Assembly: GCA_965223265.1 (NCBI GenBank)
Contig: OZ244999.1
Coordinates: 928,001 to 992,000, forward strand
Source: Planctomycetota bacterium
GTDB taxonomy: Bacteria > Planctomycetota > UBA8108 > SXIK01
Length of the DNA: 64,000 nt
Reading direction: 5' to 3'
In this document: piece by piece, positions 1 through 64,000 of the stretch
Layout of the letters: the number at the start of each line of letters is the position of its first letter
Position numbering within the stretch: position 1 is the stretch's first letter
Notes under the pieces: generated by a model
The model's input: the letters and a program-made list of their open reading frames with translations, nothing else
Told to the model about the DNA's origin: nothing
The model's database searches: none
Program-made: the position numbers and the translations under genes

Positions 1-407
1 TGCTTGCGGGCCGTCTCGATCATGCGCGAAGCGTCGCGGACGCTCAGCGCGACTGGTTTTTCGACGAGCACATGTTTGCCTGCACGCAGAGCCGCGATTG
101 CGGCGCGTGCGTGTAGGTAGGACGGCAGGCAGATGTCGACGACGTCGACGGTCTCGTCCGCGAGCAGATCCTCTAAGGTCGGGTGCACCGTGATGCCGTT
201 GAGAGAGACCGCATCCGCGCCGCTATCGAAGTTACCGCTAACACGTGAAAAGTCGCCGCGCGCCTTGCGAGGGTCGGTGGTCACTAGGGCGGTGACCCGA
301 CCGCCCCGCAGCTGCGCTGCGGCGGCTAGGTGGGTGAGCCCCATGAACCCCATTCCGACGATACCAATGCCAACGCCCGTGTTGTTCTTTTTTGCTCTTT
401 TCTTCAT
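1..407 (-). CDS. Gfo/Idh/MocA family oxidoreductase (N-terminal part; runs off window)
   Basis: Manual minus-strand translation from ATG at 407: MKKRAKK...IGIVGMGFMGLTH...VDVVDICLPSYLH...AGKHVLVEKP. This is a Rossmann GxGxxG plus the EKP motif. Not in the ORF track because it is truncated. Confidence 0.9.
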   Translation of the reverse strand, partial: MKKRAKKNNTGVGIGIVGMGFMGLTHLAAAAQLRGGRVTALVTTDPRKARGDFSRVSGNFDSGADAVSLNGITVHPTLEDLLADETVDVVDICLPSYLHARAAIAALRAGKHVLVEKPVALSVRDASRMIETARK

Positions 408-1271
408 GGTCTACGGCCGCGTCCCAAGGCACACACCTGAATTCTGGCGAACATGTGATGGACTCCTTTTCGCGTTCGGCTGATTCAAGCAGACGGCGCG
501 CGGAAAGTAAATGAAGCGCAGAATCGCGGTCGAGTTCATCTCACTGCTTTCGGCGCTGCCGCAACCCTTAACGACACCTGAAGTTGGTGCGTTGGTGGTT
601 ACCGTATTGGCAAAAAGGGGGTAGGAAGTTGGGCCTCTGGTGGTAGAATCGTGATCGTCGGTTGAAGGCAATCAGCCTGATTCAGGACTCTCCTTCTTCC
701 GGCATCCAGCTTACCTAACATCCTACCTCTGACCGCCGCGGCGATGCCCGTTCAAGCTCCTTTCGTAGGCGCTCTGGACGGTTTGTTCCTACAAAAGTTG
801 CTTTTCTTTTGGCAACTATTGTCTTAACTTTGGCGCATCTGCCTCCGTCTGAACCGCGCGGTTTCCACCCAAAACTCCCGTAAACTCGCCGAAAGCGTGC
901 TTGCCTGATTCGGTGCTTTGCAGCGCCGGAGGTTGGTGCGGCGATCGACTGGTTCCGCAAATTCCTGTTTGCGCTTTGTTCTTCGCCTTTCTGTCGAACC
1001 GCGGCCGACATGGTCGATTCATGTCCGCGATTTGACGAAAGCGCTTGACGTTCTTGATGTCTCGCTCGAATCGCTCGTCAGCCCGTGCAAGACGGTTGAC
1101 AACCTTAACTCGTGGGTGAGTGCGTTAGAAAAACGATTCGTTCGAATTCAGTTTGGTTCCGTTTGGGCCTTGCCTTCAGCAGCTGGTCTTGACTTGTGCT
1201 GACACCGATGAATTTGCTCGCCAGGGCAGGCTCCGTTTCCCTCTTTTTCTTCCCCCCGAGAGGTTGTATCC

Positions 1272-1925
1272 ATGTACTTCACCGAGAAACAACTTAGGAT
1301 CATGGAGTTCATTCAGCAGTTTCGTGCTGAACGGGGCATCTCCCCAACGCTCGAAGAAATCGCCGAGTTCTTTGGTGTCACGAAGATCACGATTTACGAG
1401 CACATCAATCAGCTTGAGCGCAAAGGCGCGCTGAAGCGCGAAAAGTTCAGAGCCCGCTCGATTGAACTGCTCGTTCCCGTCGAAGAGCGCTCGTCTCGTT
1501 TCTCGCTCCCGCTGATGGGAAATCTTCGCTACGGCGCGCCCATCGAGGCGGTTCAGGAGCGTGAGAATCTGAACATCGCCGACGTCTTTCCGGTCGGAAA
1601 GCGTTACTTCGTCCTGCGCGTTCGTGGTGACGAACTCGCTGGCGCTCAAATCGCGGATGGTGACTACGTGATCCTCGAGAAGCGTGAAGCGCCCCGCGAT
1701 GGCGAAACGATCATCGCTGTGCTCGAGAATGGCGAGGCAAGCCTCGGCAAGTTCTGCAACGGCAACGGCGATTACACTCTTCAGTCAATGGATGGAACCG
1801 CGAAGCTGCGCGCGATCAAGAGCGACGACATTCGTGGCGTCGTGATCGGCGTTCTCCGTCAGTTCTGTAACGGTTCGGGCCGTCCATCTGTCGAGAGTGG
1901 CGAGGCTTCTGCGAGCCAGGTCTAA
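1272..1925 (+). CDS. lexA: LexA-family repressor with degenerate self-cleavage residues
   Basis: N-terminal winged HTH (TEKQLRIMEFI...SPTLEEIAEFFG...HINQLERKG...RSIEL) and C-terminal S24-like domain (LRVRGD, I.DGDYVI, DGE.IIA, IRGVVIGVLR). GAGAGG RBS upstream. Confidence 0.88.
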   Translation: MYFTEKQLRIMEFIQQFRAERGISPTLEEIAEFFGVTKITIYEHINQLERKGALKREKFRARSIELLVPVEERSSRFSLPLMGNLRYGAPIEAVQERENLNIADVFPVGKRYFVLRVRGDELAGAQIADGDYVILEKREAPRDGETIIAVLENGEASLGKFCNGNGDYTLQSMDGTAKLRAIKSDDIRGVVIGVLRQFCNGSGRPSVESGEASASQV

Positions 1926-1956
1926 CAGCCCTCGGCAACCTTCAGCCGCACGATAC

Positions 1957-1983
1957 ACCCGCTCTTTCCGAGCGGGTCTTTTT
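1957..1983 (+). terminator. Rho-independent terminator after lexA
   Basis: ACCCGCTC-tttcc-GAGCGGGT 8-bp stem followed by CTTTTT. Confidence 0.7.
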
Positions 1984-2348
1984 ATGTCGTGGTCGCGTCC
2001 AGCCGCTCACGACGCCGTCTCCCAGGTCGGCAGGCGATGGTGAGGAGACGTTGGATTCGGGAACGGAAGTGTGCGGTGCTCACCGAAGACGGTATAACAA
2101 GGCATCCTGAGGCTCTCTTCAGGAGCCGGTTTTGCTGTTGACGACTTGGTGAAAAAACTCTACGAGTCGAAAACCGTCCTCTTTGCGGGCAGGTACGCGC
2201 CGGCAAGTGTCAGCAATCTCCGGCCGTTACTTCTTTTTATGACCTGACGAGTCGTGCGAACAGTGATGTGATTGAGCTGGGCGTACGGACGGGCCATTTC
2301 TCGGGGGGTTGACTCTTTATCATCGGACTGTTATGCGAAGTCCATGGA

Positions 2349-3907
2349 TGAACTCGGCGGCCGCGCGGCGACCGACGGACCTCAGGGCACTCGTCGTCAG
2401 TGCGACGGCGCTCGGTTTCTTGCTCGCAGTGCTCGGCGTCGTGCTGCTTTCAACTCGACCGCGGGCCTCGTCTGGAACGGCTGCGAAGATCGTCCCGGCG
2501 TCGGATGCGTCGACGCCATCGACACCGGACAATCCTCTCACGTCGCATTCAGAGGCTGCCGAGCTTGCTCCAGTCGGCGGCCGCGCGGCGACTGATCTCA
2601 GTGATCCGTTTGCCCAGGGGCCCGCCGCAACGCGCTTGCTCGAGACGGCGCCTGCAGCTGATGCGACCACGGCGCAAGCCGTCGATGCGTCGCGATCGAC
2701 GCGGGTCACCTCAGCCGCCAAAACGGAGCCTCCATCTCCTCCGCCCCAGCCTCAGACGGAGCCGATCTCCCCGACAGCGATCTCCGCCGCGGCGCAACCG
2801 CTCGGCGAGTTCTTCGCGCTGCAGCCTCGACTGTCGCGCTGGCTTCTATTGACCTCCGAGTCCTGTTCGCCTCTCGAGGTGTGCGCTTTTCTCCACGATC
2901 CTGATTCGGTGCTGCGTCGCATGGCGGTCGCTGCGGCCGCTGAGCGCATGACTTCCACGCCGGGCGGGGACTCTGTGTCGAGAGACCCTGTGCCGAGCGA
3001 TGGCCTTGTCGACCGCGCCGGCGAAAATTCTGCGGATGACCTTGCAGTACTCTTGCGGCTCTGCGTCGATCCCGCCGTAGGCCGGGAACTGCCGACGTCG
3101 CTTCAAAGCTTGGTGACTCGCCATGGCAACTCGCGGCGACTTGACGTAGAGACGGCCGACGCTGTCGTTCACCGAGCGTTGAGCCGATTGGAAAGGAGTT
3201 TCGGCCGCTTACGTCGAGAATCGACACTCGACGCGTGGCTGCGACAAGGCGGAGCGATGGCAGCAGACGTCGCTCTTCTCCTGGATGTCTCGAAGAGCAT
3301 GGGGCCCCATCTCCCTGCGCTACGCTCTCAGCTGAGCTGGTTGTGGCCGGCGCTCGAGTGGGGGGGCGTTGACGTGCGCCTGGGAATCCTGGCCTACCGC
3401 GATTCTGTTGTCGGTGAATTCTGTTTTGACCTGGCTCCTCGCCAGCAGCTTGAGGGGCTCGAGGCGTTCAGTGCAGAGGGCGGCGGCGACGTGCCGGAGG
3501 GTGTCCACGTAGCTCTGCGCGCAGCCCTATCGCTTCGCTTGTGCCCGTGGCGTGAAGACACAGTTGGCGTCGCGAAGAACGTGGTCGTGGTCGGCGATGC
3601 GCCGCCGCCATACATTCAACAAACGCCTTTGGTCCGTGTCGTCGAGGCGGCACGTCAGCAGGCAGGCTTTCGTGTGCATGCACTGGGGCTTGAACCGGAA
3701 CCAGAGCAGCGGAGTCTCGCGTTTTTCACTGCCTTGGCGAGCGCTGGCGGCGGGCGAAGCGTCGTCTTGCCAGCTGCCGACGCGTTTTCGCGTGAACTGC
3801 TTCGGTGTCTCTGGCCGGCAGCACCTCAGCAGGAGCTTGAAGAGTTTCTCAAAGCGCTCAAAGCTGTGGAATCGGTCCTCGCGACTTTGCACCCTAACGG
3901 TCGCTGA
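2349..3907 (+). CDS. Membrane-anchored VWA domain protein
   Basis: N-terminal TM helix, Pro/Ala/Thr linker, MIDAS DVSKS, GGGDVPE and VGDAPP motifs. Start moved to ATG 2349; the TTG at 2309 looks like a -35 TTGACT. Confidence 0.8.
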
Positions 3908-4294
3908 AAATGGGAGACCACGGTCAGTTACGTAACTTCTGGTGGTGGCTCGTCGCATCGGGCGCCCCATTGCAAATCGCTCCGACGAGTGATACGTTTT
4001 AAGCTTAACCTTCTCATCATCTTGCCTGTACTTGGGATCAGGACGCTGCGATTCTTACAACCGCTCGCGCACTATCTGGATGCTGGCGTTTTTTGGGTTT
4101 CGTTCAGTTACCGGGTAGATCCAGTTCAGGCGCCCTGTACCTTCCCGTCTCACAATTCGATTCCTAACTGAGAACATTCTACGTAAGAAGCAGTGTGGCT
4201 CACCACGAGTCTTCCGTGGGCTCGTGTGCCGCATTTATGAAGCAAGTAATCGCCCTCCCAAAAGTCACATGTCGGTGAGGGCGTTCAAGGAGGA

Positions 4295-5053
4295 ATGACA
4301 ATGTCCTTTGCCCGTCCGGGGGTGTCCCTCGTCTGCGTGCTAGGGTTTTTGGTCGTGTTTTTTGGTGGTTGCGCTGCCCCCGACCGCATCGAGCCGCCTG
4401 CCTACGAGGACGACTTCGGTACCGCAATCGACTACTCCGACGAGATCACCGAGGATAGCGTCTCGCAGCACTCGATGCTCCATCGGCGAGCTCAGTTCGA
4501 TCTCTCGGTCGGCCCAGTATTTCCGCTCGACTCGAACTTCGACCCGGGTGTGGGCGCTGGCGGTAAGTTCGGCATCGAGGTGTTCAAGAATCTGTTCATG
4601 GGTGCCAACGTCAGTTGGTCTCACCACGATGCGGGTGGATCCGGCGACCTGGGAGGTCGTGAAGCTGGCGAGCTGTACGACAACTTCGACCGTTTTAACT
4701 TCATGGCTCAGTTCGACTACGATATTCCGATTGGAGACGTACCCTCGAGTGTTCCAGGGTCGATGGCAGTGCGCCTCGGGTTGGGCGCCGGTCTTACTCT
4801 GGTCACGGGTGAGGAAGACGATAGCGATTTTCAGAGCTTTGAGCTCGAAGAGTTCTACGGATTTGTGTTGCGCCCAGCAGCGGAGTTTCGTTACCGCGTT
4901 TGGGAGGGCGGGCACCTGTTCGCGAGCTTGAGCTACGATTTCGTGCCGCAGAATCGCATTGACATCACCTTCGCCGGGGATCGCCGTGAGGTCGACGACG
5001 ATATCGAATTCGACTCCGTGAACCTCGGTTTCGGATTCGCGTTTGAATGGTAG
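4295..5053 (+). CDS. Outer-membrane beta-barrel protein with lipoprotein-like signal
   Basis: AGGAGG RBS, hydrophobic signal ending FGGC, alternating amphipathic strands, C-terminal GFGFAFEW beta-signal. Confidence 0.75.
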   Translation: MTMSFARPGVSLVCVLGFLVVFFGGCAAPDRIEPPAYEDDFGTAIDYSDEITEDSVSQHSMLHRRAQFDLSVGPVFPLDSNFDPGVGAGGKFGIEVFKNLFMGANVSWSHHDAGGSGDLGGREAGELYDNFDRFNFMAQFDYDIPIGDVPSSVPGSMAVRLGLGAGLTLVTGEEDDSDFQSFELEEFYGFVLRPAAEFRYRVWEGGHLFASLSYDFVPQNRIDITFAGDRREVDDDIEFDSVNLGFGFAFEW

Positions 5054-5262
5054 GAGATTGGCAGTCTCGCCATTGGCTGGTTGGCAGCTGATGGCCCAAG
5101 CTCATTTGGAGCACGGAGCTGCCTCCTACGCACTCTTCGCAGCGAACGCGCGGACGGGGATGCCGTCCGCGTAGGTGGTGGAAAATCAGGGGCAACGATG
5201 GGTAAGATACTCGGCGACACGGCGGTGGTGCCGTGATGGATGCGACGCTGTGGAGATGTTCT

Positions 5263-5718
5263 ATGCACAGGGACTTTCCGGGAATCGATGCCGGTAGGAA
5301 TCCCTCGAGGCCGGGCCACGACAAGAGCTCTCAGGCTTTGGCCATTCTCTTGGAAGCTCGAGAGCGGCTTCTCGAGCAGATGGCGGACGAAATCGTTTCG
5401 CATCGGGAAGAACTTCTAGGTGCCTCAGGTGAGGCCGGTATGTTCAGTTTCGAGCTGCAAGAGATCGAAGATCGCTACAGCGCTCGGCTGACGGCGCTCA
5501 ACGCCCTTGTCGAAAACCTCGAGTACCGTCAGCCGCAAGTGGATCACCGCGTTGAGACCGCGGAGACGACTCTCGCTGGCGTCCAACAGAGTCTGGAGCG
5601 GATCCTACGCCGTAGCGAGAGCTGGGATTTGGTCGACTTTGAGGTCGTACGTCTCGAAGACGACCGCGTGTTTTTGGTCACCGTCCTGGCGCGCGACGAG
5701 CCGCCAGAAGACGACTGA
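5263..5718 (+). CDS. Hypothetical protein (helical, acidic)
   Basis: Open frame with genome-typical codon usage; GGAG upstream of ATG 5263; no recognised motif. Confidence 0.6.
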   Translation: MHRDFPGIDAGRNPSRPGHDKSSQALAILLEARERLLEQMADEIVSHREELLGASGEAGMFSFELQEIEDRYSARLTALNALVENLEYRQPQVDHRVETAETTLAGVQQSLERILRRSESWDLVDFEVVRLEDDRVFLVTVLARDEPPEDD

Positions 5719-5864
5719 GAGATTCGCGCACGCCGTCTGTCGGCAGAGCTGCGCTGCTAAGAAACCGGCCGCCTCACTCCCAGTTCTCGCCTCGACGTGA
5801 TTCTTCAGGCCGCCTTTGAAAGGCGAGAGGAGCCCGCTGGGCTAGGCGACTGGGTCACTGGAGG

Positions 5865-6674
5865 CTAGTGTTTGCCGCGAGCCCGCTCTTTCGCTGGGAG
5901 GATTTCGAGACAGGTCGTCCACCAGCCAGTGAGAATTGTTTCGACGAACTCACCGGGCAGTCCCTCCGCGACCATCTCATCCGCGAGGCGGCGGTAGTCG
6001 TACTCAAGTGCGACAAACTCGATTTCAAGACGCTCCGCGAGAGGTGTCTCCGCGGCTGCTGGTTTGGGAGTCACCACAGTGTACCAGACGTTCTGGGCGC
6101 CGTCGTTTTCGGGGCGACCGATGACGCCGACGTTAACGAAGATGCGTCCAGAAGGTAGCACCCTCTTCCACTTGATCCCGGTATGCGTCACGAAAATGAC
6201 GTCGGCGTCGTGAGCGTCGAACAGCTTCTCAAGAAACTGATCTGGCGTTGTACTCTCCCAGAGGAACTCGTTGATTCTGCGCGGCGAGCCGTGACAGACG
6301 AGACAGCGGACACCGCCCGCCTCGAACCGAATGACGTCGGGAAGCTTCCCGAGCCAGCTCTTGTTGGCAGCTGACGTGTTTCGGAAAGTGTACAGATAGC
6401 TTTCTCGCGCGAAGAAGTTGTCGCGCGGGTCTGTATAGCCGCACTGGCAGTCATCCAGTCCCCGTGCGAGAGAATCGTCGTAGTTGCCTTTGAGAGTGAC
6501 GACCCCACGCTGGCGTAGGAGGGGAAACACACGGTCTGGATGTGGGCCGAATGCGCCGAGGTCGCCGAGGCACACGAGCTGTTCGACGCCGCGCTCTGTC
6601 GCATCTTGAATGACGCTCTCGAGCGCGACGTGATTTGAGTAGACGCCGCCGAAAAGCGCGAATGGTCGTTCCAT
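5865..6674 (-). CDS. Calcineurin-like metallophosphoesterase
   Basis: GGVYSN, CLGD, KGNYD, DCQCGY, CHGSP, THTG, NVG motifs; start moved to ATG 6674 (MERPFALFGG). Confidence 0.85.
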   Translation of the reverse strand: MERPFALFGGVYSNHVALESVIQDATERGVEQLVCLGDLGAFGPHPDRVFPLLRQRGVVTLKGNYDDSLARGLDDCQCGYTDPRDNFFARESYLYTFRNTSAANKSWLGKLPDVIRFEAGGVRCLVCHGSPRRINEFLWESTTPDQFLEKLFDAHDADVIFVTHTGIKWKRVLPSGRIFVNVGVIGRPENDGAQNVWYTVVTPKPAAAETPLAERLEIEFVALEYDYRRLADEMVAEGLPGEFVETILTGWWTTCLEILPAKERARGKH

Positions 6675-6697
6675 GGGAGAGAGCGAGAAGTTTACGG

Positions 6698-7588
6698 TCA
6701 TCGATCTGTTGGGGAAAGCGCCGCGCCCGCATTTGAACAGATCGTGCCGTAGAGATAGCACGTGAAGCAGGCGTTCTCTCGCAGCTGAAAGGGTGCGTTT
6801 GCTTCGTCCAGCGTTTTGCCGAGATGGGCGCCGTCCTTTTCGACGAGGATCGGGCAGACGGCCACGCCGCGGTCGGTCACGATGCGGCTGTGGTGACACA
6901 GCAGGTGGTCGAGGTCGAATTCGCTCAGCATCTCCTGACTCACGCGCTCGTCGTCCGAGTAGCCGCGGCTACGGCTTTCTTCCATTCCGAGGTGAATCGT
7001 CGGCAGAATTTTGATTCGAGGCCGATCGTAGCCTGCCGCTGTGAGGGTGTCGACGAAGCGTTCGAATACCGCCGGTGTTTCACGTTCTGCCCAGGTTTGT
7101 GTCACAGTGATGATAGGCAAGAAACCGTTTTGCGTCAGCAGACCGACCCCGCGCATCGCCGCGTCGAATGTGCCGCGTCCGCGGATAGGGTCGTTCATCT
7201 CCGCGCTGTAGCCGTCGATGCTGACGCGGAATTCGAGAGAGTAGCGGCTCTCTTGCGCCGTTTTCGCGAGGCCCTCAACGAGCCGAGGAGTGAAGACGGT
7301 GCCGTTCGTCAGCACGGTCGCCGGCCCGTAGGCGAGAGTCTTCTCCAAGATGCGGGGCAGGTCCTTGTTGAGAAACGGCTCACCCCCAGTGAAGTAGTAC
7401 TCTTTGACACCGAGACCCAGGGAATCGTCAAGGTGCCGACAGACGGTGTCGTAGTCGAGAAAGCCGAAAGTGTCGTTACCTGGATGGCAGCTGATGAAGC
7501 AGTGGTGGCAAGAGAGGTTGCAGAGAGTGCCTCCAACTTGAAACCAAAGTTCGTCAAGGTCGCGTAGTGCGACGCTCGGGGCAGTCAT
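6698..7588 (-). CDS. Radical SAM protein (resembles ArsS-neighbourhood families)
   Basis: CNLSCHHC (CxxxCxxC), FTGGEP, LTNG, VSIDG, Cys-rich C-terminus CFTC...C. Confidence 0.9.
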   Translation of the reverse strand: MTAPSVALRDLDELWFQVGGTLCNLSCHHCFISCHPGNDTFGFLDYDTVCRHLDDSLGLGVKEYYFTGGEPFLNKDLPRILEKTLAYGPATVLTNGTVFTPRLVEGLAKTAQESRYSLEFRVSIDGYSAEMNDPIRGRGTFDAAMRGVGLLTQNGFLPIITVTQTWAERETPAVFERFVDTLTAAGYDRPRIKILPTIHLGMEESRSRGYSDDERVSQEMLSEFDLDHLLCHHSRIVTDRGVAVCPILVEKDGAHLGKTLDEANAPFQLRENACFTCYLYGTICSNAGAALSPTDR

Positions 7589-7699
7589 GGTTAGCCTCGA
7601 GGTTTGGCAAGTTCGAAAAGAACTCCGCCGAGGTACTTCGTGAGGCTGCGACGAAAACGACTCCTGTCAACGCCGCGGCGGCTGACGCTACGATGTGGA

Positions 7700-8986
7700 T
7701 CATTCACGACGATTCTTTTCCTCGGATCGATAAAGGTCAAGATCGCCATCTCCAGTCAGCAAACGAAAAACGTCTCGGATCTGTTCCCAGCCGAGACGCA
7801 GGAGGAAGTCATTACGTCTGCCGTAACTCTTGTGACCGAGGATGAAGAACCCGGGTTCAGGGTTCTTGAGCGACTCGGCGCCGTGACTCGATTGCGTCAA
7901 GCAGTCGCCGCCCACGCCTCCGCCCGTCTTCAGGAGACTAACCGCAAGCTGCATCGGTCCTTCCGAGGCGTAGCATTGGTGGACCTGGAGCTCGCGATAG
8001 AGATCGATGTTGGGGCGGAAACCGCAATGTACAAGGATGCGGTCGACCGTCTCCGACTCTCGGACGCTGCCGCCGTCTACCGGCCGAAAGAGGACCTTCA
8101 GCCGCCCGCCGACCCTCTCGACGCCGCGCACCGCGACCCCTGTCAGAAGGGTCGCCTGCGAAGCAGGTTCGGCCGCGATATGGTTGGCCGCTGCCGCGAG
8201 TGCGGCACGTGCCTCGAGAGGGTCGCCGGGATATCGCGGCAAAGGGTCGGGGCCGCTCGACTTGCGCGACCAGACGAACTGCGTGTCGGGAGCCTCTTCG
8301 CAAAGCTTGGCTAAGTCGACCACGGCAGTCGCAGCGCTGAAGCCGTCGCCGACAACGAGAGTGCGTCGACCGCGAAACGCGTCGCGTGCTGCGCCGAGAA
8401 CGTCGACGCACTGGTAGCTCACGGGCGACGAAGCCGAGCTGTCCTCGCCGCGTTGCTCGTAGAAAGCGCGCTCGCCGACCGCGAACACCCCACCGTCGCC
8501 CATGACGGCCGGCGTGCCGTAGACCCCGGAAGTGTCGAGGACGACATCGGCAGATGCCTCTGTTTCGCCGTCGGGTGTTTTCAGGAGCAGCCGAAATGGT
8601 GAGCTGGCGCGTCTCCTTCCGGCGATGTTCTGACCCTTCGTCAAGCCGAATTTGCCGATACCAGACACTTCCGTGCGATCGACGAACGCGTCGCCTAGAG
8701 ACTCGGTGAGTGGTTGGAGATACTGCTCGACGAGCTCCCGCCCAAGGGGATGAGCTGACGGATCCGGCAACGATCGACCGACCGATCGAAGACAGGCGAG
8801 ACCGAGCTGGGAGGCGTTCATGCGCCACGGAGTGAACAAGCGGACGAAGCCCCAGCTGCGGACGTGAGCGGCGCTGCCTTCACCGCGTTCGTAGACGACC
8901 ACAGGAAAGCCAAGTTGGCGCGCGTAGATTGCTGCCTCGATGCCGACCGGACCGCCACCGACGATTGCAATCCGTGGCTTCGTCAA
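7700..8986 (-). CDS. FAD/NAD(P)H-dependent oxidoreductase / flavin monooxygenase
   Basis: GGGPVG FAD motif, GDGFSA NAD(P) motif, C-terminal HQCYASEGP...DCL...PEPGFFILGHKSYGR..FLL..G.EQ. Confidence 0.85.
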   Translation of the reverse strand: MTKPRIAIVGGGPVGIEAAIYARQLGFPVVVYERGEGSAAHVRSWGFVRLFTPWRMNASQLGLACLRSVGRSLPDPSAHPLGRELVEQYLQPLTESLGDAFVDRTEVSGIGKFGLTKGQNIAGRRRASSPFRLLLKTPDGETEASADVVLDTSGVYGTPAVMGDGGVFAVGERAFYEQRGEDSSASSPVSYQCVDVLGAARDAFRGRRTLVVGDGFSAATAVVDLAKLCEEAPDTQFVWSRKSSGPDPLPRYPGDPLEARAALAAAANHIAAEPASQATLLTGVAVRGVERVGGRLKVLFRPVDGGSVRESETVDRILVHCGFRPNIDLYRELQVHQCYASEGPMQLAVSLLKTGGGVGGDCLTQSSHGAESLKNPEPGFFILGHKSYGRRNDFLLRLGWEQIRDVFRLLTGDGDLDLYRSEEKNRRE

Positions 8987-10629
8987 TTCTTTGTCCTCTT
9001 TGCTTGTCTCCCCGTTTGAGGGCCGTGTGCACGGTAGGCCGCGCCCGGTTCTCCGGGGTCAACGGCGGCTTCTAGCGCGCCTCTCTCATCCCAGCCGATG
9101 GCATAGACGCGACCGACAATACCAAACGACTTTTCATGATGATGCACTTTCCAGCCTCGCCGCCGCAGTGCCGCCACGACTCGCAGCGGAAAACGAGACT
9201 CGAGGAGTATCTCGTCGCTTCCGTATCCATCGAAGCGCGGCTGCACAACGGCTTCGGAGACGCTCATGCCAAAGTCGCGGACGTTGAGAATCGTCTGCAC
9301 CAGCGCCGCGGTGATCCTCGCCGCGCCGGGTGAGCCGAGGATCAGAAACGGACATCCATCGCGTCGTACAAGTGTCTGCGCGATTGCAGTCGATCGAGCT
9401 TTTCCGGGGGCGATCGAGTTGCTGCGTCCAGGTCGCGGATCAAACGCGCTCATGCAATTGTTGAACATGAACCCGCAGCCAGGGGTGAAGACACCCGAGC
9501 CGTATCCGAGCGAGTGGGAAAACGAAATCGCGTTGTCATCAGCATCGACGATCGTCAGCTGAGTCGTGTTCTTGGAGTCGGCGCCAGCCTCTGGTGGTTG
9601 GCCGCTTTGAAGACGCTGCAGGTACTCAGAACTCAGAAGAGTCGCGGCGTCCGCCGGCGTGAACCTCGGGTCACCGTGATGCGCCAGTCGATCGAACCAA
9701 ACTTTGCGCAGAGCCATCGAGACGTTTTCGATGTACTCGACGCTGTTATGGCCGAGACGGACAAGATCTTCGCCTTCGAGCAGCTTGAGAGCTTGCAATA
9801 GCGCGACACCACCGCCGGGGAGCGGCGTCGTCAAGATTTCGAGGCCGCGATAACATCCTGCGAGTGGCGCCTGGCTGTCGACGCGATACGACGCCAGGTC
9901 TTCCGCTGTGATCAGCGCGTCGTGTCGTTGCCAGTCGGCTGCGATTTCGTCAGCGATCTCGCCGCAATAGAAGCTCCTCGCGCCGCTTCGAGCGAGGCGG
10001 CGGTAGGTGGTCGCAAGGAGCGGTTGCTTGAACACTTCGCCGGCACTGTACGGCTCGCCGTCCGGGCGCAGTGACGCCTCTCGGCCGGCCGCCGTGAGTT
10101 CGAGTCGCCCACGAGTCGAGACACGCCCAAAAAGCCCGGGTCGAATCCAAAACTCTGCCAGCTGTGGGGTGACGACAAAGCCTTCCTCGGCATAATCAGC
10201 AGCATCGATCAGTAGGTCTTCCCATCGCAGCTTCCCGTAGCGCTCGTGAATTGCCGCGATCGTTGCCAGCATTCCTGGCACCGTGATCGACTTGTAGCCA
10301 ACGTCGTTCACCTTGCCACGCAGTACGTAGCCGAAGCCATCAGGCGCGGCCGACTCAAAAAACGACTGCCACTGATCTGCGCTGGCGCGACTGCCCGCGC
10401 GACCGTGACCATCGATGGACACGACTTCGCGACCGCGATCCCATGCAACCGTGGCACATGCGAAACCGCCGAGTCCACACCGATGCGGGTCCGCGACTCC
10501 TTGGACGAGGCTCGCTACGACCAGGGCGTCGGCGGCGTTTCCACCGCGGGCTAATGTTTCGCGGCCAGCAAATGCTGCTTCGCACTGCGGTGCGACCACC
10601 AGGCCGGCTCTCGAGTTGTGGCGTGACAT
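8983..10629 (-). CDS. ggt: Gamma-glutamyltransferase family protein
   Basis: GGNAADA, GLGG, VPG, NTTQ nucleophile Thr, LGSPGAARI, PRF; 4-nt overlap with the downstream flavoprotein gene. Confidence 0.9.
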   Translation of the reverse strand: MSRHNSRAGLVVAPQCEAAFAGRETLARGGNAADALVVASLVQGVADPHRCGLGGFACATVAWDRGREVVSIDGHGRAGSRASADQWQSFFESAAPDGFGYVLRGKVNDVGYKSITVPGMLATIAAIHERYGKLRWEDLLIDAADYAEEGFVVTPQLAEFWIRPGLFGRVSTRGRLELTAAGREASLRPDGEPYSAGEVFKQPLLATTYRRLARSGARSFYCGEIADEIAADWQRHDALITAEDLASYRVDSQAPLAGCYRGLEILTTPLPGGGVALLQALKLLEGEDLVRLGHNSVEYIENVSMALRKVWFDRLAHHGDPRFTPADAATLLSSEYLQRLQSGQPPEAGADSKNTTQLTIVDADDNAISFSHSLGYGSGVFTPGCGFMFNNCMSAFDPRPGRSNSIAPGKARSTAIAQTLVRRDGCPFLILGSPGAARITAALVQTILNVRDFGMSVSEAVVQPRFDGYGSDEILLESRFPLRVVAALRRRGWKVHHHEKSFGIVGRVYAIGWDERGALEAAVDPGEPGAAYRAHGPQTGRQAKRTKN

Positions 10630-10784
10630 GAAATGATTCTACCCCGATCTTCTCGACGGCTTCTACGACCACGTGGCGATTGCCTTTCGCACAGCGCGAG
10701 ATGATCCTTTTGCTCGATTTTCGTTACGCAGAAGCAAGAACATTTTTTCGATGTGCACCTACGGGGTTTTCTTGCTGCGGTGTC

Positions 10785-10812
10785 TTGACCCGAAGCGTCT
10801 TCCGCTTATAAT
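10785..10812 (+). promoter_or_regulatory. Sigma70-type promoter
   Basis: TTGACC-16 nt-TATAAT, near consensus, in an intergenic region. Confidence 0.7.
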
Positions 10813-10816
10813 CCGG

Positions 10817-11101
10817 CGCAGTCTCTCGAATAGCTGTGACGACGTTGGGGAGCCGAATCAATTGGCCCTGCTTGGATCTTCCGCTCGAGCGGATGCTAAG
10901 CGGGCGCTGAGACAAATCCGCGCCGAAGCAACCTACAGTGGCGGGACCGCCGAGGCGGCAGGGGATTTCGCGCCAGCGCACACGGTGCACGTCGGCCAAA
11001 GGATAGGGAAGAATCGCGGTCATGAAGGTGGGGGAGGTGCGCTCTGGTGGTTCGCACCTTTCCTGCCCATATGACTTTCCTCGACCATCAGTCGGACTGC
11101 G
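10817..11101 (+). ncRNA. Candidate structured ncRNA / long leader (~285 nt), family unknown
   Basis: Starts at the predicted TSS. Terminal stems CGCAGTCT/GGACTGCG and GTTGGGGAG/TTCCTCGAC enclose three stem-loops; G-U pairs favour the + strand. Confidence 0.5.
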
Positions 11102-11414
11102 AGTCGCAGGTCGTGCGTTTCTTTTCGTCTGCGTCCCGGTTGCTTCATCTTCGCCGGGCAGATACGATCTGGCGTCTGCGACGACGAGCGAGTTCGGCGC
11201 AAGACCGTAACCGCCTGTCTGAACCCTTCGCAGCGCCTCTCTGTTACGAGCTGCCCTGCACTCCGGCCGGTCTTTGTCCGGAGGAAGTCTCTTTCGGGCT
11301 GGTAGCCACGCCGGGTCTCGTCGCCGCTTGCAGCGCCGAGCCGTCGACGCGGCGATCGGCGACAATTCGTTCAGAGGGAGTCCCTTTCTACAAGGCGGGT
11401 GAGCGCGACTCGAC

Positions 11415-12110
11415 ATGGATCAGGTTCTACACTGGCTTGGCCGGTACCAGTACTTAGCCATGTTCGGGATCCTCGTTCTCTGCGGGCTCGGGCTACCCGT
11501 GCCCGAGGAAGTCACACTCATCGGCAGCGGCTTCGTCGTTCAGTGGCACAGCGATCCAGACCACGTTTGGGCGAGCTACATGCTGGCGACGCTCGCCTGC
11601 ACCGTCGGGATTCTGGTTGGCGACTCGATCATCTTTTTCATCGGACGCCGCTACGGACGTCAGTTCTTTGGCAACCGCATCGTTCGGTGGATGCTTCCTC
11701 GTCGCCGGCAAGCGCGAGTGCGCCGCGAGTTTTCGCGCCACGGGAAGAAAACAGTGTTTTTCGCTCGATTCGTCGCCGGCATCCGCATCGGAGTCTACGC
11801 GTATGCTGGACAGCACGGGATGCGCTGGCCGCAGTTTCTCTTCCTCGACTTCCTCGGGTGTTTGGTCAGCGTGCCAACCTCCATTTGGATCGGGAAGTTC
11901 GTTGCAGGCAAGGTTGCGGATCCAGCTGAAGCGCAAGAGTACGCCCAGAAGATCCTCCGCGAAGGCCACGCTTGGCTTTACTGGGCGCTTGGCCTGATGG
12001 CCCTCTTCGTCCTCTTTCACGTGCTCTGGGGGCGCTGGCGTGACCGTCGCAGCGACGAGAGGGAAGGCAGCCAGCGCGACGCTCAGGCGGCGTCAAAGCG
12101 CGCTACATAG
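11415..12110 (+). CDS. DedA family membrane protein
   Basis: GLPVPEE..LI.SG, GD...FFIGR.YG, FFARFVAGIR motifs. Confidence 0.92.
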   Translation: MDQVLHWLGRYQYLAMFGILVLCGLGLPVPEEVTLIGSGFVVQWHSDPDHVWASYMLATLACTVGILVGDSIIFFIGRRYGRQFFGNRIVRWMLPRRRQARVRREFSRHGKKTVFFARFVAGIRIGVYAYAGQHGMRWPQFLFLDFLGCLVSVPTSIWIGKFVAGKVADPAEAQEYAQKILREGHAWLYWALGLMALFVLFHVLWGRWRDRRSDEREGSQRDAQAASKRAT

Positions 12111-12117
12111 AGGCGTT

Positions 12118-13419
12118 TCACGCCTCCGCATTCGAGTAGGCACGATCAAGCAGTTCGACGGGGTGGAGCACCTCGATCTCTTTCGTGGCGAGTGCCGCTC
12201 GGATCTGTAGAGCACACCCGGGGTTGCCGGTGACGACGACGTCTGGGTTCGACTCCCGGATCGCCGCTGCTTTTTCGGCTGCCAGTGAGGCGCCAATTTC
12301 GGGATGGAGAAGGTTGTAGACGCCGCCACTCCCACAGCATCTTTCGCTATCTCGCAGAGGCACGATTCTCAAATCCGGAATCGACTGGAGAAGTCCTTCG
12401 ACGACGTCGGCGCCGACGCGCTGCGCGTGAAGCAGATGACATGGTTGATCATACGCAACACGCAGTTGCAGACTGGCTCGAGGGGGAACGATGCCGACTT
12501 CGTCAAGAAACTCGCAAACGTCTCTCACGGGCGCGCTCAGTCCTGTCGCTTCCACTTTGTCGTCAGGTGGTTCTTTGAGCGACGCTCCGCATCCCGCGGC
12601 ATTGACCACTATGACGTCCACTCCCGCGTCTTTGAACGCGCGCGTATTGTGAGCGAATAGCTCGCCCGTCTCCTCGACCAGGCCGCTGTGGCGGTGAAGC
12701 GCGCCACAACACGTCTGTGCGTCGGGAACGATAACGTGGCAGCCGTTTTCCTGCAGCACGCGGATGGTTGCCTGGTGGACGTGGGCAAACCATTCGGACG
12801 TGATGCAACCAAGAAACAACCCGACACGCATTCGGGGTTTGCCTCGGGCAGGGTACCCATCCGCGCGAGTGCGAGTCGTCTCGACGCGACGGGCTGAGGG
12901 AGAAGCGATCGGTGGTTGCAGGCGCAGCAGGTAATCGAGCTTGGGACTACGAAGAAGTCGGCGATTGAGAAACGCAACAAGGCGATCGATTCCGAGCACT
13001 TGCTGAAGGTAGACCAAATGAGTCGCCCAGCGGACGCGTCCGCGATATGGCAAAAGGCGACGAAGAAGCATACGCCCTAGCCGAGCCTTGATCGACGTGT
13101 TCGGTGACTTGATTTGCGCGGCGCCGCGAAAAGACTCCATCATCTCCGCCATATTGATACCGGATGGACACGCCGTTTCGCACGCGCGGCAAACGATACA
13201 CTCATCGAGGTGGCGTTTGGCGTCCTGCGTCATGGGGAAGCGTCCCTCGGCATGGTGGCGCATGAGGTAGATCCGACCGCGCGGTGAGTCCGATTCACGG
13301 CGAGACCGCGTGTAGGTTGGGCACTCGGGTATGCAGAGTCCGCAGTGAACACAATCGAGAGTACGCGTGTATTCGCCCAGGACCTCTCTGAACCTGGTCT
13401 CTTCGGTGTCTGGAATCAT
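12118..13419 (-). CDS. glcF: Glycolate oxidase Fe-S subunit
   Basis: CVHCGLCIPECPT, CIVCRACETACPSG, two CCG domains; start moved to ATG 13419. Confidence 0.88.
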   Translation of the reverse strand: MIPDTEETRFREVLGEYTRTLDCVHCGLCIPECPTYTRSRRESDSPRGRIYLMRHHAEGRFPMTQDAKRHLDECIVCRACETACPSGINMAEMMESFRGAAQIKSPNTSIKARLGRMLLRRLLPYRGRVRWATHLVYLQQVLGIDRLVAFLNRRLLRSPKLDYLLRLQPPIASPSARRVETTRTRADGYPARGKPRMRVGLFLGCITSEWFAHVHQATIRVLQENGCHVIVPDAQTCCGALHRHSGLVEETGELFAHNTRAFKDAGVDVIVVNAAGCGASLKEPPDDKVEATGLSAPVRDVCEFLDEVGIVPPRASLQLRVAYDQPCHLLHAQRVGADVVEGLLQSIPDLRIVPLRDSERCCGSGGVYNLLHPEIGASLAAEKAAAIRESNPDVVVTGNPGCALQIRAALATKEIEVLHPVELLDRAYSNAEA

Positions 13420-13423
13420 GGCA

Positions 13424-14878
13424 TCACTGGTCAGGAGGTTGCATCTCTGTCGCGCTGGGATCGGAGCTGGGAGCGTTGTCGAGCTGATCACCAAGAAGCC
13501 TCTGCGACGCCAGAACTCCGGCCGGATCGAAGACTCTTCGCACTCGCGCAGCAAGACCTGCGCTCGGGTCTGAGCCAAAATTATAGAACGGGTGATTCGC
13601 TCGCTCCCCGGGTGGCAGAAAGAGCAGCTGCCCGTGAGCGTGCGTGCGCTGGAGCGTTTGGCGGATGGCGTCGAGCGACTCTGCGCTGTGATCAGGACGC
13701 ACACGCCAGCGCACGACACAGGTGCCGGCGAGCGCATCGACGAGAACTGCAAACTCGGTGCAGCAGCGCTCAAACTCCGCGGCGATCGTAGCCTCGAGGT
13801 CCGCGGCTCGTTCTGCCAGACCGCCGAGCCGCGCGACTCCGAGGTCGTCGGGCATCGACGCGTCACCTCGTTCCAACGGTTCTTCGAACGCGACGAGAGT
13901 GTCGAGGATCGCTTCGTGTTTTTCCGTTTCGATGTCGAGGCGCGCCGGCGCATCGCGCTCCTCGAGCAGGCGACCGACTTCGTGCTCTTGCCACCTGACG
14001 ACGGTTTCGTTGCCTTCGAACGCCCACACGACAACGTATCCACTGACATCCGACGAGGGCAGGTAGTCTCTCACGACTGCTGCGGCGGTGTCATTCAGCA
14101 GCGTCAATAATAAGGGCTCCACACGTAAACCTCGGACCGCGCGACAGAAACTCCACGCTTCTCGTCGGTGCGCGAAGGTCGCCGCGTTGAAGCTACGTCT
14201 CGGTGGCAGCTGTCGCAATTTGAAGTTCAGACTGAGGAAAACGCCGGCCGTCCCCAGCGCGCCGATCATGAACTTACCAACGTCGTATCCAGCCACATTT
14301 TTGACAACCATACCGCCGCTGCGAAACGTTTGCGGCGGGTGGGTGGCGCGGATCCCTTGGGCTCCGATGAGGTAGTTGCGAAGTGTTCCGTGGCGCGTTC
14401 GGCGCGGTCCGCAGCGGGTCGACGCGACCCACCCGCCCACGGTGCCGCCAGCGCTTCGAGCGAAGTCGACAGGGATTTCTTGCCCGTTTTCGGCGAGCTG
14501 TTTCTGCAGCTCGACCAAGGGGGTGCCGGCGCGGACGCTGACGGTGAAGTCGTCTGGCTGGTACTGAAGAATGCCGTGAAGATTGCGCAGGGACAAGACG
14601 TAGAGCGGGGAGCCCTGCGGAGGGACCCCAAGGTACGCGTGGCAGCCATGTCCGGAGGGCACGACGAGCGCCCGCTTCTGTATCGCTCGCTCCATGATCT
14701 CTCCGACTTCGCTCTCCGTCTCCGGTGCAAAGTACTCGAGATCCGTACCGTAAGAGAGTTGCTCGAGAACCGACGGCGCGGCGTCTCGGGAATGTGAGCT
14801 CTGTGGCTCACCTGCCGTTTCGCCCTCTAGGTTCGAACCGTCTGGTAGCGTCGAGGCGTTAGGGTCGTTTTGCGTCAC
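13424..14878 (-). CDS. glcE: Glycolate oxidase FAD-binding subunit
   Basis: PDDFTVSVRAGTPL, GGMVVKNVAGYD, FDPAGVL; lies between glcD and glcF. Confidence 0.85.
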   Translation of the reverse strand: MTQNDPNASTLPDGSNLEGETAGEPQSSHSRDAAPSVLEQLSYGTDLEYFAPETESEVGEIMERAIQKRALVVPSGHGCHAYLGVPPQGSPLYVLSLRNLHGILQYQPDDFTVSVRAGTPLVELQKQLAENGQEIPVDFARSAGGTVGGWVASTRCGPRRTRHGTLRNYLIGAQGIRATHPPQTFRSGGMVVKNVAGYDVGKFMIGALGTAGVFLSLNFKLRQLPPRRSFNAATFAHRREAWSFCRAVRGLRVEPLLLTLLNDTAAAVVRDYLPSSDVSGYVVVWAFEGNETVVRWQEHEVGRLLEERDAPARLDIETEKHEAILDTLVAFEEPLERGDASMPDDLGVARLGGLAERAADLEATIAAEFERCCTEFAVLVDALAGTCVVRWRVRPDHSAESLDAIRQTLQRTHAHGQLLFLPPGERANHPFYNFGSDPSAGLAARVRRVFDPAGVLASQRLLGDQLDNAPSSDPSATEMQPPDQ

Positions 14879-14920
14879 GTTGTCTTCGATGTTCTTCGAG
14901 CGTTTCGCGTCCTGCCGAAG

Positions 14921-16381
14921 TTAGAGAGGCAGTTCCTGGCGTCTTCTGCCCGCCTCGACGCAGGAGCGCGCGTCCGGAAACAGCTTCCCCGGATTCGATA
15001 GTTGGGTTGAGTCGACGGCGGCTCTTAACTCTTTTTGAAGCTCTAGATCGGCTGCAGAAAACAGTAGCGGCATGAACTCCATCTTCTCCACCCCAATGCC
15101 ATGTTCTCCGGATATGCTCCCACCTTCGCGGACGCACGCGGCGAGAATCTCCTTCCCAGCCTCGAGAACGCGTTGACTCTCGTCCGGGTCGCGTCCGTCG
15201 TACGAAATGTTTGGGTGGAGATTGCCATCTCCGGCGTGGAAGACATTGGAGAGTGTGATGCGATACTTCTCTGCGATGGCGTAAAACTCGCCGAGAACCT
15301 TCTCTAGCTTTGTACGCGGCACCACACCATCAAGTACATAGAGATCCGTGTTGATTCTTCCGAGTGCCCCGAATGCACCCTTGCGACCTTTCCACAGGCG
15401 GAGCCGGTCTGCGGCGTCCACTGCGACGCGGAATTCAACTGCGTCGTTTTGCGTGGCGATGCGACGAATCTCCGCTTCTTGTTCGTCGAGCCCAGCCTCC
15501 AGGCCGTCGATCTCGATCAACAGCACTGCGGCAGCGTTTTGAGGGTAGCCAGCCGCGTAGACCGATGCCTCGACAGCTTGAATGGTGAGGCGGTCGAGTA
15601 TCTCAAGTGCCGCCGGCACAATCCCGGATCGTGTGATGTCCGTGACCGTGCGGCAGGCATGGCTCATGTCGTCGAAAATCGCTAGAAACGTTCGCACTCC
15701 CTGCGCAGTCGGTAAAACCTTGACTGTGACCCGGGTGACGACCCCGAATGTGCCCTCGGTGCCGACAAAGAGTCCGACGAGATCATAGCTATCGGGCCGG
15801 ACGCTGGTCGGGCCACCGAGCTGCACCACTTCACCGTCTGGAAGTACGACCTCGAGGCCAAGAATGTGATCCGTAGTCATTCCGTACTTCAGGCAGTGGG
15901 GACCGCCGGCGTTTTCGGCGACGTTGCCGCCAATCGTGCAGGCTTTCTGGCTCGACGGATCCGGCGCGTAGTGATACCCGCGAGCCGTAACCGCCTCGGT
16001 GATTTGAAGGTTGATGACACCGGGCTCCACTACCGCGTAGCCGTTTTCCGTGTCGACTTCGAGGATGCGGCGCATGCGGTTTAGGTCGATCACGATTCCG
16101 CCATCGACCGGCGTTGCGCCGCCGCTCAGACCGGTACCCGCGCCGCGGGGGACGAACGGAACGCCGTGGCGATGGCACCAGCGCACGGTCTCGATCACCT
16201 CGCCGCGGTCTTCACAGAGGACCACCACGACCGGCAGCTGCTTGTGGAGCGGAAATCCGTCGCATTCGTAGACTCGCAATTCTGTGACATCGGAGACCAC
16301 GCGCTCTGGCGGAACGAAGGCTAGCAATTCATCGAAGGGCGTCGGAAGTTGCGGGGTTCGTCGGCGTTTGAAGAGTGCCAT
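14921..16381 (-). CDS. glcD: Glycolate oxidase subunit (FAD-linked oxidase)
   Basis: PRGAGTGLSGG, APDPSSQ, ENAGGPHCLKYG, HAGDGNLHP, GEHGIG; start at ATG 16381. Confidence 0.9.
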   Translation of the reverse strand: MALFKRRRTPQLPTPFDELLAFVPPERVVSDVTELRVYECDGFPLHKQLPVVVVLCEDRGEVIETVRWCHRHGVPFVPRGAGTGLSGGATPVDGGIVIDLNRMRRILEVDTENGYAVVEPGVINLQITEAVTARGYHYAPDPSSQKACTIGGNVAENAGGPHCLKYGMTTDHILGLEVVLPDGEVVQLGGPTSVRPDSYDLVGLFVGTEGTFGVVTRVTVKVLPTAQGVRTFLAIFDDMSHACRTVTDITRSGIVPAALEILDRLTIQAVEASVYAAGYPQNAAAVLLIEIDGLEAGLDEQEAEIRRIATQNDAVEFRVAVDAADRLRLWKGRKGAFGALGRINTDLYVLDGVVPRTKLEKVLGEFYAIAEKYRITLSNVFHAGDGNLHPNISYDGRDPDESQRVLEAGKEILAACVREGGSISGEHGIGVEKMEFMPLLFSAADLELQKELRAAVDSTQLSNPGKLFPDARSCVEAGRRRQELPL

Positions 16382-16755
16382 GGGGGTTGTTTCCGGAGGT
16401 GCGAGGCCGGGCAAGTGACCTAGCAGCCGCGGGACAGTAAGCCGTCGCGCGCAGCGCGCTCGCGGTTTTAACACATGAGTGCACCCGACGGGAGGGTTTC
16501 CGACGTCGGCACTGCAGTTAGGTAGCGTGACCTGCTGTGGGTGGTGGTGCCGGCGTCGGCTCGTCGATAGATGCGTTCTGCACAGATCGTTCGTGTGAAG
16601 TTTGGGGGAGTGTCGGGTTTCCCAACGCCGAGGCCAGGCACGTAGCGGCAGCAAGTCGCGCGGTGGCCCGCGTCACTGTCAGGGACGGTTGCGGTGGCGT
16701 CTTGCGGGTCCTCGGCACTGGAGCCCACACTCTCCGGCGAAAGGGCAGCGAGCAC

Positions 16756-16795
16756 AAAAAAAGCCGACCGGAACGCATAAAGCCTACCGGTCGGC
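16756..16795 (-). terminator. Rho-independent terminator upstream of glcD
   Basis: Minus strand GCCGACCGG-15 nt-CCGGTCGGC followed by T7. Confidence 0.7.
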
Positions 16796-17211
16796 CTCGT
16801 CAACGCGGGCGCGCAAGTTCGCTCGCGCGGCGTTCCGCCCCGAGGCGGCCTACCACGCGTCCTCACTTCAGTAGGGGATAGAGCAATTTGGTGGCCACTT
16901 CTGGAGGCGTTGTCACAAGCTGTTGTTCTTGCGTCGATTAGCTCTCTTACTACGTTTCTGCACTGTTTTTTGGCTGACCCGTAGAACGTCTTCAGACCTC
17001 GGACTGTCGGAAATTCCAACGCGCGTAGCAGGTCGGCAAGCGCTGCGTCGCCGGCCTCTGTCGTCCGCAGAGCGGACACTTCCGATCCTGTCATGGGAGG
17101 CCGTCAAGGCGCTCTGGTCGGGCCTCGTAGGGGGTCTCAAGCCTCGGGCAGGTGGATCCCAGCGACAGTCCTAAAGGATTACCGGACCTTGCTTAACGAC
17201 GTCTGGTGAAC

Positions 17212-17733
17212 TTAGATGCCGAAGATGCTCGGGCTGAAGTCCAGGTCAGCTGGCACGCCGGGGAAGTGGTCGCTTAGAAACTGCTCCTCCCGCTCGCGGG
17301 TTTGCCTCGACAGGCGTTCCTGCAGTGTTTCGCAACACGTGCAGCAGACGATCGTCGGCGGGAAGAGAATCTGGTCCGATCGGCAGGTGCCGAGCAGCGA
17401 CCAAGTCTGGGCCAGGATGCTTGGGATGCCACAAAAGTGGCAGGCGTCAGGGCCGACGTCAGGGTCGAAGTGGCCGAGCAGAAACCCCTTGATGGTGTTG
17501 ACCGAGGCCTCGGAGAAATCCTTGGCGACGCTCTCGGCGCAGGGGTGGCAAATCGCCGCCTCGAACAGGACTTCACCTGGACGCCACACCTTCTGAATCG
17601 CGTAAACGCGTTCCATCAGACTTGCCGAGCAGATGCTGCAATCGCGGAAGGGGGCCGCATTATACGCCGAGTGAAGCTCCGGGGGGATCGGTCCAAGGGG
17701 CTGTACGTCACCGAGATCGTGCTCGCAGGCCAC
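17212..17733 (-). CDS. Cys-rich hypothetical protein, putative double zinc finger
   Basis: CSIC, CHPC, CHFC and CCTCC motifs in 173 aa. Confidence 0.7.
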   Translation of the reverse strand: MACEHDLGDVQPLGPIPPELHSAYNAAPFRDCSICSASLMERVYAIQKVWRPGEVLFEAAICHPCAESVAKDFSEASVNTIKGFLLGHFDPDVGPDACHFCGIPSILAQTWSLLGTCRSDQILFPPTIVCCTCCETLQERLSRQTREREEQFLSDHFPGVPADLDFSPSIFGI

Positions 17734-18175
17734 TGCTTTGCCTCGTTTTTCTCGCTGATTTCGGCCAGAGAGGTCCCGCGTGGGGGAGCCCGCTCTCCCG
17801 CCCAGTCGTTGACGCCTTGCCGCGAAACCCTGCCGAAGATTGACTATCGTCTACGCTGCCGAGTTCGCCGGCACCCGACGGCGGAGCGCCGTAGAATCTC
17901 ACTGCGATTTGCTGCAGGATGTCGCTGACGAAACCGTCGCGGCCCCACAGGATCGCACGCAGCATAAATGCGCTACACTCACTCGCAGGCCGCTAACCCT
18001 TAACCAGAATCGTTGCCTCAAGACAACGGTATGTTACCCCGAGTTTAGCCGCTCGCCAGATTTTTCGTCGCCGTGCTTCCGGAAAAGTCGAAAGTCGTGT
18101 TCCTTCTCTCGCCCTCGACGGACGAGCGGGCTCCGGGAGCCGCTGGCTCAACCTTCTCATGGATTGATCGGTCGA

Positions 18176-21100
18176 ATGATTGCAGTTGACCCATCCCGGT
18201 CGCTGGCTCTGCTGGCGGTGGCAACACTCGTTCTGGGTATGACTCAACTCCACTGCGACGGCAGGACGGCAGGCCAAGAGCCGGCAGCCGCAATGAACGA
18301 GGCGATTGGACTCCTTGACCGCTACGACTATCCCCGTGCCTACGAGCGGTTCAGCGAGTTAGTCGACGAATTCCCGCAGTGGGTGGGTGCTCATGTCAAC
18401 CGTGGCATTGCCGCGCTGAACGTGCAGGGAGACGAGTACTTTCGAGTCGCTGAACGTTCGTTTAAGAGCGCCCTGAAGCTCGATCCCGACTGCTGTTATG
18501 CCCTGTTCGGGCTCGGGATCCTTTATGAGTACACCGAGCGTTTCGACGACGCCTACGAAGCGTTTCAGCGTGTCGCGGAGCGAGACCCACATGAGCCGTT
18601 CACGCGCTACTACCTCGGCAACTTGCTTGCCAATCGTGGTGAGCTCGATGCGGCGCGGCGTGAGCTCGAGCGCGCGATTGAGCTGCAGCCGTCGCTTGCT
18701 TCGGCACACTACAGGCTGCGTCCCATCTATTACCGCTTGAAGAAGAAAACGGAAATGAAGCGGGCGGTTGGAGAGTTCGATCGTCTTGAGAAGGCGCGCG
18801 CGGGGTTGATCGTCGACGTCAAGTACGGCGATTCTGGAAAGTACTCGCTCGCCATGCGAGATCTCCCGCCCCTTCGGGGGCCTGAGAGAGGGTCGCCGCC
18901 GAAGGCCGGCTCTCTGCGGTGGGGTGCGCGACGCGTGGTGTCGTCGCGCGGGGCAGTCGAGCGACGTCGTCCTGACGGCAAGGCTCTCGCGCCGGGTGTG
19001 TCATTCGCAGACTTTGACGCCGACGGTACGCTCGAGATCGTACTCTGCTCAGTCCCAATCGATGGCGGTGGCACCGGCGTGACCATCGTCGCCTCGCCGA
19101 CACCCGATACTTTCGTTCGCCAGAGCACGATGAAGACCGACGCGCTTCTCTGCGCGACAGGCGACTTCGACGGCGACGCGAAGACAGACTTGGTGCTAGC
19201 AGGAGAGGGTTGGCTGCGAGTCTACCACGTCGACGCGCAAGGCCTCCTCAGTCCAGCCTCGATGAAAGTCGATGGCGATCACACCGGCTTTCCTGTCCGC
19301 CTCTTCGCCGTTGATGCGGACAGCGACTGGGACCTCGACATCGTCTGTCTGCGCCAGCAGTCTCAAGGTGGGCGCGTGGTCTCGAAGCTTCAGGTCATGA
19401 ATAACAACCGCGACGGTAGCTTCCGCGATATCGCACCCTCGGCAGAGGTTGACGTTTTCGACTTCCCGGCCGGCGAGCTTATCGTCACGGACCTCGACGG
19501 CGACATCGATGTCGACTTTGCGGTCATCGATTCCCAAACAGGGCGCGTTGTTGTCTGCGTCAACGATCGGGTTTGGCGCTGGCGCCGGCTCGACGGAAAG
19601 GACTTGGGCTGGATCGGTGCCGGGGCACCCGTATCGGCGCGCGCCGCCGACATCGACGCAGATGGCGCCCCCGACTTTTTGATTTGTGATGAGAGTGGCG
19701 TTTCGCTGGTGCGCAACGAGGGAGCTCTTCGCTTTCGCGTCGATTCCGACTTTCGAAAGCGTCTCGGACCCGTCGCCGCAGCCGTCGGCGTGACTGCAGA
19801 CTTCACCGCCGAGATGCAGCCGAGCCTTCTGCTCTTGCCGGCAGTCCCCGGCGGGGATAGCGGTCATGGTGACGCCGCGCTGCGATTCGTCGCACGCCTT
19901 GGCTTACCGGGAGCTTCCTCTGCTGCTGTGGATCTGGCAGCGCCGAGTCCGTACGGAGATTCACGCGCGGGATTGAGCGTCGCCACAGTGCTCCTCTCAC
20001 CGCGCGGCGGGCCCTCTCTCTTCGTCTACGACACGACTCATGGCGCTCAGCTTTGGGACATCGACTCGGTGCGCCGCTGGATCGGCTTTGAGTTGGTCGG
20101 GCCGACGAAGCCGCTTCGCGACAAGGAACGCTCCAACGTCGGTGGGATCGGCGCTACAACTCAGGTGCGGGCGGGCGAGAGTGAGGCCGTCGTGCAGGTT
20201 GATACCGGCGCTGCCGGTACGGTGCGAGAACCGCCGCGTATTTGGGTTGGCCTGGACGGCGTAGATCACGTTGACTCGCTGCGTGTTTTTTGGCCGGACG
20301 GCGTCCTGCAGGCGGAGCTCGCCCTGGTCGGCAATCGGCTTCACCGCATCGTCGAGATCGATCGCAAGCCCTCGTCTTGCCCGATTCTCTTCGCCTGGGA
20401 TGGTGAGCAGTTCGCGTTTGTTGGAGACTTCCTCGGCGTCGGTGGAATCGGATACTTCGAAGCGCCAGGTGAATACAACCGGCCTGATCCGACCGAGTTC
20501 TTAGTGTTGCCCGACTTGAAGCCGCAGAAAGACGAGAGCCATGGCCGCGCGTCCTATCACCTCGAAGTACTCGAGCCGCTTGAAGAGTGCACTTACCTCG
20601 ACGAGTTCACACTCGTAGCGGTTGATCATCCTGCGGATCTCAGGCTCCTTCCTGATGAGCGCTTTGCGTTGAATGGACCGCAGCCCGGGTTCCAGCTTTT
20701 GGAGTTTTCCCGCCAACACTTTCCGGAATCAGCAGTGGACACCGACGGACGTGACGTCACGGACGCCCTTCAGCGTGTCGATCGCACCTATGCTAATGAG
20801 GTGGAACATGATCGCCGATTCTCAGGCCGTGCGGTTCGCGACCACCACGTTGTGATGGACTTCGGAACTGCGATCGATCGTGTGCTCGCCGATGCTGCTT
20901 CCCAACGCGACGAGCAGTTCCCTGTTCTTTTTCTCTACGGTTACATCGAGTATGGATACTCGACGTCGAACTTTGCGGCGTCTCAGGCGCGCGCGGAGTT
21001 TCGTCCTCCCACGTTCGAAGTTGAACGCGGTGGGCGTTGGGTGGAACTACGCCGCGACTGGGGATTCCCGGCCGGCACGCCTCGCTTCATGTCCGTGGAT

Positions 21101-21847
21101 TTGGCGGGACTGCTGGAGCCCGGTGATCGTCGGCTGCGCGTTCGCACCAACATGGAGATCTATTGGGATCAAGCGTTTTTGACCGCGGCGGCGCGTCTTC
21201 GCGACGACGGGTCGACACGAACGATGGAGCTCCAGCCGGACGTGGCCACACTCGACTTCGCAGGGTTCATCCCGGAGCGCTCTCCGGATGGTCTGATGCC
21301 CAAGCTGTTTCTCTATGAAGATCTCAGACCGTCGGCTCCCTTTCGAATCATGCCTGGGAACTACACTCGCTTTGGTGATGTTCGCGAGCTTCTCGTGGAG
21401 ACGGACGATCGTTTCGCCCTGTTTGGGCCTGGCGAGCGGTTGAAGCTCCGATTCCAGGCTGATCGTTTGCCTCCACTGAGGTCATCTATGAAACGATCGT
21501 TTTTCGCCAAGGTGACTGGCTATTGTAAGGACATGGACCTCTACACGGCGCACCCCGATCGAGTTGAGCCACTGCCGTTTGCCTCAATGTCGAGCTACCC
21601 TTACGGCAGCGAGAGTCTTCCGTCTCGATTGGACGAGTACGGCCGGAGGTGGAACAGTCGCCGGGTGGACGCCGCACGGTTCGAAGGTTACGACGAGGGC
21701 GATGCCGTGTGGAAGGCGGCTGCGGCGCGGCGCTCCGGATCAGCGGAGCAGGGGCGAAGTGCTCAAGGCACGCACTCGAGGTCGTCGGGAGTCGGATCGA
21801 GTCCCGGGTCAGGGAAGGGTTCTGGGACCGTATTCGCCTCACCCTGA
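18176..21847 (+). CDS. Secreted TPR + FG-GAP repeat + ASPIC/UnbV domain protein
   Basis: Signal peptide, TPRs, DFDADG/DFDGDAKTDL/DLDGDIDVD repeats, SNVGGIGA...WPDGVLQAE, SSCPILFAWDG, GYCKDMD; start moved to ATG 18176. Confidence 0.88.
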   Translation: MIAVDPSRSLALLAVATLVLGMTQLHCDGRTAGQEPAAAMNEAIGLLDRYDYPRAYERFSELVDEFPQWVGAHVNRGIAALNVQGDEYFRVAERSFKSALKLDPDCCYALFGLGILYEYTERFDDAYEAFQRVAERDPHEPFTRYYLGNLLANRGELDAARRELERAIELQPSLASAHYRLRPIYYRLKKKTEMKRAVGEFDRLEKARAGLIVDVKYGDSGKYSLAMRDLPPLRGPERGSPPKAGSLRWGARRVVSSRGAVERRRPDGKALAPGVSFADFDADGTLEIVLCSVPIDGGGTGVTIVASPTPDTFVRQSTMKTDALLCATGDFDGDAKTDLVLAGEGWLRVYHVDAQGLLSPASMKVDGDHTGFPVRLFAVDADSDWDLDIVCLRQQSQGGRVVSKLQVMNNNRDGSFRDIAPSAEVDVFDFPAGELIVTDLDGDIDVDFAVIDSQTGRVVVCVNDRVWRWRRLDGKDLGWIGAGAPVSARAADIDADGAPDFLICDESGVSLVRNEGALRFRVDSDFRKRLGPVAAAVGVTADFTAEMQPSLLLLPAVPGGDSGHGDAALRFVARLGLPGASSAAVDLAAPSPYGDSRAGLSVATVLLSPRGGPSLFVYDTTHGAQLWDIDSVRRWIGFELVGPTKPLRDKERSNVGGIGATTQVRAGESEAVVQVDTGAAGTVREPPRIWVGLDGVDHVDSLRVFWPDGVLQAELALVGNRLHRIVEIDRKPSSCPILFAWDGEQFAFVGDFLGVGGIGYFEAPGEYNRPDPTEFLVLPDLKPQKDESHGRASYHLEVLEPLEECTYLDEFTLVAVDHPADLRLLPDERFALNGPQPGFQLLEFSRQHFPESAVDTDGRDVTDALQRVDRTYANEVEHDRRFSGRAVRDHHVVMDFGTAIDRVLADAASQRDEQFPVLFLYGYIEYGYSTSNFAASQARAEFRPPTFEVERGGRWVELRRDWGFPAGTPRFMSVDLAGLLEPGDRRLRVRTNMEIYWDQAFLTAAARLRDDGSTRTMELQPDVATLDFAGFIPERSPDGLMPKLFLYEDLRPSAPFRIMPGNYTRFGDVRELLVETDDRFALFGPGERLKLRFQADRLPPLRSSMKRSFFAKVTGYCKDMDLYTAHPDRVEPLPFASMSSYPYGSESLPSRLDEYGRRWNSRRVDAARFEGYDEGDAVWKAAAARRSGSAEQGRSAQGTHSRSSGVGSSPGSGKGSGTVFASP

Positions 21848-23658
21848 AACAGAGCTGCGATCAGACGGACGGGATCACTGATATCGATGGTTCCATCGTC
21901 GTTGACGTCCATCGCTTTTTCGCACGTGGCGCCATCTCCGGAACGGAACAAGTGGTTGAGCACGAACACTGCGTCGGCCAGGTCCGTGTTGCCGTCGCCG
22001 TTGGTCTCGCCGCGGATGAACGGCGTCTCGCTTCCGACGATCAGCCGACTTGGAGAGACGAATGGAACCGCCGCATCACCCTCAACCGGTTCGAATCGAA
22101 GCAGGACAGGAGGCGCGCCAAGGCGGTCTTCCACGTGCAACTCCGTTTCTGTCCCTGGGCTCGCCGTCGGATCGACGTCGAAGACAAGACGAGCGACGAG
22201 TAGGTCAGAGCCGGCCGGTATTTCTTCATTTCCGACGATACTTATAACGACGGAGAGCGTGGCGACACCGAGATTGTTGTCGATGTCTTGCGCGGACACG
22301 TCGGCGTTGGCGCTGAGCGTGCCCTCGACGGAGAACTCGCGCATCGAGACGACTGCGGGATCGAACGTGAGGCCAAAAGAGAACGCCCCGAGACTGTCGG
22401 GTGACGTCGCCAACACGTCGACGATCGTTGAGGTGCCAGGTGCGGCGGCATTCCCGACTAGCCGCAACTCGTAGGGGTTGTAAGTGAACGCGTTGTCGAG
22501 TGTTTGGATGGACTGCCCGTCCAGTTCAACCCGTACATCTTGCTCGCCGCTCGTCTGACTAGCTGGCAACGATCCAACGATTCTTGTCGCATCGACTTGC
22601 GTCTGACTCTCGAGAGGAAGGTCGCCGATCAAGATGACAACTCCATCCGAAAAACCGACCCCATCTACCTGGATTGGAATGCCACCGCGCGTCGGTCCTT
22701 CGTTCGGTGAGATCGAGTTGACGGTGGGTGGCGCTTCGCCGTAGCGATATGCGCTCGTCAGGGTTGAGGAACCGAGTGAGTTCGAAACGGTGATGTCGAC
22801 GCTGCCGCGCGCATGTGGGGGCATGTCAGTGATGACTATCTTGCCGCAGTCTTGCACATGCCAGCGTGATGACAGCACACTCAGTCCGTCGATCTGCAGA
22901 GTCGTGTCAGCCGTCAGCGTGAAGTTGAAGCCGCCCAGCGTGACGACGTTGCCCCCGGTCTCCGGTCCGAACGTCGGATCGACAGAGAGCAGCGTGGACG
23001 AGGGGACGCTTTCGCGCACGGTACCGTAGAGGGAGGCGATGCCGTCGAGGTCGTCGGCATGGAGCGTCCGCAGCGACAGCGCCCTGGCGCTTGCGGAGGC
23101 GAACATCGTTGCGCTTTGGATATCGCTGTGGCCGAGGCCAACTGCGTGGCCGAACTCATGCGCCGCGACGCCTGTTATGTCCAGTGTTCCCGCTTGCGGA
23201 TCACCTGGGCCGCTCCAGACGAGAGCTGATCCTTCGGTCTGGGCGTAAAAGATAATGTCAAACGCACTGATCAGATTCGTCGTCTCGGAGATGGCGAGCA
23301 GTGTCGCGGCGAGGGCTCCTTCGCCATCCGCATTGGCCCAGAAGACCGAATGTATGCCGTCGTCCGCTATGCGTGCCACGTTCGTCGTGCCGCCGAAGTT
23401 CAGGGAGAAGCCAGAAAGCGTTTGGTCCTCCCAAGCACTGGCGCCGCACATCATGGCAGCAATCTGTTCTTCGATCGTCCCAGCCGCATCTCCTGGAAAG
23501 TTCGGGTTGATGTGATACGTGAACCCAGTCGTTGGCCAGGATCCAAGTACCTCGAACGCATCGATCGAACTGGTCGGAGAGAGGGTCGCGACCCAGGCAG
23601 TCACTAACGCAAAACGCGCTGCGCGGGCACGACGCCAAAAGTCACTCGCACGACTCAT
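21763..23658 (-). CDS. Secreted matrixin (M10) metalloprotease with 2 IPT/TIG, cohesin-like and dockerin domains
   Basis: HEFGHAVGLGHS plus Met-turn ATM; VDPTFGPETGG and ISPNEGPTRGG IPT starts; LGAFSFGLTFDP cohesin-like segment; FIRGETNGDGNTDLAD...DVNDDGTIDISD dockerin. Confidence 0.88.
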   Translation of the reverse strand: MSRASDFWRRARAARFALVTAWVATLSPTSSIDAFEVLGSWPTTGFTYHINPNFPGDAAGTIEEQIAAMMCGASAWEDQTLSGFSLNFGGTTNVARIADDGIHSVFWANADGEGALAATLLAISETTNLISAFDIIFYAQTEGSALVWSGPGDPQAGTLDITGVAAHEFGHAVGLGHSDIQSATMFASASARALSLRTLHADDLDGIASLYGTVRESVPSSTLLSVDPTFGPETGGNVVTLGGFNFTLTADTTLQIDGLSVLSSRWHVQDCGKIVITDMPPHARGSVDITVSNSLGSSTLTSAYRYGEAPPTVNSISPNEGPTRGGIPIQVDGVGFSDGVVILIGDLPLESQTQVDATRIVGSLPASQTSGEQDVRVELDGQSIQTLDNAFTYNPYELRLVGNAAAPGTSTIVDVLATSPDSLGAFSFGLTFDPAVVSMREFSVEGTLSANADVSAQDIDNNLGVATLSVVISIVGNEEIPAGSDLLVARLVFDVDPTASPGTETELHVEDRLGAPPVLLRFEPVEGDAAVPFVSPSRLIVGSETPFIRGETNGDGNTDLADAVFVLNHLFRSGDGATCEKAMDVNDDGTIDISDPVRLIAALFQGEANTVPEPFPDPGLDPTPDDLECVP

Positions 23659-24398
23659 CGGGAGCTCTCCGGACCCGCTTGACGTCGTAGGGTCGCAGAA
23701 GAATGGGTGGGGTGGCTTGAGCGATCCTGCTGCGAGAACAGAGCCACCTGGCTTCGAATCGTGCTCAATGGTGTCGAACGACCGATCGGTAGCGACGGGC
23801 GCCCGATCGCCGCTGTGCCGTCTGGCGAGAGCCGGTACTTACCCTGCTTCCAGCCGGTGTTGCAAAGGCGCCGATCGGCGCCGCGGCGGAGAAAAACGAG
23901 CACCGACTCGTTGACTTCATAGTGAGCGGCTTCGGGGCAGACGTAGCGCACACCGTCGAGAGTACCTCCCAGAGTTCGAAACGTGATCTCTTCGACCTCC
24001 TGAGTCGAGTTTGGCCTCTTCAGCCATCCGGTCACTCGAATGGTGACGTCGGTGAACGGCAGTAGGCCGACGTTTTCCACTTCCTCTCGATACGAGCGCA
24101 AACGGACGACCTTGCCTGTGGCGACCATCTCTGAGCGCACCGCAATCTCCTCGAAACTGACCCGCTTCAACGCGCCTTCAGCGTGGCGAGCGGAGGCAAG
24201 AAACGTCGTGGCGACGACACAAAGGAGAGTCAGACCCAAGACCCATTTCGCGGTCACAGAGGTCGCGGGTGTCGGTTTCGCGGTGACGGAACGCACAGCG
24301 ATTGATGTCACGGCGGTAGACCGTGTCGCGCGGCTGGAAATCATGAGTGTTTGCTCCCTCGGCGGGGGATGGATGGCGGAGCGCCCTGATCCGATCAT
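23655..24398 (-). CDS. Secreted hypothetical protein, protease prodomain/OB-fold-like
   Basis: Signal peptide; VATGKVV, TDVTIRV, GGTLDG...P...Y...E.VLVFL, GWKQGKYRL; ATGA overlap with the matrixin gene. Confidence 0.7.
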   Translation of the reverse strand: MIGSGRSAIHPPPREQTLMISSRATRSTAVTSIAVRSVTAKPTPATSVTAKWVLGLTLLCVVATTFLASARHAEGALKRVSFEEIAVRSEMVATGKVVRLRSYREEVENVGLLPFTDVTIRVTGWLKRPNSTQEVEEITFRTLGGTLDGVRYVCPEAAHYEVNESVLVFLRRGADRRLCNTGWKQGKYRLSPDGTAAIGRPSLPIGRSTPLSTIRSQVALFSQQDRSSHPTHSSATLRRQAGPESSR

Positions 24399-24626
24399 AT
24401 GACGAATTCTGCCGTGGTGTAACCAAAAAACGACTCCCTTCCCAGGTGTCCACGGCTATGCCCCAAGTCGCTTTGGCGCGCGCAGGTGCGGCGTTGCGAA
24501 AACAAGGTTTGGTCGTTAAAAAGAGGGCCGCTTGGGCGGTTGAATCTACCGACCTGTGGCTCGAGCTGCTGAACGAGATCTCTTCGACGCAGCACCCAAC
24601 CAAGAGTAAGAGCGACGAACTCCACG

Positions 24627-25952
24627 ATGCGTCTCAACGAAGTCGATTCCGTAACAGAATCCTACCCAGACGTCCCGCGAGAAGCTGTCGTCAAAGAAGA
24701 CCTGCTGCGACTTGGAGTCGGCTTCTCGGAGGACGCGTTGTGTGTCGCGTCAGGTTACAAACCGAAGAGTTACTTCATCTTTAGTTTCGATCTGCGGCCA
24801 ATTGCTGAGCTCGAACGCGGTGAACATCTCCGTGCGCCGGAAGAGATCGCGCTTTCGGGGGGACCGCGAGATTTTCGCCGCACGATCGTCAGCGTGCGGC
24901 TCAACCCGGCGTCACCGTACTGCGTCACCCTTGACGACGGGCGACTCGTGCTTGAGGTGGATGGTGAGGTTTTGGCGAACGTCGACCTGCAGGAAACGCC
25001 CTCTTACTACAAGCGGCAGCTTCCGAGTGGTCGAAGCGTCACCGAGCTCGCGCCTACCATTGAGTGGGGCTACTTGGTCTACCTCACGGCATACCGCAAG
25101 TGCCAGTACTTTGGATTTCAGGAGGAGTGTCAGTTCTGCGACATCAACGAGAACGTGCGACAGCAAAAAGCGACAGGACGCACGTACAACACGGTCAAGG
25201 AGACCGACGAAATCCTTGACGCGCTGGCCATCATCGACGAAGAGGACGTCGAACGGCGCTCCCAGGCCTACACGCTCACCGGCGGCAGCATCACTCGGCA
25301 TCTGCGCGGCGAGACCGAAGTCGAGTTCTACGCACGCTACGCCGAAGCGATCAACGGTCGTTTCCCGGGTCGGTGGATCTCGAAGCTTGTGATTCAAGCT
25401 CATCCCAAACCAAGCTTGCAGCGCTTCGTCGATGCTGGAGTGCAGATTTACCACCCGAACTACGAGGTGTGGGACCCGCAGCTGTTTCGGGTGATTTGCC
25501 CGGGGAAAGAACGCTACATTGGGCGGGATGAGTGGGTACGGCGCATCGTTGATGCCGCCGACGTGTTCGGCCCTTCGCGTGTGATCCCGAATTTCGTCGC
25601 CGGCGTCGAGATGGCTCGTCCGCATGGGTTCAAAAGCGTCGAAGAGGCGCTTGCGTCGACGGGTGAGGGCCTTGATTTCTTCATGTCTCATGGGATCACC
25701 CCGCGCTACACGACGTGGTGCCCCGAGCCGCTCAGTGTTCTCGGGCGCGATCAAGGGCCGGCGCCCCTGGCCTATCACGTCGGTCTCCTCCGGCTGTGGC
25801 GGGAGACGCTGCAGCGCTACGATCTCCCCGCACCTCCGGGATACGGCGAGCCTGGGGTCGGCCGCGCCGTCTTTTCGGTCAGCGCCTTTATGGAATCCCT
25901 TCCACCAGACTCGGCCGTTGCCTCCTTGGTGGCATCATCGAGAACGGGTTAG
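24627..25952 (+). CDS. Radical SAM protein with CX8CX2C motif
   Basis: CQYFGFQEECQFC, LTGGS, NYEVWD...ICPGK, NFVAGVE. Confidence 0.8.
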   Translation: MRLNEVDSVTESYPDVPREAVVKEDLLRLGVGFSEDALCVASGYKPKSYFIFSFDLRPIAELERGEHLRAPEEIALSGGPRDFRRTIVSVRLNPASPYCVTLDDGRLVLEVDGEVLANVDLQETPSYYKRQLPSGRSVTELAPTIEWGYLVYLTAYRKCQYFGFQEECQFCDINENVRQQKATGRTYNTVKETDEILDALAIIDEEDVERRSQAYTLTGGSITRHLRGETEVEFYARYAEAINGRFPGRWISKLVIQAHPKPSLQRFVDAGVQIYHPNYEVWDPQLFRVICPGKERYIGRDEWVRRIVDAADVFGPSRVIPNFVAGVEMARPHGFKSVEEALASTGEGLDFFMSHGITPRYTTWCPEPLSVLGRDQGPAPLAYHVGLLRLWRETLQRYDLPAPPGYGEPGVGRAVFSVSAFMESLPPDSAVASLVASSRTG

Positions 25953-26066
25953 TCGGGGCGTACGGCTAAGGCTAAGGCTGCTAGGGCTAGCGTTCCGAGC
26001 CCGTCTCCGATGCGTACGGCCGTCGTTGTAGCGGCGTGTTCTCGTGCCTCTTCTCTCGCAGCGCAA

Positions 26067-27158
26067 TCAGGGACGCTCGAGCCATAGGTCTCCAGAGCGT
26101 CGACGGTATGAGCTATGGATGTGCGCGGCGCCGTTTTGTGTGTTGGAGTAGTTGATCACGAAGCTCGGCCCGTGTACCAGATACGAGTGCGGTTCGAACT
26201 TCTTCAGGCTGCCGCGCCATGCGACGTGCGTTGCATCGATGCCGCCACTCTCTTCAATCGCGGCCCACTCTTCCTTGGCCTGATCCGCCGCGAACTTTTC
26301 GATGTGTGTTGCGATGAGCCGCCGAAGCGCGTCCTTCTGTGGGGCGGAGAGGACGTTCACGGCGACGCCATCTGGGTAGGGTCCGTCGTAACTCGCTTTT
26401 TGTGTGCTGGGAACTTCTTCCGGTACGGAGTCGGCCTTGCCGAGACAGGCGCGGAGGTGCGCTGCGTCGAGTGACGTGACGAACTCGCGCGCTAGGTCCT
26501 CCTCTTCAGCGAGGACACGCAGCGTTCGTCCTGGACCGGCTTCAATCACCGACGGATTAGAGCCATAGAAAGCTGGAGTGCGAGAGGTGATCTCTGCGCC
26601 GTCGAGCGTGAAATTCAGGCAGAGGTGATGCCCCTCGAAACGCCATCCCCACTTCCCTTTGTCTGCGGGAGTGCCGAAGAAGCTGACGAAGTAGAGCTGC
26701 GGATCTCGAGGAAATCTTCGCCCCGGACCCTCCAGAAGTGCTAACACCGACTCTAACTCGCGGATTTGTTCGACCGTCTTATAGCCGACTTCGCTGAGGC
26801 CACTCTTGAGAAGCTCTGTGAGCTTGCCGCGCTGCGATTCGCTCAGCAGGTCTAAGGAAACGCCCTTCCGAGGACGTGGGATGAAGTGCCAGTCGGCGTG
26901 TTCGTCGCCGCCGTACTCGAACAGTGCTTTGGCTTGGGTCTCGCTTGCGAGCGCCTGCCATAGGTTGCTGGCTGCGGCAACCATCCTTGTACCTGAGTTC
27001 GCCGCACCTTTCGCCGCGGCACTCCCCGGCGAGTCAATGCTCATGCGGCTGCCGAACCACGCTGCCAGAAGGAAGAGAGAGCTGGCGATGAGTAGCGTTC
27101 GGTTGGTTCGATGCTTCGACACTCGATTCTTTGGCGTGTGACTCAAAGCGCGGCTCAT
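26067..27158 (-). CDS. DUF3500 domain secreted protein
   Basis: WHFIP..RKG, WGWRFEGHHL.LNFT, TP.F.G.NP, HIHS. Confidence 0.85.
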   Translation of the reverse strand: MSRALSHTPKNRVSKHRTNRTLLIASSLFLLAAWFGSRMSIDSPGSAAAKGAANSGTRMVAAASNLWQALASETQAKALFEYGGDEHADWHFIPRPRKGVSLDLLSESQRGKLTELLKSGLSEVGYKTVEQIRELESVLALLEGPGRRFPRDPQLYFVSFFGTPADKGKWGWRFEGHHLCLNFTLDGAEITSRTPAFYGSNPSVIEAGPGRTLRVLAEEEDLAREFVTSLDAAHLRACLGKADSVPEEVPSTQKASYDGPYPDGVAVNVLSAPQKDALRRLIATHIEKFAADQAKEEWAAIEESGGIDATHVAWRGSLKKFEPHSYLVHGPSFVINYSNTQNGAAHIHSSYRRRSGDLWLERP

Positions 27159-27275
27159 CGAATGCGCCTCCTAACCCGGTTTAGATTCCTTGGTGCTTTC
27201 AACGACGTTGCGGTCGTTCCCCATGATGGTTCGACAGTATACGCGGTTCGATCATGAGCGCCAACGGGCGTTTCG

Positions 27276-28646
27276 TCATGGCGTACTGGCGGCCGTCTCG
27301 GCGCGGTCAAACTTTGCACTCCACCACATGCCGATGCCAGTGACGACAAGCACCACGAAGGAGATGAAGAAAATCGTATTGGCGTCAAAATACTCGAGGA
27401 GTTTTACGCCGACGAACGGCGCAATGGCCCATCGGAGTCCAGTGAGGGCTGTATGGATGCCAGAGTAGAGGGGGGCACGGTGCGGGTCGCGAGCGAAGTA
27501 GAGCGGTCCGAGCATCCAGACGAGTGTCCCACCCCCGAACGCAATGCCGCGGCAGATTCGGCCAACGTAGATCCACCCGATGCTCGGCGCCAGTGCAAGA
27601 GCCAGCGGATCGAGAGCGAAGATCAGATTCAAGATGCCGCGCACGGCCGAAGGCGAGAAGCGGTCAACCTGCTTTCCCCACCAAACCATCGTGACGGCCA
27701 TGCCGCCGAACACCAGGACGACGTTGATCATCGCAAGTTCGAAATAACCAACTTTCAGTTCTTCGACCGCGTAGATCTGCGTCAAGGGGATCGTCATGAT
27801 GTTGGCGAAGCCGAACAGAAAGAAGAAGCACTGAAATCGTCGAAACGGGCGGTCTTCGCGCCACACCCTGTGAAACTCACGGAGCATCGCCCAGGGGGTC
27901 GCTGTGCGATCACTGTCGTTGACCGCGAACGACTCAATGCGGATTCGGCGAATAAACCGACTCCCGGCGAAAGCTAAAACCGCTGCGATCGCGATCGAGT
28001 ACTGAAGAGTGTCGGCGAGAGGCAAGGGGCACTTGCCCAACACTTTGACGAGCTCTTCCTTGCCGAGGCTCCAGTCGAGGAAGATCGAGCCGAAGAGTGC
28101 CACCAGCGTGGTGACGACCAGCTGCAATTGGCGCACTCTGCCGACAAGTCGACCTCGTTCGTGCGTGGGAAAGTTTGCTCGGTAGATCGTCACCCTCGCC
28201 GGAATCCCGAGCGACCAAAAGATATTGGCGCCGACGTGGAGAGCGACAAAGACGAACGAGAGGTGCGGCCGGACGAAGAAGAGTGGAATGAGGCAGATGC
28301 TGGTCGCGACCTGCAATCGATAGAGGATCGAAACCGGCGAGTAGCGCTGCGCGAGGTGCGCCGCCAAGAACGCCAAGAGCATGCCGAAGCTTCTGCCACT
28401 GGTGAGAATCGCGAGTTCGAGATCGCTGGCGTTGTAGCCCTTCTTCGCGATCGCCGGTCCCATTTCGAGCAAGCAGATGACTCCAGCGGCGAGCAAGCTG
28501 GCCGTCAGGTCAAGGTTCCACGTGCGCCGCACGTTCGCCGGCGGTGCACTGAAGGATTCCTCCGAATGAAGGTCGTCGTCGCCGGCCTTCTTGACGTGCG
28601 TCGTCTTCGGAAGAAGTGAGTGGCTTGGGGTCTTGGGGAGACGCAC
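27276..28646 (-). CDS. MFS transporter
   Basis: About 12 hydrophobic segments, NFP..ERGRLVG, WGKQVDRF; start uncertain. Confidence 0.85.
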   Translation of the reverse strand: MRLPKTPSHSLLPKTTHVKKAGDDDLHSEESFSAPPANVRRTWNLDLTASLLAAGVICLLEMGPAIAKKGYNASDLELAILTSGRSFGMLLAFLAAHLAQRYSPVSILYRLQVATSICLIPLFFVRPHLSFVFVALHVGANIFWSLGIPARVTIYRANFPTHERGRLVGRVRQLQLVVTTLVALFGSIFLDWSLGKEELVKVLGKCPLPLADTLQYSIAIAAVLAFAGSRFIRRIRIESFAVNDSDRTATPWAMLREFHRVWREDRPFRRFQCFFFLFGFANIMTIPLTQIYAVEELKVGYFELAMINVVLVFGGMAVTMVWWGKQVDRFSPSAVRGILNLIFALDPLALALAPSIGWIYVGRICRGIAFGGGTLVWMLGPLYFARDPHRAPLYSGIHTALTGLRWAIAPFVGVKLLEYFDANTIFFISFVVLVVTGIGMWWSAKFDRAETAASTP

Positions 28647-28974
28647 TGAGACTCTTGGGTGGTGCTTCTACGTGTCAGGTGCAGCCCGTGCATCAGGCGG
28701 CCTATGGTCCTCTCGGCCACCGCAGCTCGAATCCGCAGACCGGTCGGTCGGCGCAACAGTGCTCTCTTGTGAGTCAACCTGGGCGGGCGCGGGTGGGAGG
28801 AACCGTTCATGCTACCAGATCTCACGCCTTGATGTCGGCTCTGAGCGCTCTCCGGCAAGCGAGAACGAGATCTCGCCTCACCCCTCGTGCCGGAAGCGAC
28901 AGCGACAGCGCCGCGTTCGGGCATGTGTCGACGATATGCGGAGGCTGTCGCTTACGTGGTGGACAAACGCGACG

Positions 28975-30033
28975 TCAACAGCAAGGCGACTCGCTGTCCC
29001 CCGCTTGGGAGGGACTGCAATCGAAGAGGCCTAGATGTTTGCGTGGTGACGTGACCTCAAAGTACCTCGCTAAGCGCGTCTCCGACAGCATGCGCGCCGT
29101 GTTGCGGCAGATGCCCGTGGGGCGTCCCGCCTCGAATACGTGATGATGGTCCAATACGAAACGCGCCGGCTGCTGCTTGCAGTTGCCGAGGTAGATCGCT
29201 ACCTGGCCGTAGTCTTCGCAGCGTCGATCCCAAGCGCCACGAAGTTTGAAACCTCTCAGAGCCATCGAATAGAAGCGGATCGGATGGCCGTTGATGTCTT
29301 CTTCCACCAGTTTTCGTGTCACCACGCGAGGGTCGCCAAATCCTGCATCTTTGACGATGTCGACGAGATCGTGCTCGTAGAGCGCGCCGCCAAGGCATTC
29401 AGCGACTAGCATCTGGTCGTGGGCAATCGCTTCGGGTACGCGGCGGTCCGCGACGATGTCGGAGATGTAGAATTCGCCACCAGGCTTCAGAACCCGATAG
29501 ATGTTCTCGAACACCTTATCCTTTAGCGGTGACAGGTTGATCGTGCAGTCTGACACGACCAAGTCGACCGAGTCGTTCTCGAGACCTTCCGTTGTCTCGA
29601 TGTAGCCATGGCGAAACTCGACATTGGGTTGGCTGTAGCCAAAGGCGCGGCTGACGGCGTCGATGTGTCGCCTCGCCACTGCCAATTGCTCTTCGGTCAT
29701 GTCGAAGCCAATGACATGTCCGCTCTCTCCTACGAGTTTGCTGACGATGAAGGCGTCGAGGCCGGCGCCTGAGCCGAGATCGAGAACCCGGATGCCTGTA
29801 AGGTCGTCTTGAGGAATCGAGCAGCCGCAGCCATAGTTCTTCTCTTTGACCTCGTCGGGGATCAGACGGAGTATGTCAGCGTGCAGGCGGGCGGTGTCAT
29901 CGACACAGCATGCACTCTTCTCTAGGTCTTGCGTGCGCTGAATCGTTTTTCCGTAGTATCGGCTGAGGTACTTCCGCAACCCATCGGTGGATTGGTCCTC
30001 ACCTGGAAGAGAACGTTCGAGAGTTGGATCCAT
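28975..30033 (-). CDS. arsM: Arsenite methyltransferase (ArsM/AS3MT-like)
   Basis: YYG...SACC, YGCG, VLDLGSGAG.D, SDCTINL, ECLGGALY, CEDYGQ, ICRNT, terminal CC. Confidence 0.82.
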   Translation of the reverse strand: MDPTLERSLPGEDQSTDGLRKYLSRYYGKTIQRTQDLEKSACCVDDTARLHADILRLIPDEVKEKNYGCGCSIPQDDLTGIRVLDLGSGAGLDAFIVSKLVGESGHVIGFDMTEEQLAVARRHIDAVSRAFGYSQPNVEFRHGYIETTEGLENDSVDLVVSDCTINLSPLKDKVFENIYRVLKPGGEFYISDIVADRRVPEAIAHDQMLVAECLGGALYEHDLVDIVKDAGFGDPRVVTRKLVEEDINGHPIRFYSMALRGFKLRGAWDRRCEDYGQVAIYLGNCKQQPARFVLDHHHVFEAGRPTGICRNTARMLSETRLARYFEVTSPRKHLGLFDCSPSQAGDSESPCC

Positions 30034-30292
30034 GAGGGTTCCTCTACGCCTGAGACACAGCTGTCAAGAGCGAGCGATTTCTTTCTCGAATTCGCTCGTG
30101 CTTCCTGAGTGCCCCCTACCTGTCGTCCATGCCTAAGTGTAACGGCGGGCTGCGCGCCAGAGTTCCGTCAAATGAGGCGAATGACCTCGATTCAGCGTCG
30201 TCCGAGGACGAACTTGTACCTGTGACGTGCAGTAGGGTATCAGGAAAGAGATCGGGTTGTAAGGAATGTTTGCGTGGTCTGGCCGGACTGAC

Positions 30293-30316
30293 CGTTACAG
30301 GATAACGTTACAGGAT
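30293..30316. promoter_or_regulatory. Candidate operator in the arsM/dipeptidase divergent region
   Basis: CGTTACAGGAT repeated at 13-nt spacing, containing the palindrome TAACGTTA (LacI-like). Confidence 0.35.
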
Positions 30317-30584
30317 GTTGATGGCAGAACGGCGCACAACCCGTCGATGCAGGTTGAGGCTATCGACGTTTCATCGGCGCTCGCGTAGGCTGCAGGCGCG
30401 CGCCCGCGTCACCGAGGTGGTGCCCAGGGTGGCGGTGGTAGGCGACAGTGCGGGACGATACCGTTCTGCCAACCCTCGTACGGTTGCCTCGCGTCGCGGT
30501 CACAGTTACTGTGAGGGCTCTCGCTTCACACGAAGGTCGACGGACGCCAGGTCCGTTGCCGACACTTGCCACCGCGACACCGTG

Positions 30585-30635
30585 CCCCGTGCCACGAGCC
30601 CCGTGCCACGAGTCCCGTGCCACGAGCCCCGTGCC
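30585..30635. repeat. 14-bp tandem repeat (CCCCGTGCCACGAG) x3.6
   Basis: Direct reading: ccccgtgccacgag ccccgtgccacgag tcccgtgccacgag ccccgtgcc. Confidence 0.85.
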
Positions 30636-30696
30636 GCCGCACACCACCGTTCATGGCCGTTTGCACCGCGCAACCTCTAACCGACAGGCTCTTCGA

Positions 30697-31785
30697 ATGC
30701 TCGTCATTGATGCTCACCTCGATCTGGCTTGGAACGCGCTGCAGTGGGGGCGCGACTTGCACCGCTCCGTGTTCACCATCCGCACTCTCGAAAATCGTAG
30801 CGCCGGTGCCGGACGCGGCTGTGGTACGGTCGCCTTTCCCGAGCTGCGCAGTGGCCGCGTCGCACTGAGCATCGTCACGGTGCTCGCTCGCTCGACGGGA
30901 CGTCCTGTCCCAGATCTTGACTACGCGTCGATCGAGCAGGCATATGCGGTCGGACGCGGGCAGCTCAGCTACTACCACGCCTTGGAGGCGGCTGGGACTT
31001 GTCGGGTGGTCGGTGATTGCGCGCGGCTCGACGCTCACATCGACGAATGGGAGCGTTGGGATCGTGACGCGGAGACCTCTGGTCGGGCGGCGCCACCGCT
31101 CGGTTTCACGATCAGCATGGAAGGAGCGGACCCGATCGTCGATCCGCAGCAACTGGAGGAGTGGCACCGTGGTGGCCTCCGTCTCCTCGGTCTGGCCCAC
31201 TATGGCCCCGGCCGCTACGCCGGTGGCACAGGGACCGAAGTCGGGCTGACTTCGATGGGTCGTCAGCTCTTGGGTGAGATGGAACGCCTGGGCGTGCTTC
31301 TCGATTTGACGCACTCCTCTGATGAGACCTTCTGGGAGTCGCTGGACGTCTATTCAGGTCCCGTGCTCGCAAGTCACAACAATTGTCGCGCGCTGGTACC
31401 GCATCAGCGCCAGTTTTCAGATGAGCAAATTCGCGCTGTGATCGAGCGAGACGGTGTGATTGGCGCGGCGTTTGATTGTTGGATGCTGTCGCGCGATTGG
31501 ACGATCGGCGAGAGCGATCCAGCGACTGTAACGCTCAGCGACGTCGTACGGCACATCGAGCACATATGTGAGATCGCGGGGAACACGCGTCACGTCGCCA
31601 TCGGTACTGACCTGGATGGCGGTTTTGGCAAGGAGCAGTCGCCGTCCGATCTGGAGACGATTGCAGACCTCCAGAACCTTGCGCCGCTACTTGAGTCCCG
31701 CGGCTTCTCCGCTGACGACATCGCTGCGATTCTGCACGGTAACTGGCTGCGATTCTTGCGCCAGAGCTGGTCCGCCAACGGTTGA
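30697..31785 (+). CDS. Membrane dipeptidase (peptidase M19)
   Basis: IDAHLD, SMEGAD, LDLTH, ASHNN, IGTDLDGGFG, GNW; start moved to ATG 30697. Confidence 0.9.
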   Translation: MLVIDAHLDLAWNALQWGRDLHRSVFTIRTLENRSAGAGRGCGTVAFPELRSGRVALSIVTVLARSTGRPVPDLDYASIEQAYAVGRGQLSYYHALEAAGTCRVVGDCARLDAHIDEWERWDRDAETSGRAAPPLGFTISMEGADPIVDPQQLEEWHRGGLRLLGLAHYGPGRYAGGTGTEVGLTSMGRQLLGEMERLGVLLDLTHSSDETFWESLDVYSGPVLASHNNCRALVPHQRQFSDEQIRAVIERDGVIGAAFDCWMLSRDWTIGESDPATVTLSDVVRHIEHICEIAGNTRHVAIGTDLDGGFGKEQSPSDLETIADLQNLAPLLESRGFSADDIAAILHGNWLRFLRQSWSANG

Positions 31786-31978
31786 TGAAAGGTGCATCGC
31801 CTTGATCACAACGCTGCCTTATCCCGAATGCGCTGACGTCGAATCTGGCCACCGCGGTGCCATCTCGTTCGGCGCTGGGCGTGCGCCGTCCCGCGACGAT
31901 CGGGGCTTGCTGCAAGGTGCGTTCGCCCGCCCTGCCAGTGGATCGGAAGCTGCAATTGGGAGTCGATGGCAGCGCTCG

Positions 31979-33403
31979 ATGCGTTCGGCGGTGACGCTTC
32001 GCGAGCCCGCGTCTCCTTCGGCGTTGGTGGCTCTTTTCTGCTGCTCTCTCCTGTCGCTCATCATCGGTCCGAGATTCACCCTGGCTGACGAGGCGTGGCG
32101 GGCGGGCGTCGCGAAAGCGAACATAACGCCGGAACAGTACATGTGGATGTCAGGTTACGGCAGTCGCAAGAAACCTGCGGCAGGGCGACTCACGGATCTA
32201 TGGGCCAAAGCGCTCGCGATCACAGATTCGCGCGGCGATCGCGTCGTTTTTGTCTCGCTTGACTTGATTGGTCTTGATCGCGAGATCTCGCTGCAGATTC
32301 GTGGGGATCTCAAGGCGCGCTTCGATCTTGAGTTTTCGCAAGTGTCACTATTGAGCTCACACACTCATACCGGCCCGGTCGTCAATCAGAACCTCGGCGC
32401 GATGTTTTTCTTCGGCGACGATCAGAAGGCGCTTGTTGAAAGCTACGCGAAGCGCCTCCGGCGCGAAGTGGTCGCCGTTGTCGGGTCTGCGCTCGAGCGA
32501 CTCGCGCCCGCCGAGCTCGCATGGGGTATCGGAAGGTCGACGTTCGCGGTCAATCGACGTGAGAATCGCGAGAAGGATGTGCCTTCGCTGCGCGCTGCTG
32601 ACAACCTCAAGGGGCCAGTGGACCATGAAGTCCCCGTCCTGCGCGTCACGCGACAGGGTGTCGTCGATTCGATCGTCGTCGGCTACGCCTGCCACTGCAC
32701 GGTGTTGAGTTTTCTCAAGTGGTCGGGCGATTACGCCGGCTTTGCGCAGCTCGAGCTCGAGGCGGCTTATCCAGGCGCGACGGCGCTTTTTTTCGCCGGC
32801 TGTGGCGGCGACCAGAATCCACTACCGAGACGCTCACCGGCCCTCGCGAAGCAGTACGGCGACCGACTGGCAGCTGCCGCGAAGGACGTCGTGAACGGCA
32901 ACATGTACCGGATCACCGGCACTCTTGCGCATCGATACGACGAGGTTGATCTCGCCTTCGCATCGCTTCCGAGTCGTGAGCAGCTGGAACTCACGGCCGC
33001 CGGTGACAACAAGTTCGAGGCCGGCCGGGCGCGACACCTTCTGCGCCAGATGGCACTTCGCGGACGCCTTAGTCCGACGTACCCGTACCCCGTTCAAACG
33101 TGGCGGCTGGGGCCGCATCTCATCGTCGTGAGCCTGGGAGGGGAAGTGGTCGTCGACTACTCGCTGCGCATCAAGAGTGAAATCGGCCCGGGAGCGACGT
33201 GGGTCGCGGCGTACGCCAATGACGTCATGGCTTACATCCCATCAAGACGCGTGCTCGCCGAGGGCGGATACGAAGGCGCGACCTCGATGATCTACTACGG
33301 GCAGCCGAGTCCATGGGCTCCCGAGCTCGAGGAGACGATCGTCGAGACCGTCCACGCCCAGGTCGCCGCACTCCGCGCCTCGGCCACAACCGAAGAGCGG
33401 TAG
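31979..33403 (+). CDS. Neutral/alkaline ceramidase-like secreted amidohydrolase
   Basis: Signal peptide, AGVAKANITP, SHTHTGP, VNRR, YACHCT, GCGGDQNP, GGEVVVDY, EGGYEG. Confidence 0.82.
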   Translation: MRSAVTLREPASPSALVALFCCSLLSLIIGPRFTLADEAWRAGVAKANITPEQYMWMSGYGSRKKPAAGRLTDLWAKALAITDSRGDRVVFVSLDLIGLDREISLQIRGDLKARFDLEFSQVSLLSSHTHTGPVVNQNLGAMFFFGDDQKALVESYAKRLRREVVAVVGSALERLAPAELAWGIGRSTFAVNRRENREKDVPSLRAADNLKGPVDHEVPVLRVTRQGVVDSIVVGYACHCTVLSFLKWSGDYAGFAQLELEAAYPGATALFFAGCGGDQNPLPRRSPALAKQYGDRLAAAAKDVVNGNMYRITGTLAHRYDEVDLAFASLPSREQLELTAAGDNKFEAGRARHLLRQMALRGRLSPTYPYPVQTWRLGPHLIVVSLGGEVVVDYSLRIKSEIGPGATWVAAYANDVMAYIPSRRVLAEGGYEGATSMIYYGQPSPWAPELEETIVETVHAQVAALRASATTEER

Positions 33404-33441
33404 AGGCGGCGAGCCGCGAGATTGACGATCGCGGCGAGGGG

Positions 33442-34773
33442 CTATTCCGTTTCCGCCTTGGCGGCAGCGTCTTGGACGCCAGGCGGTTCCTCCGCGCCCG
33501 AACGCCAGCGATCGACGGACCTGGCGACGGCATCTGCCAGGTCGCGGCGGACTTGATAGATCTTGCGGTTTCGCCGCGTCGGATGAACGCGATTCGTCAA
33601 CAAAACGAGGTAGAGCTTCCTTTCGGGGTCGATCCAGATCGACGTTCCGGTGAACCCGGTGTGACCGAAAGAGCGTCTGCTGAAAAGGTCGCCGGCCGAG
33701 CTCTTGCCGGATGGCGTGTCCCAGCCGACGGCGCGGCTCGATCCGTCAACCAGATCGCAGCGTTCGGTGAATCGAAGCAGAAGGGCTTTAGGAAAGACCC
33801 GGCTGCGACCCGCCCGTCCGCGGAGGAGCTCGCGTGCCCACAGATGTGCGTCCTCGGCGGTCATGAAGAGCCCGGCATGTCCCGTCAGACCGGCCGCGGC
33901 GCGCGCGTTTTCGTCGTGCACGACGCCATGGACAAAGCTGGGCTGCACTCGGATGTCTTCCGCCCGTCCGTTCGCCGCCGCGAGCGCGGCGCGGTAGGCC
34001 GGGGTCCATTCGGTCGGCGCAATTCGGTTGACCAGCTGCGGCTGCGGGTTTCGCAACGTGTCGCGCATACCCAGTGGGACGAGGACGCGCTCCCGTTCCA
34101 GTTCGGCGAGAGGTTTTCCTCCGGCTCGCGCGGCGACTTCTCCGAGCAACATGAAGCCGATGTCGCTGTACCTTGCTCGGGTGCCCGGCGGCGCCTCCAA
34201 GCGTGTTGCCGCTGCGAGTCGGAGCGTTGCTTCATATCCTGGTGAAAGACGGAAGAAGGGACGTCCGGCAGGCAAGCCCGAGCAGTGCGCAAGAAGATGC
34301 TCGATCGTCACGCCGTCAAGGTTTGGAGACGCCTCCGGTAGCCATCTCGTCACCGGGTCGCCTAAGGCCAGATTGCCGTCGCGGACCAGCGTGAGCACCA
34401 CGCTCGTTGTGCCGAGCACCTTGGTCAGCGAGGCGAGGTCGTAAAGAGTGTCGGTACGCACGCGCGTTTGACCCTCGTAGGTGAGGTGCCCGTACGCCGC
34501 CGTCCAGAGGGTTGTGTCCGCGGTACCGACAGCTACGGTGCAGCCGGGAAAAGCGCCGGCGTCGATCGCTCGCTCGAGAACCTCTTGCGACTCGCTCCAG
34601 TTCGGAGAATTTGCCTGTGCACCGGCGAGCGCGGTGCCGACGCCGCCAAGCACGAGGAGCAGCAGCCCGATCGATCCAACGGCGGGGAACCGATAATGAG
34701 CGATTTCGCGGTGTTGCGCGCGGATTCGGGCCAGGTGCGAAAAGGTTCGCAGTGGCCGCAGCCGACGAAACAA
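33442..34773 (-). CDS. Serine hydrolase (beta-lactamase class C/AmpC family); start uncertain
   Basis: YDLASLTK (SxxK), YSD, VHDENA, GHAGLF, GHTGFTGTS, LTNRVHP; signal peptide near 34690-34620. Confidence 0.85.
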   Translation of the reverse strand: MFRRLRPLRTFSHLARIRAQHREIAHYRFPAVGSIGLLLLVLGGVGTALAGAQANSPNWSESQEVLERAIDAGAFPGCTVAVGTADTTLWTAAYGHLTYEGQTRVRTDTLYDLASLTKVLGTTSVVLTLVRDGNLALGDPVTRWLPEASPNLDGVTIEHLLAHCSGLPAGRPFFRLSPGYEATLRLAAATRLEAPPGTRARYSDIGFMLLGEVAARAGGKPLAELERERVLVPLGMRDTLRNPQPQLVNRIAPTEWTPAYRAALAAANGRAEDIRVQPSFVHGVVHDENARAAAGLTGHAGLFMTAEDAHLWARELLRGRAGRSRVFPKALLLRFTERCDLVDGSSRAVGWDTPSGKSSAGDLFSRRSFGHTGFTGTSIWIDPERKLYLVLLTNRVHPTRRNRKIYQVRRDLADAVARSVDRWRSGAEEPPGVQDAAAKAETE

Positions 34774-34776
34774 GGC

Positions 34777-36066
34777 ATGACGCAAGGCTCTTTCGTTCCA
34801 CCCGGCGACGCCGGACTGAAGATCCTTTTGGTGGCTGGAACCCACGGCTTTCCTCCATCGCGAACACGACTTGAGCGTGTGAGGGAGCTCGCCGGCCAGC
34901 TGGCTTTGCGTCAGGCTTTGGTTCACGTGGTGCTCCTTGCTGAGAAGCGGGTCAGCGGCCTGGACGAGCAGAAGGTAGAACAAGTGCGACCATGGTGTCA
35001 CGACCTTCGCATCGTTGAGCATCCATCGGAGCACTCGGGCTTTCACCGCGCCCTCCACAGCGCCGGTGAATTCATCGGCGAAAAGCTCATGCGGCGGCCC
35101 GCCAACACGGTGCGCTGGCAACACTGTCCGCAAAAGTTGTTACGCATCTTGCACAGCGAGTATGCTCCCCGCAACTATTTGGCTGTGATCGCGATTGGCG
35201 CGCCGATGGCACTGGCCCTGCGAGAGTTCTCGCGCTGGACGTCAAAGATCGTCGATTTACCGCGAGTCGCGAGCGCCTGTCACTCGAGTCACGCGTCACA
35301 CGGGCGGGGCGATGTGTTCAAGCCATTCGCCGATGCTACTTCGGAACTTCAGCTGCTCGACGAGGCGGACTTCTGTGTGGTGGCGTGCCAAAAGGACGCT
35401 GCGGTGCTGCGCAGCGAAGGGTTTTTGCGTGACGCCGTCCTCGTGCCGCCGACTGGGTCGGGTGCCGTCCTTTCGGCCGTGACGTCCTCACGCCCACCGG
35501 CTGAGACGCCGCGGCCGCCCCGGATACTGTGCGTGGCGACGGAGTCAGTGGCCGATCTCGACGGGCTCCGGTGGTTTCGGCGGGATGTCTTTCCGCGGAT
35601 ACAGCGCGCCGTTCCAACCTGTAGACTGAGGATCGTTGGCGAAGGAGCCAGGCACATCGACCCCGACGACTCTGTTGACCGCGTTGGTTGGGCTACGTCG
35701 CTCCACGACGAGTACGGGCGTGCAGCGGTCGTCGCATTGCCGCTGCGCATGGGCGGCGGCCTACGGCGGCGGGCGGTTGAGGCGCTCTCTCACGGAAAAA
35801 CTCTCGTCACCACTCCCACCGGCGCTTGGGGGATCGCTTTGAGACCGATGACAGATGCCGTTGTCGCCGACGAGCCATCGCAACTGGCGACAGAGGCTGC
35901 GCGGGTTCTCACCAGTGACGACCTTCGCCGCCAATACGAACTCCACGCCTTGGCGCTCGCGCGACGAGACTTTCATCCGACGAGGGCGATGGCTCCGCTG
36001 TGCAGCCTACTCGGTCTGCCGATCCTTCCTGTCGAGACCGCCGACAGGCAACCAGTCCCAGTTTGA
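34777..36066 (+). CDS. Glycosyltransferase, GT4-like (GT-B)
   Basis: GLRWF..DVFP.I, VALPLRMGGG....VEAL..G..LVTT..GA.G; start may instead be 34696. Confidence 0.75.
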   Translation: MTQGSFVPPGDAGLKILLVAGTHGFPPSRTRLERVRELAGQLALRQALVHVVLLAEKRVSGLDEQKVEQVRPWCHDLRIVEHPSEHSGFHRALHSAGEFIGEKLMRRPANTVRWQHCPQKLLRILHSEYAPRNYLAVIAIGAPMALALREFSRWTSKIVDLPRVASACHSSHASHGRGDVFKPFADATSELQLLDEADFCVVACQKDAAVLRSEGFLRDAVLVPPTGSGAVLSAVTSSRPPAETPRPPRILCVATESVADLDGLRWFRRDVFPRIQRAVPTCRLRIVGEGARHIDPDDSVDRVGWATSLHDEYGRAAVVALPLRMGGGLRRRAVEALSHGKTLVTTPTGAWGIALRPMTDAVVADEPSQLATEAARVLTSDDLRRQYELHALALARRDFHPTRAMAPLCSLLGLPILPVETADRQPVPV

Positions 36067-36115
36067 AGTCAAAGCCGCTACCGTGACGCCCCCTTCTGGA
36101 AACGATCGTGACCGA

Positions 36116-36379
36116 ATGAGCGCGGCATGGGACGAGCTCTTTGCCGCCGGGGCAGCGGGGTACCGAGAGTCAGGCCGTGGCGTGGTCTACGTCCACGAGT
36201 GGACGGAGGTTCCACGCTACGTGGCCAAGAGTGAGGCCGCGATTTACTTTCAGGAACCGAATCTTGTCAGAATCGTCGAAAGCTACGATCCGCGCCGACA
36301 GATCGTCGTCGTCATTCGGCGCGTCGAAGCGGATGGGGCCCAAGTCTTCACGCGATACGAGCTGACGAAATCGGAGTGA
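36116..36379 (+). CDS. Small hypothetical protein
   Basis: GYRESGRGVV...VESYDPRRQIVVVI reads like a real small globular protein. Confidence 0.6.
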   Translation: MSAAWDELFAAGAAGYRESGRGVVYVHEWTEVPRYVAKSEAAIYFQEPNLVRIVESYDPRRQIVVVIRRVEADGAQVFTRYELTKSE

Positions 36380-36396
36380 GACATAGAGCACGCACG

Positions 36397-36999
36397 CTAC
36401 ACGCCGAGGAACTCGCTCATGTGCTGGTCGTACAGCTGACTGTCCTTTTCCGCCATCAAGTTCAGACGTAGCTCGTTGATCAGCTTGACGCTCACTCCTA
36501 TCCATTCCTTCCAGCATGCCGTGCAGATCGATGCGTGGATGCGATGCCCCAGGTCTGATTTGAACGGCGGAGCGTTGAGCGGCATGCCTGCCCGCGCGCA
36601 GCGCTTGCAGACGAAGTCGCCGGATTCGGGGGCGCCACGGTCTGCAGCACTCTCTTCGTTGGGTGCTGCCACCGAAACGGTGACTCCTTCGGCCTGAAGA
36701 ATGTCGCGCATGGCGTTTAGAGGCATAAGTTCCCCCCGCCGGTTGGCGACCTCGACCCCGCGCTCCAGGATCTCGACGGCCTCCTCCCGCCGTCCTTGTT
36801 TCAAGAGCGCTTCGCCCAAAAACCGGTACGAGAGCGAATGATCGGGATTCAGCTCGAGCGTTCGGCGAAGAGATGTTTCGGCGTCAGCGAATGTGCCCAT
36901 TTCAAAATGCGCTTTTCCGAGGCTGAAGTGCGCCAGCTCGTTGTCCGGGTCGGCTGCGGCCATCTTCTCGAAGTTCGCGAGCCTCTGTTTCGGGTCCAT
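36397..36999 (-). CDS. TPR + Fe(II)-trafficking (YggX-like) fusion protein
   Basis: N-terminal TPRs; C-terminal PPF..DLG.RI...IC..CWKEW....KLINE.RL. Confidence 0.85.
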   Translation of the reverse strand: MDPKQRLANFEKMAAADPDNELAHFSLGKAHFEMGTFADAETSLRRTLELNPDHSLSYRFLGEALLKQGRREEAVEILERGVEVANRRGELMPLNAMRDILQAEGVTVSVAAPNEESAADRGAPESGDFVCKRCARAGMPLNAPPFKSDLGHRIHASICTACWKEWIGVSVKLINELRLNLMAEKDSQLYDQHMSEFLGV

Positions 37000-37015
37000 A
37001 GTCGTTTCGTCCTGG

Positions 37016-38017
37016 CTAGGTGTGAACTATCTCGAGCAGGTTTTCGCCGAAGATGCGCGACTTCGCGGCCGCCTCGACACCGAGACGATCGACGACTTCG
37101 AGCTGAAGGAGGAAAAGGTCGCGGCGCCAACCGCGCGGAAACGTCGATGAGTCTGTTCCGAAGAGGATACGCTCGGGCCCGAAGACTTGCAGGGAGCGGG
37201 CGAACACCTCGTCCAGAGTGAGACCGCCGGCCGCAGTCTTCATCCACGAGTTTGAGCTTGAGGTGTCGACGTAGATGTTGCGGCTTTGCGCTCCGGCCAT
37301 GAGGGCGTCGCCAAAAAAACCGCCACCGAAGTGCGGCAACACGAATCGCGTCCGTCGATGCCGCTCCGCCGCCGCCACGACGTTGGTCGGACGTGCCGTG
37401 CGCGGATCATAGGCGGGGCGGATGCCGAGTTGGTCGCGGAGCGGAACGTGCAAGAGGCCGCAGTGCACGACTACCGGGGCAGACTTGGAACCGGCTTCCT
37501 CGAAGAGCGGGTCGAGACGCTGGTCACTCGGGTCGACATGCTGCATCGCAGGAAAGAGTAGCACACCACGAAATCCACTACGTAGCGCCTCGACGGCAGC
37601 TTCTATGCCATGCTCGCTGCGCATGTCGGCAGCGACGTAGGGGATCAACCGCGCTGGAAATCGCGTCGTCGCCTCCGCCACGGCAGCGCTCTCTCCCGGA
37701 GCGCTGGCAAACACCACTGCGTGCTCGACCCCGTTGCGGTCGAACTCCAAAATCCAACGAGCGGCATGATTCTCCGGTGACTCGTCTGGAAGCTCGAAGC
37801 CCATCGCATCCCTCGCTTCCGAGAGCAGCGCATCGCGTTCCCGCCCACTCACGGCACTGGCTTCGTCGGCGAGGAGGTTAAAGAATTGACGTGAAAAAAA
37901 ATGAGTGTGTGCGTCGCAGATAAGCACGGTTTCCTCCGGTGTTGAGGCAGCGCTGTGCCGCACGTCCTTATCGTCCTTGGGTGCTGAGATTGTTGCAGAC
38001 GCGGTGCGGATCGACAA
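37016..38017 (-). CDS. Amidohydrolase family 2 protein
   Basis: DAHTH, VVHCG, LPHFGGG, VDTSSS, RILFGTDS. Confidence 0.85.
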   Translation of the reverse strand: MSIRTASATISAPKDDKDVRHSAASTPEETVLICDAHTHFFSRQFFNLLADEASAVSGRERDALLSEARDAMGFELPDESPENHAARWILEFDRNGVEHAVVFASAPGESAAVAEATTRFPARLIPYVAADMRSEHGIEAAVEALRSGFRGVLLFPAMQHVDPSDQRLDPLFEEAGSKSAPVVVHCGLLHVPLRDQLGIRPAYDPRTARPTNVVAAAERHRRTRFVLPHFGGGFFGDALMAGAQSRNIYVDTSSSNSWMKTAAGGLTLDEVFARSLQVFGPERILFGTDSSTFPRGWRRDLFLLQLEVVDRLGVEAAAKSRIFGENLLEIVHT

Positions 38018-38240
38018 GATGTGGCAGTGCTATGGGGCTCCATGGTGTTCGCCGGGCCGACGGAATGTCTCGAATGGGCGTCGCTTGCCGCTTTACCGTG
38101 GCTCTCTTGATACCTCGCCAACTCCGTGGCATGTTTGCATAGATTGTACGCACTCGACGGGCGGGAATCGCATCCCGCACCGCGGTCTGCGAATGCGCTG
38201 ACAGGTCAATCCGCAAGGTCCGGAAAACGAGCCTCAAAAG

Positions 38241-39050
38241 ATGGAGAAAAACATAGTTCTGATCGGCGCAGGCAACATGGGCGGAGCCCTTCTGCGCGGA
38301 GTCTTGGCTGGAAGCCTCAACCCGGCCGCGAAGACCGCGGTTGTCGATCCGCAGCCGCAGCTGCGCGCCGCGATCGAGAAGGAACTCGGGGTGCGTACTG
38401 CGGCGACGGCGGATCGTTTTGTCGGCGACGCGGATATCCTGATCGTTGCGGTCAAGCCGTTCGTGCTCGCTGACGTGCTTGATGGCATCAAGGATCTCGT
38501 CCGGCCGACGCAATTGATCGTGTCAGTGGTCGCGGGTGTTCAATCCCAGACGATCCAGAGCCGACTGGGTCAACCGATCCCGCTCGTTCGTGTGATGCCG
38601 AACATCGCTGCCACTGTGGGAGCTTCGGCCAGCGCCGTCGCGGCGTGTCCGCCGACCACGACGGAGCAGGTGGACATGGCGCGCGCTCTCTTCAGTGCGG
38701 TCGGTGAAGTCGTCGAGGTGAGCGAAGAGCAGCTCGACGCAGTCACGGGACTCAGCGGCAGTGGGCCGGCCTACGTCTACAGCGTCATCGAGGCCCTTGC
38801 GGACGGCGGCGTACGGATGGGCCTTGCGCGCGATGTGGCTCTTCGCCTGGCCGCACAGACGGTGCTTGGTGCGGCGCGTTTGGTTCTCGAGTCCGGTGAG
38901 CACCCGGCAGTCCTGCGCGATCGCGTGACGACACCCGCGGGCACGACGATTCACGGCCTTCATGCTCTCGAGCGCGGCGGCCTCCGGGCAGCGCTGATTG
39001 ACGCCGTGGCCGCAGCGACCGAGCGTTCCATTGCGCTACGCGAGGTGTGA
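38241..39050 (+). CDS. proC: Pyrroline-5-carboxylate reductase
   Basis: IGAGNMG, AVKP, RVMPN, GLSGSGPAY, VTTPAGTT. Confidence 0.96.
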   Translation: MEKNIVLIGAGNMGGALLRGVLAGSLNPAAKTAVVDPQPQLRAAIEKELGVRTAATADRFVGDADILIVAVKPFVLADVLDGIKDLVRPTQLIVSVVAGVQSQTIQSRLGQPIPLVRVMPNIAATVGASASAVAACPPTTTEQVDMARALFSAVGEVVEVSEEQLDAVTGLSGSGPAYVYSVIEALADGGVRMGLARDVALRLAAQTVLGAARLVLESGEHPAVLRDRVTTPAGTTIHGLHALERGGLRAALIDAVAAATERSIALREV

Positions 39051-39083
39051 GATTCTTGAAGTGTGGCTGCTCGGAGACGGAAC

Positions 39084-39425
39084 CAGAGGTAGAGGCAGAA
39101 TCAGAGGCAGAATCAGAATCAGACCCGACAGTTACATAAGTTTTCGCAGGAAGGGCTCAGAAACCCTTTCCCTGAGGTTCGATCGGCAGTTGAAGGACGT
39201 CGCGGCGGACCTCACGTTTGGTGAGGTTGACGGTGTGCCGTGTTCCCCCTCGCCCACGCACACCCACACGCAAACTCTCACTCAATCGCAATCGCGCACG
39301 GTCTTAAGGCGCGTCTCTTTTGCAACGTTGGAATGAGAGACGGATCACAGGGACAGACACAGATTCAGATTCAGATTCAGACACAGATGCAGAAGCAGAG
39401 ACGGACACAGATGCAGAACCAGCGG
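39084..39425. repeat. Two tracts of degenerate CAGANN hexamer repeats
   Basis: 39084-39125 (cagagg/cagaat) and 39354-39425 (cagatt/cagaca/cagatg), each preceded by GAGACGGA. Confidence 0.7.
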
Positions 39426-39611
39426 CTGGAAGCGCTGCGAAAAGCATCTGCTCAGAAAGCCGCGGTCGCTTCGGAGCCTCGCTCAGTGATTGAGGTTGCG
39501 GAGAAGACCGTGACCGTGAGTTTCGGCCACGTCTTTAAAAACTCACAGCCTCGGCTTGTGCCCGCTACTTTAGGAAACCGTCCAGGCCCACGCTCACGCA
39601 AACGCCGTGCG

Positions 39612-40268
39612 TCAATGACGGGGGTTTGGTAGCGCAGCCTCGAGGCAGAGGACAACCGTGAGGAGCTGCTGTGGCTCCTCCGAGCGCAAAAGCTCGACCT
39701 GATAATTGCTCTTCGAGTTTGTGCCGTCGGTGTTTGTCTTCGTCACCATAGCGACGAGCTTGCCGTCGCGTCTTAGTTCGTAGTCGCGTTCGGCGAGATC
39801 GCCGTGGATGCGTAAGCCACGCGCGTCGCCACGGATTCTGAGACTCGGTCGATCTCGTTTGCGGCTGGACTCCTCGATGCTGAGCCAGGGGCGACCGTCG
39901 ATGCGAGCGCACAGGCGTGGCTTGAAGATTCCGGTGCGATAGATCTCGACACGACTTTCGATTTTCTCGGCGGCGTCGCGTGCGCGGCCAGCGTATTCAA
40001 GCTCCCAGTGGCGGGAATAGAGTGAACGGGCGAGGAATCGCGCGTCGCCGTCGTTCTCGACAGCGACCAGGGATTCCCGCGGATCGAACTCGTGCAGCGG
40101 CGTCGCGGAAACGCTAAAAACGCGCCAGCGTGGAAGCGGTTTGGCTGGCTCGTCCCGTGGGCTCTTGGAGTTTTCCCCGAGATTCGACACGAGGATCAGG
40201 ATGATCACAAGCGCCCCTGCAGCGGCTGCGACCATCCACAAGTCCAGCGATTCCACAAACGCTTCCAT
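39612..40268 (-). CDS. Membrane-anchored LURP-one/tubby-C-like protein
   Basis: N-terminal TM; C-terminal IHGDL..RDYEL.RDGKLVA.V.K...YQVEL resembles LURP1/scramblase; start ATG 40268. Confidence 0.6.
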   Translation of the reverse strand: MEAFVESLDLWMVAAAAGALVIILILVSNLGENSKSPRDEPAKPLPRWRVFSVSATPLHEFDPRESLVAVENDGDARFLARSLYSRHWELEYAGRARDAAEKIESRVEIYRTGIFKPRLCARIDGRPWLSIEESSRKRDRPSLRIRGDARGLRIHGDLAERDYELRRDGKLVAMVTKTNTDGTNSKSNYQVELLRSEEPQQLLTVVLCLEAALPNPRH

Positions 40269-40720
40269 GTGCCTCGACCGTCTCTTCGTGTGCGTGGGGA
40301 GTTTCGCCCTGCGCTCCTTGAGCGCGCTCCTCTCTCTTTTTTCGGCATCGGAGCGCGAACCCCTCACCAGCGCGTCGTTCCGATAGTGCGATTGGCCGCT
40401 CCAGCTTCCCGAACACCCGCCTGTTCGCGCCGCCGTTGCCTTGGATGGGTTTCGCAACTGTGCGATAATGCTCGGCACAACGCAGCGCCGGTGCCGGGGA
40501 CGCCATGAGCCGGTGGGCGGAGGTGTTGTGGGCGATCCCCAACGGGGTCGCAGCGGCCCTCCACTGACGCGGAGAGAAGATCGGAGTCATCACGATGCAA
40601 CTATGGAGTGTCTTTCTCGCCGCGGTTTCAGCTCCGCGGCACGTCACACTTCGCCCCTTCGACGTGGCGGGGCGGCGCTTGTTTTCAGCGCGCCACTCGA
40701 GCCGCGAGCGCGTCGCCGGT

Positions 40721-42142
40721 ATGCCACACAGCTCGGCTCCGCAGGCTCTCTGGCTCGCAGTCTGTGTCCTGGGCGCGCTTTTTTTTGCCGCGTCGGTCCG
40801 TGTGATCGCGACGGAGTCTGGAGAAGCACCGGATCCCAAGACTACGACCTACTACGGCGATGTTGAACCGATCGTCAAGGAGCGCTGCATTGGGTGCCAC
40901 GCTGGGGACCGTCCAAAGGCTCGACTCAATTTAGAGAGCCTCGAGGCCTTTCTTGAAGGTGGTCGCAAAGGTCCGGCTCTCGTCCCTGGGAAACCTGATG
41001 AGAGCCTGGTGTACTTGCTGATTGCAGGCGAGAAGAAGCCGATCATGCCGCCTAAGAAGGAAGGGCCCTTGTCCGCGGAGCAGATCGCAGTATTCAAGGC
41101 GTGGATCGTTGGCGGCTGTGCTCCCGGCGAAAAGAAAGTCGAGGTCGCGCCCTATTCGCAGCCCATTGCCGTTCCCATGTACAGTCGTGCACCGGCTGTC
41201 ACGGCGATGACCTATGGTCCCGAGGGAAAGAAGCTCTACGTTGCCGGATACCATGAGATCCTCGTGCACGACATGGCCGACGTCGCAGAGGCGAGTGACG
41301 ACACCAAGGTGGACAAGTCGACGCCAAGCGCGCGGTTTTTGGGTGAGGCCGAGAGCCTGTACAACCTGCAGATCTCTCCCGATGGTCGTTTTTTGGCGGC
41401 GGTTGGCGGCAGCCCCGCGCGCTTTGGTGAGCTGCAGGTCTGGGAGCTGGCGAGTGGCCAGCTGCACCGCTGGTCGCGCCACGGGAGCGATTGTCTCTAC
41501 GCGCTTTCGTTTTCTCCCGACGGCAAACGACTCGTCGTGGGCGGAACGGACCGGGCACTCCACGTGCTCGATTTTGAAAGCGGCAAAGAGCTCTTCGCGT
41601 CGGAGATTCACTCCGATTGGGTTTTCGGCGCCACCTTTAGCGCCGACGGTTCGCGGTTGGCGTCGGCAGGGCGCGACAAGACAGTCAAGGTCAGTGCTGC
41701 CGAAGATGGAAAGTTTCTCAAGAACCTCGCGACGCTAGGCGGTCCGGTGATGCGCGTCGTGGCGCGCCCTGGAAGTCAGCAGTTCGTCATCGCCTCGGAT
41801 TCGAAGCAGGCGATTCTCTACGATGCCAAAGAGCTGAAGGAGATTCGTAAACTCGAGGATCAGAGCGGCCCGGTGCTTGCCGCGGCATTTTCGCAGGACG
41901 GGAAGCAGGTCGCAGTCGGCGGCGCGAGCAAGGAGGTGAGGGTGTACGATGCCGACCACGGCAAGCGGCAATGGACGTTGACCGGACCAGCGGATTGGGT
42001 GTACGCCATTGCGTTTCGGCCGGACGGCAAACAACTCGCGGCGTCAGGCTACGATGGGATCGTTCACCTCTTCGACCTGGAGTCCGGCAAGGCGATCCGC
42101 AGTTTCAGCTCTGTGCCAGTGGGACGTTTCCGGCGCTTCTGA
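40721..42142 (+). CDS. Planctomycete cytochrome c domain + WD40 repeat protein
   Basis: Signal peptide, CIGCH, LVPGKPDES...MPP...WI, several FSPDG/WD repeats. Confidence 0.88.
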   Translation: MPHSSAPQALWLAVCVLGALFFAASVRVIATESGEAPDPKTTTYYGDVEPIVKERCIGCHAGDRPKARLNLESLEAFLEGGRKGPALVPGKPDESLVYLLIAGEKKPIMPPKKEGPLSAEQIAVFKAWIVGGCAPGEKKVEVAPYSQPIAVPMYSRAPAVTAMTYGPEGKKLYVAGYHEILVHDMADVAEASDDTKVDKSTPSARFLGEAESLYNLQISPDGRFLAAVGGSPARFGELQVWELASGQLHRWSRHGSDCLYALSFSPDGKRLVVGGTDRALHVLDFESGKELFASEIHSDWVFGATFSADGSRLASAGRDKTVKVSAAEDGKFLKNLATLGGPVMRVVARPGSQQFVIASDSKQAILYDAKELKEIRKLEDQSGPVLAAAFSQDGKQVAVGGASKEVRVYDADHGKRQWTLTGPADWVYAIAFRPDGKQLAASGYDGIVHLFDLESGKAIRSFSSVPVGRFRRF

Positions 42143-42469
42143 GACGGTCCCAACGTGCTGGAGTTCCGCTCCCTACCGCGACTCGGACCCGGTGCTCGGC
42201 GCCGCCGTTCGCTTTCGAGTCGGCCATCCTTGGTACCCGGCCTCCGAATCGGTGGCTGAGTCCACCGCCTTTGTTCCCGCTGTTCAAAAGGGTGTGTCTC
42301 CGCCTCCTCCGCCGCCTCTGTCTACGCCTCCGGCCCCCGTCTCACAGACTGATAAAGGTCAAAGTGCCGGCAGCGCATCCGCCGAAGAGGGATGTGATGA
42401 CGCTGGTCGCCTGCCGACGGCAGGCAAGCACACCGATCGCTGCTGGATTGAAGAGGAGGTTGAAGAGAG

Positions 42470-42952
42470 ATGCTGCGACGCATGGGTCTCGTTTTGGCGG
42501 CGGTGGGGGTGCTGGGATGCCACGGACGACCGTTGATCCTCTACGATGCCGCGGAAGGGCGCCAATGGGCGTGGCCTTACTTCCTTGACGAAAAGCCCAC
42601 GGTCCTCGCGTTCTGGTCGACTGATGAGATCGAATGCATCGACGCGATTCCGGCCCTGAACACGCTCAATCGCATGGACAGTTCGGTCGAGCTCGTCTCG
42701 GTCGTCGTCGGCGACGATCGGGCTCGCATCGACTCGACGCTGCGCGGCCAATACCGCTACCCCGTCGAGTTCGTCGCTCTTGTCGATCAGGAAGGACGAC
42801 TGGCACGAAAGTGCGGAGTCAGATGGTATCCGACCTACATTCTCTACGACGTGAACGGCAACGAAGTGACGCGTTCCCACGAGGTCGCGACCATCAACAA
42901 TTGGTTCACGCGTTCGCGTTGGTTGGCGCGGACGGGTGCGTACCGCGAGTGA
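42470..42952 (+). CDS. TlpA/thioredoxin-like lipoprotein lacking the first Cys
   Basis: Lipobox VLGC, KPTVLAFWSTDEIEC, GVRWYPTYILYD.NG. Confidence 0.72.
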   Translation: MLRRMGLVLAAVGVLGCHGRPLILYDAAEGRQWAWPYFLDEKPTVLAFWSTDEIECIDAIPALNTLNRMDSSVELVSVVVGDDRARIDSTLRGQYRYPVEFVALVDQEGRLARKCGVRWYPTYILYDVNGNEVTRSHEVATINNWFTRSRWLARTGAYRE

Positions 42953-43007
42953 ACAGACGGCGGTCGGCGTCGTCCGCGGAATGGAGTCTCAGGCGACAGC
43001 GCCACGC

Positions 43008-44615
43008 TCAGCGAAAACGGTTCGGAAACGGCCGAGAGCCGAGCAGCCCTACGAGCGCACTCACGAAGGTGCCGACGACGGTCCAATACGGCCACGCCAG
43101 GTTTGGAACGTAGTCCCTGATGAGTTCGGTGACGCCAGCTGGGACGACCTCCAAGAGGCTTTGCTCGATCGGTGGGGCAGAGGTAGCGGAACCGTCGAGC
43201 AAGGCTCGCAAGCGGAACACAAGAACGACGAAAGCGCTGAGCAGCATTCCGATGCTAACGGTGAGCGACGAGCCGCGCCGGGTCAAGAGGCCGACGAGAA
43301 ACGCCCCGAGCAGCCCGCCGTAGACGTAGGTCAGAACGCGGAGCGCCAGCTCGACGACACTCTCTTCGCCGCCGTGAAAGGCGCAAGCCGCCGCGATGAG
43401 AAGTGCTCCCCAGATCACGGTCGCGACGCGTGAGGCGGTCAGAAAGTGCCGATCCTCCTGCACGCGCAGACCGCGTAGACGCTGCAGTGGCCGGTAGAAG
43501 TCGGTGATCGTCGTGGCAGCAAGCGCATTGAGCACCGAGGTTAGACTGCTGAGTGCTGCAGCGACGAGCCCCGCGGTCATGAAGCCGGAGATCCCGGGCG
43601 GCAGTTCACGCAGGAAGAACGTCGGAAAGATGTGATTCTTGTTCTCAGGCAGGGTGTACTGCGGTGGGAACGCTTCGTAGTAGAGGGCCACGAGCGTGCC
43701 GACCGTCAGGAACAACGCAAAGAGCGGGATGATCAATACGCCGCTCGCGATGACCGAGAGGCTGCCGCTGCGGTCATCTTTGCAGGTGAGGATCCTCTGG
43801 GCGATGTCTTGATCGGTGCCGTGGGTGGCGACCGTCAGGAACGCGCCGCCGAGGAGTCCAGCGAGAAATGACTTGGCGTCGCTGAGGTCGAGGTTGAATG
43901 AGAACACCGAAATGCGTTCCAGGAACGACTCCATCGTCAGCGCGGTGACAGCTGGATTGGAGGCTGCTGCGCTACTGTCAAGCTCGATCAAGAGATACCC
44001 GATCGCCAAAAGGCAGCTGGCAAGAAACGTTAGCCCGAGCAGAACATCCGTCCAGATGACTGCTCGAATACCGCCGGCGACGGTGAGGAGCGTTCCTCCG
44101 ATGCCGACCAGGACGACTGTGGCGATCACCGGATCGACGGACCCGCCGATATCTCCCGCCGTTTCAAAGGCGAGAGCGAGCGCCACGCAGCCAGCCAGCA
44201 AACGCACCCCACTGGCGGCGATACGCCCGAACAGAAAGAGTAGGGCTGCCAGGGTTCGAGCTCCTGTGCCGAAGCGGTAGCCGAGGTATCCGTACACGGT
44301 CTCGTAGTCGTCGGCATAGAAAGCTCGAACGAAGAAGAGCGCCAAGAAGACGCGGCCAACCAGGTAGCCAAGCGTCAATTGAATGTAGCTCCAGTCGCCA
44401 GCGTATCCGAGTGCGGGGAGGCCGATGAAGCTGACCGCGCTGGTCTCCGTCGCGATGATCGATAGCGTCGCTGCCCACCAAGGCAGAGATCGACCGCCGA
44501 GAAAATAGTCGCGCGTATTCTTCTGACCGCGCGATGGATAGATCGCGACGCCGCCGACGACGCAAAAAAAAGCGGCGAAGACAACCCAATCGAGCGTGGT
44601 CAGTCCCGGTGCCAT
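43008..44615 (-). CDS. Sodium:solute symporter family protein
   Basis: DYFLGGRSLPWW, ATETSA, GGIRAVIWTD, HGTDQD..QR, AAALSS. Confidence 0.92.
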   Translation of the reverse strand: MAPGLTTLDWVVFAAFFCVVGGVAIYPSRGQKNTRDYFLGGRSLPWWAATLSIIATETSAVSFIGLPALGYAGDWSYIQLTLGYLVGRVFLALFFVRAFYADDYETVYGYLGYRFGTGARTLAALLFLFGRIAASGVRLLAGCVALALAFETAGDIGGSVDPVIATVVLVGIGGTLLTVAGGIRAVIWTDVLLGLTFLASCLLAIGYLLIELDSSAAASNPAVTALTMESFLERISVFSFNLDLSDAKSFLAGLLGGAFLTVATHGTDQDIAQRILTCKDDRSGSLSVIASGVLIIPLFALFLTVGTLVALYYEAFPPQYTLPENKNHIFPTFFLRELPPGISGFMTAGLVAAALSSLTSVLNALAATTITDFYRPLQRLRGLRVQEDRHFLTASRVATVIWGALLIAAACAFHGGEESVVELALRVLTYVYGGLLGAFLVGLLTRRGSSLTVSIGMLLSAFVVLVFRLRALLDGSATSAPPIEQSLLEVVPAGVTELIRDYVPNLAWPYWTVVGTFVSALVGLLGSRPFPNRFR

Positions 44616-45064
44616 GGCGGCGCAGTATAGCGAGCGCTGCGAGTTGGTGCAATCAGCGTCGAAACGAGCGCCGGAGTAGCCAAGCGAAACACAGAAGCCG
44701 ATGCTTGGCCGTGAGAATCCTGCTCGGCAAGAAGAACCCAGCAGAGAACGTTGCGTCGATCCGTCTTTTGGCCTGTATCAGCTCCCGCTTCGGTTCTCCA
44801 ACGTGTCCGTTCCCGCGCATCTTTCCGCGCGTCTCCTTCGTGTCCTCGGGCGTCTGCTTTCCGCCGCGGCAAACAGTGGAGCTCGCCCCCGCCAGCTCCT
44901 ATAATTCCCGCTTGTTTCCGAGCGCGTTGCGGTGGTGATGACGCATCCGGCCTTCCGGCTGTGCCGGCACCTACTGCCGGCACCCTCTGTCGGTATACGT
45001 TCCCGCGATCATGAACTAGCCACGACGGCGCGCCTCTTGTTCTCGATCACCTGGAGTTCACGCT

Positions 45065-45736
45065 ATGGCTCAGTTCCGACGCCTGGAGACGTTGACGACG
45101 ATACTGCGCACCGGGCTTGTGCCGATCTTCTACGATCGTGATCCCGAGATGGCGCAATCGGTGGCGCGTGCGGTTGCGCGTGGCGGCTCCAACGTCATCG
45201 AGTTCACCAACCGAGGCGATGGCGCGCCGCGAGTTTTCGAGGAGCTGGTACGTGTCTGCCGCGCTGAGCTACCTGAAATGGTCGTGGGTGTCGGGACCAT
45301 CGGCGACGCGGCGACGGCGGCTCTCTATCTCTCGCTCGGCGCTGACTACGTCGTCACCCCGGTCCTGCAGCCCGACGTGATTCGTCTCTGCAATCGACGC
45401 AAGATTCCGGTCCTTCCCGGCTGCGGTACTTCGACGGAGATCGCACAAGCTGAGGAGCTCGGATGTGAGATCATCAAAGTGTTTCCGGCGGACGCGCTCG
45501 GTGGACCAGGCTTCATCAAGTCGCTGCTCGGACCGTCTCCGTGGTCGTCGCTGATGCCGACCGGAGGTGTGTCGCTCACCGCTGAGAGTGTGCAAGGGTG
45601 GCTCAAAGCCGGTGCGGTTGCCGTCGGTATGGGGTCGGCGCTCTTGAGCAAGGATCTGCTTGCGGGCAAAGACTTTGAGGCGGTCAGCGAGCGGGTGGCG
45701 CAGGTCCTTGGGTGGATCCGCGAGGCCCGCGCGTGA
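45065..45736 (+). CDS. eda: KDPG/KHG aldolase
   Basis: EFTNR, GVGTI, PGC.T.TEI, IKVFP, MPTGGV. Confidence 0.92.
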   Translation: MAQFRRLETLTTILRTGLVPIFYDRDPEMAQSVARAVARGGSNVIEFTNRGDGAPRVFEELVRVCRAELPEMVVGVGTIGDAATAALYLSLGADYVVTPVLQPDVIRLCNRRKIPVLPGCGTSTEIAQAEELGCEIIKVFPADALGGPGFIKSLLGPSPWSSLMPTGGVSLTAESVQGWLKAGAVAVGMGSALLSKDLLAGKDFEAVSERVAQVLGWIREARA

Positions 45737-45865
45737 GAGAGTCGGCGACCGGCGCGCAGATTGGGGACCGCGAGAAGTCTTTCGACGGGTTTGGACACAG
45801 CAAATACTCGCCGCGTTGAACGATCGGTGCGGCAGCGAACCATATCTTCGTGAGGAACAAGCTTT

Positions 45866-46135
45866 ATGTCTCTTTTCAAAGTGACGATCGAATACTGCGT
45901 GCAGTGAAACTTCAAGCCGAAGGCGACCAGTTTGGTCGCTGAAATCGCGACGAAGTTTAAGGATTCCGCGTTCGACCTCGAGACCCAGCTCATCGAGGGA
46001 CGTGGCGGCGTGTTCGACGTCAAGCTCGACGGCGACCTCATCTTTAGCAAGCAGCAGGTGGATCGCTTTCCCAATGCTGGCGAGGTGTCTGAAATCATCG
46101 AGGCGCGCCTGGCTGACGCATCCGCCAGCGGATGA
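45866..46135 (+). CDS. Rdx family (SelW/SelT/SelH) selenoprotein, Sec at codon 14
   Basis: ATG 45866 gives MSLFKVTIEYCVQ-TGA(45905-45907)-NFKPKA...GRGGVFDV..DG..IFSK....RFP. CxxU is followed by a GCC-GAA-GGC hairpin. Confidence 0.85.
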
Positions 46136-46152
46136 AGCGTTGTGAGTCGTGA

Positions 46153-48267
46153 ATGAAGAAGGATCCCAACGCCCACGCTCTGCGGGTACTCGAGTATGAC
46201 CGTATTCGCGAAGTGCTCGCGTCGTACGCCGCGTCGCCGCTTGGAAAACAGCTGGCGCGTCGCTTGCAGCCACTGACGTCGATGGATCTGATGGCGCAAG
46301 CGCACGAGCAGGCGCAGGAGATGCGCACGCTCCTGCGCCGCGACGTGCGCATTCCGCTGGCAGGCAGTCGCGATGTGGTCAGTGAGCTCGATCGGGTGAA
46401 GCGCCACGGCCGCCCAGCAGAGGCGGAGCAGCTCTATCATGTCGTCGAGCTCCTGCGCGTCGGTGTGCGACTGCGCGGCCTCCTGGGCGAGAATTCGGCG
46501 ACGCCGCAGCTAGCCGCTCTGGCGCGAACGATTGAAGACAAGCCTGAGCTCCGCGACGAGATCCCGCAGCGCGTTGATCCCCGCGACGGCGTGCGCAGCG
46601 AAGCGTCGCCGAAGCTGGCCGAGCTACGGCAGCGCATCGAGCGACTGCGCGAGCAGCTGCGTGAAAAGGCGCGGCGCATGCTCTCGAGTCCCGAGCTGCG
46701 CGGCGCGTTTCAGGGCGGCGGCGTCACGATCAAGCACGATCGCTACCTTGTGCCGGTCAAGGGCGAGTACCGGGCGCGAGTGCGCGGTCCCATTCGTGAC
46801 CGTTCGCACAGTGGTTCGACGCTCTTCGTTGAGCCGGAGAGCATGACTCAGCAAGGGGATGAGCTCGTCGATTGCGTCGACAAGGAACGGGGCGAAGTCC
46901 TCCGCATTCTGTGGGAGTTGACGCGCAAGGTGCTCGACGCGCGGCCAGTCTTGCGGCGAGTCCAGGAGAGCATTGCCCGGATCGATCTCACCTTTGCCAA
47001 AGCGGCCTACGCGGAAGCTTTCGGACTCGAGAGTCCGCAGATCGAGCCGCAGAACGTCCTTGACCTACGCGACGCGCGCCATCCCTACCTTATGTGGTTG
47101 GCACGCGACACCCACAAGGACCACCGCAGCATCGACCTTGAGCGAGTGCACGCCAGCGTGCGCGCACTCAGCGTTCGCCTTGGCGAGCGTTACCGCGTCG
47201 TCGTCGTCACCGGACCCAACACGGGCGGTAAGACGGTGGCGCTCAAAACGATTGGACTGAACGTGTTGCTTGCGCTCAGCGGTGTGCCGATCGCGGCGTC
47301 GGCGCAGTCGCGAGTGCCGTGCTATCAGGGCGTTTTCGCTGACATCGGCGACGAGCAGAGCATCGAGCAGAGCTTGAGCACGTTTTCGTCCCATCTGACG
47401 CAGATCATCAACGTGCTGCGCCGCGCTGAAGGCCGGGCGCTGATTCTGTTCGACGAACTGGGGGCTGGCACCGACCCGCTTGAAGGAGCGGCGCTGGGTC
47501 AAGCGATTCTCGACCGCTGTTTGGAGCGTGGCTGGCACACTGTGATCACGACTCATATCGGTAGTCTGAAGAGTTATGCATTTGCCCGAGACGGCGTGGA
47601 GAACGCCGCGATGGAGTTCGACGAAGAGTCTCTGCAGCCGACCTATCGACTGCTGATGGGGGTGCCTGGACGTTCGATGGCGCTCGCCGTCGCGGGTCGT
47701 ATGGGTTTCGACGAAGCGCTGCTGGCCGCTGCCGCCGAACAAGTCGAGAGTGACGGCGGACCGTCGCAGCAGGTGATCCGTGGAATGGAGAAGAGCCGCC
47801 GCCGCATCGAGCGTGAGCGGAAGCGGGTGGAGAGCGCCAGGCGCAAGGCAACCGGTGAGGCGCGCGAGTATGAGGAGCGCAAGCGGGAGCTCGACGCCGA
47901 AAAGGACGGATTGCGGCGTGAGATGGAGGAGGCGGTTGACGAGACTCTTCGGCACGCCAAGGCGAAGCTTCAGCCCCTCATGGATCGTCTCAGCAATCTG
48001 CCGCAAAGCCACGCGCGAACAGTCAACGAACTGCGTGAAGAGGTTGAGCGGCTGCTCGTGTCGGCGCCGCTTGGCGAACGGCGAGAAGCATTCGCGCGTT
48101 CTTTGAAGAAAGGTTCGTCCGTCTACGTGCCCAAGTTTCGCAGCACAGGTGAGGTGCGCAAAATCGATAAAGGTGGCCGCCGGCTGACCTTGCTGCTAAA
48201 CTCCATGTCGGTCGAAATCAGTTTCGACGATGTTTCGTGGATCGATGCCGGTGGCACGGAAGGGTGA
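46153..48267 (+). CDS. mutS2: MutS2-like ATPase lacking the C-terminal Smr domain
   Basis: LEY..I, S.SG.TLFVEP, GPNTGGKT, DIGDEQSIEQSLSTFSSH, DELGAGTDP.EG, coiled coil; ends after a KOW-like domain. Confidence 0.88.
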   Translation: MKKDPNAHALRVLEYDRIREVLASYAASPLGKQLARRLQPLTSMDLMAQAHEQAQEMRTLLRRDVRIPLAGSRDVVSELDRVKRHGRPAEAEQLYHVVELLRVGVRLRGLLGENSATPQLAALARTIEDKPELRDEIPQRVDPRDGVRSEASPKLAELRQRIERLREQLREKARRMLSSPELRGAFQGGGVTIKHDRYLVPVKGEYRARVRGPIRDRSHSGSTLFVEPESMTQQGDELVDCVDKERGEVLRILWELTRKVLDARPVLRRVQESIARIDLTFAKAAYAEAFGLESPQIEPQNVLDLRDARHPYLMWLARDTHKDHRSIDLERVHASVRALSVRLGERYRVVVVTGPNTGGKTVALKTIGLNVLLALSGVPIAASAQSRVPCYQGVFADIGDEQSIEQSLSTFSSHLTQIINVLRRAEGRALILFDELGAGTDPLEGAALGQAILDRCLERGWHTVITTHIGSLKSYAFARDGVENAAMEFDEESLQPTYRLLMGVPGRSMALAVAGRMGFDEALLAAAAEQVESDGGPSQQVIRGMEKSRRRIERERKRVESARRKATGEAREYEERKRELDAEKDGLRREMEEAVDETLRHAKAKLQPLMDRLSNLPQSHARTVNELREEVERLLVSAPLGERREAFARSLKKGSSVYVPKFRSTGEVRKIDKGGRRLTLLLNSMSVEISFDDVSWIDAGGTEG

Positions 48268-48319
48268 ACAGGTCGTCGCGAGGACGCCGCAGAACCATCG
48301 GCCGTCGGCACGCAGGTGA

Positions 48320-49345
48320 TTGAGGCTGGTGATTGAGATCCCACGCGGGCATCGGATCGTCGAATTCGATCGATCCGCTCTCGCCCGTTTGACACTTTGT
48401 TCGTTGGGAAACCGTCTTGTTGGAAACGAAGTGACTGGCAACGTGTTACGCATCCCCAGATCGCGGTCCTTGGTCGCAGCGCTGTGGGCGGTGAGCTTCT
48501 GCCTCGCGACGCCTGGGGAATTTGTACTGCGTGGACTGAGCGCGCAGGAGAAAGCCGGCGCGGCGGCAACAGACGAGGCGAAGGGCAACGGCGCTGGAGC
48601 CGGCCGCGTGCGCGAGGTGCTGAGACTGCCGGCGGCCAATGGCGCGGCTGCCGCACCGGACCGTCGCGAGCAAGAGCCCAAGAACAACGCGAACGCGAAG
48701 TGGAAACCGTGGAAAGAGCTTTTTAGTCGAGCCACTGCAGCGAAGCTGCTGGGGGCTTTTCTGCTGTCGGCTCTCCTGGCAGCTGCGATCGCCTACCACC
48801 CTTCTAGTCTCGGCAAGGCGCGTCGACTCTCGGAGCTGGAGGCACCCAAGACATACGTTTTGTACGCCGTCGTCGGTTCCCTCGTGGGAATGCTTGTCGC
48901 GACCAACGATCTCCTTGGGCTCGCCATCTTCGGCTTAGGCGGGCTGATGCGCTTCCGCACTGATGTTGGCGCCGCCAAGGATACCGGGCGCGTTATCTTT
49001 GTAACTCTCATCGGTCTTTGCTGCGGGCTGGACAAGCCAGCCGTGGCCGTTTACTCGACGCTTTTCGTTTTCGTGCTGATTTTCCTTCTCGAGCGAGGTG
49101 TTGTGTACCGCATCGCCGTCAAGGGGGTGGGCGAGCAGCAGATCGTGAGCTCCGAATCGGCCTATGTCGAACTTTTGGTTGAGTACGGCTGCCGCATCCT
49201 CAACGTGAAGAAGAACGTGATCAAGAATCAGATCCAAATCACGTTCCGCGCTCCTCGCACGCTCGATCAAGAAGACCTTGAGGAAGTCCTCGCGGAAGAG
49301 ATCGCGGACGAGCGCAAGGGCGTGATCGATTGGCAGACGCGATAG
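48320..49345 (+). CDS. DUF4956 (MgtC-like) membrane protein; start uncertain
   Basis: FGLGGLMRFRT...KDT..IF...IGLCCG, followed by an ACT-like C-terminus. Confidence 0.7.
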   Translation: MRLVIEIPRGHRIVEFDRSALARLTLCSLGNRLVGNEVTGNVLRIPRSRSLVAALWAVSFCLATPGEFVLRGLSAQEKAGAAATDEAKGNGAGAGRVREVLRLPAANGAAAAPDRREQEPKNNANAKWKPWKELFSRATAAKLLGAFLLSALLAAAIAYHPSSLGKARRLSELEAPKTYVLYAVVGSLVGMLVATNDLLGLAIFGLGGLMRFRTDVGAAKDTGRVIFVTLIGLCCGLDKPAVAVYSTLFVFVLIFLLERGVVYRIAVKGVGEQQIVSSESAYVELLVEYGCRILNVKKNVIKNQIQITFRAPRTLDQEDLEEVLAEEIADERKGVIDWQTR

Positions 49346-49383
49346 TCTTGGCGCGTCGATTGCGCCGCATGGTGTGAGACTCA

Positions 49384-50538
49384 GTGAAGCGCATCTACCT
49401 CGACAACGCCGCCACGTCGTTTCCCAAGCCTGAAGCGGTTTGGGCAGCGGTGCTCGAGCAGGGTCAGCATGTCGGTGCCAATGCCGGGCGAGGAAGCTAC
49501 TCGAGCGCGCAGGCGGCGACGCAGATCCTCGAAGCGGCGCGTGTGCGACTGGCGCGTCTCTTTCACGGCGAGCCCGAGCGTACAATACTGACGTTCAACT
49601 GCACGGACGCACTCAACATCGCGCTCAAGGGGTTCCTCGACCCTGGGGATCACGTGGTCACATCCGCGATCGAGCACAACTCGGTGCGGCGGCCGCTTGC
49701 TGGCCTCGAACGCGAGCGCGGCGTCGAAGTGACCATGGTCGCCGCGGACGCACGTGGGCTCGTCGATGCTTCAGCGCTCCGCGCCGCGTTGCGCCCAAAC
49801 ACGAAACTCGTGGCGCTGCTTCACGCTTCGAACGTCTGCGGCACAATCCAGCCCATCGCGGAGGTCGGCGAGATCTGTCGGCAACGACGCGTTCGTTTTC
49901 TCCTCGATGCGGCTCAGACGGCCGGCTCGGTGGACATCGACATGGAGGCACTCGGCGTCGACTTTCTAGCTGTCCCGGGTCACAAGGGACTATTGGGCCC
50001 TCTCGGAACGGGCGCGCTTCTCGTTGCCGAGGGTGTCGACGTGCGCGCGTGGCGTGAAGGAGGTACCGGATCGAGCTCGGCGGACGAAAAGCAACCGGAG
50101 AACTACCCCGCGCACCTCGAGGCTGGCTCGGCCAACGTACCGGGTCTCGCCGGCCTGGTGGCGTCCCTCACCTACCTCGAGGGCTGCGGCATCGCCGCGC
50201 TGCGCCAACGCACGCAGGACGTCGCAGCGCGATTCTTCGCGCGCCTCGTCGACACCCCTGGACTCGAGATTGGCGGTGAACCTGAGCTCGAGCGGCGTGA
50301 GCCGATCTTTCCGGTGCGGCTCCCGAAACTCCGGCCGGATGAGCTCGCCGCGCTGCTCGACGCGAGCTATGGCATCGAGGTGCGGGCGGGGCTTCACTGC
50401 GCCCCTGGCGCTCATCGCGCGCTCGGAACGTACCCTGACGGCAGCGTGCGCATTTCCCTCGGTCCGTTCACTTCGGCGGCAGACGTAGACGCTGCCGCTG
50501 ACGCCTTGGAGGAAATCGCTCATTCGTCGCGCTCGTAG
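49384..50538 (+). CDS. Cysteine desulfurase/selenocysteine lyase family (class V PLP)
   Basis: IYLDNAATSFPKP, EHNS, HASNV.G, DAAQ, PGHKGLLGP, RAGLHCAP. Confidence 0.9.
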   Translation: MKRIYLDNAATSFPKPEAVWAAVLEQGQHVGANAGRGSYSSAQAATQILEAARVRLARLFHGEPERTILTFNCTDALNIALKGFLDPGDHVVTSAIEHNSVRRPLAGLERERGVEVTMVAADARGLVDASALRAALRPNTKLVALLHASNVCGTIQPIAEVGEICRQRRVRFLLDAAQTAGSVDIDMEALGVDFLAVPGHKGLLGPLGTGALLVAEGVDVRAWREGGTGSSSADEKQPENYPAHLEAGSANVPGLAGLVASLTYLEGCGIAALRQRTQDVAARFFARLVDTPGLEIGGEPELERREPIFPVRLPKLRPDELAALLDASYGIEVRAGLHCAPGAHRALGTYPDGSVRISLGPFTSAADVDAAADALEEIAHSSRS

Positions 50539-50559
50539 CACGCGGCGTGGCCCGCGCGA

Positions 50560-51909
50560 CTACCGCGAGTTTCTCGGCCTCGGCTTGGAGCGGTTTGCCT
50601 TCGCTTTGGCGGCGCGTTTAAGGACGAAATCGCGCCACCGGCTAAGGAGCTCCCGCGAGGAGTCGCCGAGGAGTCGTCTGAGCGCACGTTCTTGATACGG
50701 AACGTAGCGCATATGAAACTCGGCGAACGCTCCGTCGTCCGGCGCAGGAGACTCAGGCGCGTCCTTGCCCTTCATGGCTTCAAGAAACTCGTCGAGTTTG
50801 TTCTTCTCAGCCAAGTAGGCGACGAAGGTCATACTGAGCTGGCGAGACGTCCTTCCCAGCCTTGGTCCTGACTCTTCAAGCAGCTCGAACAGAAGCTGCC
50901 GCGCGTTTTCTTCATCCTCGAGGAGATCACCAGCCGCGGCGAAGATCTCCTCCTCGAGCTGTTTCGTCTCCCGCGTCGGGGTTGCGGCGGTCACCATCTG
51001 CTCGACCCCGTCGTAAATCCAGCGACTCAGCCACGCGTCTTCACGGTGCAGCTCGGCGAGCGCCGTTTCGCTGAGCACAGCCGCCAAAGCGCGGCTTTCC
51101 GGTTGCCAGAGCACGATCCGTTCGCCGCGACGGTAGGCTCCGGTTGGGTTGCGAGCCGACGTAACGCCGTCGATGTTTTTTGCGAACCGATCAAACTCAG
51201 ATTCGGAACGCAGAAGGACGATCTGTAACTTGCGCTTGCCGAGGACGCGTCGGCTACTCGTGCCGATGAGTTTTGCCGTTGATCGCCTGAGTCGATCGAG
51301 ATGACGGCGCAGTCGCTTCAGAACGTCGTCGCCTTTGTCGACGGTCGTGTGGATGAGAAGGTTGCGTTCTTCGTCTGTGTGAAACGGCACTCCGAAGCGT
51401 TCTTCTGTCTTGTGCGCCCACTCCAGCATGCTCCGGCGCTGAGCGGCAGCCTTCGACTCAGTTGTCTCTCTCTTCTCGGCTTCGGGGATCCGGTCAGAGT
51501 CTGTGGCGACGGTCTGAGTTGTGCCCGTTTCTCCGCGCACAGCGGCGACCGCCGCAGTGCGCTCGGTCAGCTGGTTTCGGGCGATACGACGCCAACCGGT
51601 GCCGTAGCGTTCGAACCCAAGGGCGCGACGAGCAGCTGCGCACTCCGTGTCGATGGTGATGGCACGGTGGTAAGCCTGTTTGGCACGTTCGGCCAATTGC
51701 TGGCGCTCACACCACCTAGCGAGCTCAACGAACGCGTCGGCGTCGAGGGGTGGGGTCTGCGTCAGACGTTTGACGTACTCCTCGATCTTCGTCTGCTCCG
51801 TTCGCGAGCCACGGGCGAAAGCCGCGGGCGACAGGTGGGTTGCACAGATGACGGCAGTGACAGCTAACGAAAGACAGCGCAAAGAATGCATGGGAAAAAC
51901 TACCCTCAA
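50560..51909 (-). CDS. Secreted hypothetical protein
   Basis: Signal peptide; LARWC....L...A......I..D.....AR.ALGF.....W repeat of the type seen in planctomycete proteins. Confidence 0.7.
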   Translation of the reverse strand: MRVVFPMHSLRCLSLAVTAVICATHLSPAAFARGSRTEQTKIEEYVKRLTQTPPLDADAFVELARWCERQQLAERAKQAYHRAITIDTECAAARRALGFERYGTGWRRIARNQLTERTAAVAAVRGETGTTQTVATDSDRIPEAEKRETTESKAAAQRRSMLEWAHKTEERFGVPFHTDEERNLLIHTTVDKGDDVLKRLRRHLDRLRRSTAKLIGTSSRRVLGKRKLQIVLLRSESEFDRFAKNIDGVTSARNPTGAYRRGERIVLWQPESRALAAVLSETALAELHREDAWLSRWIYDGVEQMVTAATPTRETKQLEEEIFAAAGDLLEDEENARQLLFELLEESGPRLGRTSRQLSMTFVAYLAEKNKLDEFLEAMKGKDAPESPAPDDGAFAEFHMRYVPYQERALRRLLGDSSRELLSRWRDFVLKRAAKAKANRSKPRPRNSR

Positions 51910-51947
51910 AGGAGTGAGTCACGATGAGCGCGAACGCCCCCGCCTAA

Positions 51948-52201
51948 CCTCGAGTTTGGCCATTTCGCGCCGGCCTGGCCGGACGAGTTTCGCGGGAATT
52001 CAACGGCCCTTTCGACTTTTTCGTACCCTGAGAACCCTTGTGCATGTTTAAAAACTCCTGTCCGGCCCTTCGGGGAAAGCCAGGAGCGCCGATGCCTGCG
52101 CCCGTCCTCCGCCACGACCCGAGCGGGATCGCGCCCGAGTCGCTCCTTGGCCTCGACGCTCCTGGCTTTCCCAGGCTCGACGCGAAATGGCCAAACTCGA
52201 G
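51948..52201. mobile_element. MITE-like element A
   Basis: Terminal inverted repeats CTCGAGTTTGGCCATTTCGCG / CGCGAAATGGCCAAACTCGAG, flanked by CTAA; no ORF. Confidence 0.6.
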
Positions 52202-52205
52202 CTAA

Positions 52206-52380
52206 CAGCCCGTTGAAAAAGTCATTCGGCCGAGAAATTGGCCTCTTCACGCCCAGATCGACCGCGGCGAGCCTCGCCGTTATGTCTCATGGAAGGGCTC
52301 GGAGATTACCTACGTTCGCCGCGGTCGATCTGGACGCGAAGCGACCAGTTTTCGACTCGAAGCACTTTTTCAACAGGCTG
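52206..52380. mobile_element. MITE-like palindromic element B
   Basis: CAGCCCGTTGAAAAAGT...ACTTTTTCAACAGGCTG ends, internal IR CCAGATCGACCGCGGCGA/TCGCCGCGGTCGATCTGG, CTAA direct repeats at 52202-52205 and 52381-52384. Confidence 0.7.
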
Positions 52381-52583
52381 CTAACGAATCCATTTTAGAC
52401 CCGGATCAATGGAATCCCATGAATACCCTATTGAAAACGTGCTTCGAGCCGAAAGACCGTCGGTCTGAACGTGAGGAAGGGGGCCTTTCCGCGGCCCAAA
52501 CTCCTCGCGCCGCACTCTCTTTTCTGCGGCCAGCGCGTCCCAGGTGTTACCCGCTACGGAGCTTTGGAATCTGCTCTATACTG

Positions 52584-55010
52584 CTAGAAGCGAGTCCCGA
52601 TCGTGAAGAGGAACAGCCGCTCGCGGTCCTCGTCCTCCGAGCGTATGGCCTTGCCGAAATAAAGGCCGATTGGGAGAGGTTGTCCGAGAAACGGGAAATT
52701 GATGCGGAGGCCGCCACCGAGAACGAGCCGGGTGCGGTCGAAGTCGAGATCGTCGAACTCGCGCGCAAGATTGCCGTAATCTAGAAATACCACCCCGCGG
52801 AGCATCTTGGTGTAGAGCGGAAAGGTGTACTCGAGATTGCCGTACCACATGATGTCACCGCCGATCGGATCGCGGTTCTCATGCGGACCCATGCCCCGAA
52901 AGCGAAACCCGCGTACCGTGTTCGGACCGCCGAGGAAGAAACGTTCGAAGATCGGAATTTCATCGAGATCGTGGTGCGGCTCGATGACCCCGAAGCGGTT
53001 GTTGAGGGAAATTACGTGGTGCAGCGTATCCCTTCCGAGCTGAAACTCGTAGAGCGGGAAGTAGAACTCGTTCGTCAGCTCACCCTTGTGAAAGTCGACC
53101 TCGCCGCCGAGAACGCCACCGGCGTATTCGTAGAAGAGGACGCTGTTGGTGCCGCTGTAGGGGCCTTCGAGGTACTCGAACAGCACCTTGTCGTAGCTGA
53201 GGGACGAGTTGACGGCGATGACGGTCGTGTGCCCCTTGGCTTCGAATGCCGCCGTCGGCGCGTCTGCCTCGAGGCGATGGATTTCCACCTCTTCGAGTCG
53301 GTGCCCGAACGAAGCGACGAAGTCGCGGTCGAATCCGAACGCATGACCGATGCGCGGTGCAAAAGTTGCTCGATCCTCGTCGTAGTCCTCTCGAATGATG
53401 GTCAGTTGTGACGCCGACAGCGTCAGCGCGTTACGCGTCTTGAAGAGGTAGGGCTCAACGAACGTGAACCGATACAGAGACCGTCGCGTTCCAGGCTGGG
53501 CCGCGATGTCGAGCGTTTGCCCGTTGCCAGTGAACGAGTCCGGGATGTCGTAGAACGAGTCAGGAAAATCTGTAATGTCGAAGTTGCGCTTGCTGATGCT
53601 GAAATTTCCGATGATCCCGAAACCACTCGTGACGCCGAAACCCAGAATCAGACGACCGGTCGATTCTTCGACGACGTTGATGATGAGGTGCTTGTTGCCT
53701 GGCGACGAGCCCTCTTCATAGGTGATGTAAACGTCGCTGAAGTACTGCAGACGATGCAGGTTCGATTCTGTTTCGGTAATGCGTGACCGATCGACGCGTT
53801 CTCCTGGATTCATGTCTGCTTCGCGCCGGATGACCTCTTCTCTTGTCTTTTCGTTGCCGTGAACGCGTAGCTCCTCGATGTAGACCTCGTTGTTCTCGAC
53901 GATCTCGAAACGTACGAAGACGTCGTTACCCACCTCGAACGGAATCGGCCTCGCGTCTACCCTGGCGTCGATGTAGGCTCGGTTGCCGTAGTAGTTAAAA
54001 ATCTCTTCCCGATCACGCAGAATCTCATCGAAGTTGTACGGCTGTCCAGGCAGCGTCGACGTTAGGTCTCGAAGCGTCTGCTCTGAGAACACAGCGTTGC
54101 CGCGAAACCGATAGCCGCGGAAGATGTACTGGTCTCCTTCGTGAATACGGATGACGATCCGAAGCCGCGTCATATCGGTCGACGGCTCGATCGTCTCGAG
54201 TTCGGCCCGCGCATCGAAGTAACCGTAGCGACGATAGTAGTTCGCGAGGCTGAGAAGGTCGGTTTGCAGGTCGTCGTACTCGTAGAAGCCAGGAGTCAGC
54301 AGCCCGAAGAACCATCCCTTCTTACGGGTTTCCATGAGGCTGCGAAGTTCGGATGAGCTGAATGCCTTATTGCCGATGAAGGTGACTTCTCTGACCCTGA
54401 CGCGGACTCCCTCGCTGATCTCGAAGATCACGCGGACACCCTCGGGGAGTGTCTCGGTGTGAAACTTCACCGACGCGAAATTGTACCCAGCGGCGTGGTA
54501 CTTCTCGCGGATCGCCTCGCGATCTTGTACGAGGTGTGAGCGATTGAGGCGTGACCCGACGCGCGTGCGCAGTGACGGCGCTTCATTCCGCAAGTGCTTT
54601 TCTGAGAGCGCCTTTCGCCCCACGAATCGTAGGGACGAGACGACCGGGCGCTCTTTGACGGTAAAGACAATCTTGACGCCGTTGTCGAGATCGATTTTGC
54701 GCCAATTGATCTCCTCAAACTTGCCCGTCTGGTGGAGCTGCTCGAAGGCTCGATTGATCTTCGCGTCGGACCAATCTTCGCCGTAGCGCAGGTTTCGCTC
54801 GAGAGCCGTGACGAGGTTAGCTTTCGACTCTCGGGATAAACCCTCAATATCGATTTCTCGAATGACCCGACTTCGCTCCGGCGCTTGCGCAGTACACGGA
54901 GTCGAGCCGCTCCAGCCGACGCAGGTGCAGCTCACCAGCAACTGGAGGACGATCCGCCAGCGCAAAGGTAGGATCGTCGTCGAGCTTGGCCGCGAAGCGG
55001 ATTTCAACAT
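52584..55010 (-). CDS. bamA: Outer membrane protein assembly factor BamA
   Basis: Five POTRA-like repeats (e.g. GNEKTREEVIRRE), ERFFLGG..TVRGF, C-terminal Phe. Confidence 0.93.
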   Translation of the reverse strand: MLKSASRPSSTTILPLRWRIVLQLLVSCTCVGWSGSTPCTAQAPERSRVIREIDIEGLSRESKANLVTALERNLRYGEDWSDAKINRAFEQLHQTGKFEEINWRKIDLDNGVKIVFTVKERPVVSSLRFVGRKALSEKHLRNEAPSLRTRVGSRLNRSHLVQDREAIREKYHAAGYNFASVKFHTETLPEGVRVIFEISEGVRVRVREVTFIGNKAFSSSELRSLMETRKKGWFFGLLTPGFYEYDDLQTDLLSLANYYRRYGYFDARAELETIEPSTDMTRLRIVIRIHEGDQYIFRGYRFRGNAVFSEQTLRDLTSTLPGQPYNFDEILRDREEIFNYYGNRAYIDARVDARPIPFEVGNDVFVRFEIVENNEVYIEELRVHGNEKTREEVIRREADMNPGERVDRSRITETESNLHRLQYFSDVYITYEEGSSPGNKHLIINVVEESTGRLILGFGVTSGFGIIGNFSISKRNFDITDFPDSFYDIPDSFTGNGQTLDIAAQPGTRRSLYRFTFVEPYLFKTRNALTLSASQLTIIREDYDEDRATFAPRIGHAFGFDRDFVASFGHRLEEVEIHRLEADAPTAAFEAKGHTTVIAVNSSLSYDKVLFEYLEGPYSGTNSVLFYEYAGGVLGGEVDFHKGELTNEFYFPLYEFQLGRDTLHHVISLNNRFGVIEPHHDLDEIPIFERFFLGGPNTVRGFRFRGMGPHENRDPIGGDIMWYGNLEYTFPLYTKMLRGVVFLDYGNLAREFDDLDFDRTRLVLGGGLRINFPFLGQPLPIGLYFGKAIRSEDEDRERLFLFTIGTRF

Positions 55011-55442
55011 AGGCTCATGGGTGTAATGAAATCACGAGGTGCTGTCAAGGAAGTCGTCGGAACAGCGTCAGCTGGATGCACGGGCTGCGAGGGCGCCTGC
55101 CGAGCCCGTCTTTTCGGCAAATGACGTCCCTCAGCGATTGGCGCCTTCCGTGGCGCGGCCCCCAATCGAAATCACGGCGTCGACGCAGGCCGCAACGGCC
55201 TTCGCCCGGGTTTGGGGAAGCTGTTCGGACGAAAACCCGCCTGAGAGCCGACGCAGACACGTCCCACAGTTTGACGATCTGTCCACCTTGTTGCGCTGTA
55301 CCGGCTCCGTGGTTTTGTCTTAACTGTTTTCCAAGTAACGATTTGCGCTGGATTCTTGAGCCTGCGGCCTGGCGGCATGTGCATTGCTCTTAGATGCCCG
55401 TCGCCCAGGGAAAAGCCGGAACACTTGATCGCGAAAGAAGAG

Positions 55443-55892
55443 ATGGAGTCGAAACTAATCTCTATTCATGACGCCCAGCGCATGCTGCCGCTTCTGCGCC
55501 GAATCGTTACCGACATCACTCAGAAGTGGGAATTGATCATCTACAAGCGCACCGAGCTTGAGTGCCTTGAGAAGGGAATCGATTCGGCTCAGGATGAAAT
55601 GTCACCTCAAGAGCGCAAGGAGAAGATCGAGACGCTCAAGGTGGAGCTCAATCAACTCATCGACAAGATCAACAGCTACATTCGCGAGGTCGAGGATCTC
55701 GGCTGTTTTGTCGAGGAATTTAAGCGCGGGATCATCAACTTCCCGTCGCTCTACAATGGCAGGAAGATCTTTCTCTGCTGGGTTCCAGGTGAGGAAACCA
55801 TCGGCTTTTGGCATGAACTCGACGAGAGCTTCAAGGACCGCGTCGCGATCCAGGATGCCAGCGACTTCCTCTGCCAGAAACCGCGCGTTTGA
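55443..55892 (+). CDS. DUF2203 family protein
   Basis: A..MLPL...IV.DI, LG......GIINFP....G....LCW..GE..I.FWH...E.F..R. Confidence 0.85.
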   Translation: MESKLISIHDAQRMLPLLRRIVTDITQKWELIIYKRTELECLEKGIDSAQDEMSPQERKEKIETLKVELNQLIDKINSYIREVEDLGCFVEEFKRGIINFPSLYNGRKIFLCWVPGEETIGFWHELDESFKDRVAIQDASDFLCQKPRV

Positions 55893-55955
55893 GCGACGTT
55901 CGACGTACGGTCGAGCGACCCCTTCCACGGCAGGCCTGCCTCACAGTCCGTCGAA

Positions 55956-56138
55956 GAGCCCCTTCTGAAAAGTAACCGAACCCCGCTGTAGTGCTAGGGT
56001 TCGTTATAGACTGGGCGGTTGAGTGCAAGCCACCATGGGGTCGAAAGCCAAGCTGCCGCGCGCCCGTCCTTCCTTTCTGTCTCTTCGTCTTGGTTTCCGG
56101 AGATCGAACAGAAGCAAACGAAGGCAACAAAGGGGCTC
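55956..56138 (+). ncRNA. 6S-like structured RNA candidate (183 nt; strand uncertain)
   Basis: Closing stem GAGCCCCTT/AAGGGGCTC; apical stem GACTGGGCG/CGCCCGTC with GCGGTTG..GCAAGCC..AAGCC..AACTGC-like motifs reminiscent of 6S; side hairpins. Confidence 0.45.
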
Positions 56139-56159
56139 CAACGGACAGCTGGGACGCTG

Positions 56160-56240
56160 TTTTTCAACGGGGCTGCTAAGAATGGGCGCTTCGTGGAGCG
56201 CGGCCAAACTCGAGACAGCCCGTTGAAACAGTCATCCGGC
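56160..56240. repeat. Partial copies of the MITE A/B ends
   Basis: TTTTTCAACGGGGCTGCTAA and GGCCAAACTCGAGACAGCCCGTTGAAACAGTCATCCGGC match 52366-52384 and 52189-52229. Confidence 0.7.
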
Positions 56241-56262
56241 TGAAAAAAACCGGATCAACAGG

Positions 56263-57078
56263 CTACGAGGACGCCAGTTCGTTGAGTACGTCTTCGCTCA
56301 GGTCGATGTCGCTGTAGACGTTTTGGACGTCGTCGTGGTCTTCAAGCTCACTGATCAAGTCCAGGACTTGCCTCGCCTTTGAGGCGTCGAGCGGCACGGG
56401 GTTTTGCGGCACGTAAAGAAACTCGCTGCGGGTGAAAATCGGGCGTTCATCGTCAGCCGCTCCCCACTTTTTTTCGGGCACGCTGCGTTTCTGTGCGAGG
56501 AACTCTTGGAGGCCGGCGCGGACCGCTTCGAAGTCCTCCGCCTTACAGTAAACGTCGAATCCAGGCACCTCGCCTTCGCTCGGCTCGATGCTCTCCGCTC
56601 CAGCGTCTATGCCGACTTCGAACAGCTCTTCCTCAGAGGCGTCGTCTGCGGCCACGCCGAAGACGCCACGGCGATCGAACTTCCATAGCACGGAGTTGGT
56701 CTTGCCAAGCGAACCGCCACGTCGCTCGAGGAGATTCCGCACCTCTCCGCCCGTGCGGTTACGGTTCTCTGTGAGGGCTTCAACGATGAGCGAAATCCCC
56801 CCCGGGGAGATCCCCTCATACGTGAGCTCGACGACGTCGTCAGACGCGCTTTCACCTGTACCCTTCTTGATCGCTCGTTCGATCGAATCCTTGGGCATCG
56901 ATTCGGCTCGTGCCCTGTCGATCGCGTAGCGCAGGCGGAGGTTCTCAGCCGGATTGCCGCCGCCGCTGCGCGCAGCGACCATAATGAGTTTCGCGAGTTT
57001 GGAGAATATCTTCCCGCGCTTAGCGTCCGCAGCTCCCTTGCGGTGCTTGATGTTGTTCCACTTGGAATGTCCTGCCAT
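56263..57078 (-). CDS. yebC: YebC/PmpR family protein
   Basis: MAGHSKWNNIKHRKG..DAKRGK.F, YEG, T.NRNRT, LEDHDDVQNVY. Confidence 0.96.
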   Translation of the reverse strand: MAGHSKWNNIKHRKGAADAKRGKIFSKLAKLIMVAARSGGGNPAENLRLRYAIDRARAESMPKDSIERAIKKGTGESASDDVVELTYEGISPGGISLIVEALTENRNRTGGEVRNLLERRGGSLGKTNSVLWKFDRRGVFGVAADDASEEELFEVGIDAGAESIEPSEGEVPGFDVYCKAEDFEAVRAGLQEFLAQKRSVPEKKWGAADDERPIFTRSEFLYVPQNPVPLDASKARQVLDLISELEDHDDVQNVYSDIDLSEDVLNELASS

Positions 57079-57094
57079 GGGTCTTACCCGCTAA

Positions 57095-57895
57095 TTATCT
57101 CGCTGAACTCTTGCCCACCTTCTTGCTGGCCTTCTTGGCTTTCTTCTTCGGCGCGCCACCCCCTTTGCTCTCAGTCGCCCCGCTTGCCTTCTTCGTCTTG
57201 CTCGAAGCTGCTCTACGCGGGAGCTTTTTGACGTAGGTCGCGAACGAGTTCCTCAGGGCGGTTTTCGCGTTCTTGAGATCCGTTTCTTCAAATGCGTTCA
57301 AGGCCCGACTGAGGTCGAGGAGAAAGTGATGGAACGGCAAGACCCTCTCGGACTCGAGCATGTCGTAGAGCCCCTTCGCCTTGCGGTCTCTCGTATCGGC
57401 ACTGCCGACGATTCCCGCAGCGCTTAGAAGTTGATCGATGCCGGGATTGAGGGGAAACACGGGATGTTCCTTACGGCGCAGAAGTATGAGATCGATCGTC
57501 GCCGTGTCAATATTGCGAATCTGCTTGAGGAAACGCCGTGTGTCGGTGAGGTTCTCTTCGGCGAAAAACTCAAGGCAGACTCGCTGGCGTTCTCGATGGA
57601 CGAATTCGAGGAAATCTTTGATAAACACAGCGATCTCTAGCGAGTCGGCACCAGACGGCAACTGCTCTCGGATTTCCTGAACTGTGCTAACGCGCACTTC
57701 GTTCCAGTCGACGAATTCACTCTTGAGTTGATGATAGCTCTTGAGGGCTTTGGACGCCGGCATGTTGAGGTGGAGACGATGAAAAACGATCGTCTCGACA
57801 ACCGTCTCGGGGTAAGCCGCGATCGACACTCCTCGCGCTTTTTCGTCCTGCTCGGTCTTTTTGATCAACTGCGCGAGCTTGTCAGCCGTTTTCAC
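57095..57895 (-). CDS. Degenerate HhH-GPD/endonuclease III-like protein with Lys/Ala-rich tail
   Basis: FVDWNEVRVS, L....H..FP; no Fe-S Cys motif; C-terminus SKTKKASG...KKKAKKASKK. Confidence 0.65.
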   Translation of the reverse strand: MKTADKLAQLIKKTEQDEKARGVSIAAYPETVVETIVFHRLHLNMPASKALKSYHQLKSEFVDWNEVRVSTVQEIREQLPSGADSLEIAVFIKDFLEFVHRERQRVCLEFFAEENLTDTRRFLKQIRNIDTATIDLILLRRKEHPVFPLNPGIDQLLSAAGIVGSADTRDRKAKGLYDMLESERVLPFHHFLLDLSRALNAFEETDLKNAKTALRNSFATYVKKLPRRAASSKTKKASGATESKGGGAPKKKAKKASKKVGKSSAR

Positions 57896-58311
57896 TACGT
57901 CTCCTTGGTCTTACCTTCTCAGAGCTGCCGCGCCTGCGTGGTCTGCCAGTTTTCGGAATATGCGCCACTCCTGCTGAACTCAAACCAGACGCGGCGCGGG
58001 TGCTGCGGCGAACGTCGAGCTCGCGGCAATTTGGTCACCACCACGGGGCTCGGTCGTAGGCTTCTAAGGTCTTTGACGCGAATGGTTTGGGCCTGGAATT
58101 ATAGCAACCTGTCGGGCGGGTTGCAAAGAACTGGAGCGGCGACTGGCATCCTGCGCATCGCCCTCATTGGCAGTCTTTCCGGAACGACAAAACTCAACTC
58201 GCCGCGTTCCGCCCGGCCTTTCCTGACGGGCAAGGCCACCTCGATGGTTGGGGCTAGCTTCGTCAGGTATACTTGACCGATTGTCAGTCTCCAACCATTT
58301 AAACTGGTGCC

Positions 58312-59772
58312 GTGCACTCCCCTAGTCAACTAGCCTCCAGGCCGACCAGCAATCTTCCGATCGCCCTCGATGACGTGTTCACTGGGGACGATCTGGCGAT
58401 GATTCTCGGAACATGCCTGCCCGACGCCGCGTTCGTCTGTGAATCGGAGTCCGGGCGTATCCTCGCCTGCAATCAAAAGTTCCTTGAGCTCGCCGCCATT
58501 GACGCCGCATCCCCCGATATCGCGCTGTGGCGTGACCAGCTGATTCACTTCGACTCGGGCGATGATTTGTCATCGTCGCGCCGTGCTGACGGCGCGTGGG
58601 TCGAGGCCCACGTCCAGGCGTTGTCGAGTCCCCCCGTACCCGTTCGGGTGAGCGAGACTCCTCTGTCGTGGCATCAGGCTTCGTACCAGCTCTGTTTCGC
58701 TCGTGACATCCGCCCGGAAAAGATGCGTGACGCCGATTGGAAACGGCAGGTCGAAGAGCAAAAAGGTCGAGCCCTCACAGCGATCGCGTCCTCGCTCCGC
58801 GTCTACCACCTGTCCGAAAAGATCAAGTGGACGCCGATTCTCACTCGGGATCTCCTGTGTCTCGACAACGAGCAAGATCTGCTGCGTCACGCAGCCGAGC
58901 TGTTGACAGATGACGCCGGACTCAACTACCAGGACGTGTCGTTCATTCTTGCTCGCGACGACCGGTTGGAAGTCGCCTTCACCACTCGAGATTTAGCGTC
59001 AGCTGATTTGCTGAGCGGCCGGGAAAAAGTGTACCGGCGATTTCTCGAGGGAGAGTCAGAGATCGGCGAAACGGACGAAGGCATTCTTGTGCGGTTGGAG
59101 CTCCACGGCAACTTGGTCGGTTGCTGCGAAGTGCTTCCATATGAACGTGAGAAGGCCTTCTTCGACGGGCTGGCTCGAATGAGTGAGCTGCAATCGGAGT
59201 TTCTCGCCGCACTTGGGGACATCCTGTCTCTCCTCCTTGCCAACATGCGACTGCAGGGTGAGATTCGTCGCCAATCTGTCATCGATCCGCTCACCGAGAC
59301 CTTCAACCGCCGGCACTTCATGGAACGGCTGCGTAGCGAGATGGAGCGGGCCGCTCGCTACGATCGCGAGATCTCACTCGTCTTCGTTGACCTCGACGGA
59401 TTCAAGTACGTCAACGACGAATTCGGGCATCTCCATGGGGATTATGTGCTGAAGGAAATCGCGTCGATTCTCATGGAGATTTTTCGCGAGGTTGACAGCG
59501 TTTGTCGCTATGGCGGCGACGAGTTCGTCATCCTGCTGCCTGAGACCGGCCAGGAAATGGCTCGGCAGGCGGCGTCAAAACTTGTCGATGCCGTGGCGTC
59601 GCACTCGTTCATCGATTTGAACGACTCGTCGAAGAGCCTCCCCATCACCGTCAGTGTCGGAGTCAGCACTCGTTCGTCACCGGTGAGTCAAGACGAGTTC
59701 TTGCACGCCGCCGACTTGGCGCTTCTCAAGGCGAAGCGGCAAGGAAAGAATCAGGTCGCCAGTCATCCGTAG
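58312..59772 (+). CDS. Sensor diguanylate cyclase (PAS/GAF-like + GGDEF)
   Basis: DPLT..FNRR, DLDGFKYVND.FGH..GD, I-site REVD, RYGGDEF; start uncertain. Confidence 0.92.
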   Translation: MHSPSQLASRPTSNLPIALDDVFTGDDLAMILGTCLPDAAFVCESESGRILACNQKFLELAAIDAASPDIALWRDQLIHFDSGDDLSSSRRADGAWVEAHVQALSSPPVPVRVSETPLSWHQASYQLCFARDIRPEKMRDADWKRQVEEQKGRALTAIASSLRVYHLSEKIKWTPILTRDLLCLDNEQDLLRHAAELLTDDAGLNYQDVSFILARDDRLEVAFTTRDLASADLLSGREKVYRRFLEGESEIGETDEGILVRLELHGNLVGCCEVLPYEREKAFFDGLARMSELQSEFLAALGDILSLLLANMRLQGEIRRQSVIDPLTETFNRRHFMERLRSEMERAARYDREISLVFVDLDGFKYVNDEFGHLHGDYVLKEIASILMEIFREVDSVCRYGGDEFVILLPETGQEMARQAASKLVDAVASHSFIDLNDSSKSLPITVSVGVSTRSSPVSQDEFLHAADLALLKAKRQGKNQVASHP

Positions 59773-59849
59773 GGATGCGGTTAGGCGTCGATGAGGCGGA
59801 TGTTGGCGCGACTCTTCAGTAGCGCCCGCACGAATGGATGTTTCGTGCG

Positions 59850-60302
59850 CTAGAGTTCTTCGTCGTCCTCTTCATCGTCCTCTTCTTCTTCGTCGTAGTC
59901 GAAGTCGTCATCATCATCATCATCGTCGTCGTCGAAGTCGTCGAGATCGTCGAGATCGTCGTCATCATCGTCGAGATCGTCCATGTCTTCGTCGAAGGAA
60001 TCCTCATCGAGGTCATCGTCGAGATCATCGTCGATGTCGTCGTCGATGTCGTCGTCGATGTCGTCGTCGATGTCGTCGAGGTCGTCGTCGTCATCATCGT
60101 CGTCGTCTATGAAGTCGTCGAAATCTTCCTCGTCGTCGCCGTATTCATCGTCCTCTTCCTCCTCGTAGTCGAATTCGTCTTCGTCGGCATCGGTGTCGTC
60201 TTCAAGCTCGGTCTCGAAGTCATCGAAATCGTCGTCTTCGTCATAACCCAGGCGGCGGCTAGGAAGTGCTTCATCGACATCCGCAGGCGAAGTCAACGAC
60301 AT
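59850..60302 (-). CDS. Extremely acidic low-complexity protein (~150 aa, ~70% Asp/Glu)
   Basis: ATG 60302 gives MSLTSPADVDEALPSRRLGY then D/E tracts. Mixed GAC/GAT/GAA/GAG codons argue for protein-level selection. Confidence 0.65.
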   Translation of the reverse strand: MSLTSPADVDEALPSRRLGYDEDDDFDDFETELEDDTDADEDEFDYEEEEDDEYGDDEEDFDDFIDDDDDDDDDLDDIDDDIDDDIDDDIDDDLDDDLDEDSFDEDMDDLDDDDDDLDDLDDFDDDDDDDDDDFDYDEEEEDDEEDDEEL

Positions 60303-60450
60303 GAAACGAGCCTGTCTGCGCGTCTCATGAGGTTTCGCCGTGACTTGCGACGACACGACCAGAGGGGCCTGGGAAATGGGGGTTAGAACGTGCTCGGCCA
60401 CCGGTTGACCACCCAGGTACCCAACACATCCATCAAGGCGCAAAAGTGGG

Positions 60451-60834
60451 CTACCCATTTTTTGACTCTCGATCCTCCCGCGAGGTCTCATCAATCAACG
60501 TCTCGATGCGAGAAACTTTATCTCGAGTGTCATCAAAAAGGAAGCGCAGAACCGGCGTGTTTCTGGTCTTCAGTCCGTGTCCGAGTTCGCGTTGGATGAA
60601 TCCTCGCGCGCTGTCTAAGGCGTGCTGGGCTTTCGATCGGTCCGCCCGCGAGCCCAAGATCGAAACGTACACCTTGGCTTCTTTCAAATCTTCGGTGGGC
60701 TCGACGTCGAGTACCGTGATGAAGCCGATACGGGGGTCGCGTAATTCGGTCTGGATAATGTGGCTGATGAGGAACTTCATCCGGCTGGCGATGCGGAGGA
60801 GCCGGCGGGAACCTCGGGGCTTCTCTGGTGGCAT
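60451..60834 (-). CDS. rbfA: Ribosome-binding factor A
   Basis: ELRDPRIGFITV..VE.T.DL..AKVYVS, TP.LRF..D. Confidence 0.95.
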   Translation of the reverse strand: MPPEKPRGSRRLLRIASRMKFLISHIIQTELRDPRIGFITVLDVEPTEDLKEAKVYVSILGSRADRSKAQHALDSARGFIQRELGHGLKTRNTPVLRFLFDDTRDKVSRIETLIDETSREDRESKNG

Positions 60835-61282
60835 GGGCAGACTTTAGCGGTCCGTTGAATGGGTCGTCCGGCTGAAAACCCGGCGTCGTCACGCTCAGCT
60901 GGACGGCGCCACGATTCGCAGCAATGTTTCGAGGACCTCGGAGAGGCGCTCCTTTGCCTCGGTCGCCCGGGACACGAAAGACTGGGCCTCGCGCCACCCC
61001 TCAACGTTCTGTCGGGCCCTCGAAGGGGAGAGGGGCCGATTGTGGCGCATTTCCCATCGCGTCACAACCCAAGAATTCGCCCGCCGTGCCCGCGCCACGC
61101 GGTTTGTTGAGCCAGTGTGTCTGGCTACATCAGCGGCGGGTGCAAAGCGGCGCTTCAGCCGAGTGACTTGTTCATAGTGCTCGGCTAGCTCGAGGAGCGC
61201 GCAGCCACACCCGGCGGGCGATCGGGCGGACAAATACGGCGCCCATCTGCCCTCCGCGACCCAAATAGTCCAACGCTCGAGG

Positions 61283-63583
61283 CTATATCGTTCGCCGTTT
61301 CTCGATCAAGGCGAAAGCCTCAACGACGTCACCCACCTTGATGTCGTCGTATTTCGCGATTTTCAGCCCACACTCGAACCCTTCGCGGACCTCTTTCGTG
61401 TCGTCCTTAAACCGTTTTAAGGAGCTGAGATCGCCCACGTACACGATGCGTCCATCCCTGAGGAGGCGCACCTTGTCGGAGCGTCCGATCGTGCCGTCGA
61501 GCACGATACAACCGGCGATGTTTCCGACCTTTGAGGCCTTGTAGACGCGTCGTATGGCGGCGTGGCCACGAACGTGTTCCTCGTGCTCCGGCGCTAAGCG
61601 CGACTCCATTGCCGCTTTGACTGCGTCCAGTGCTTCATATATGACGCGGTAGATCCGGATTTCGACGCCACGCTCCTCAGCCGCGACCTTGGCCCGTTCG
61701 TCCGCGACCACGTGAAAACCGATGATCATCGCGTCCGAGGCGTCGGCGAGGCCGACGTCGTCTTGGGTGATCGCGCCGACACCGGAGTGTAGAATCGTTA
61801 CCTGCACCTCTTCTGTCGCCAGTTTTTCGATCGCGGAGATCAGCGCCTCACACGAGCCTCTCACGTCCGATTTGACGATCAAACGAAGCTCCTGCTGGTC
61901 GTTCGAACCTTCCAGGGTCTCGAAGAGGTTTTCGGCGCTGATCGCCTTGCGCTGACGCCCAGCGTGATCGCGTTCGCGTTCTCGCTGCGCCCGCGTGTTG
62001 GCGATATCGCGCGCTTTCTGGCCGTCGACGATTGCGTAGAATTTTTCGCCTGCGCTCGGCACGCTGTTCAACCCCGTGATTTGCACGGGCGTTGATGGAG
62101 TCGCTTCTTCCGTCGGCTCCGTGCCGTTGAGCCACATCCTCCGGACCTTGCCGTGGGCCGTACCGGAGACAATGAAGTCGCTGCAGCGAAGGGTGCCGTT
62201 CTGTACCAACACAGTTGCGACCACGCCTTGTTGCGTCGTCGATGCTGCTTCGAGAACGACACCGAGTGCTGAACGCGTCCGGTCGGCGGTCAGTTCCAAG
62301 AGCTCAGCGGTAAGACTGAGCGTCTCTAACAGGTTGTCGATTCCTGCGCCAGTGTGAGCCGACACTTCAACAACTTCGGTGTCGCCATTCCACTCAACTG
62401 GAAGCAGTCCCATTTCTGAGAGCTGCTGCTTACAGCGCATGGGGTTGGCGTTCGCAGAGTCCATCTTGTTGAGCGCGACGACGATCGGTACTCCGGCCGC
62501 CTTGGCGTGATGGTAGGCTTCCTCCGTTTGCGGCATGACACCGTCGTCAGCGGCCACGACGAGTACGGCGATGTCCGTGACGTTGGCGCCTCGAGCTCGC
62601 ATCTCAGTGAATGCTTGGTGTCCTGGCGTGTCGATGAAGACTACATGCGAGTCACCGGAGTCGACGCGATAGGCGCCGAGGTGCTGCGTGATGCCGCCAG
62701 CCTCTTGGCTGGCAACCTTCGTCTCGCGAATCTTGTCCAACAGCGATGTCTTGCCGTGGTCGACGTGGCCCATGAAGGTGACGACCGGTGCGCGCGGCTC
62801 CAAATCCTCAGATTCGGCGTCGTGACTCTCGAGGCCGGAGAGGTACTCTTCGACGTCTTCTTCCTTCTGTGTGAAGCTGACGTCGATGCTGAATTCAAGG
62901 CAAACGAGGGTGACTTGCTCTTCGTCCAGTGTGTCGTTGATCGTCGCGGCTTGTCCGTTGGCCCAAAGAGTCTTGATGATCTGATTGGCTTTCAGCGTTG
63001 TTTGTGCAGAGAGCTCTTTGACGGTGACAGGTAGAATGACCTCGACTTTCTCGGGGCGCTTCACCGCCGTGGCGACTGAGTCTCGACGGCGGGAGCGACC
63101 GCGGCCCCGGACCGGCTGCTTGCGGCTGGAGGAGAAGAACGAGGACGAGTCGTCCATCTCGTCTTGAATAAAGATGCGGACGTGTTTGCGGCCCTTCCCG
63201 TCCTTGTGTCCCTTGCCGGCCTCCGACTCTTTTTCGTCGCCCTTGTCGCCGCGCTTTCGAACGTCGGAAGCGGCTGCGGCGGCCGGACGTGCATCGGTCT
63301 CCGTTCGCCGAGTTCTTCCGGTCGCGGGCTCCGGCTTTGCGCTGGGCGCTGATTCTCTCGTGGTGTCCGTCTTGTTTGTCTTTCCGGTCTTGTTGTTCTT
63401 GGCCGCATCAGCCGGCGCCGCAGGCTGCTTTGGCTTGATGCGGTCCCGAAGAATGTTTGCCACCGGGTCTTCGATGGAAGACATGTGGCTTTTGACCTTC
63501 AAACCTTGAGTGTGCAGGAACTGGATCAGCTCCTTACTGGGCATCCCAAGTTCTTTCGCAAGCTCGTAGATTCTGACGCCCAA
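61283..63583 (-). CDS. infB: Translation initiation factor IF-2
   Basis: [42 protein letters not shown]; TTG start at 63583 after a GAAAGGA RBS. Confidence 0.97.
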
Positions 63584-63663
63584 TTCGGGTCCTTTCTCAA
63601 GCCAATCGTTTGAATCGGCCACAACCGCGTGCCGGTTCGACCATCATGCCCGCGAATCACGGG

Positions 63664-64000
63664 CTAAAGAGGGGTTTCCCCCGGCTCTTTTTTCGCAGTC
63701 GCCGCATCGACGACCGGCGCGTCGTTGTTGGCGCCGACCGACTCCGCGGGAGCTGCCTCCGACGGCGCCGCGGCTGTGTCGTCGTCGTTCGCATCGCTAA
63801 ACGGTCCACTGCTGGATGCTTCGTTTGTTGGAGCTGGTTCCGAGGGCTCCCGGAGTTCGTCGCTCGAAGTTGGCGTTTCACTCGGTGTTGCGTCGGCCTC
63901 GGTGCCAGCGTCCAACTCATGAGCAGGCGCTTCGGTACCTGACACCACCGCGTCGGCATTCTCCATCGCCGTGGCGTTTTCGTCGTCAGTTGAATCGGTT
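63664..64000 (-). CDS. Acidic low-complexity C-terminus of the upstream gene, probably NusA (partial)
   Basis: Frame open to the window edge, A/E/D/S-rich; position immediately before infB matches the usual nusA-infB order (inference only). Confidence 0.55.
   Translation of the reverse strand, partial: TDSTDDENATAMENADAVVSGTEAPAHELDAGTEADATPSETPTSSDELREPSEPAPTNEASSSGPFSDANDDDTAAAPSEAAPAESVGANNDAPVVDAATAKKEPGETPL

Follow-up and report, generated by a model that had tools for sequence, protein, structure and literature searches.

The divergent intergenic region between ggt and dedA of a planctomycete genome very probably harbors a selected RNA element. Its conserved unit would be a two-part module on the plus strand, in which a sigma-70-type promoter (P1) is followed, at a free distance, by a hairpin of approximately 60 nt. 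The module occurs in eight of eight lineages of one Planctomycetota family, once per genome. The promoter is close to consensus and conserved; the hairpin is conserved, shows covariation in its stem and is oriented in the direction of P1; and the element belongs to no known RNA family. These features are suggestive of the gene of a family-restricted regulatory RNA, whose stem drifts by compensatory change and whose apex remains invariant. A trans-acting or independent small-RNA mechanism is tentatively proposed for it.

Genomic context

The window, i.e., the whole stretch of DNA that was analyzed, comprises 64,000 nucleotides of contig OZ244999.1, and all coordinates given below are window positions. 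The genome itself (G000) is a single contig of 9.18 Mb. Promoter and hairpin are housed in a divergent intergenic region of 785 nt. On one side lies ggt, encoding gamma-glutamyltranspeptidase (8983–10629, minus strand; Pfam G_glu_transpept, E = 2.8e-104); on the other side, 3' of the hairpin and on the same strand, lies dedA, encoding a DedA/VTT-domain membrane protein (11415–12110, plus strand; Pfam VTT_dom, E = 7.3e-18). A -10-like box, TAGAAT (10636–10641, minus strand), was read directly 6 nt before the ATG of ggt. In the relatives the box at the ggt start is TATAAT, 8 nt from the ATG, and the block GATTATA(C/G) adjoining the ggt start is conserved. The spacer from the hairpin to the start of dedA (11077–11414, plus strand) is non-conserved, and the scans detected in it neither a canonical terminator nor a second sigma-70-like promoter.

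The eight lineages that could be compared consist of four reference genomes (G000, G001, G002 and G003, the loci of the last two being L004 and L005) and four metagenomic lineages: L113, L133, L115 (and L120, its near-copy) and L123 (taken as the same sequence as L132, which is nearly identical in the inspected stretch). The ggt gene is divergently upstream of the module in all eight.

Promoter P1

A near-consensus promoter had been proposed for this region in a preliminary description made from the sequence, and it is indeed present: P1 (TTGACC-16-TATAAT, 10785–10812, plus strand) agrees with the consensus at 11 of 12 positions. It is the sole such site within 10400–11700 (shuffle mean 0.3), and sites scoring at least 11/12 number just 36 in the 9.18-Mb genome, both strands counted. 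Six of the eight lineages keep P1 at 11/12 (TTGACC or TTGACG, 16 nt, TATAAT). The corresponding site in L123 is TTGCGT-16-TATAAT, and G001 offers only TTGACC-17-TAAAAC, which scores 9/12, misses the final T of the -10 box and is separated from the hairpin apex by 526 nt. Judging by its consensus match and its conservation, P1 has the properties of the own promoter of a stand-alone small RNA. Transcription in the window would probably start near 10819.

The conserved hairpin and its invariant apex

The long hairpin (11018–11076, plus strand) is composed of an outer stem (11018–11024 with 11070–11076), an inner 15-bp stem (11027–11041 with 11053–11067) and a loop (11042–11052) that reads CUCUGGUGGUU in the window. 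Folded as 11015–11085, it reaches -34 kcal/mol and a z-score of -3.77, and 0 of 200 shuffled sequences fold as well. The 3' hairpin of the preliminary description is in this way significant alone, and it is conserved in the relatives. The hairpins of the window, G002 and G003 all form long rods capped by the same loop, each more stable than its shuffles (z = -3.77, -2.74 and -2.80, respectively); across the lineages the stems are 20–30 bp long. The covariance model R1 scores the window hairpin at 65 bits.

The apex block (11038–11056, plus strand) follows the pattern UG-N-GC-N-(C)UGGUGGUUC-N-CA, which can also be written UG-N-GC-N-CUGGUGGUUC-N-CA. In alignment A7, which comprises the eight lineages without gaps and was built blind to structure, there are 16 invariant columns, all of them within this block. 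The stem below the apex varies in a manner expected of a paired RNA: 76.7% of the 120 cells of the 15-bp stem pair in A7, as opposed to 43–64% when the partners are slid; seven of the 15 pairs change on both sides, and the covariation score is reached by only 2 of 500 shuffles. Alignment A5, fitted to the model and biased in favor of the structure, gives 83.7% paired cells; in it, six of the 15 pairs show a two-sided change and the score is reached by 0 of 500 shuffles. The covariation statistics are modest because only eight lineages, related to each other, are available. The inner stem of the window hairpin includes four G-U pairs, which correspond to A-C mismatches on the opposite strand; such pairs work on the plus strand only, in agreement with the direction of P1. 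Taken from these comparisons, the hairpin stem appears to be selected as RNA, on the plus strand.

The same apex has a partial dyad symmetry (TG.GC ... C.CA), and the occurrence of the element once per genome, always in the same syntenic position, would also be consistent with a DNA-level element, such as an operator or another dyad-type protein site. Alternatively, the hairpin could lack a sequence-specific function and serve as an mRNA-stabilizing or RNase III stem, as long stems are a property of RNase III substrates and those observed here are similarly long. However, the G-U pairs of the stem function on one strand only, and the compensatory changes reach 15 bp or more beyond any plausible operator, both of which speak against a role at the DNA level. 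A role of the structure alone leaves unexplained the 16 invariant apex columns amid otherwise diverged intergenic positions. Either of these possibilities is considered quite unlikely.

The predicted capacity of the hairpin to terminate transcription differs between lineages. A U-tract stands directly 3' of the stem in L113 (U9) and L133 (U8), two close relatives forming one clade, where the arrangement is that of a canonical intrinsic terminator. The stem of L123 is followed by UUUUCC, a weak terminator feature, and the other five lineages, the window included, have no U-tract. The terminator scan called no terminator-like site at 11018–11130 of the window, where the sequence after the stem is CAUAUGACUUUCC. 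By direct reading, the hairpin qualifies as an intrinsic terminator in two to three of the eight lineages and does not qualify in the window.

By several lines of evidence, the region is non-coding. The open reading frames overlapping the region (10673–11074, plus strand, and 10724–11416, minus strand) have no Pfam match, and tblastx revealed no conservation beyond the hairpin. The interpretation of the hairpin as part of a small peptide was rejected because the frames of the loop differ between the window and L123.

Distribution among relatives

The sampled set consisted of 41 related genomes, 21 genomes of the order, 59 of the class and 151 forming an even sample of the phylum. As DNA similarity of the whole intergenic region gave a match in one of the 41 related genomes, the window's own (in single copy), relatives were approached through synteny. 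Orthologues of dedA are present in 28 of the 41 genomes (47–57% identity), and the divergent ggt/dedA order is kept in two genomes of the same family, G002 and G003. A three-way alignment of the intergenic regions contains two conserved islands, namely the promoter, with identical spacing, and the apex of the 3' hairpin; the rest is unalignable. The hairpin is the only significant blastn or tblastx similarity between the intergenic regions (e.g., the window with L115: 29 nt, 93%, E = 5e-7; with L133: 29 nt, 90%, E = 1.3e-4).

A search of the 21 genomes of the order with R1 recovered the element in G000, G002 and G003. Weak matches on contig C404 of G003 and in G009 and G007 (23.6–24.9 bits) were discarded, since the loop is missing or the stems are mismatched. 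Model R2, built from seven sequences, found the element in three of the 59 genomes of the class, all already known, and in one of the 151 genomes of the phylum sample, the window's own; both searches applied strict filters, which also missed G001.

In G001, the ggt orthologue is 61% identical, and a 13-bp hairpin is located approximately 830 nt away from it, on the divergent side. Its loop, CGUGGUGGUU, corresponds to a 1-nt deletion, and the hairpin has its own compensated lower stem; it scores 21.6 bits and is found with filters off only. A convergent glcF-like gene lies directly 3' of it, and no dedA was found in this genome with the query used. Both the degenerate P1 and the loop deletion of G001 might reflect decay once dedA had been lost. 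In L133, promoter, hairpin and U8 are all retained, with a different, signal-peptide-bearing open reading frame in place of dedA.

Exact-pattern scanning of 185,579 species genomes returned at least 84 stretches; among those listed, only L047 (G002) and L082 (G003) represent the element. Three acidobacterial look-alikes (L032, L102 and L074) were attributed to chance or coding: the match in L032, which was itself read, lies inside an acyl-CoA-dehydrogenase-like open reading frame (peptide WCALVVRTDP), and the other two were assigned by the flanks that they have in common with L032. A metagenome scan with the dedA protein produced at least 62 pattern matches, none of which was confirmed. The pattern scan of metagenomes yielded at least 26 stretches, with the element in seven of the listed loci (L113, L133, L115, L120, L123, L132 and L131). 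Fourteen of the metagenome stretches were inspected in their context; for L131 the R1 score, 63.3 bits as for L004, was the sole criterion. Eleven of the listed metagenome loci carry only the 19-nt core with no stem, and L114, L116/L137, L117, L122, L128, L135 and L136 were set aside as coding or unrelated contexts.

The variable stretch between promoter and hairpin

The 5' part of the predicted transcript (10819–11017, plus strand) is lineage-specific and not conserved. It cannot be aligned with L004, L005 or L115, and it has no blastn or tblastx match among the intergenic regions. The -10 box and the apex are separated by 53–67 nt in L004, L005, L113 and L133, 174 nt in L123, 214 nt in L115 and 225 nt in the window. 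The stretch from promoter to hairpin accordingly extends over approximately 55 to 225 nt, and it is unalignable even with L115, the closest relative found (dedA 65–69% identical).

This variation bears on the larger structure put forward in the preliminary description, i.e., a cruciform RNA of about 285 nt (10818 to approximately 11101), akin to SAM-I-class riboswitches or to the rods of 6S and Ms1 RNA, with a conformational switch at 11095–11112. The stems that it named do exist in the minimum-free-energy fold of 10817–11120, including the closing stem (10817–10824 with approximately 11094–11101), the 5' hairpin and the 3' hairpin. The 5' hairpin (10864–10908, folded as 10860–10908) is locally stable as well, with a z-score of -3.32 and 0 of 200 shuffles as good. 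However, the 304-nt fold as a whole reaches a z-score of only -1.45 (12 of 100 shuffles as good), and the central arm (10903–11016) is no better than chance (z = -0.23; 74 of 200 shuffles). The same applies to the region of the supposed alternative hairpin (11085–11130; z = +0.18; 116 of 200 shuffles), and the terminator scan called nothing at 11095–11125.

Conservation is equally unfavorable to the cruciform. In the relatives, L115 included, its 5' hairpin, central arm and closing stems are either missing or cannot be aligned, and the sequence of the switch is not conserved. Because the hairpin starts approximately 50 nt after the -10 box in G002 and G003, as opposed to approximately 215 nt in the window, the 5' hairpin and the central arm belong to a lineage-specific stretch. 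The RNA preceding the hairpin amounts to just 50 nt or so in four lineages. The cruciform is therefore largely refuted by the relatives as far as sequence comparison can tell, and it is regarded as extremely improbable as a functional unit; the conserved unit appears to be reduced to the promoter and the approximately 60-nt hairpin. What stands of the preliminary description is a non-coding RNA element that lies behind a promoter upstream of dedA and belongs to no known family, with a conserved promoter and a conserved, covarying 3' hairpin, and without the remainder of the fold.

Comparison with known RNA families

No Rfam model reached its gathering score anywhere in the window. Within 10550–11500, three matches appeared up to E = 10 (E = 0.98–6.6), each to a eukaryotic family and well short of its cut-off, and the seven related loci gave nothing at E ≤ 1. 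The proposed analogies with SAM-I P3 and with 6S or Ms1 RNA find no counterpart in these results: neither a SAM nor a 6S match was obtained in 10550–11500 or in the seven related loci, the SAM-I riboswitch model (RF00162) giving none in 10550–11500 at E ≤ 10 and the 6S model (RF00013) none in the window or the whole genome. The role of 6S RNA is in this sense formally unfilled in the genome. The missing 6S match says little, since RF00013 was positive in only 5 of 14 control genomes.

Both families resemble the element in being structured RNAs behind a strong promoter, and the window additionally contains one GCAACC/GGUGC word pair of the SAM-I type. The element differs from them in having no covariance-model match, no conserved central bubble and no four-way junction. 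The roughly 50 nt that precede the hairpin in the relatives are too short for a SAM-I or 6S architecture, and a 6S rod is far larger than the conserved part.

Two further resemblances concern the loop. The conserved box of T-box leaders (RF00230) presumably also contains GGUGGU, and an unpaired UGGU could pair with the ACCA 3' end of tRNA; moreover, the motif is carried on a terminator-type hairpin. In contrast to T-box leaders, the element has no Rfam match, no Stem I and no specifier, its motif is located at an apex rather than in an antiterminator bulge, and its neighbors are not amino-acid genes. The Chi octamer of Escherichia coli, which we take to be GCTGGTGG, occurs in six of the eight loops; the window and G001 break the octamer, the invariant core being UGGUGGUUC, and the coincidence was given no further weight. 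Neither the T-box nor the Chi resemblance agrees with the pattern of invariance.

The closest kinds of RNA would be loop-recognition small RNAs and factor-dependent leader hairpins, among which the element would constitute a new family. Hairpin 14 of staphylococcal RNAIII is, as we understand it, an example of loop-borne recognition in a trans-acting small RNA. With such RNAs the element has in common a strong promoter of its own, a predicted transcript of small size in the short forms, a covarying stem with a conserved loop, freedom of the rest of the RNA to vary and, in one clade, a conserved hairpin that is also the terminator. It differs in mostly lacking a U-tract, in having no Rfam relation and in being confined to one Planctomycetota family. 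Factor-dependent attenuators in 5' leaders include the PyrR, LicT and TRAP types. The succession of promoter, hairpin (a terminator in L113 and L133) and gene is common to these and to the element, and the short invariant RNA could be a binding site; no conserved antiterminator pairing was found in the element, however, and it is kept in L133 and G001, where the downstream gene is missing.

Candidate partners of the loop

With its loop invariant and its stem drifting, the hairpin would seem to be recognized through the sequence of the loop, either by a protein or by a second RNA. The hairpin loop would accordingly be the recognition element, acting as a base-pairing seed or as a protein-binding site. 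Complementary sequences were sought on several levels. Genome-wide, the 9-mer complementary to the loop occurs in 55 copies, compared with approximately 70 expected from base composition (a value calculated by hand), i.e., with no enrichment. The apex of L123 has a perfect 12-nt complement 37 nt ahead of the aligned dedA start, a match equalled in 0 of 300 shuffles; L004 has a weaker one, 21 nt ahead of the dedA start (p = 0.08). In the window, L005, L113, L115 and L133 the complementarity between apex and dedA leader is not significant (p = 0.14–0.95). As a general mechanism, pairing between the loop and the dedA leader, whether in a pseudoknot or over a long range, was thus dismissed, being significant in L123 only and marginal in L004.

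The loop 11-mer of the window recurs within ggt (9589–9599), and the mRNA of ggt is consequently complementary to it. The relatives show nothing of the kind, and targeting of the ggt mRNA was set aside as chance or a lineage-specific feature.

Leader of dedA or independent small RNA

A plausible, somewhat less probable alternative to the independent small RNA is that P1 serves as the promoter of dedA and that the hairpin acts in cis as a leader or attenuator: located in a long 5' UTR, it would control read-through, mRNA stability or translation, with a trans factor reading the apex. In six of the eight lineages, dedA lies 3' of the hairpin on the same strand, an arrangement that agrees with a leader and counts against the small-RNA reading. 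The distance from the apex to dedA, however, ranges from approximately 160 to 380 nt, with no conserved sequence in between. Nor was a conserved sensor found, as the sequence from the start to the hairpin (approximately 50 to 220 nt) is unalignable.

In the window, L005, L113 and L115, the sigma-70 scan accepts no site upstream of dedA other than P1, as would be expected if P1 drove dedA. Yet a second promoter-like element is located approximately 33–41 nt before the dedA ATG in L004, L005 and L123, composed of a TGG-containing -35 element, 17–18 nt and TAGCAT; the L004 copy passes the scan criteria. Because of this element, dedA need not depend on P1 in these three lineages.

Without a U-tract, read-through is expected in the window, and the U9 terminator of L113 between P1 and dedA corresponds to an attenuator layout. 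A search for downstream sequences that pair consistently with the apex found none, and inspection by eye showed no conserved antiterminator pairing that would compete with the hairpin. The apex-complementary stretch before dedA in L123, and its weaker equivalent in L004, would suit a leader, but four of the six lineages with dedA have none. Similarly, the weakened P1 and altered loop of G001, from which dedA is absent, would be consistent with a function tied to that gene, whereas L133 has the whole module without it. As the module is kept in the absence of dedA, intact in L133 and with an intact hairpin in G001, it appears to be independent of the gene. On balance, an independent small RNA is placed slightly ahead of the leader or attenuator, as a tentative preference.

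Proposed mechanism and significance

In the short forms (L004, L005, L113 and L133), the independent small RNA would be a transcript of approximately 100 nt, and in the L113/L133 clade the hairpin would double as its intrinsic terminator. A discrete 3' end cannot be named for most lineages, since a proper U-tract is found in only two of the eight. The RNA of the window would have gained approximately 165–200 nt at its 5' side, specific to the lineage, and its hairpin is not followed by a U-tract; therefore, transcription from P1 probably extends into dedA. The element could consequently be, in the window genome, both an RNA in its own right and a part of the dedA leader, so that the two interpretations are compatible there.

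DedA proteins have been linked to the recycling of lipid carriers, and we know of no RNA-level control of DedA-family genes. A more far-reaching and rather doubtful proposal is that the element represents an undescribed RNA class of a deep-branching Planctomycetota family, in which the invariant loop UGGUGGUUC is read by a dedicated partner (a protein or an RNA, e.g., the ACCA 3' end of tRNA). The RNA would then couple a signal to the expression of the DedA-family protein and possibly of targets in trans, behaving as a terminator, a leader or a free small RNA depending on the lineage.

As far as the parts of the sources displayed in a literature search on small RNAs of Planctomycetes go, no planctomycete small RNA is among the matches listed; for the loop 10-mer, those listed are only of primer type. 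With eight related lineages compared, the element is of moderate importance for now. It illustrates that a plausible large fold of a single sequence can shrink to a small conserved core once relatives are compared. For the family concerned, it provides a concrete candidate for a planctomycete small RNA with comparative support, whose parts can be mutated separately and which adjoins a gene of the DedA family.

Genomic setting and conservation of the hairpin

Throughout the 9.18-Mb genome of the window (G000), sites scoring at least 11/12 against the sigma-70 consensus number only 36, and a search with the Rfam 6S RNA model (RF00013), which found its control match in only 5 of 14 control genomes, returned no match. 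In another genome of the same family, G001, the locus (L139, 496-1500) consists of the hairpin followed by a convergent glcF-like gene, with no dedA between them. The 13-bp stem is intact there and the loop carries a 1-nt deletion; the counterpart of P1, the sigma-70-type promoter upstream of the hairpin in the window, is degenerate (TTGACC-17-TAAAAC).

In six of the eight lineages with the hairpin, the E. coli Chi octamer, GCTGGTGG, lies within the loop. This match is probably a coincidence, because the octamer is broken both in the window (loop 11042-11052, TCTGGTGG) and in G001 (CGTGGTGG).

Sequences matching or complementary to the hairpin apex

Within ggt, the plus strand of the window carries at 9589-9599 an 11-mer, CTCTGGTGGTT, identical to the hairpin loop 1.45 kb away, so that the ggt mRNA is complementary to the loop at this position. 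Only 14 copies of the 11-mer occur in the whole of G000, and it is absent from ggt in all relatives compared. In the metagenomic lineage L123, the 5' half of that lineage's own hairpin apex has a perfect 12-nt complement, CCACCAGCGCAC, at ~1590-1605, 37 nt upstream of the aligned dedA start (0 of 300 shuffles were as good); such a stretch before dedA is missing from most other lineages tested.

Promoter-like elements at dedA and ggt

A second promoter-like element is located just upstream of dedA in three genera, at 1423-1451 in locus L004 of the same-family genome G002 and ~33-41 nt before the dedA ATG in L005 and L123. It comprises a TGG-containing -35 element, a spacer of 17-18 nt, and TAGCAT. 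Directly 3' of the hairpin, L004 (~1271-1300) also contains two tandem copies of a 15-nt unit, ATGCACTGTGTCGAA.

At the start of ggt, the block GATTATA(C/G) is conserved on the plus strand in the relatives, namely L004, L005, and the metagenomic lineages L113, L123, and L133. Read on the minus strand (window 10627-10641), a -10-like box appears as TAGAAT in the window and as TATAAT in the relatives. In all six loci it is only 6-8 nt upstream of the ggt ATG, a position which suggests that the ggt mRNA is leaderless or nearly so.
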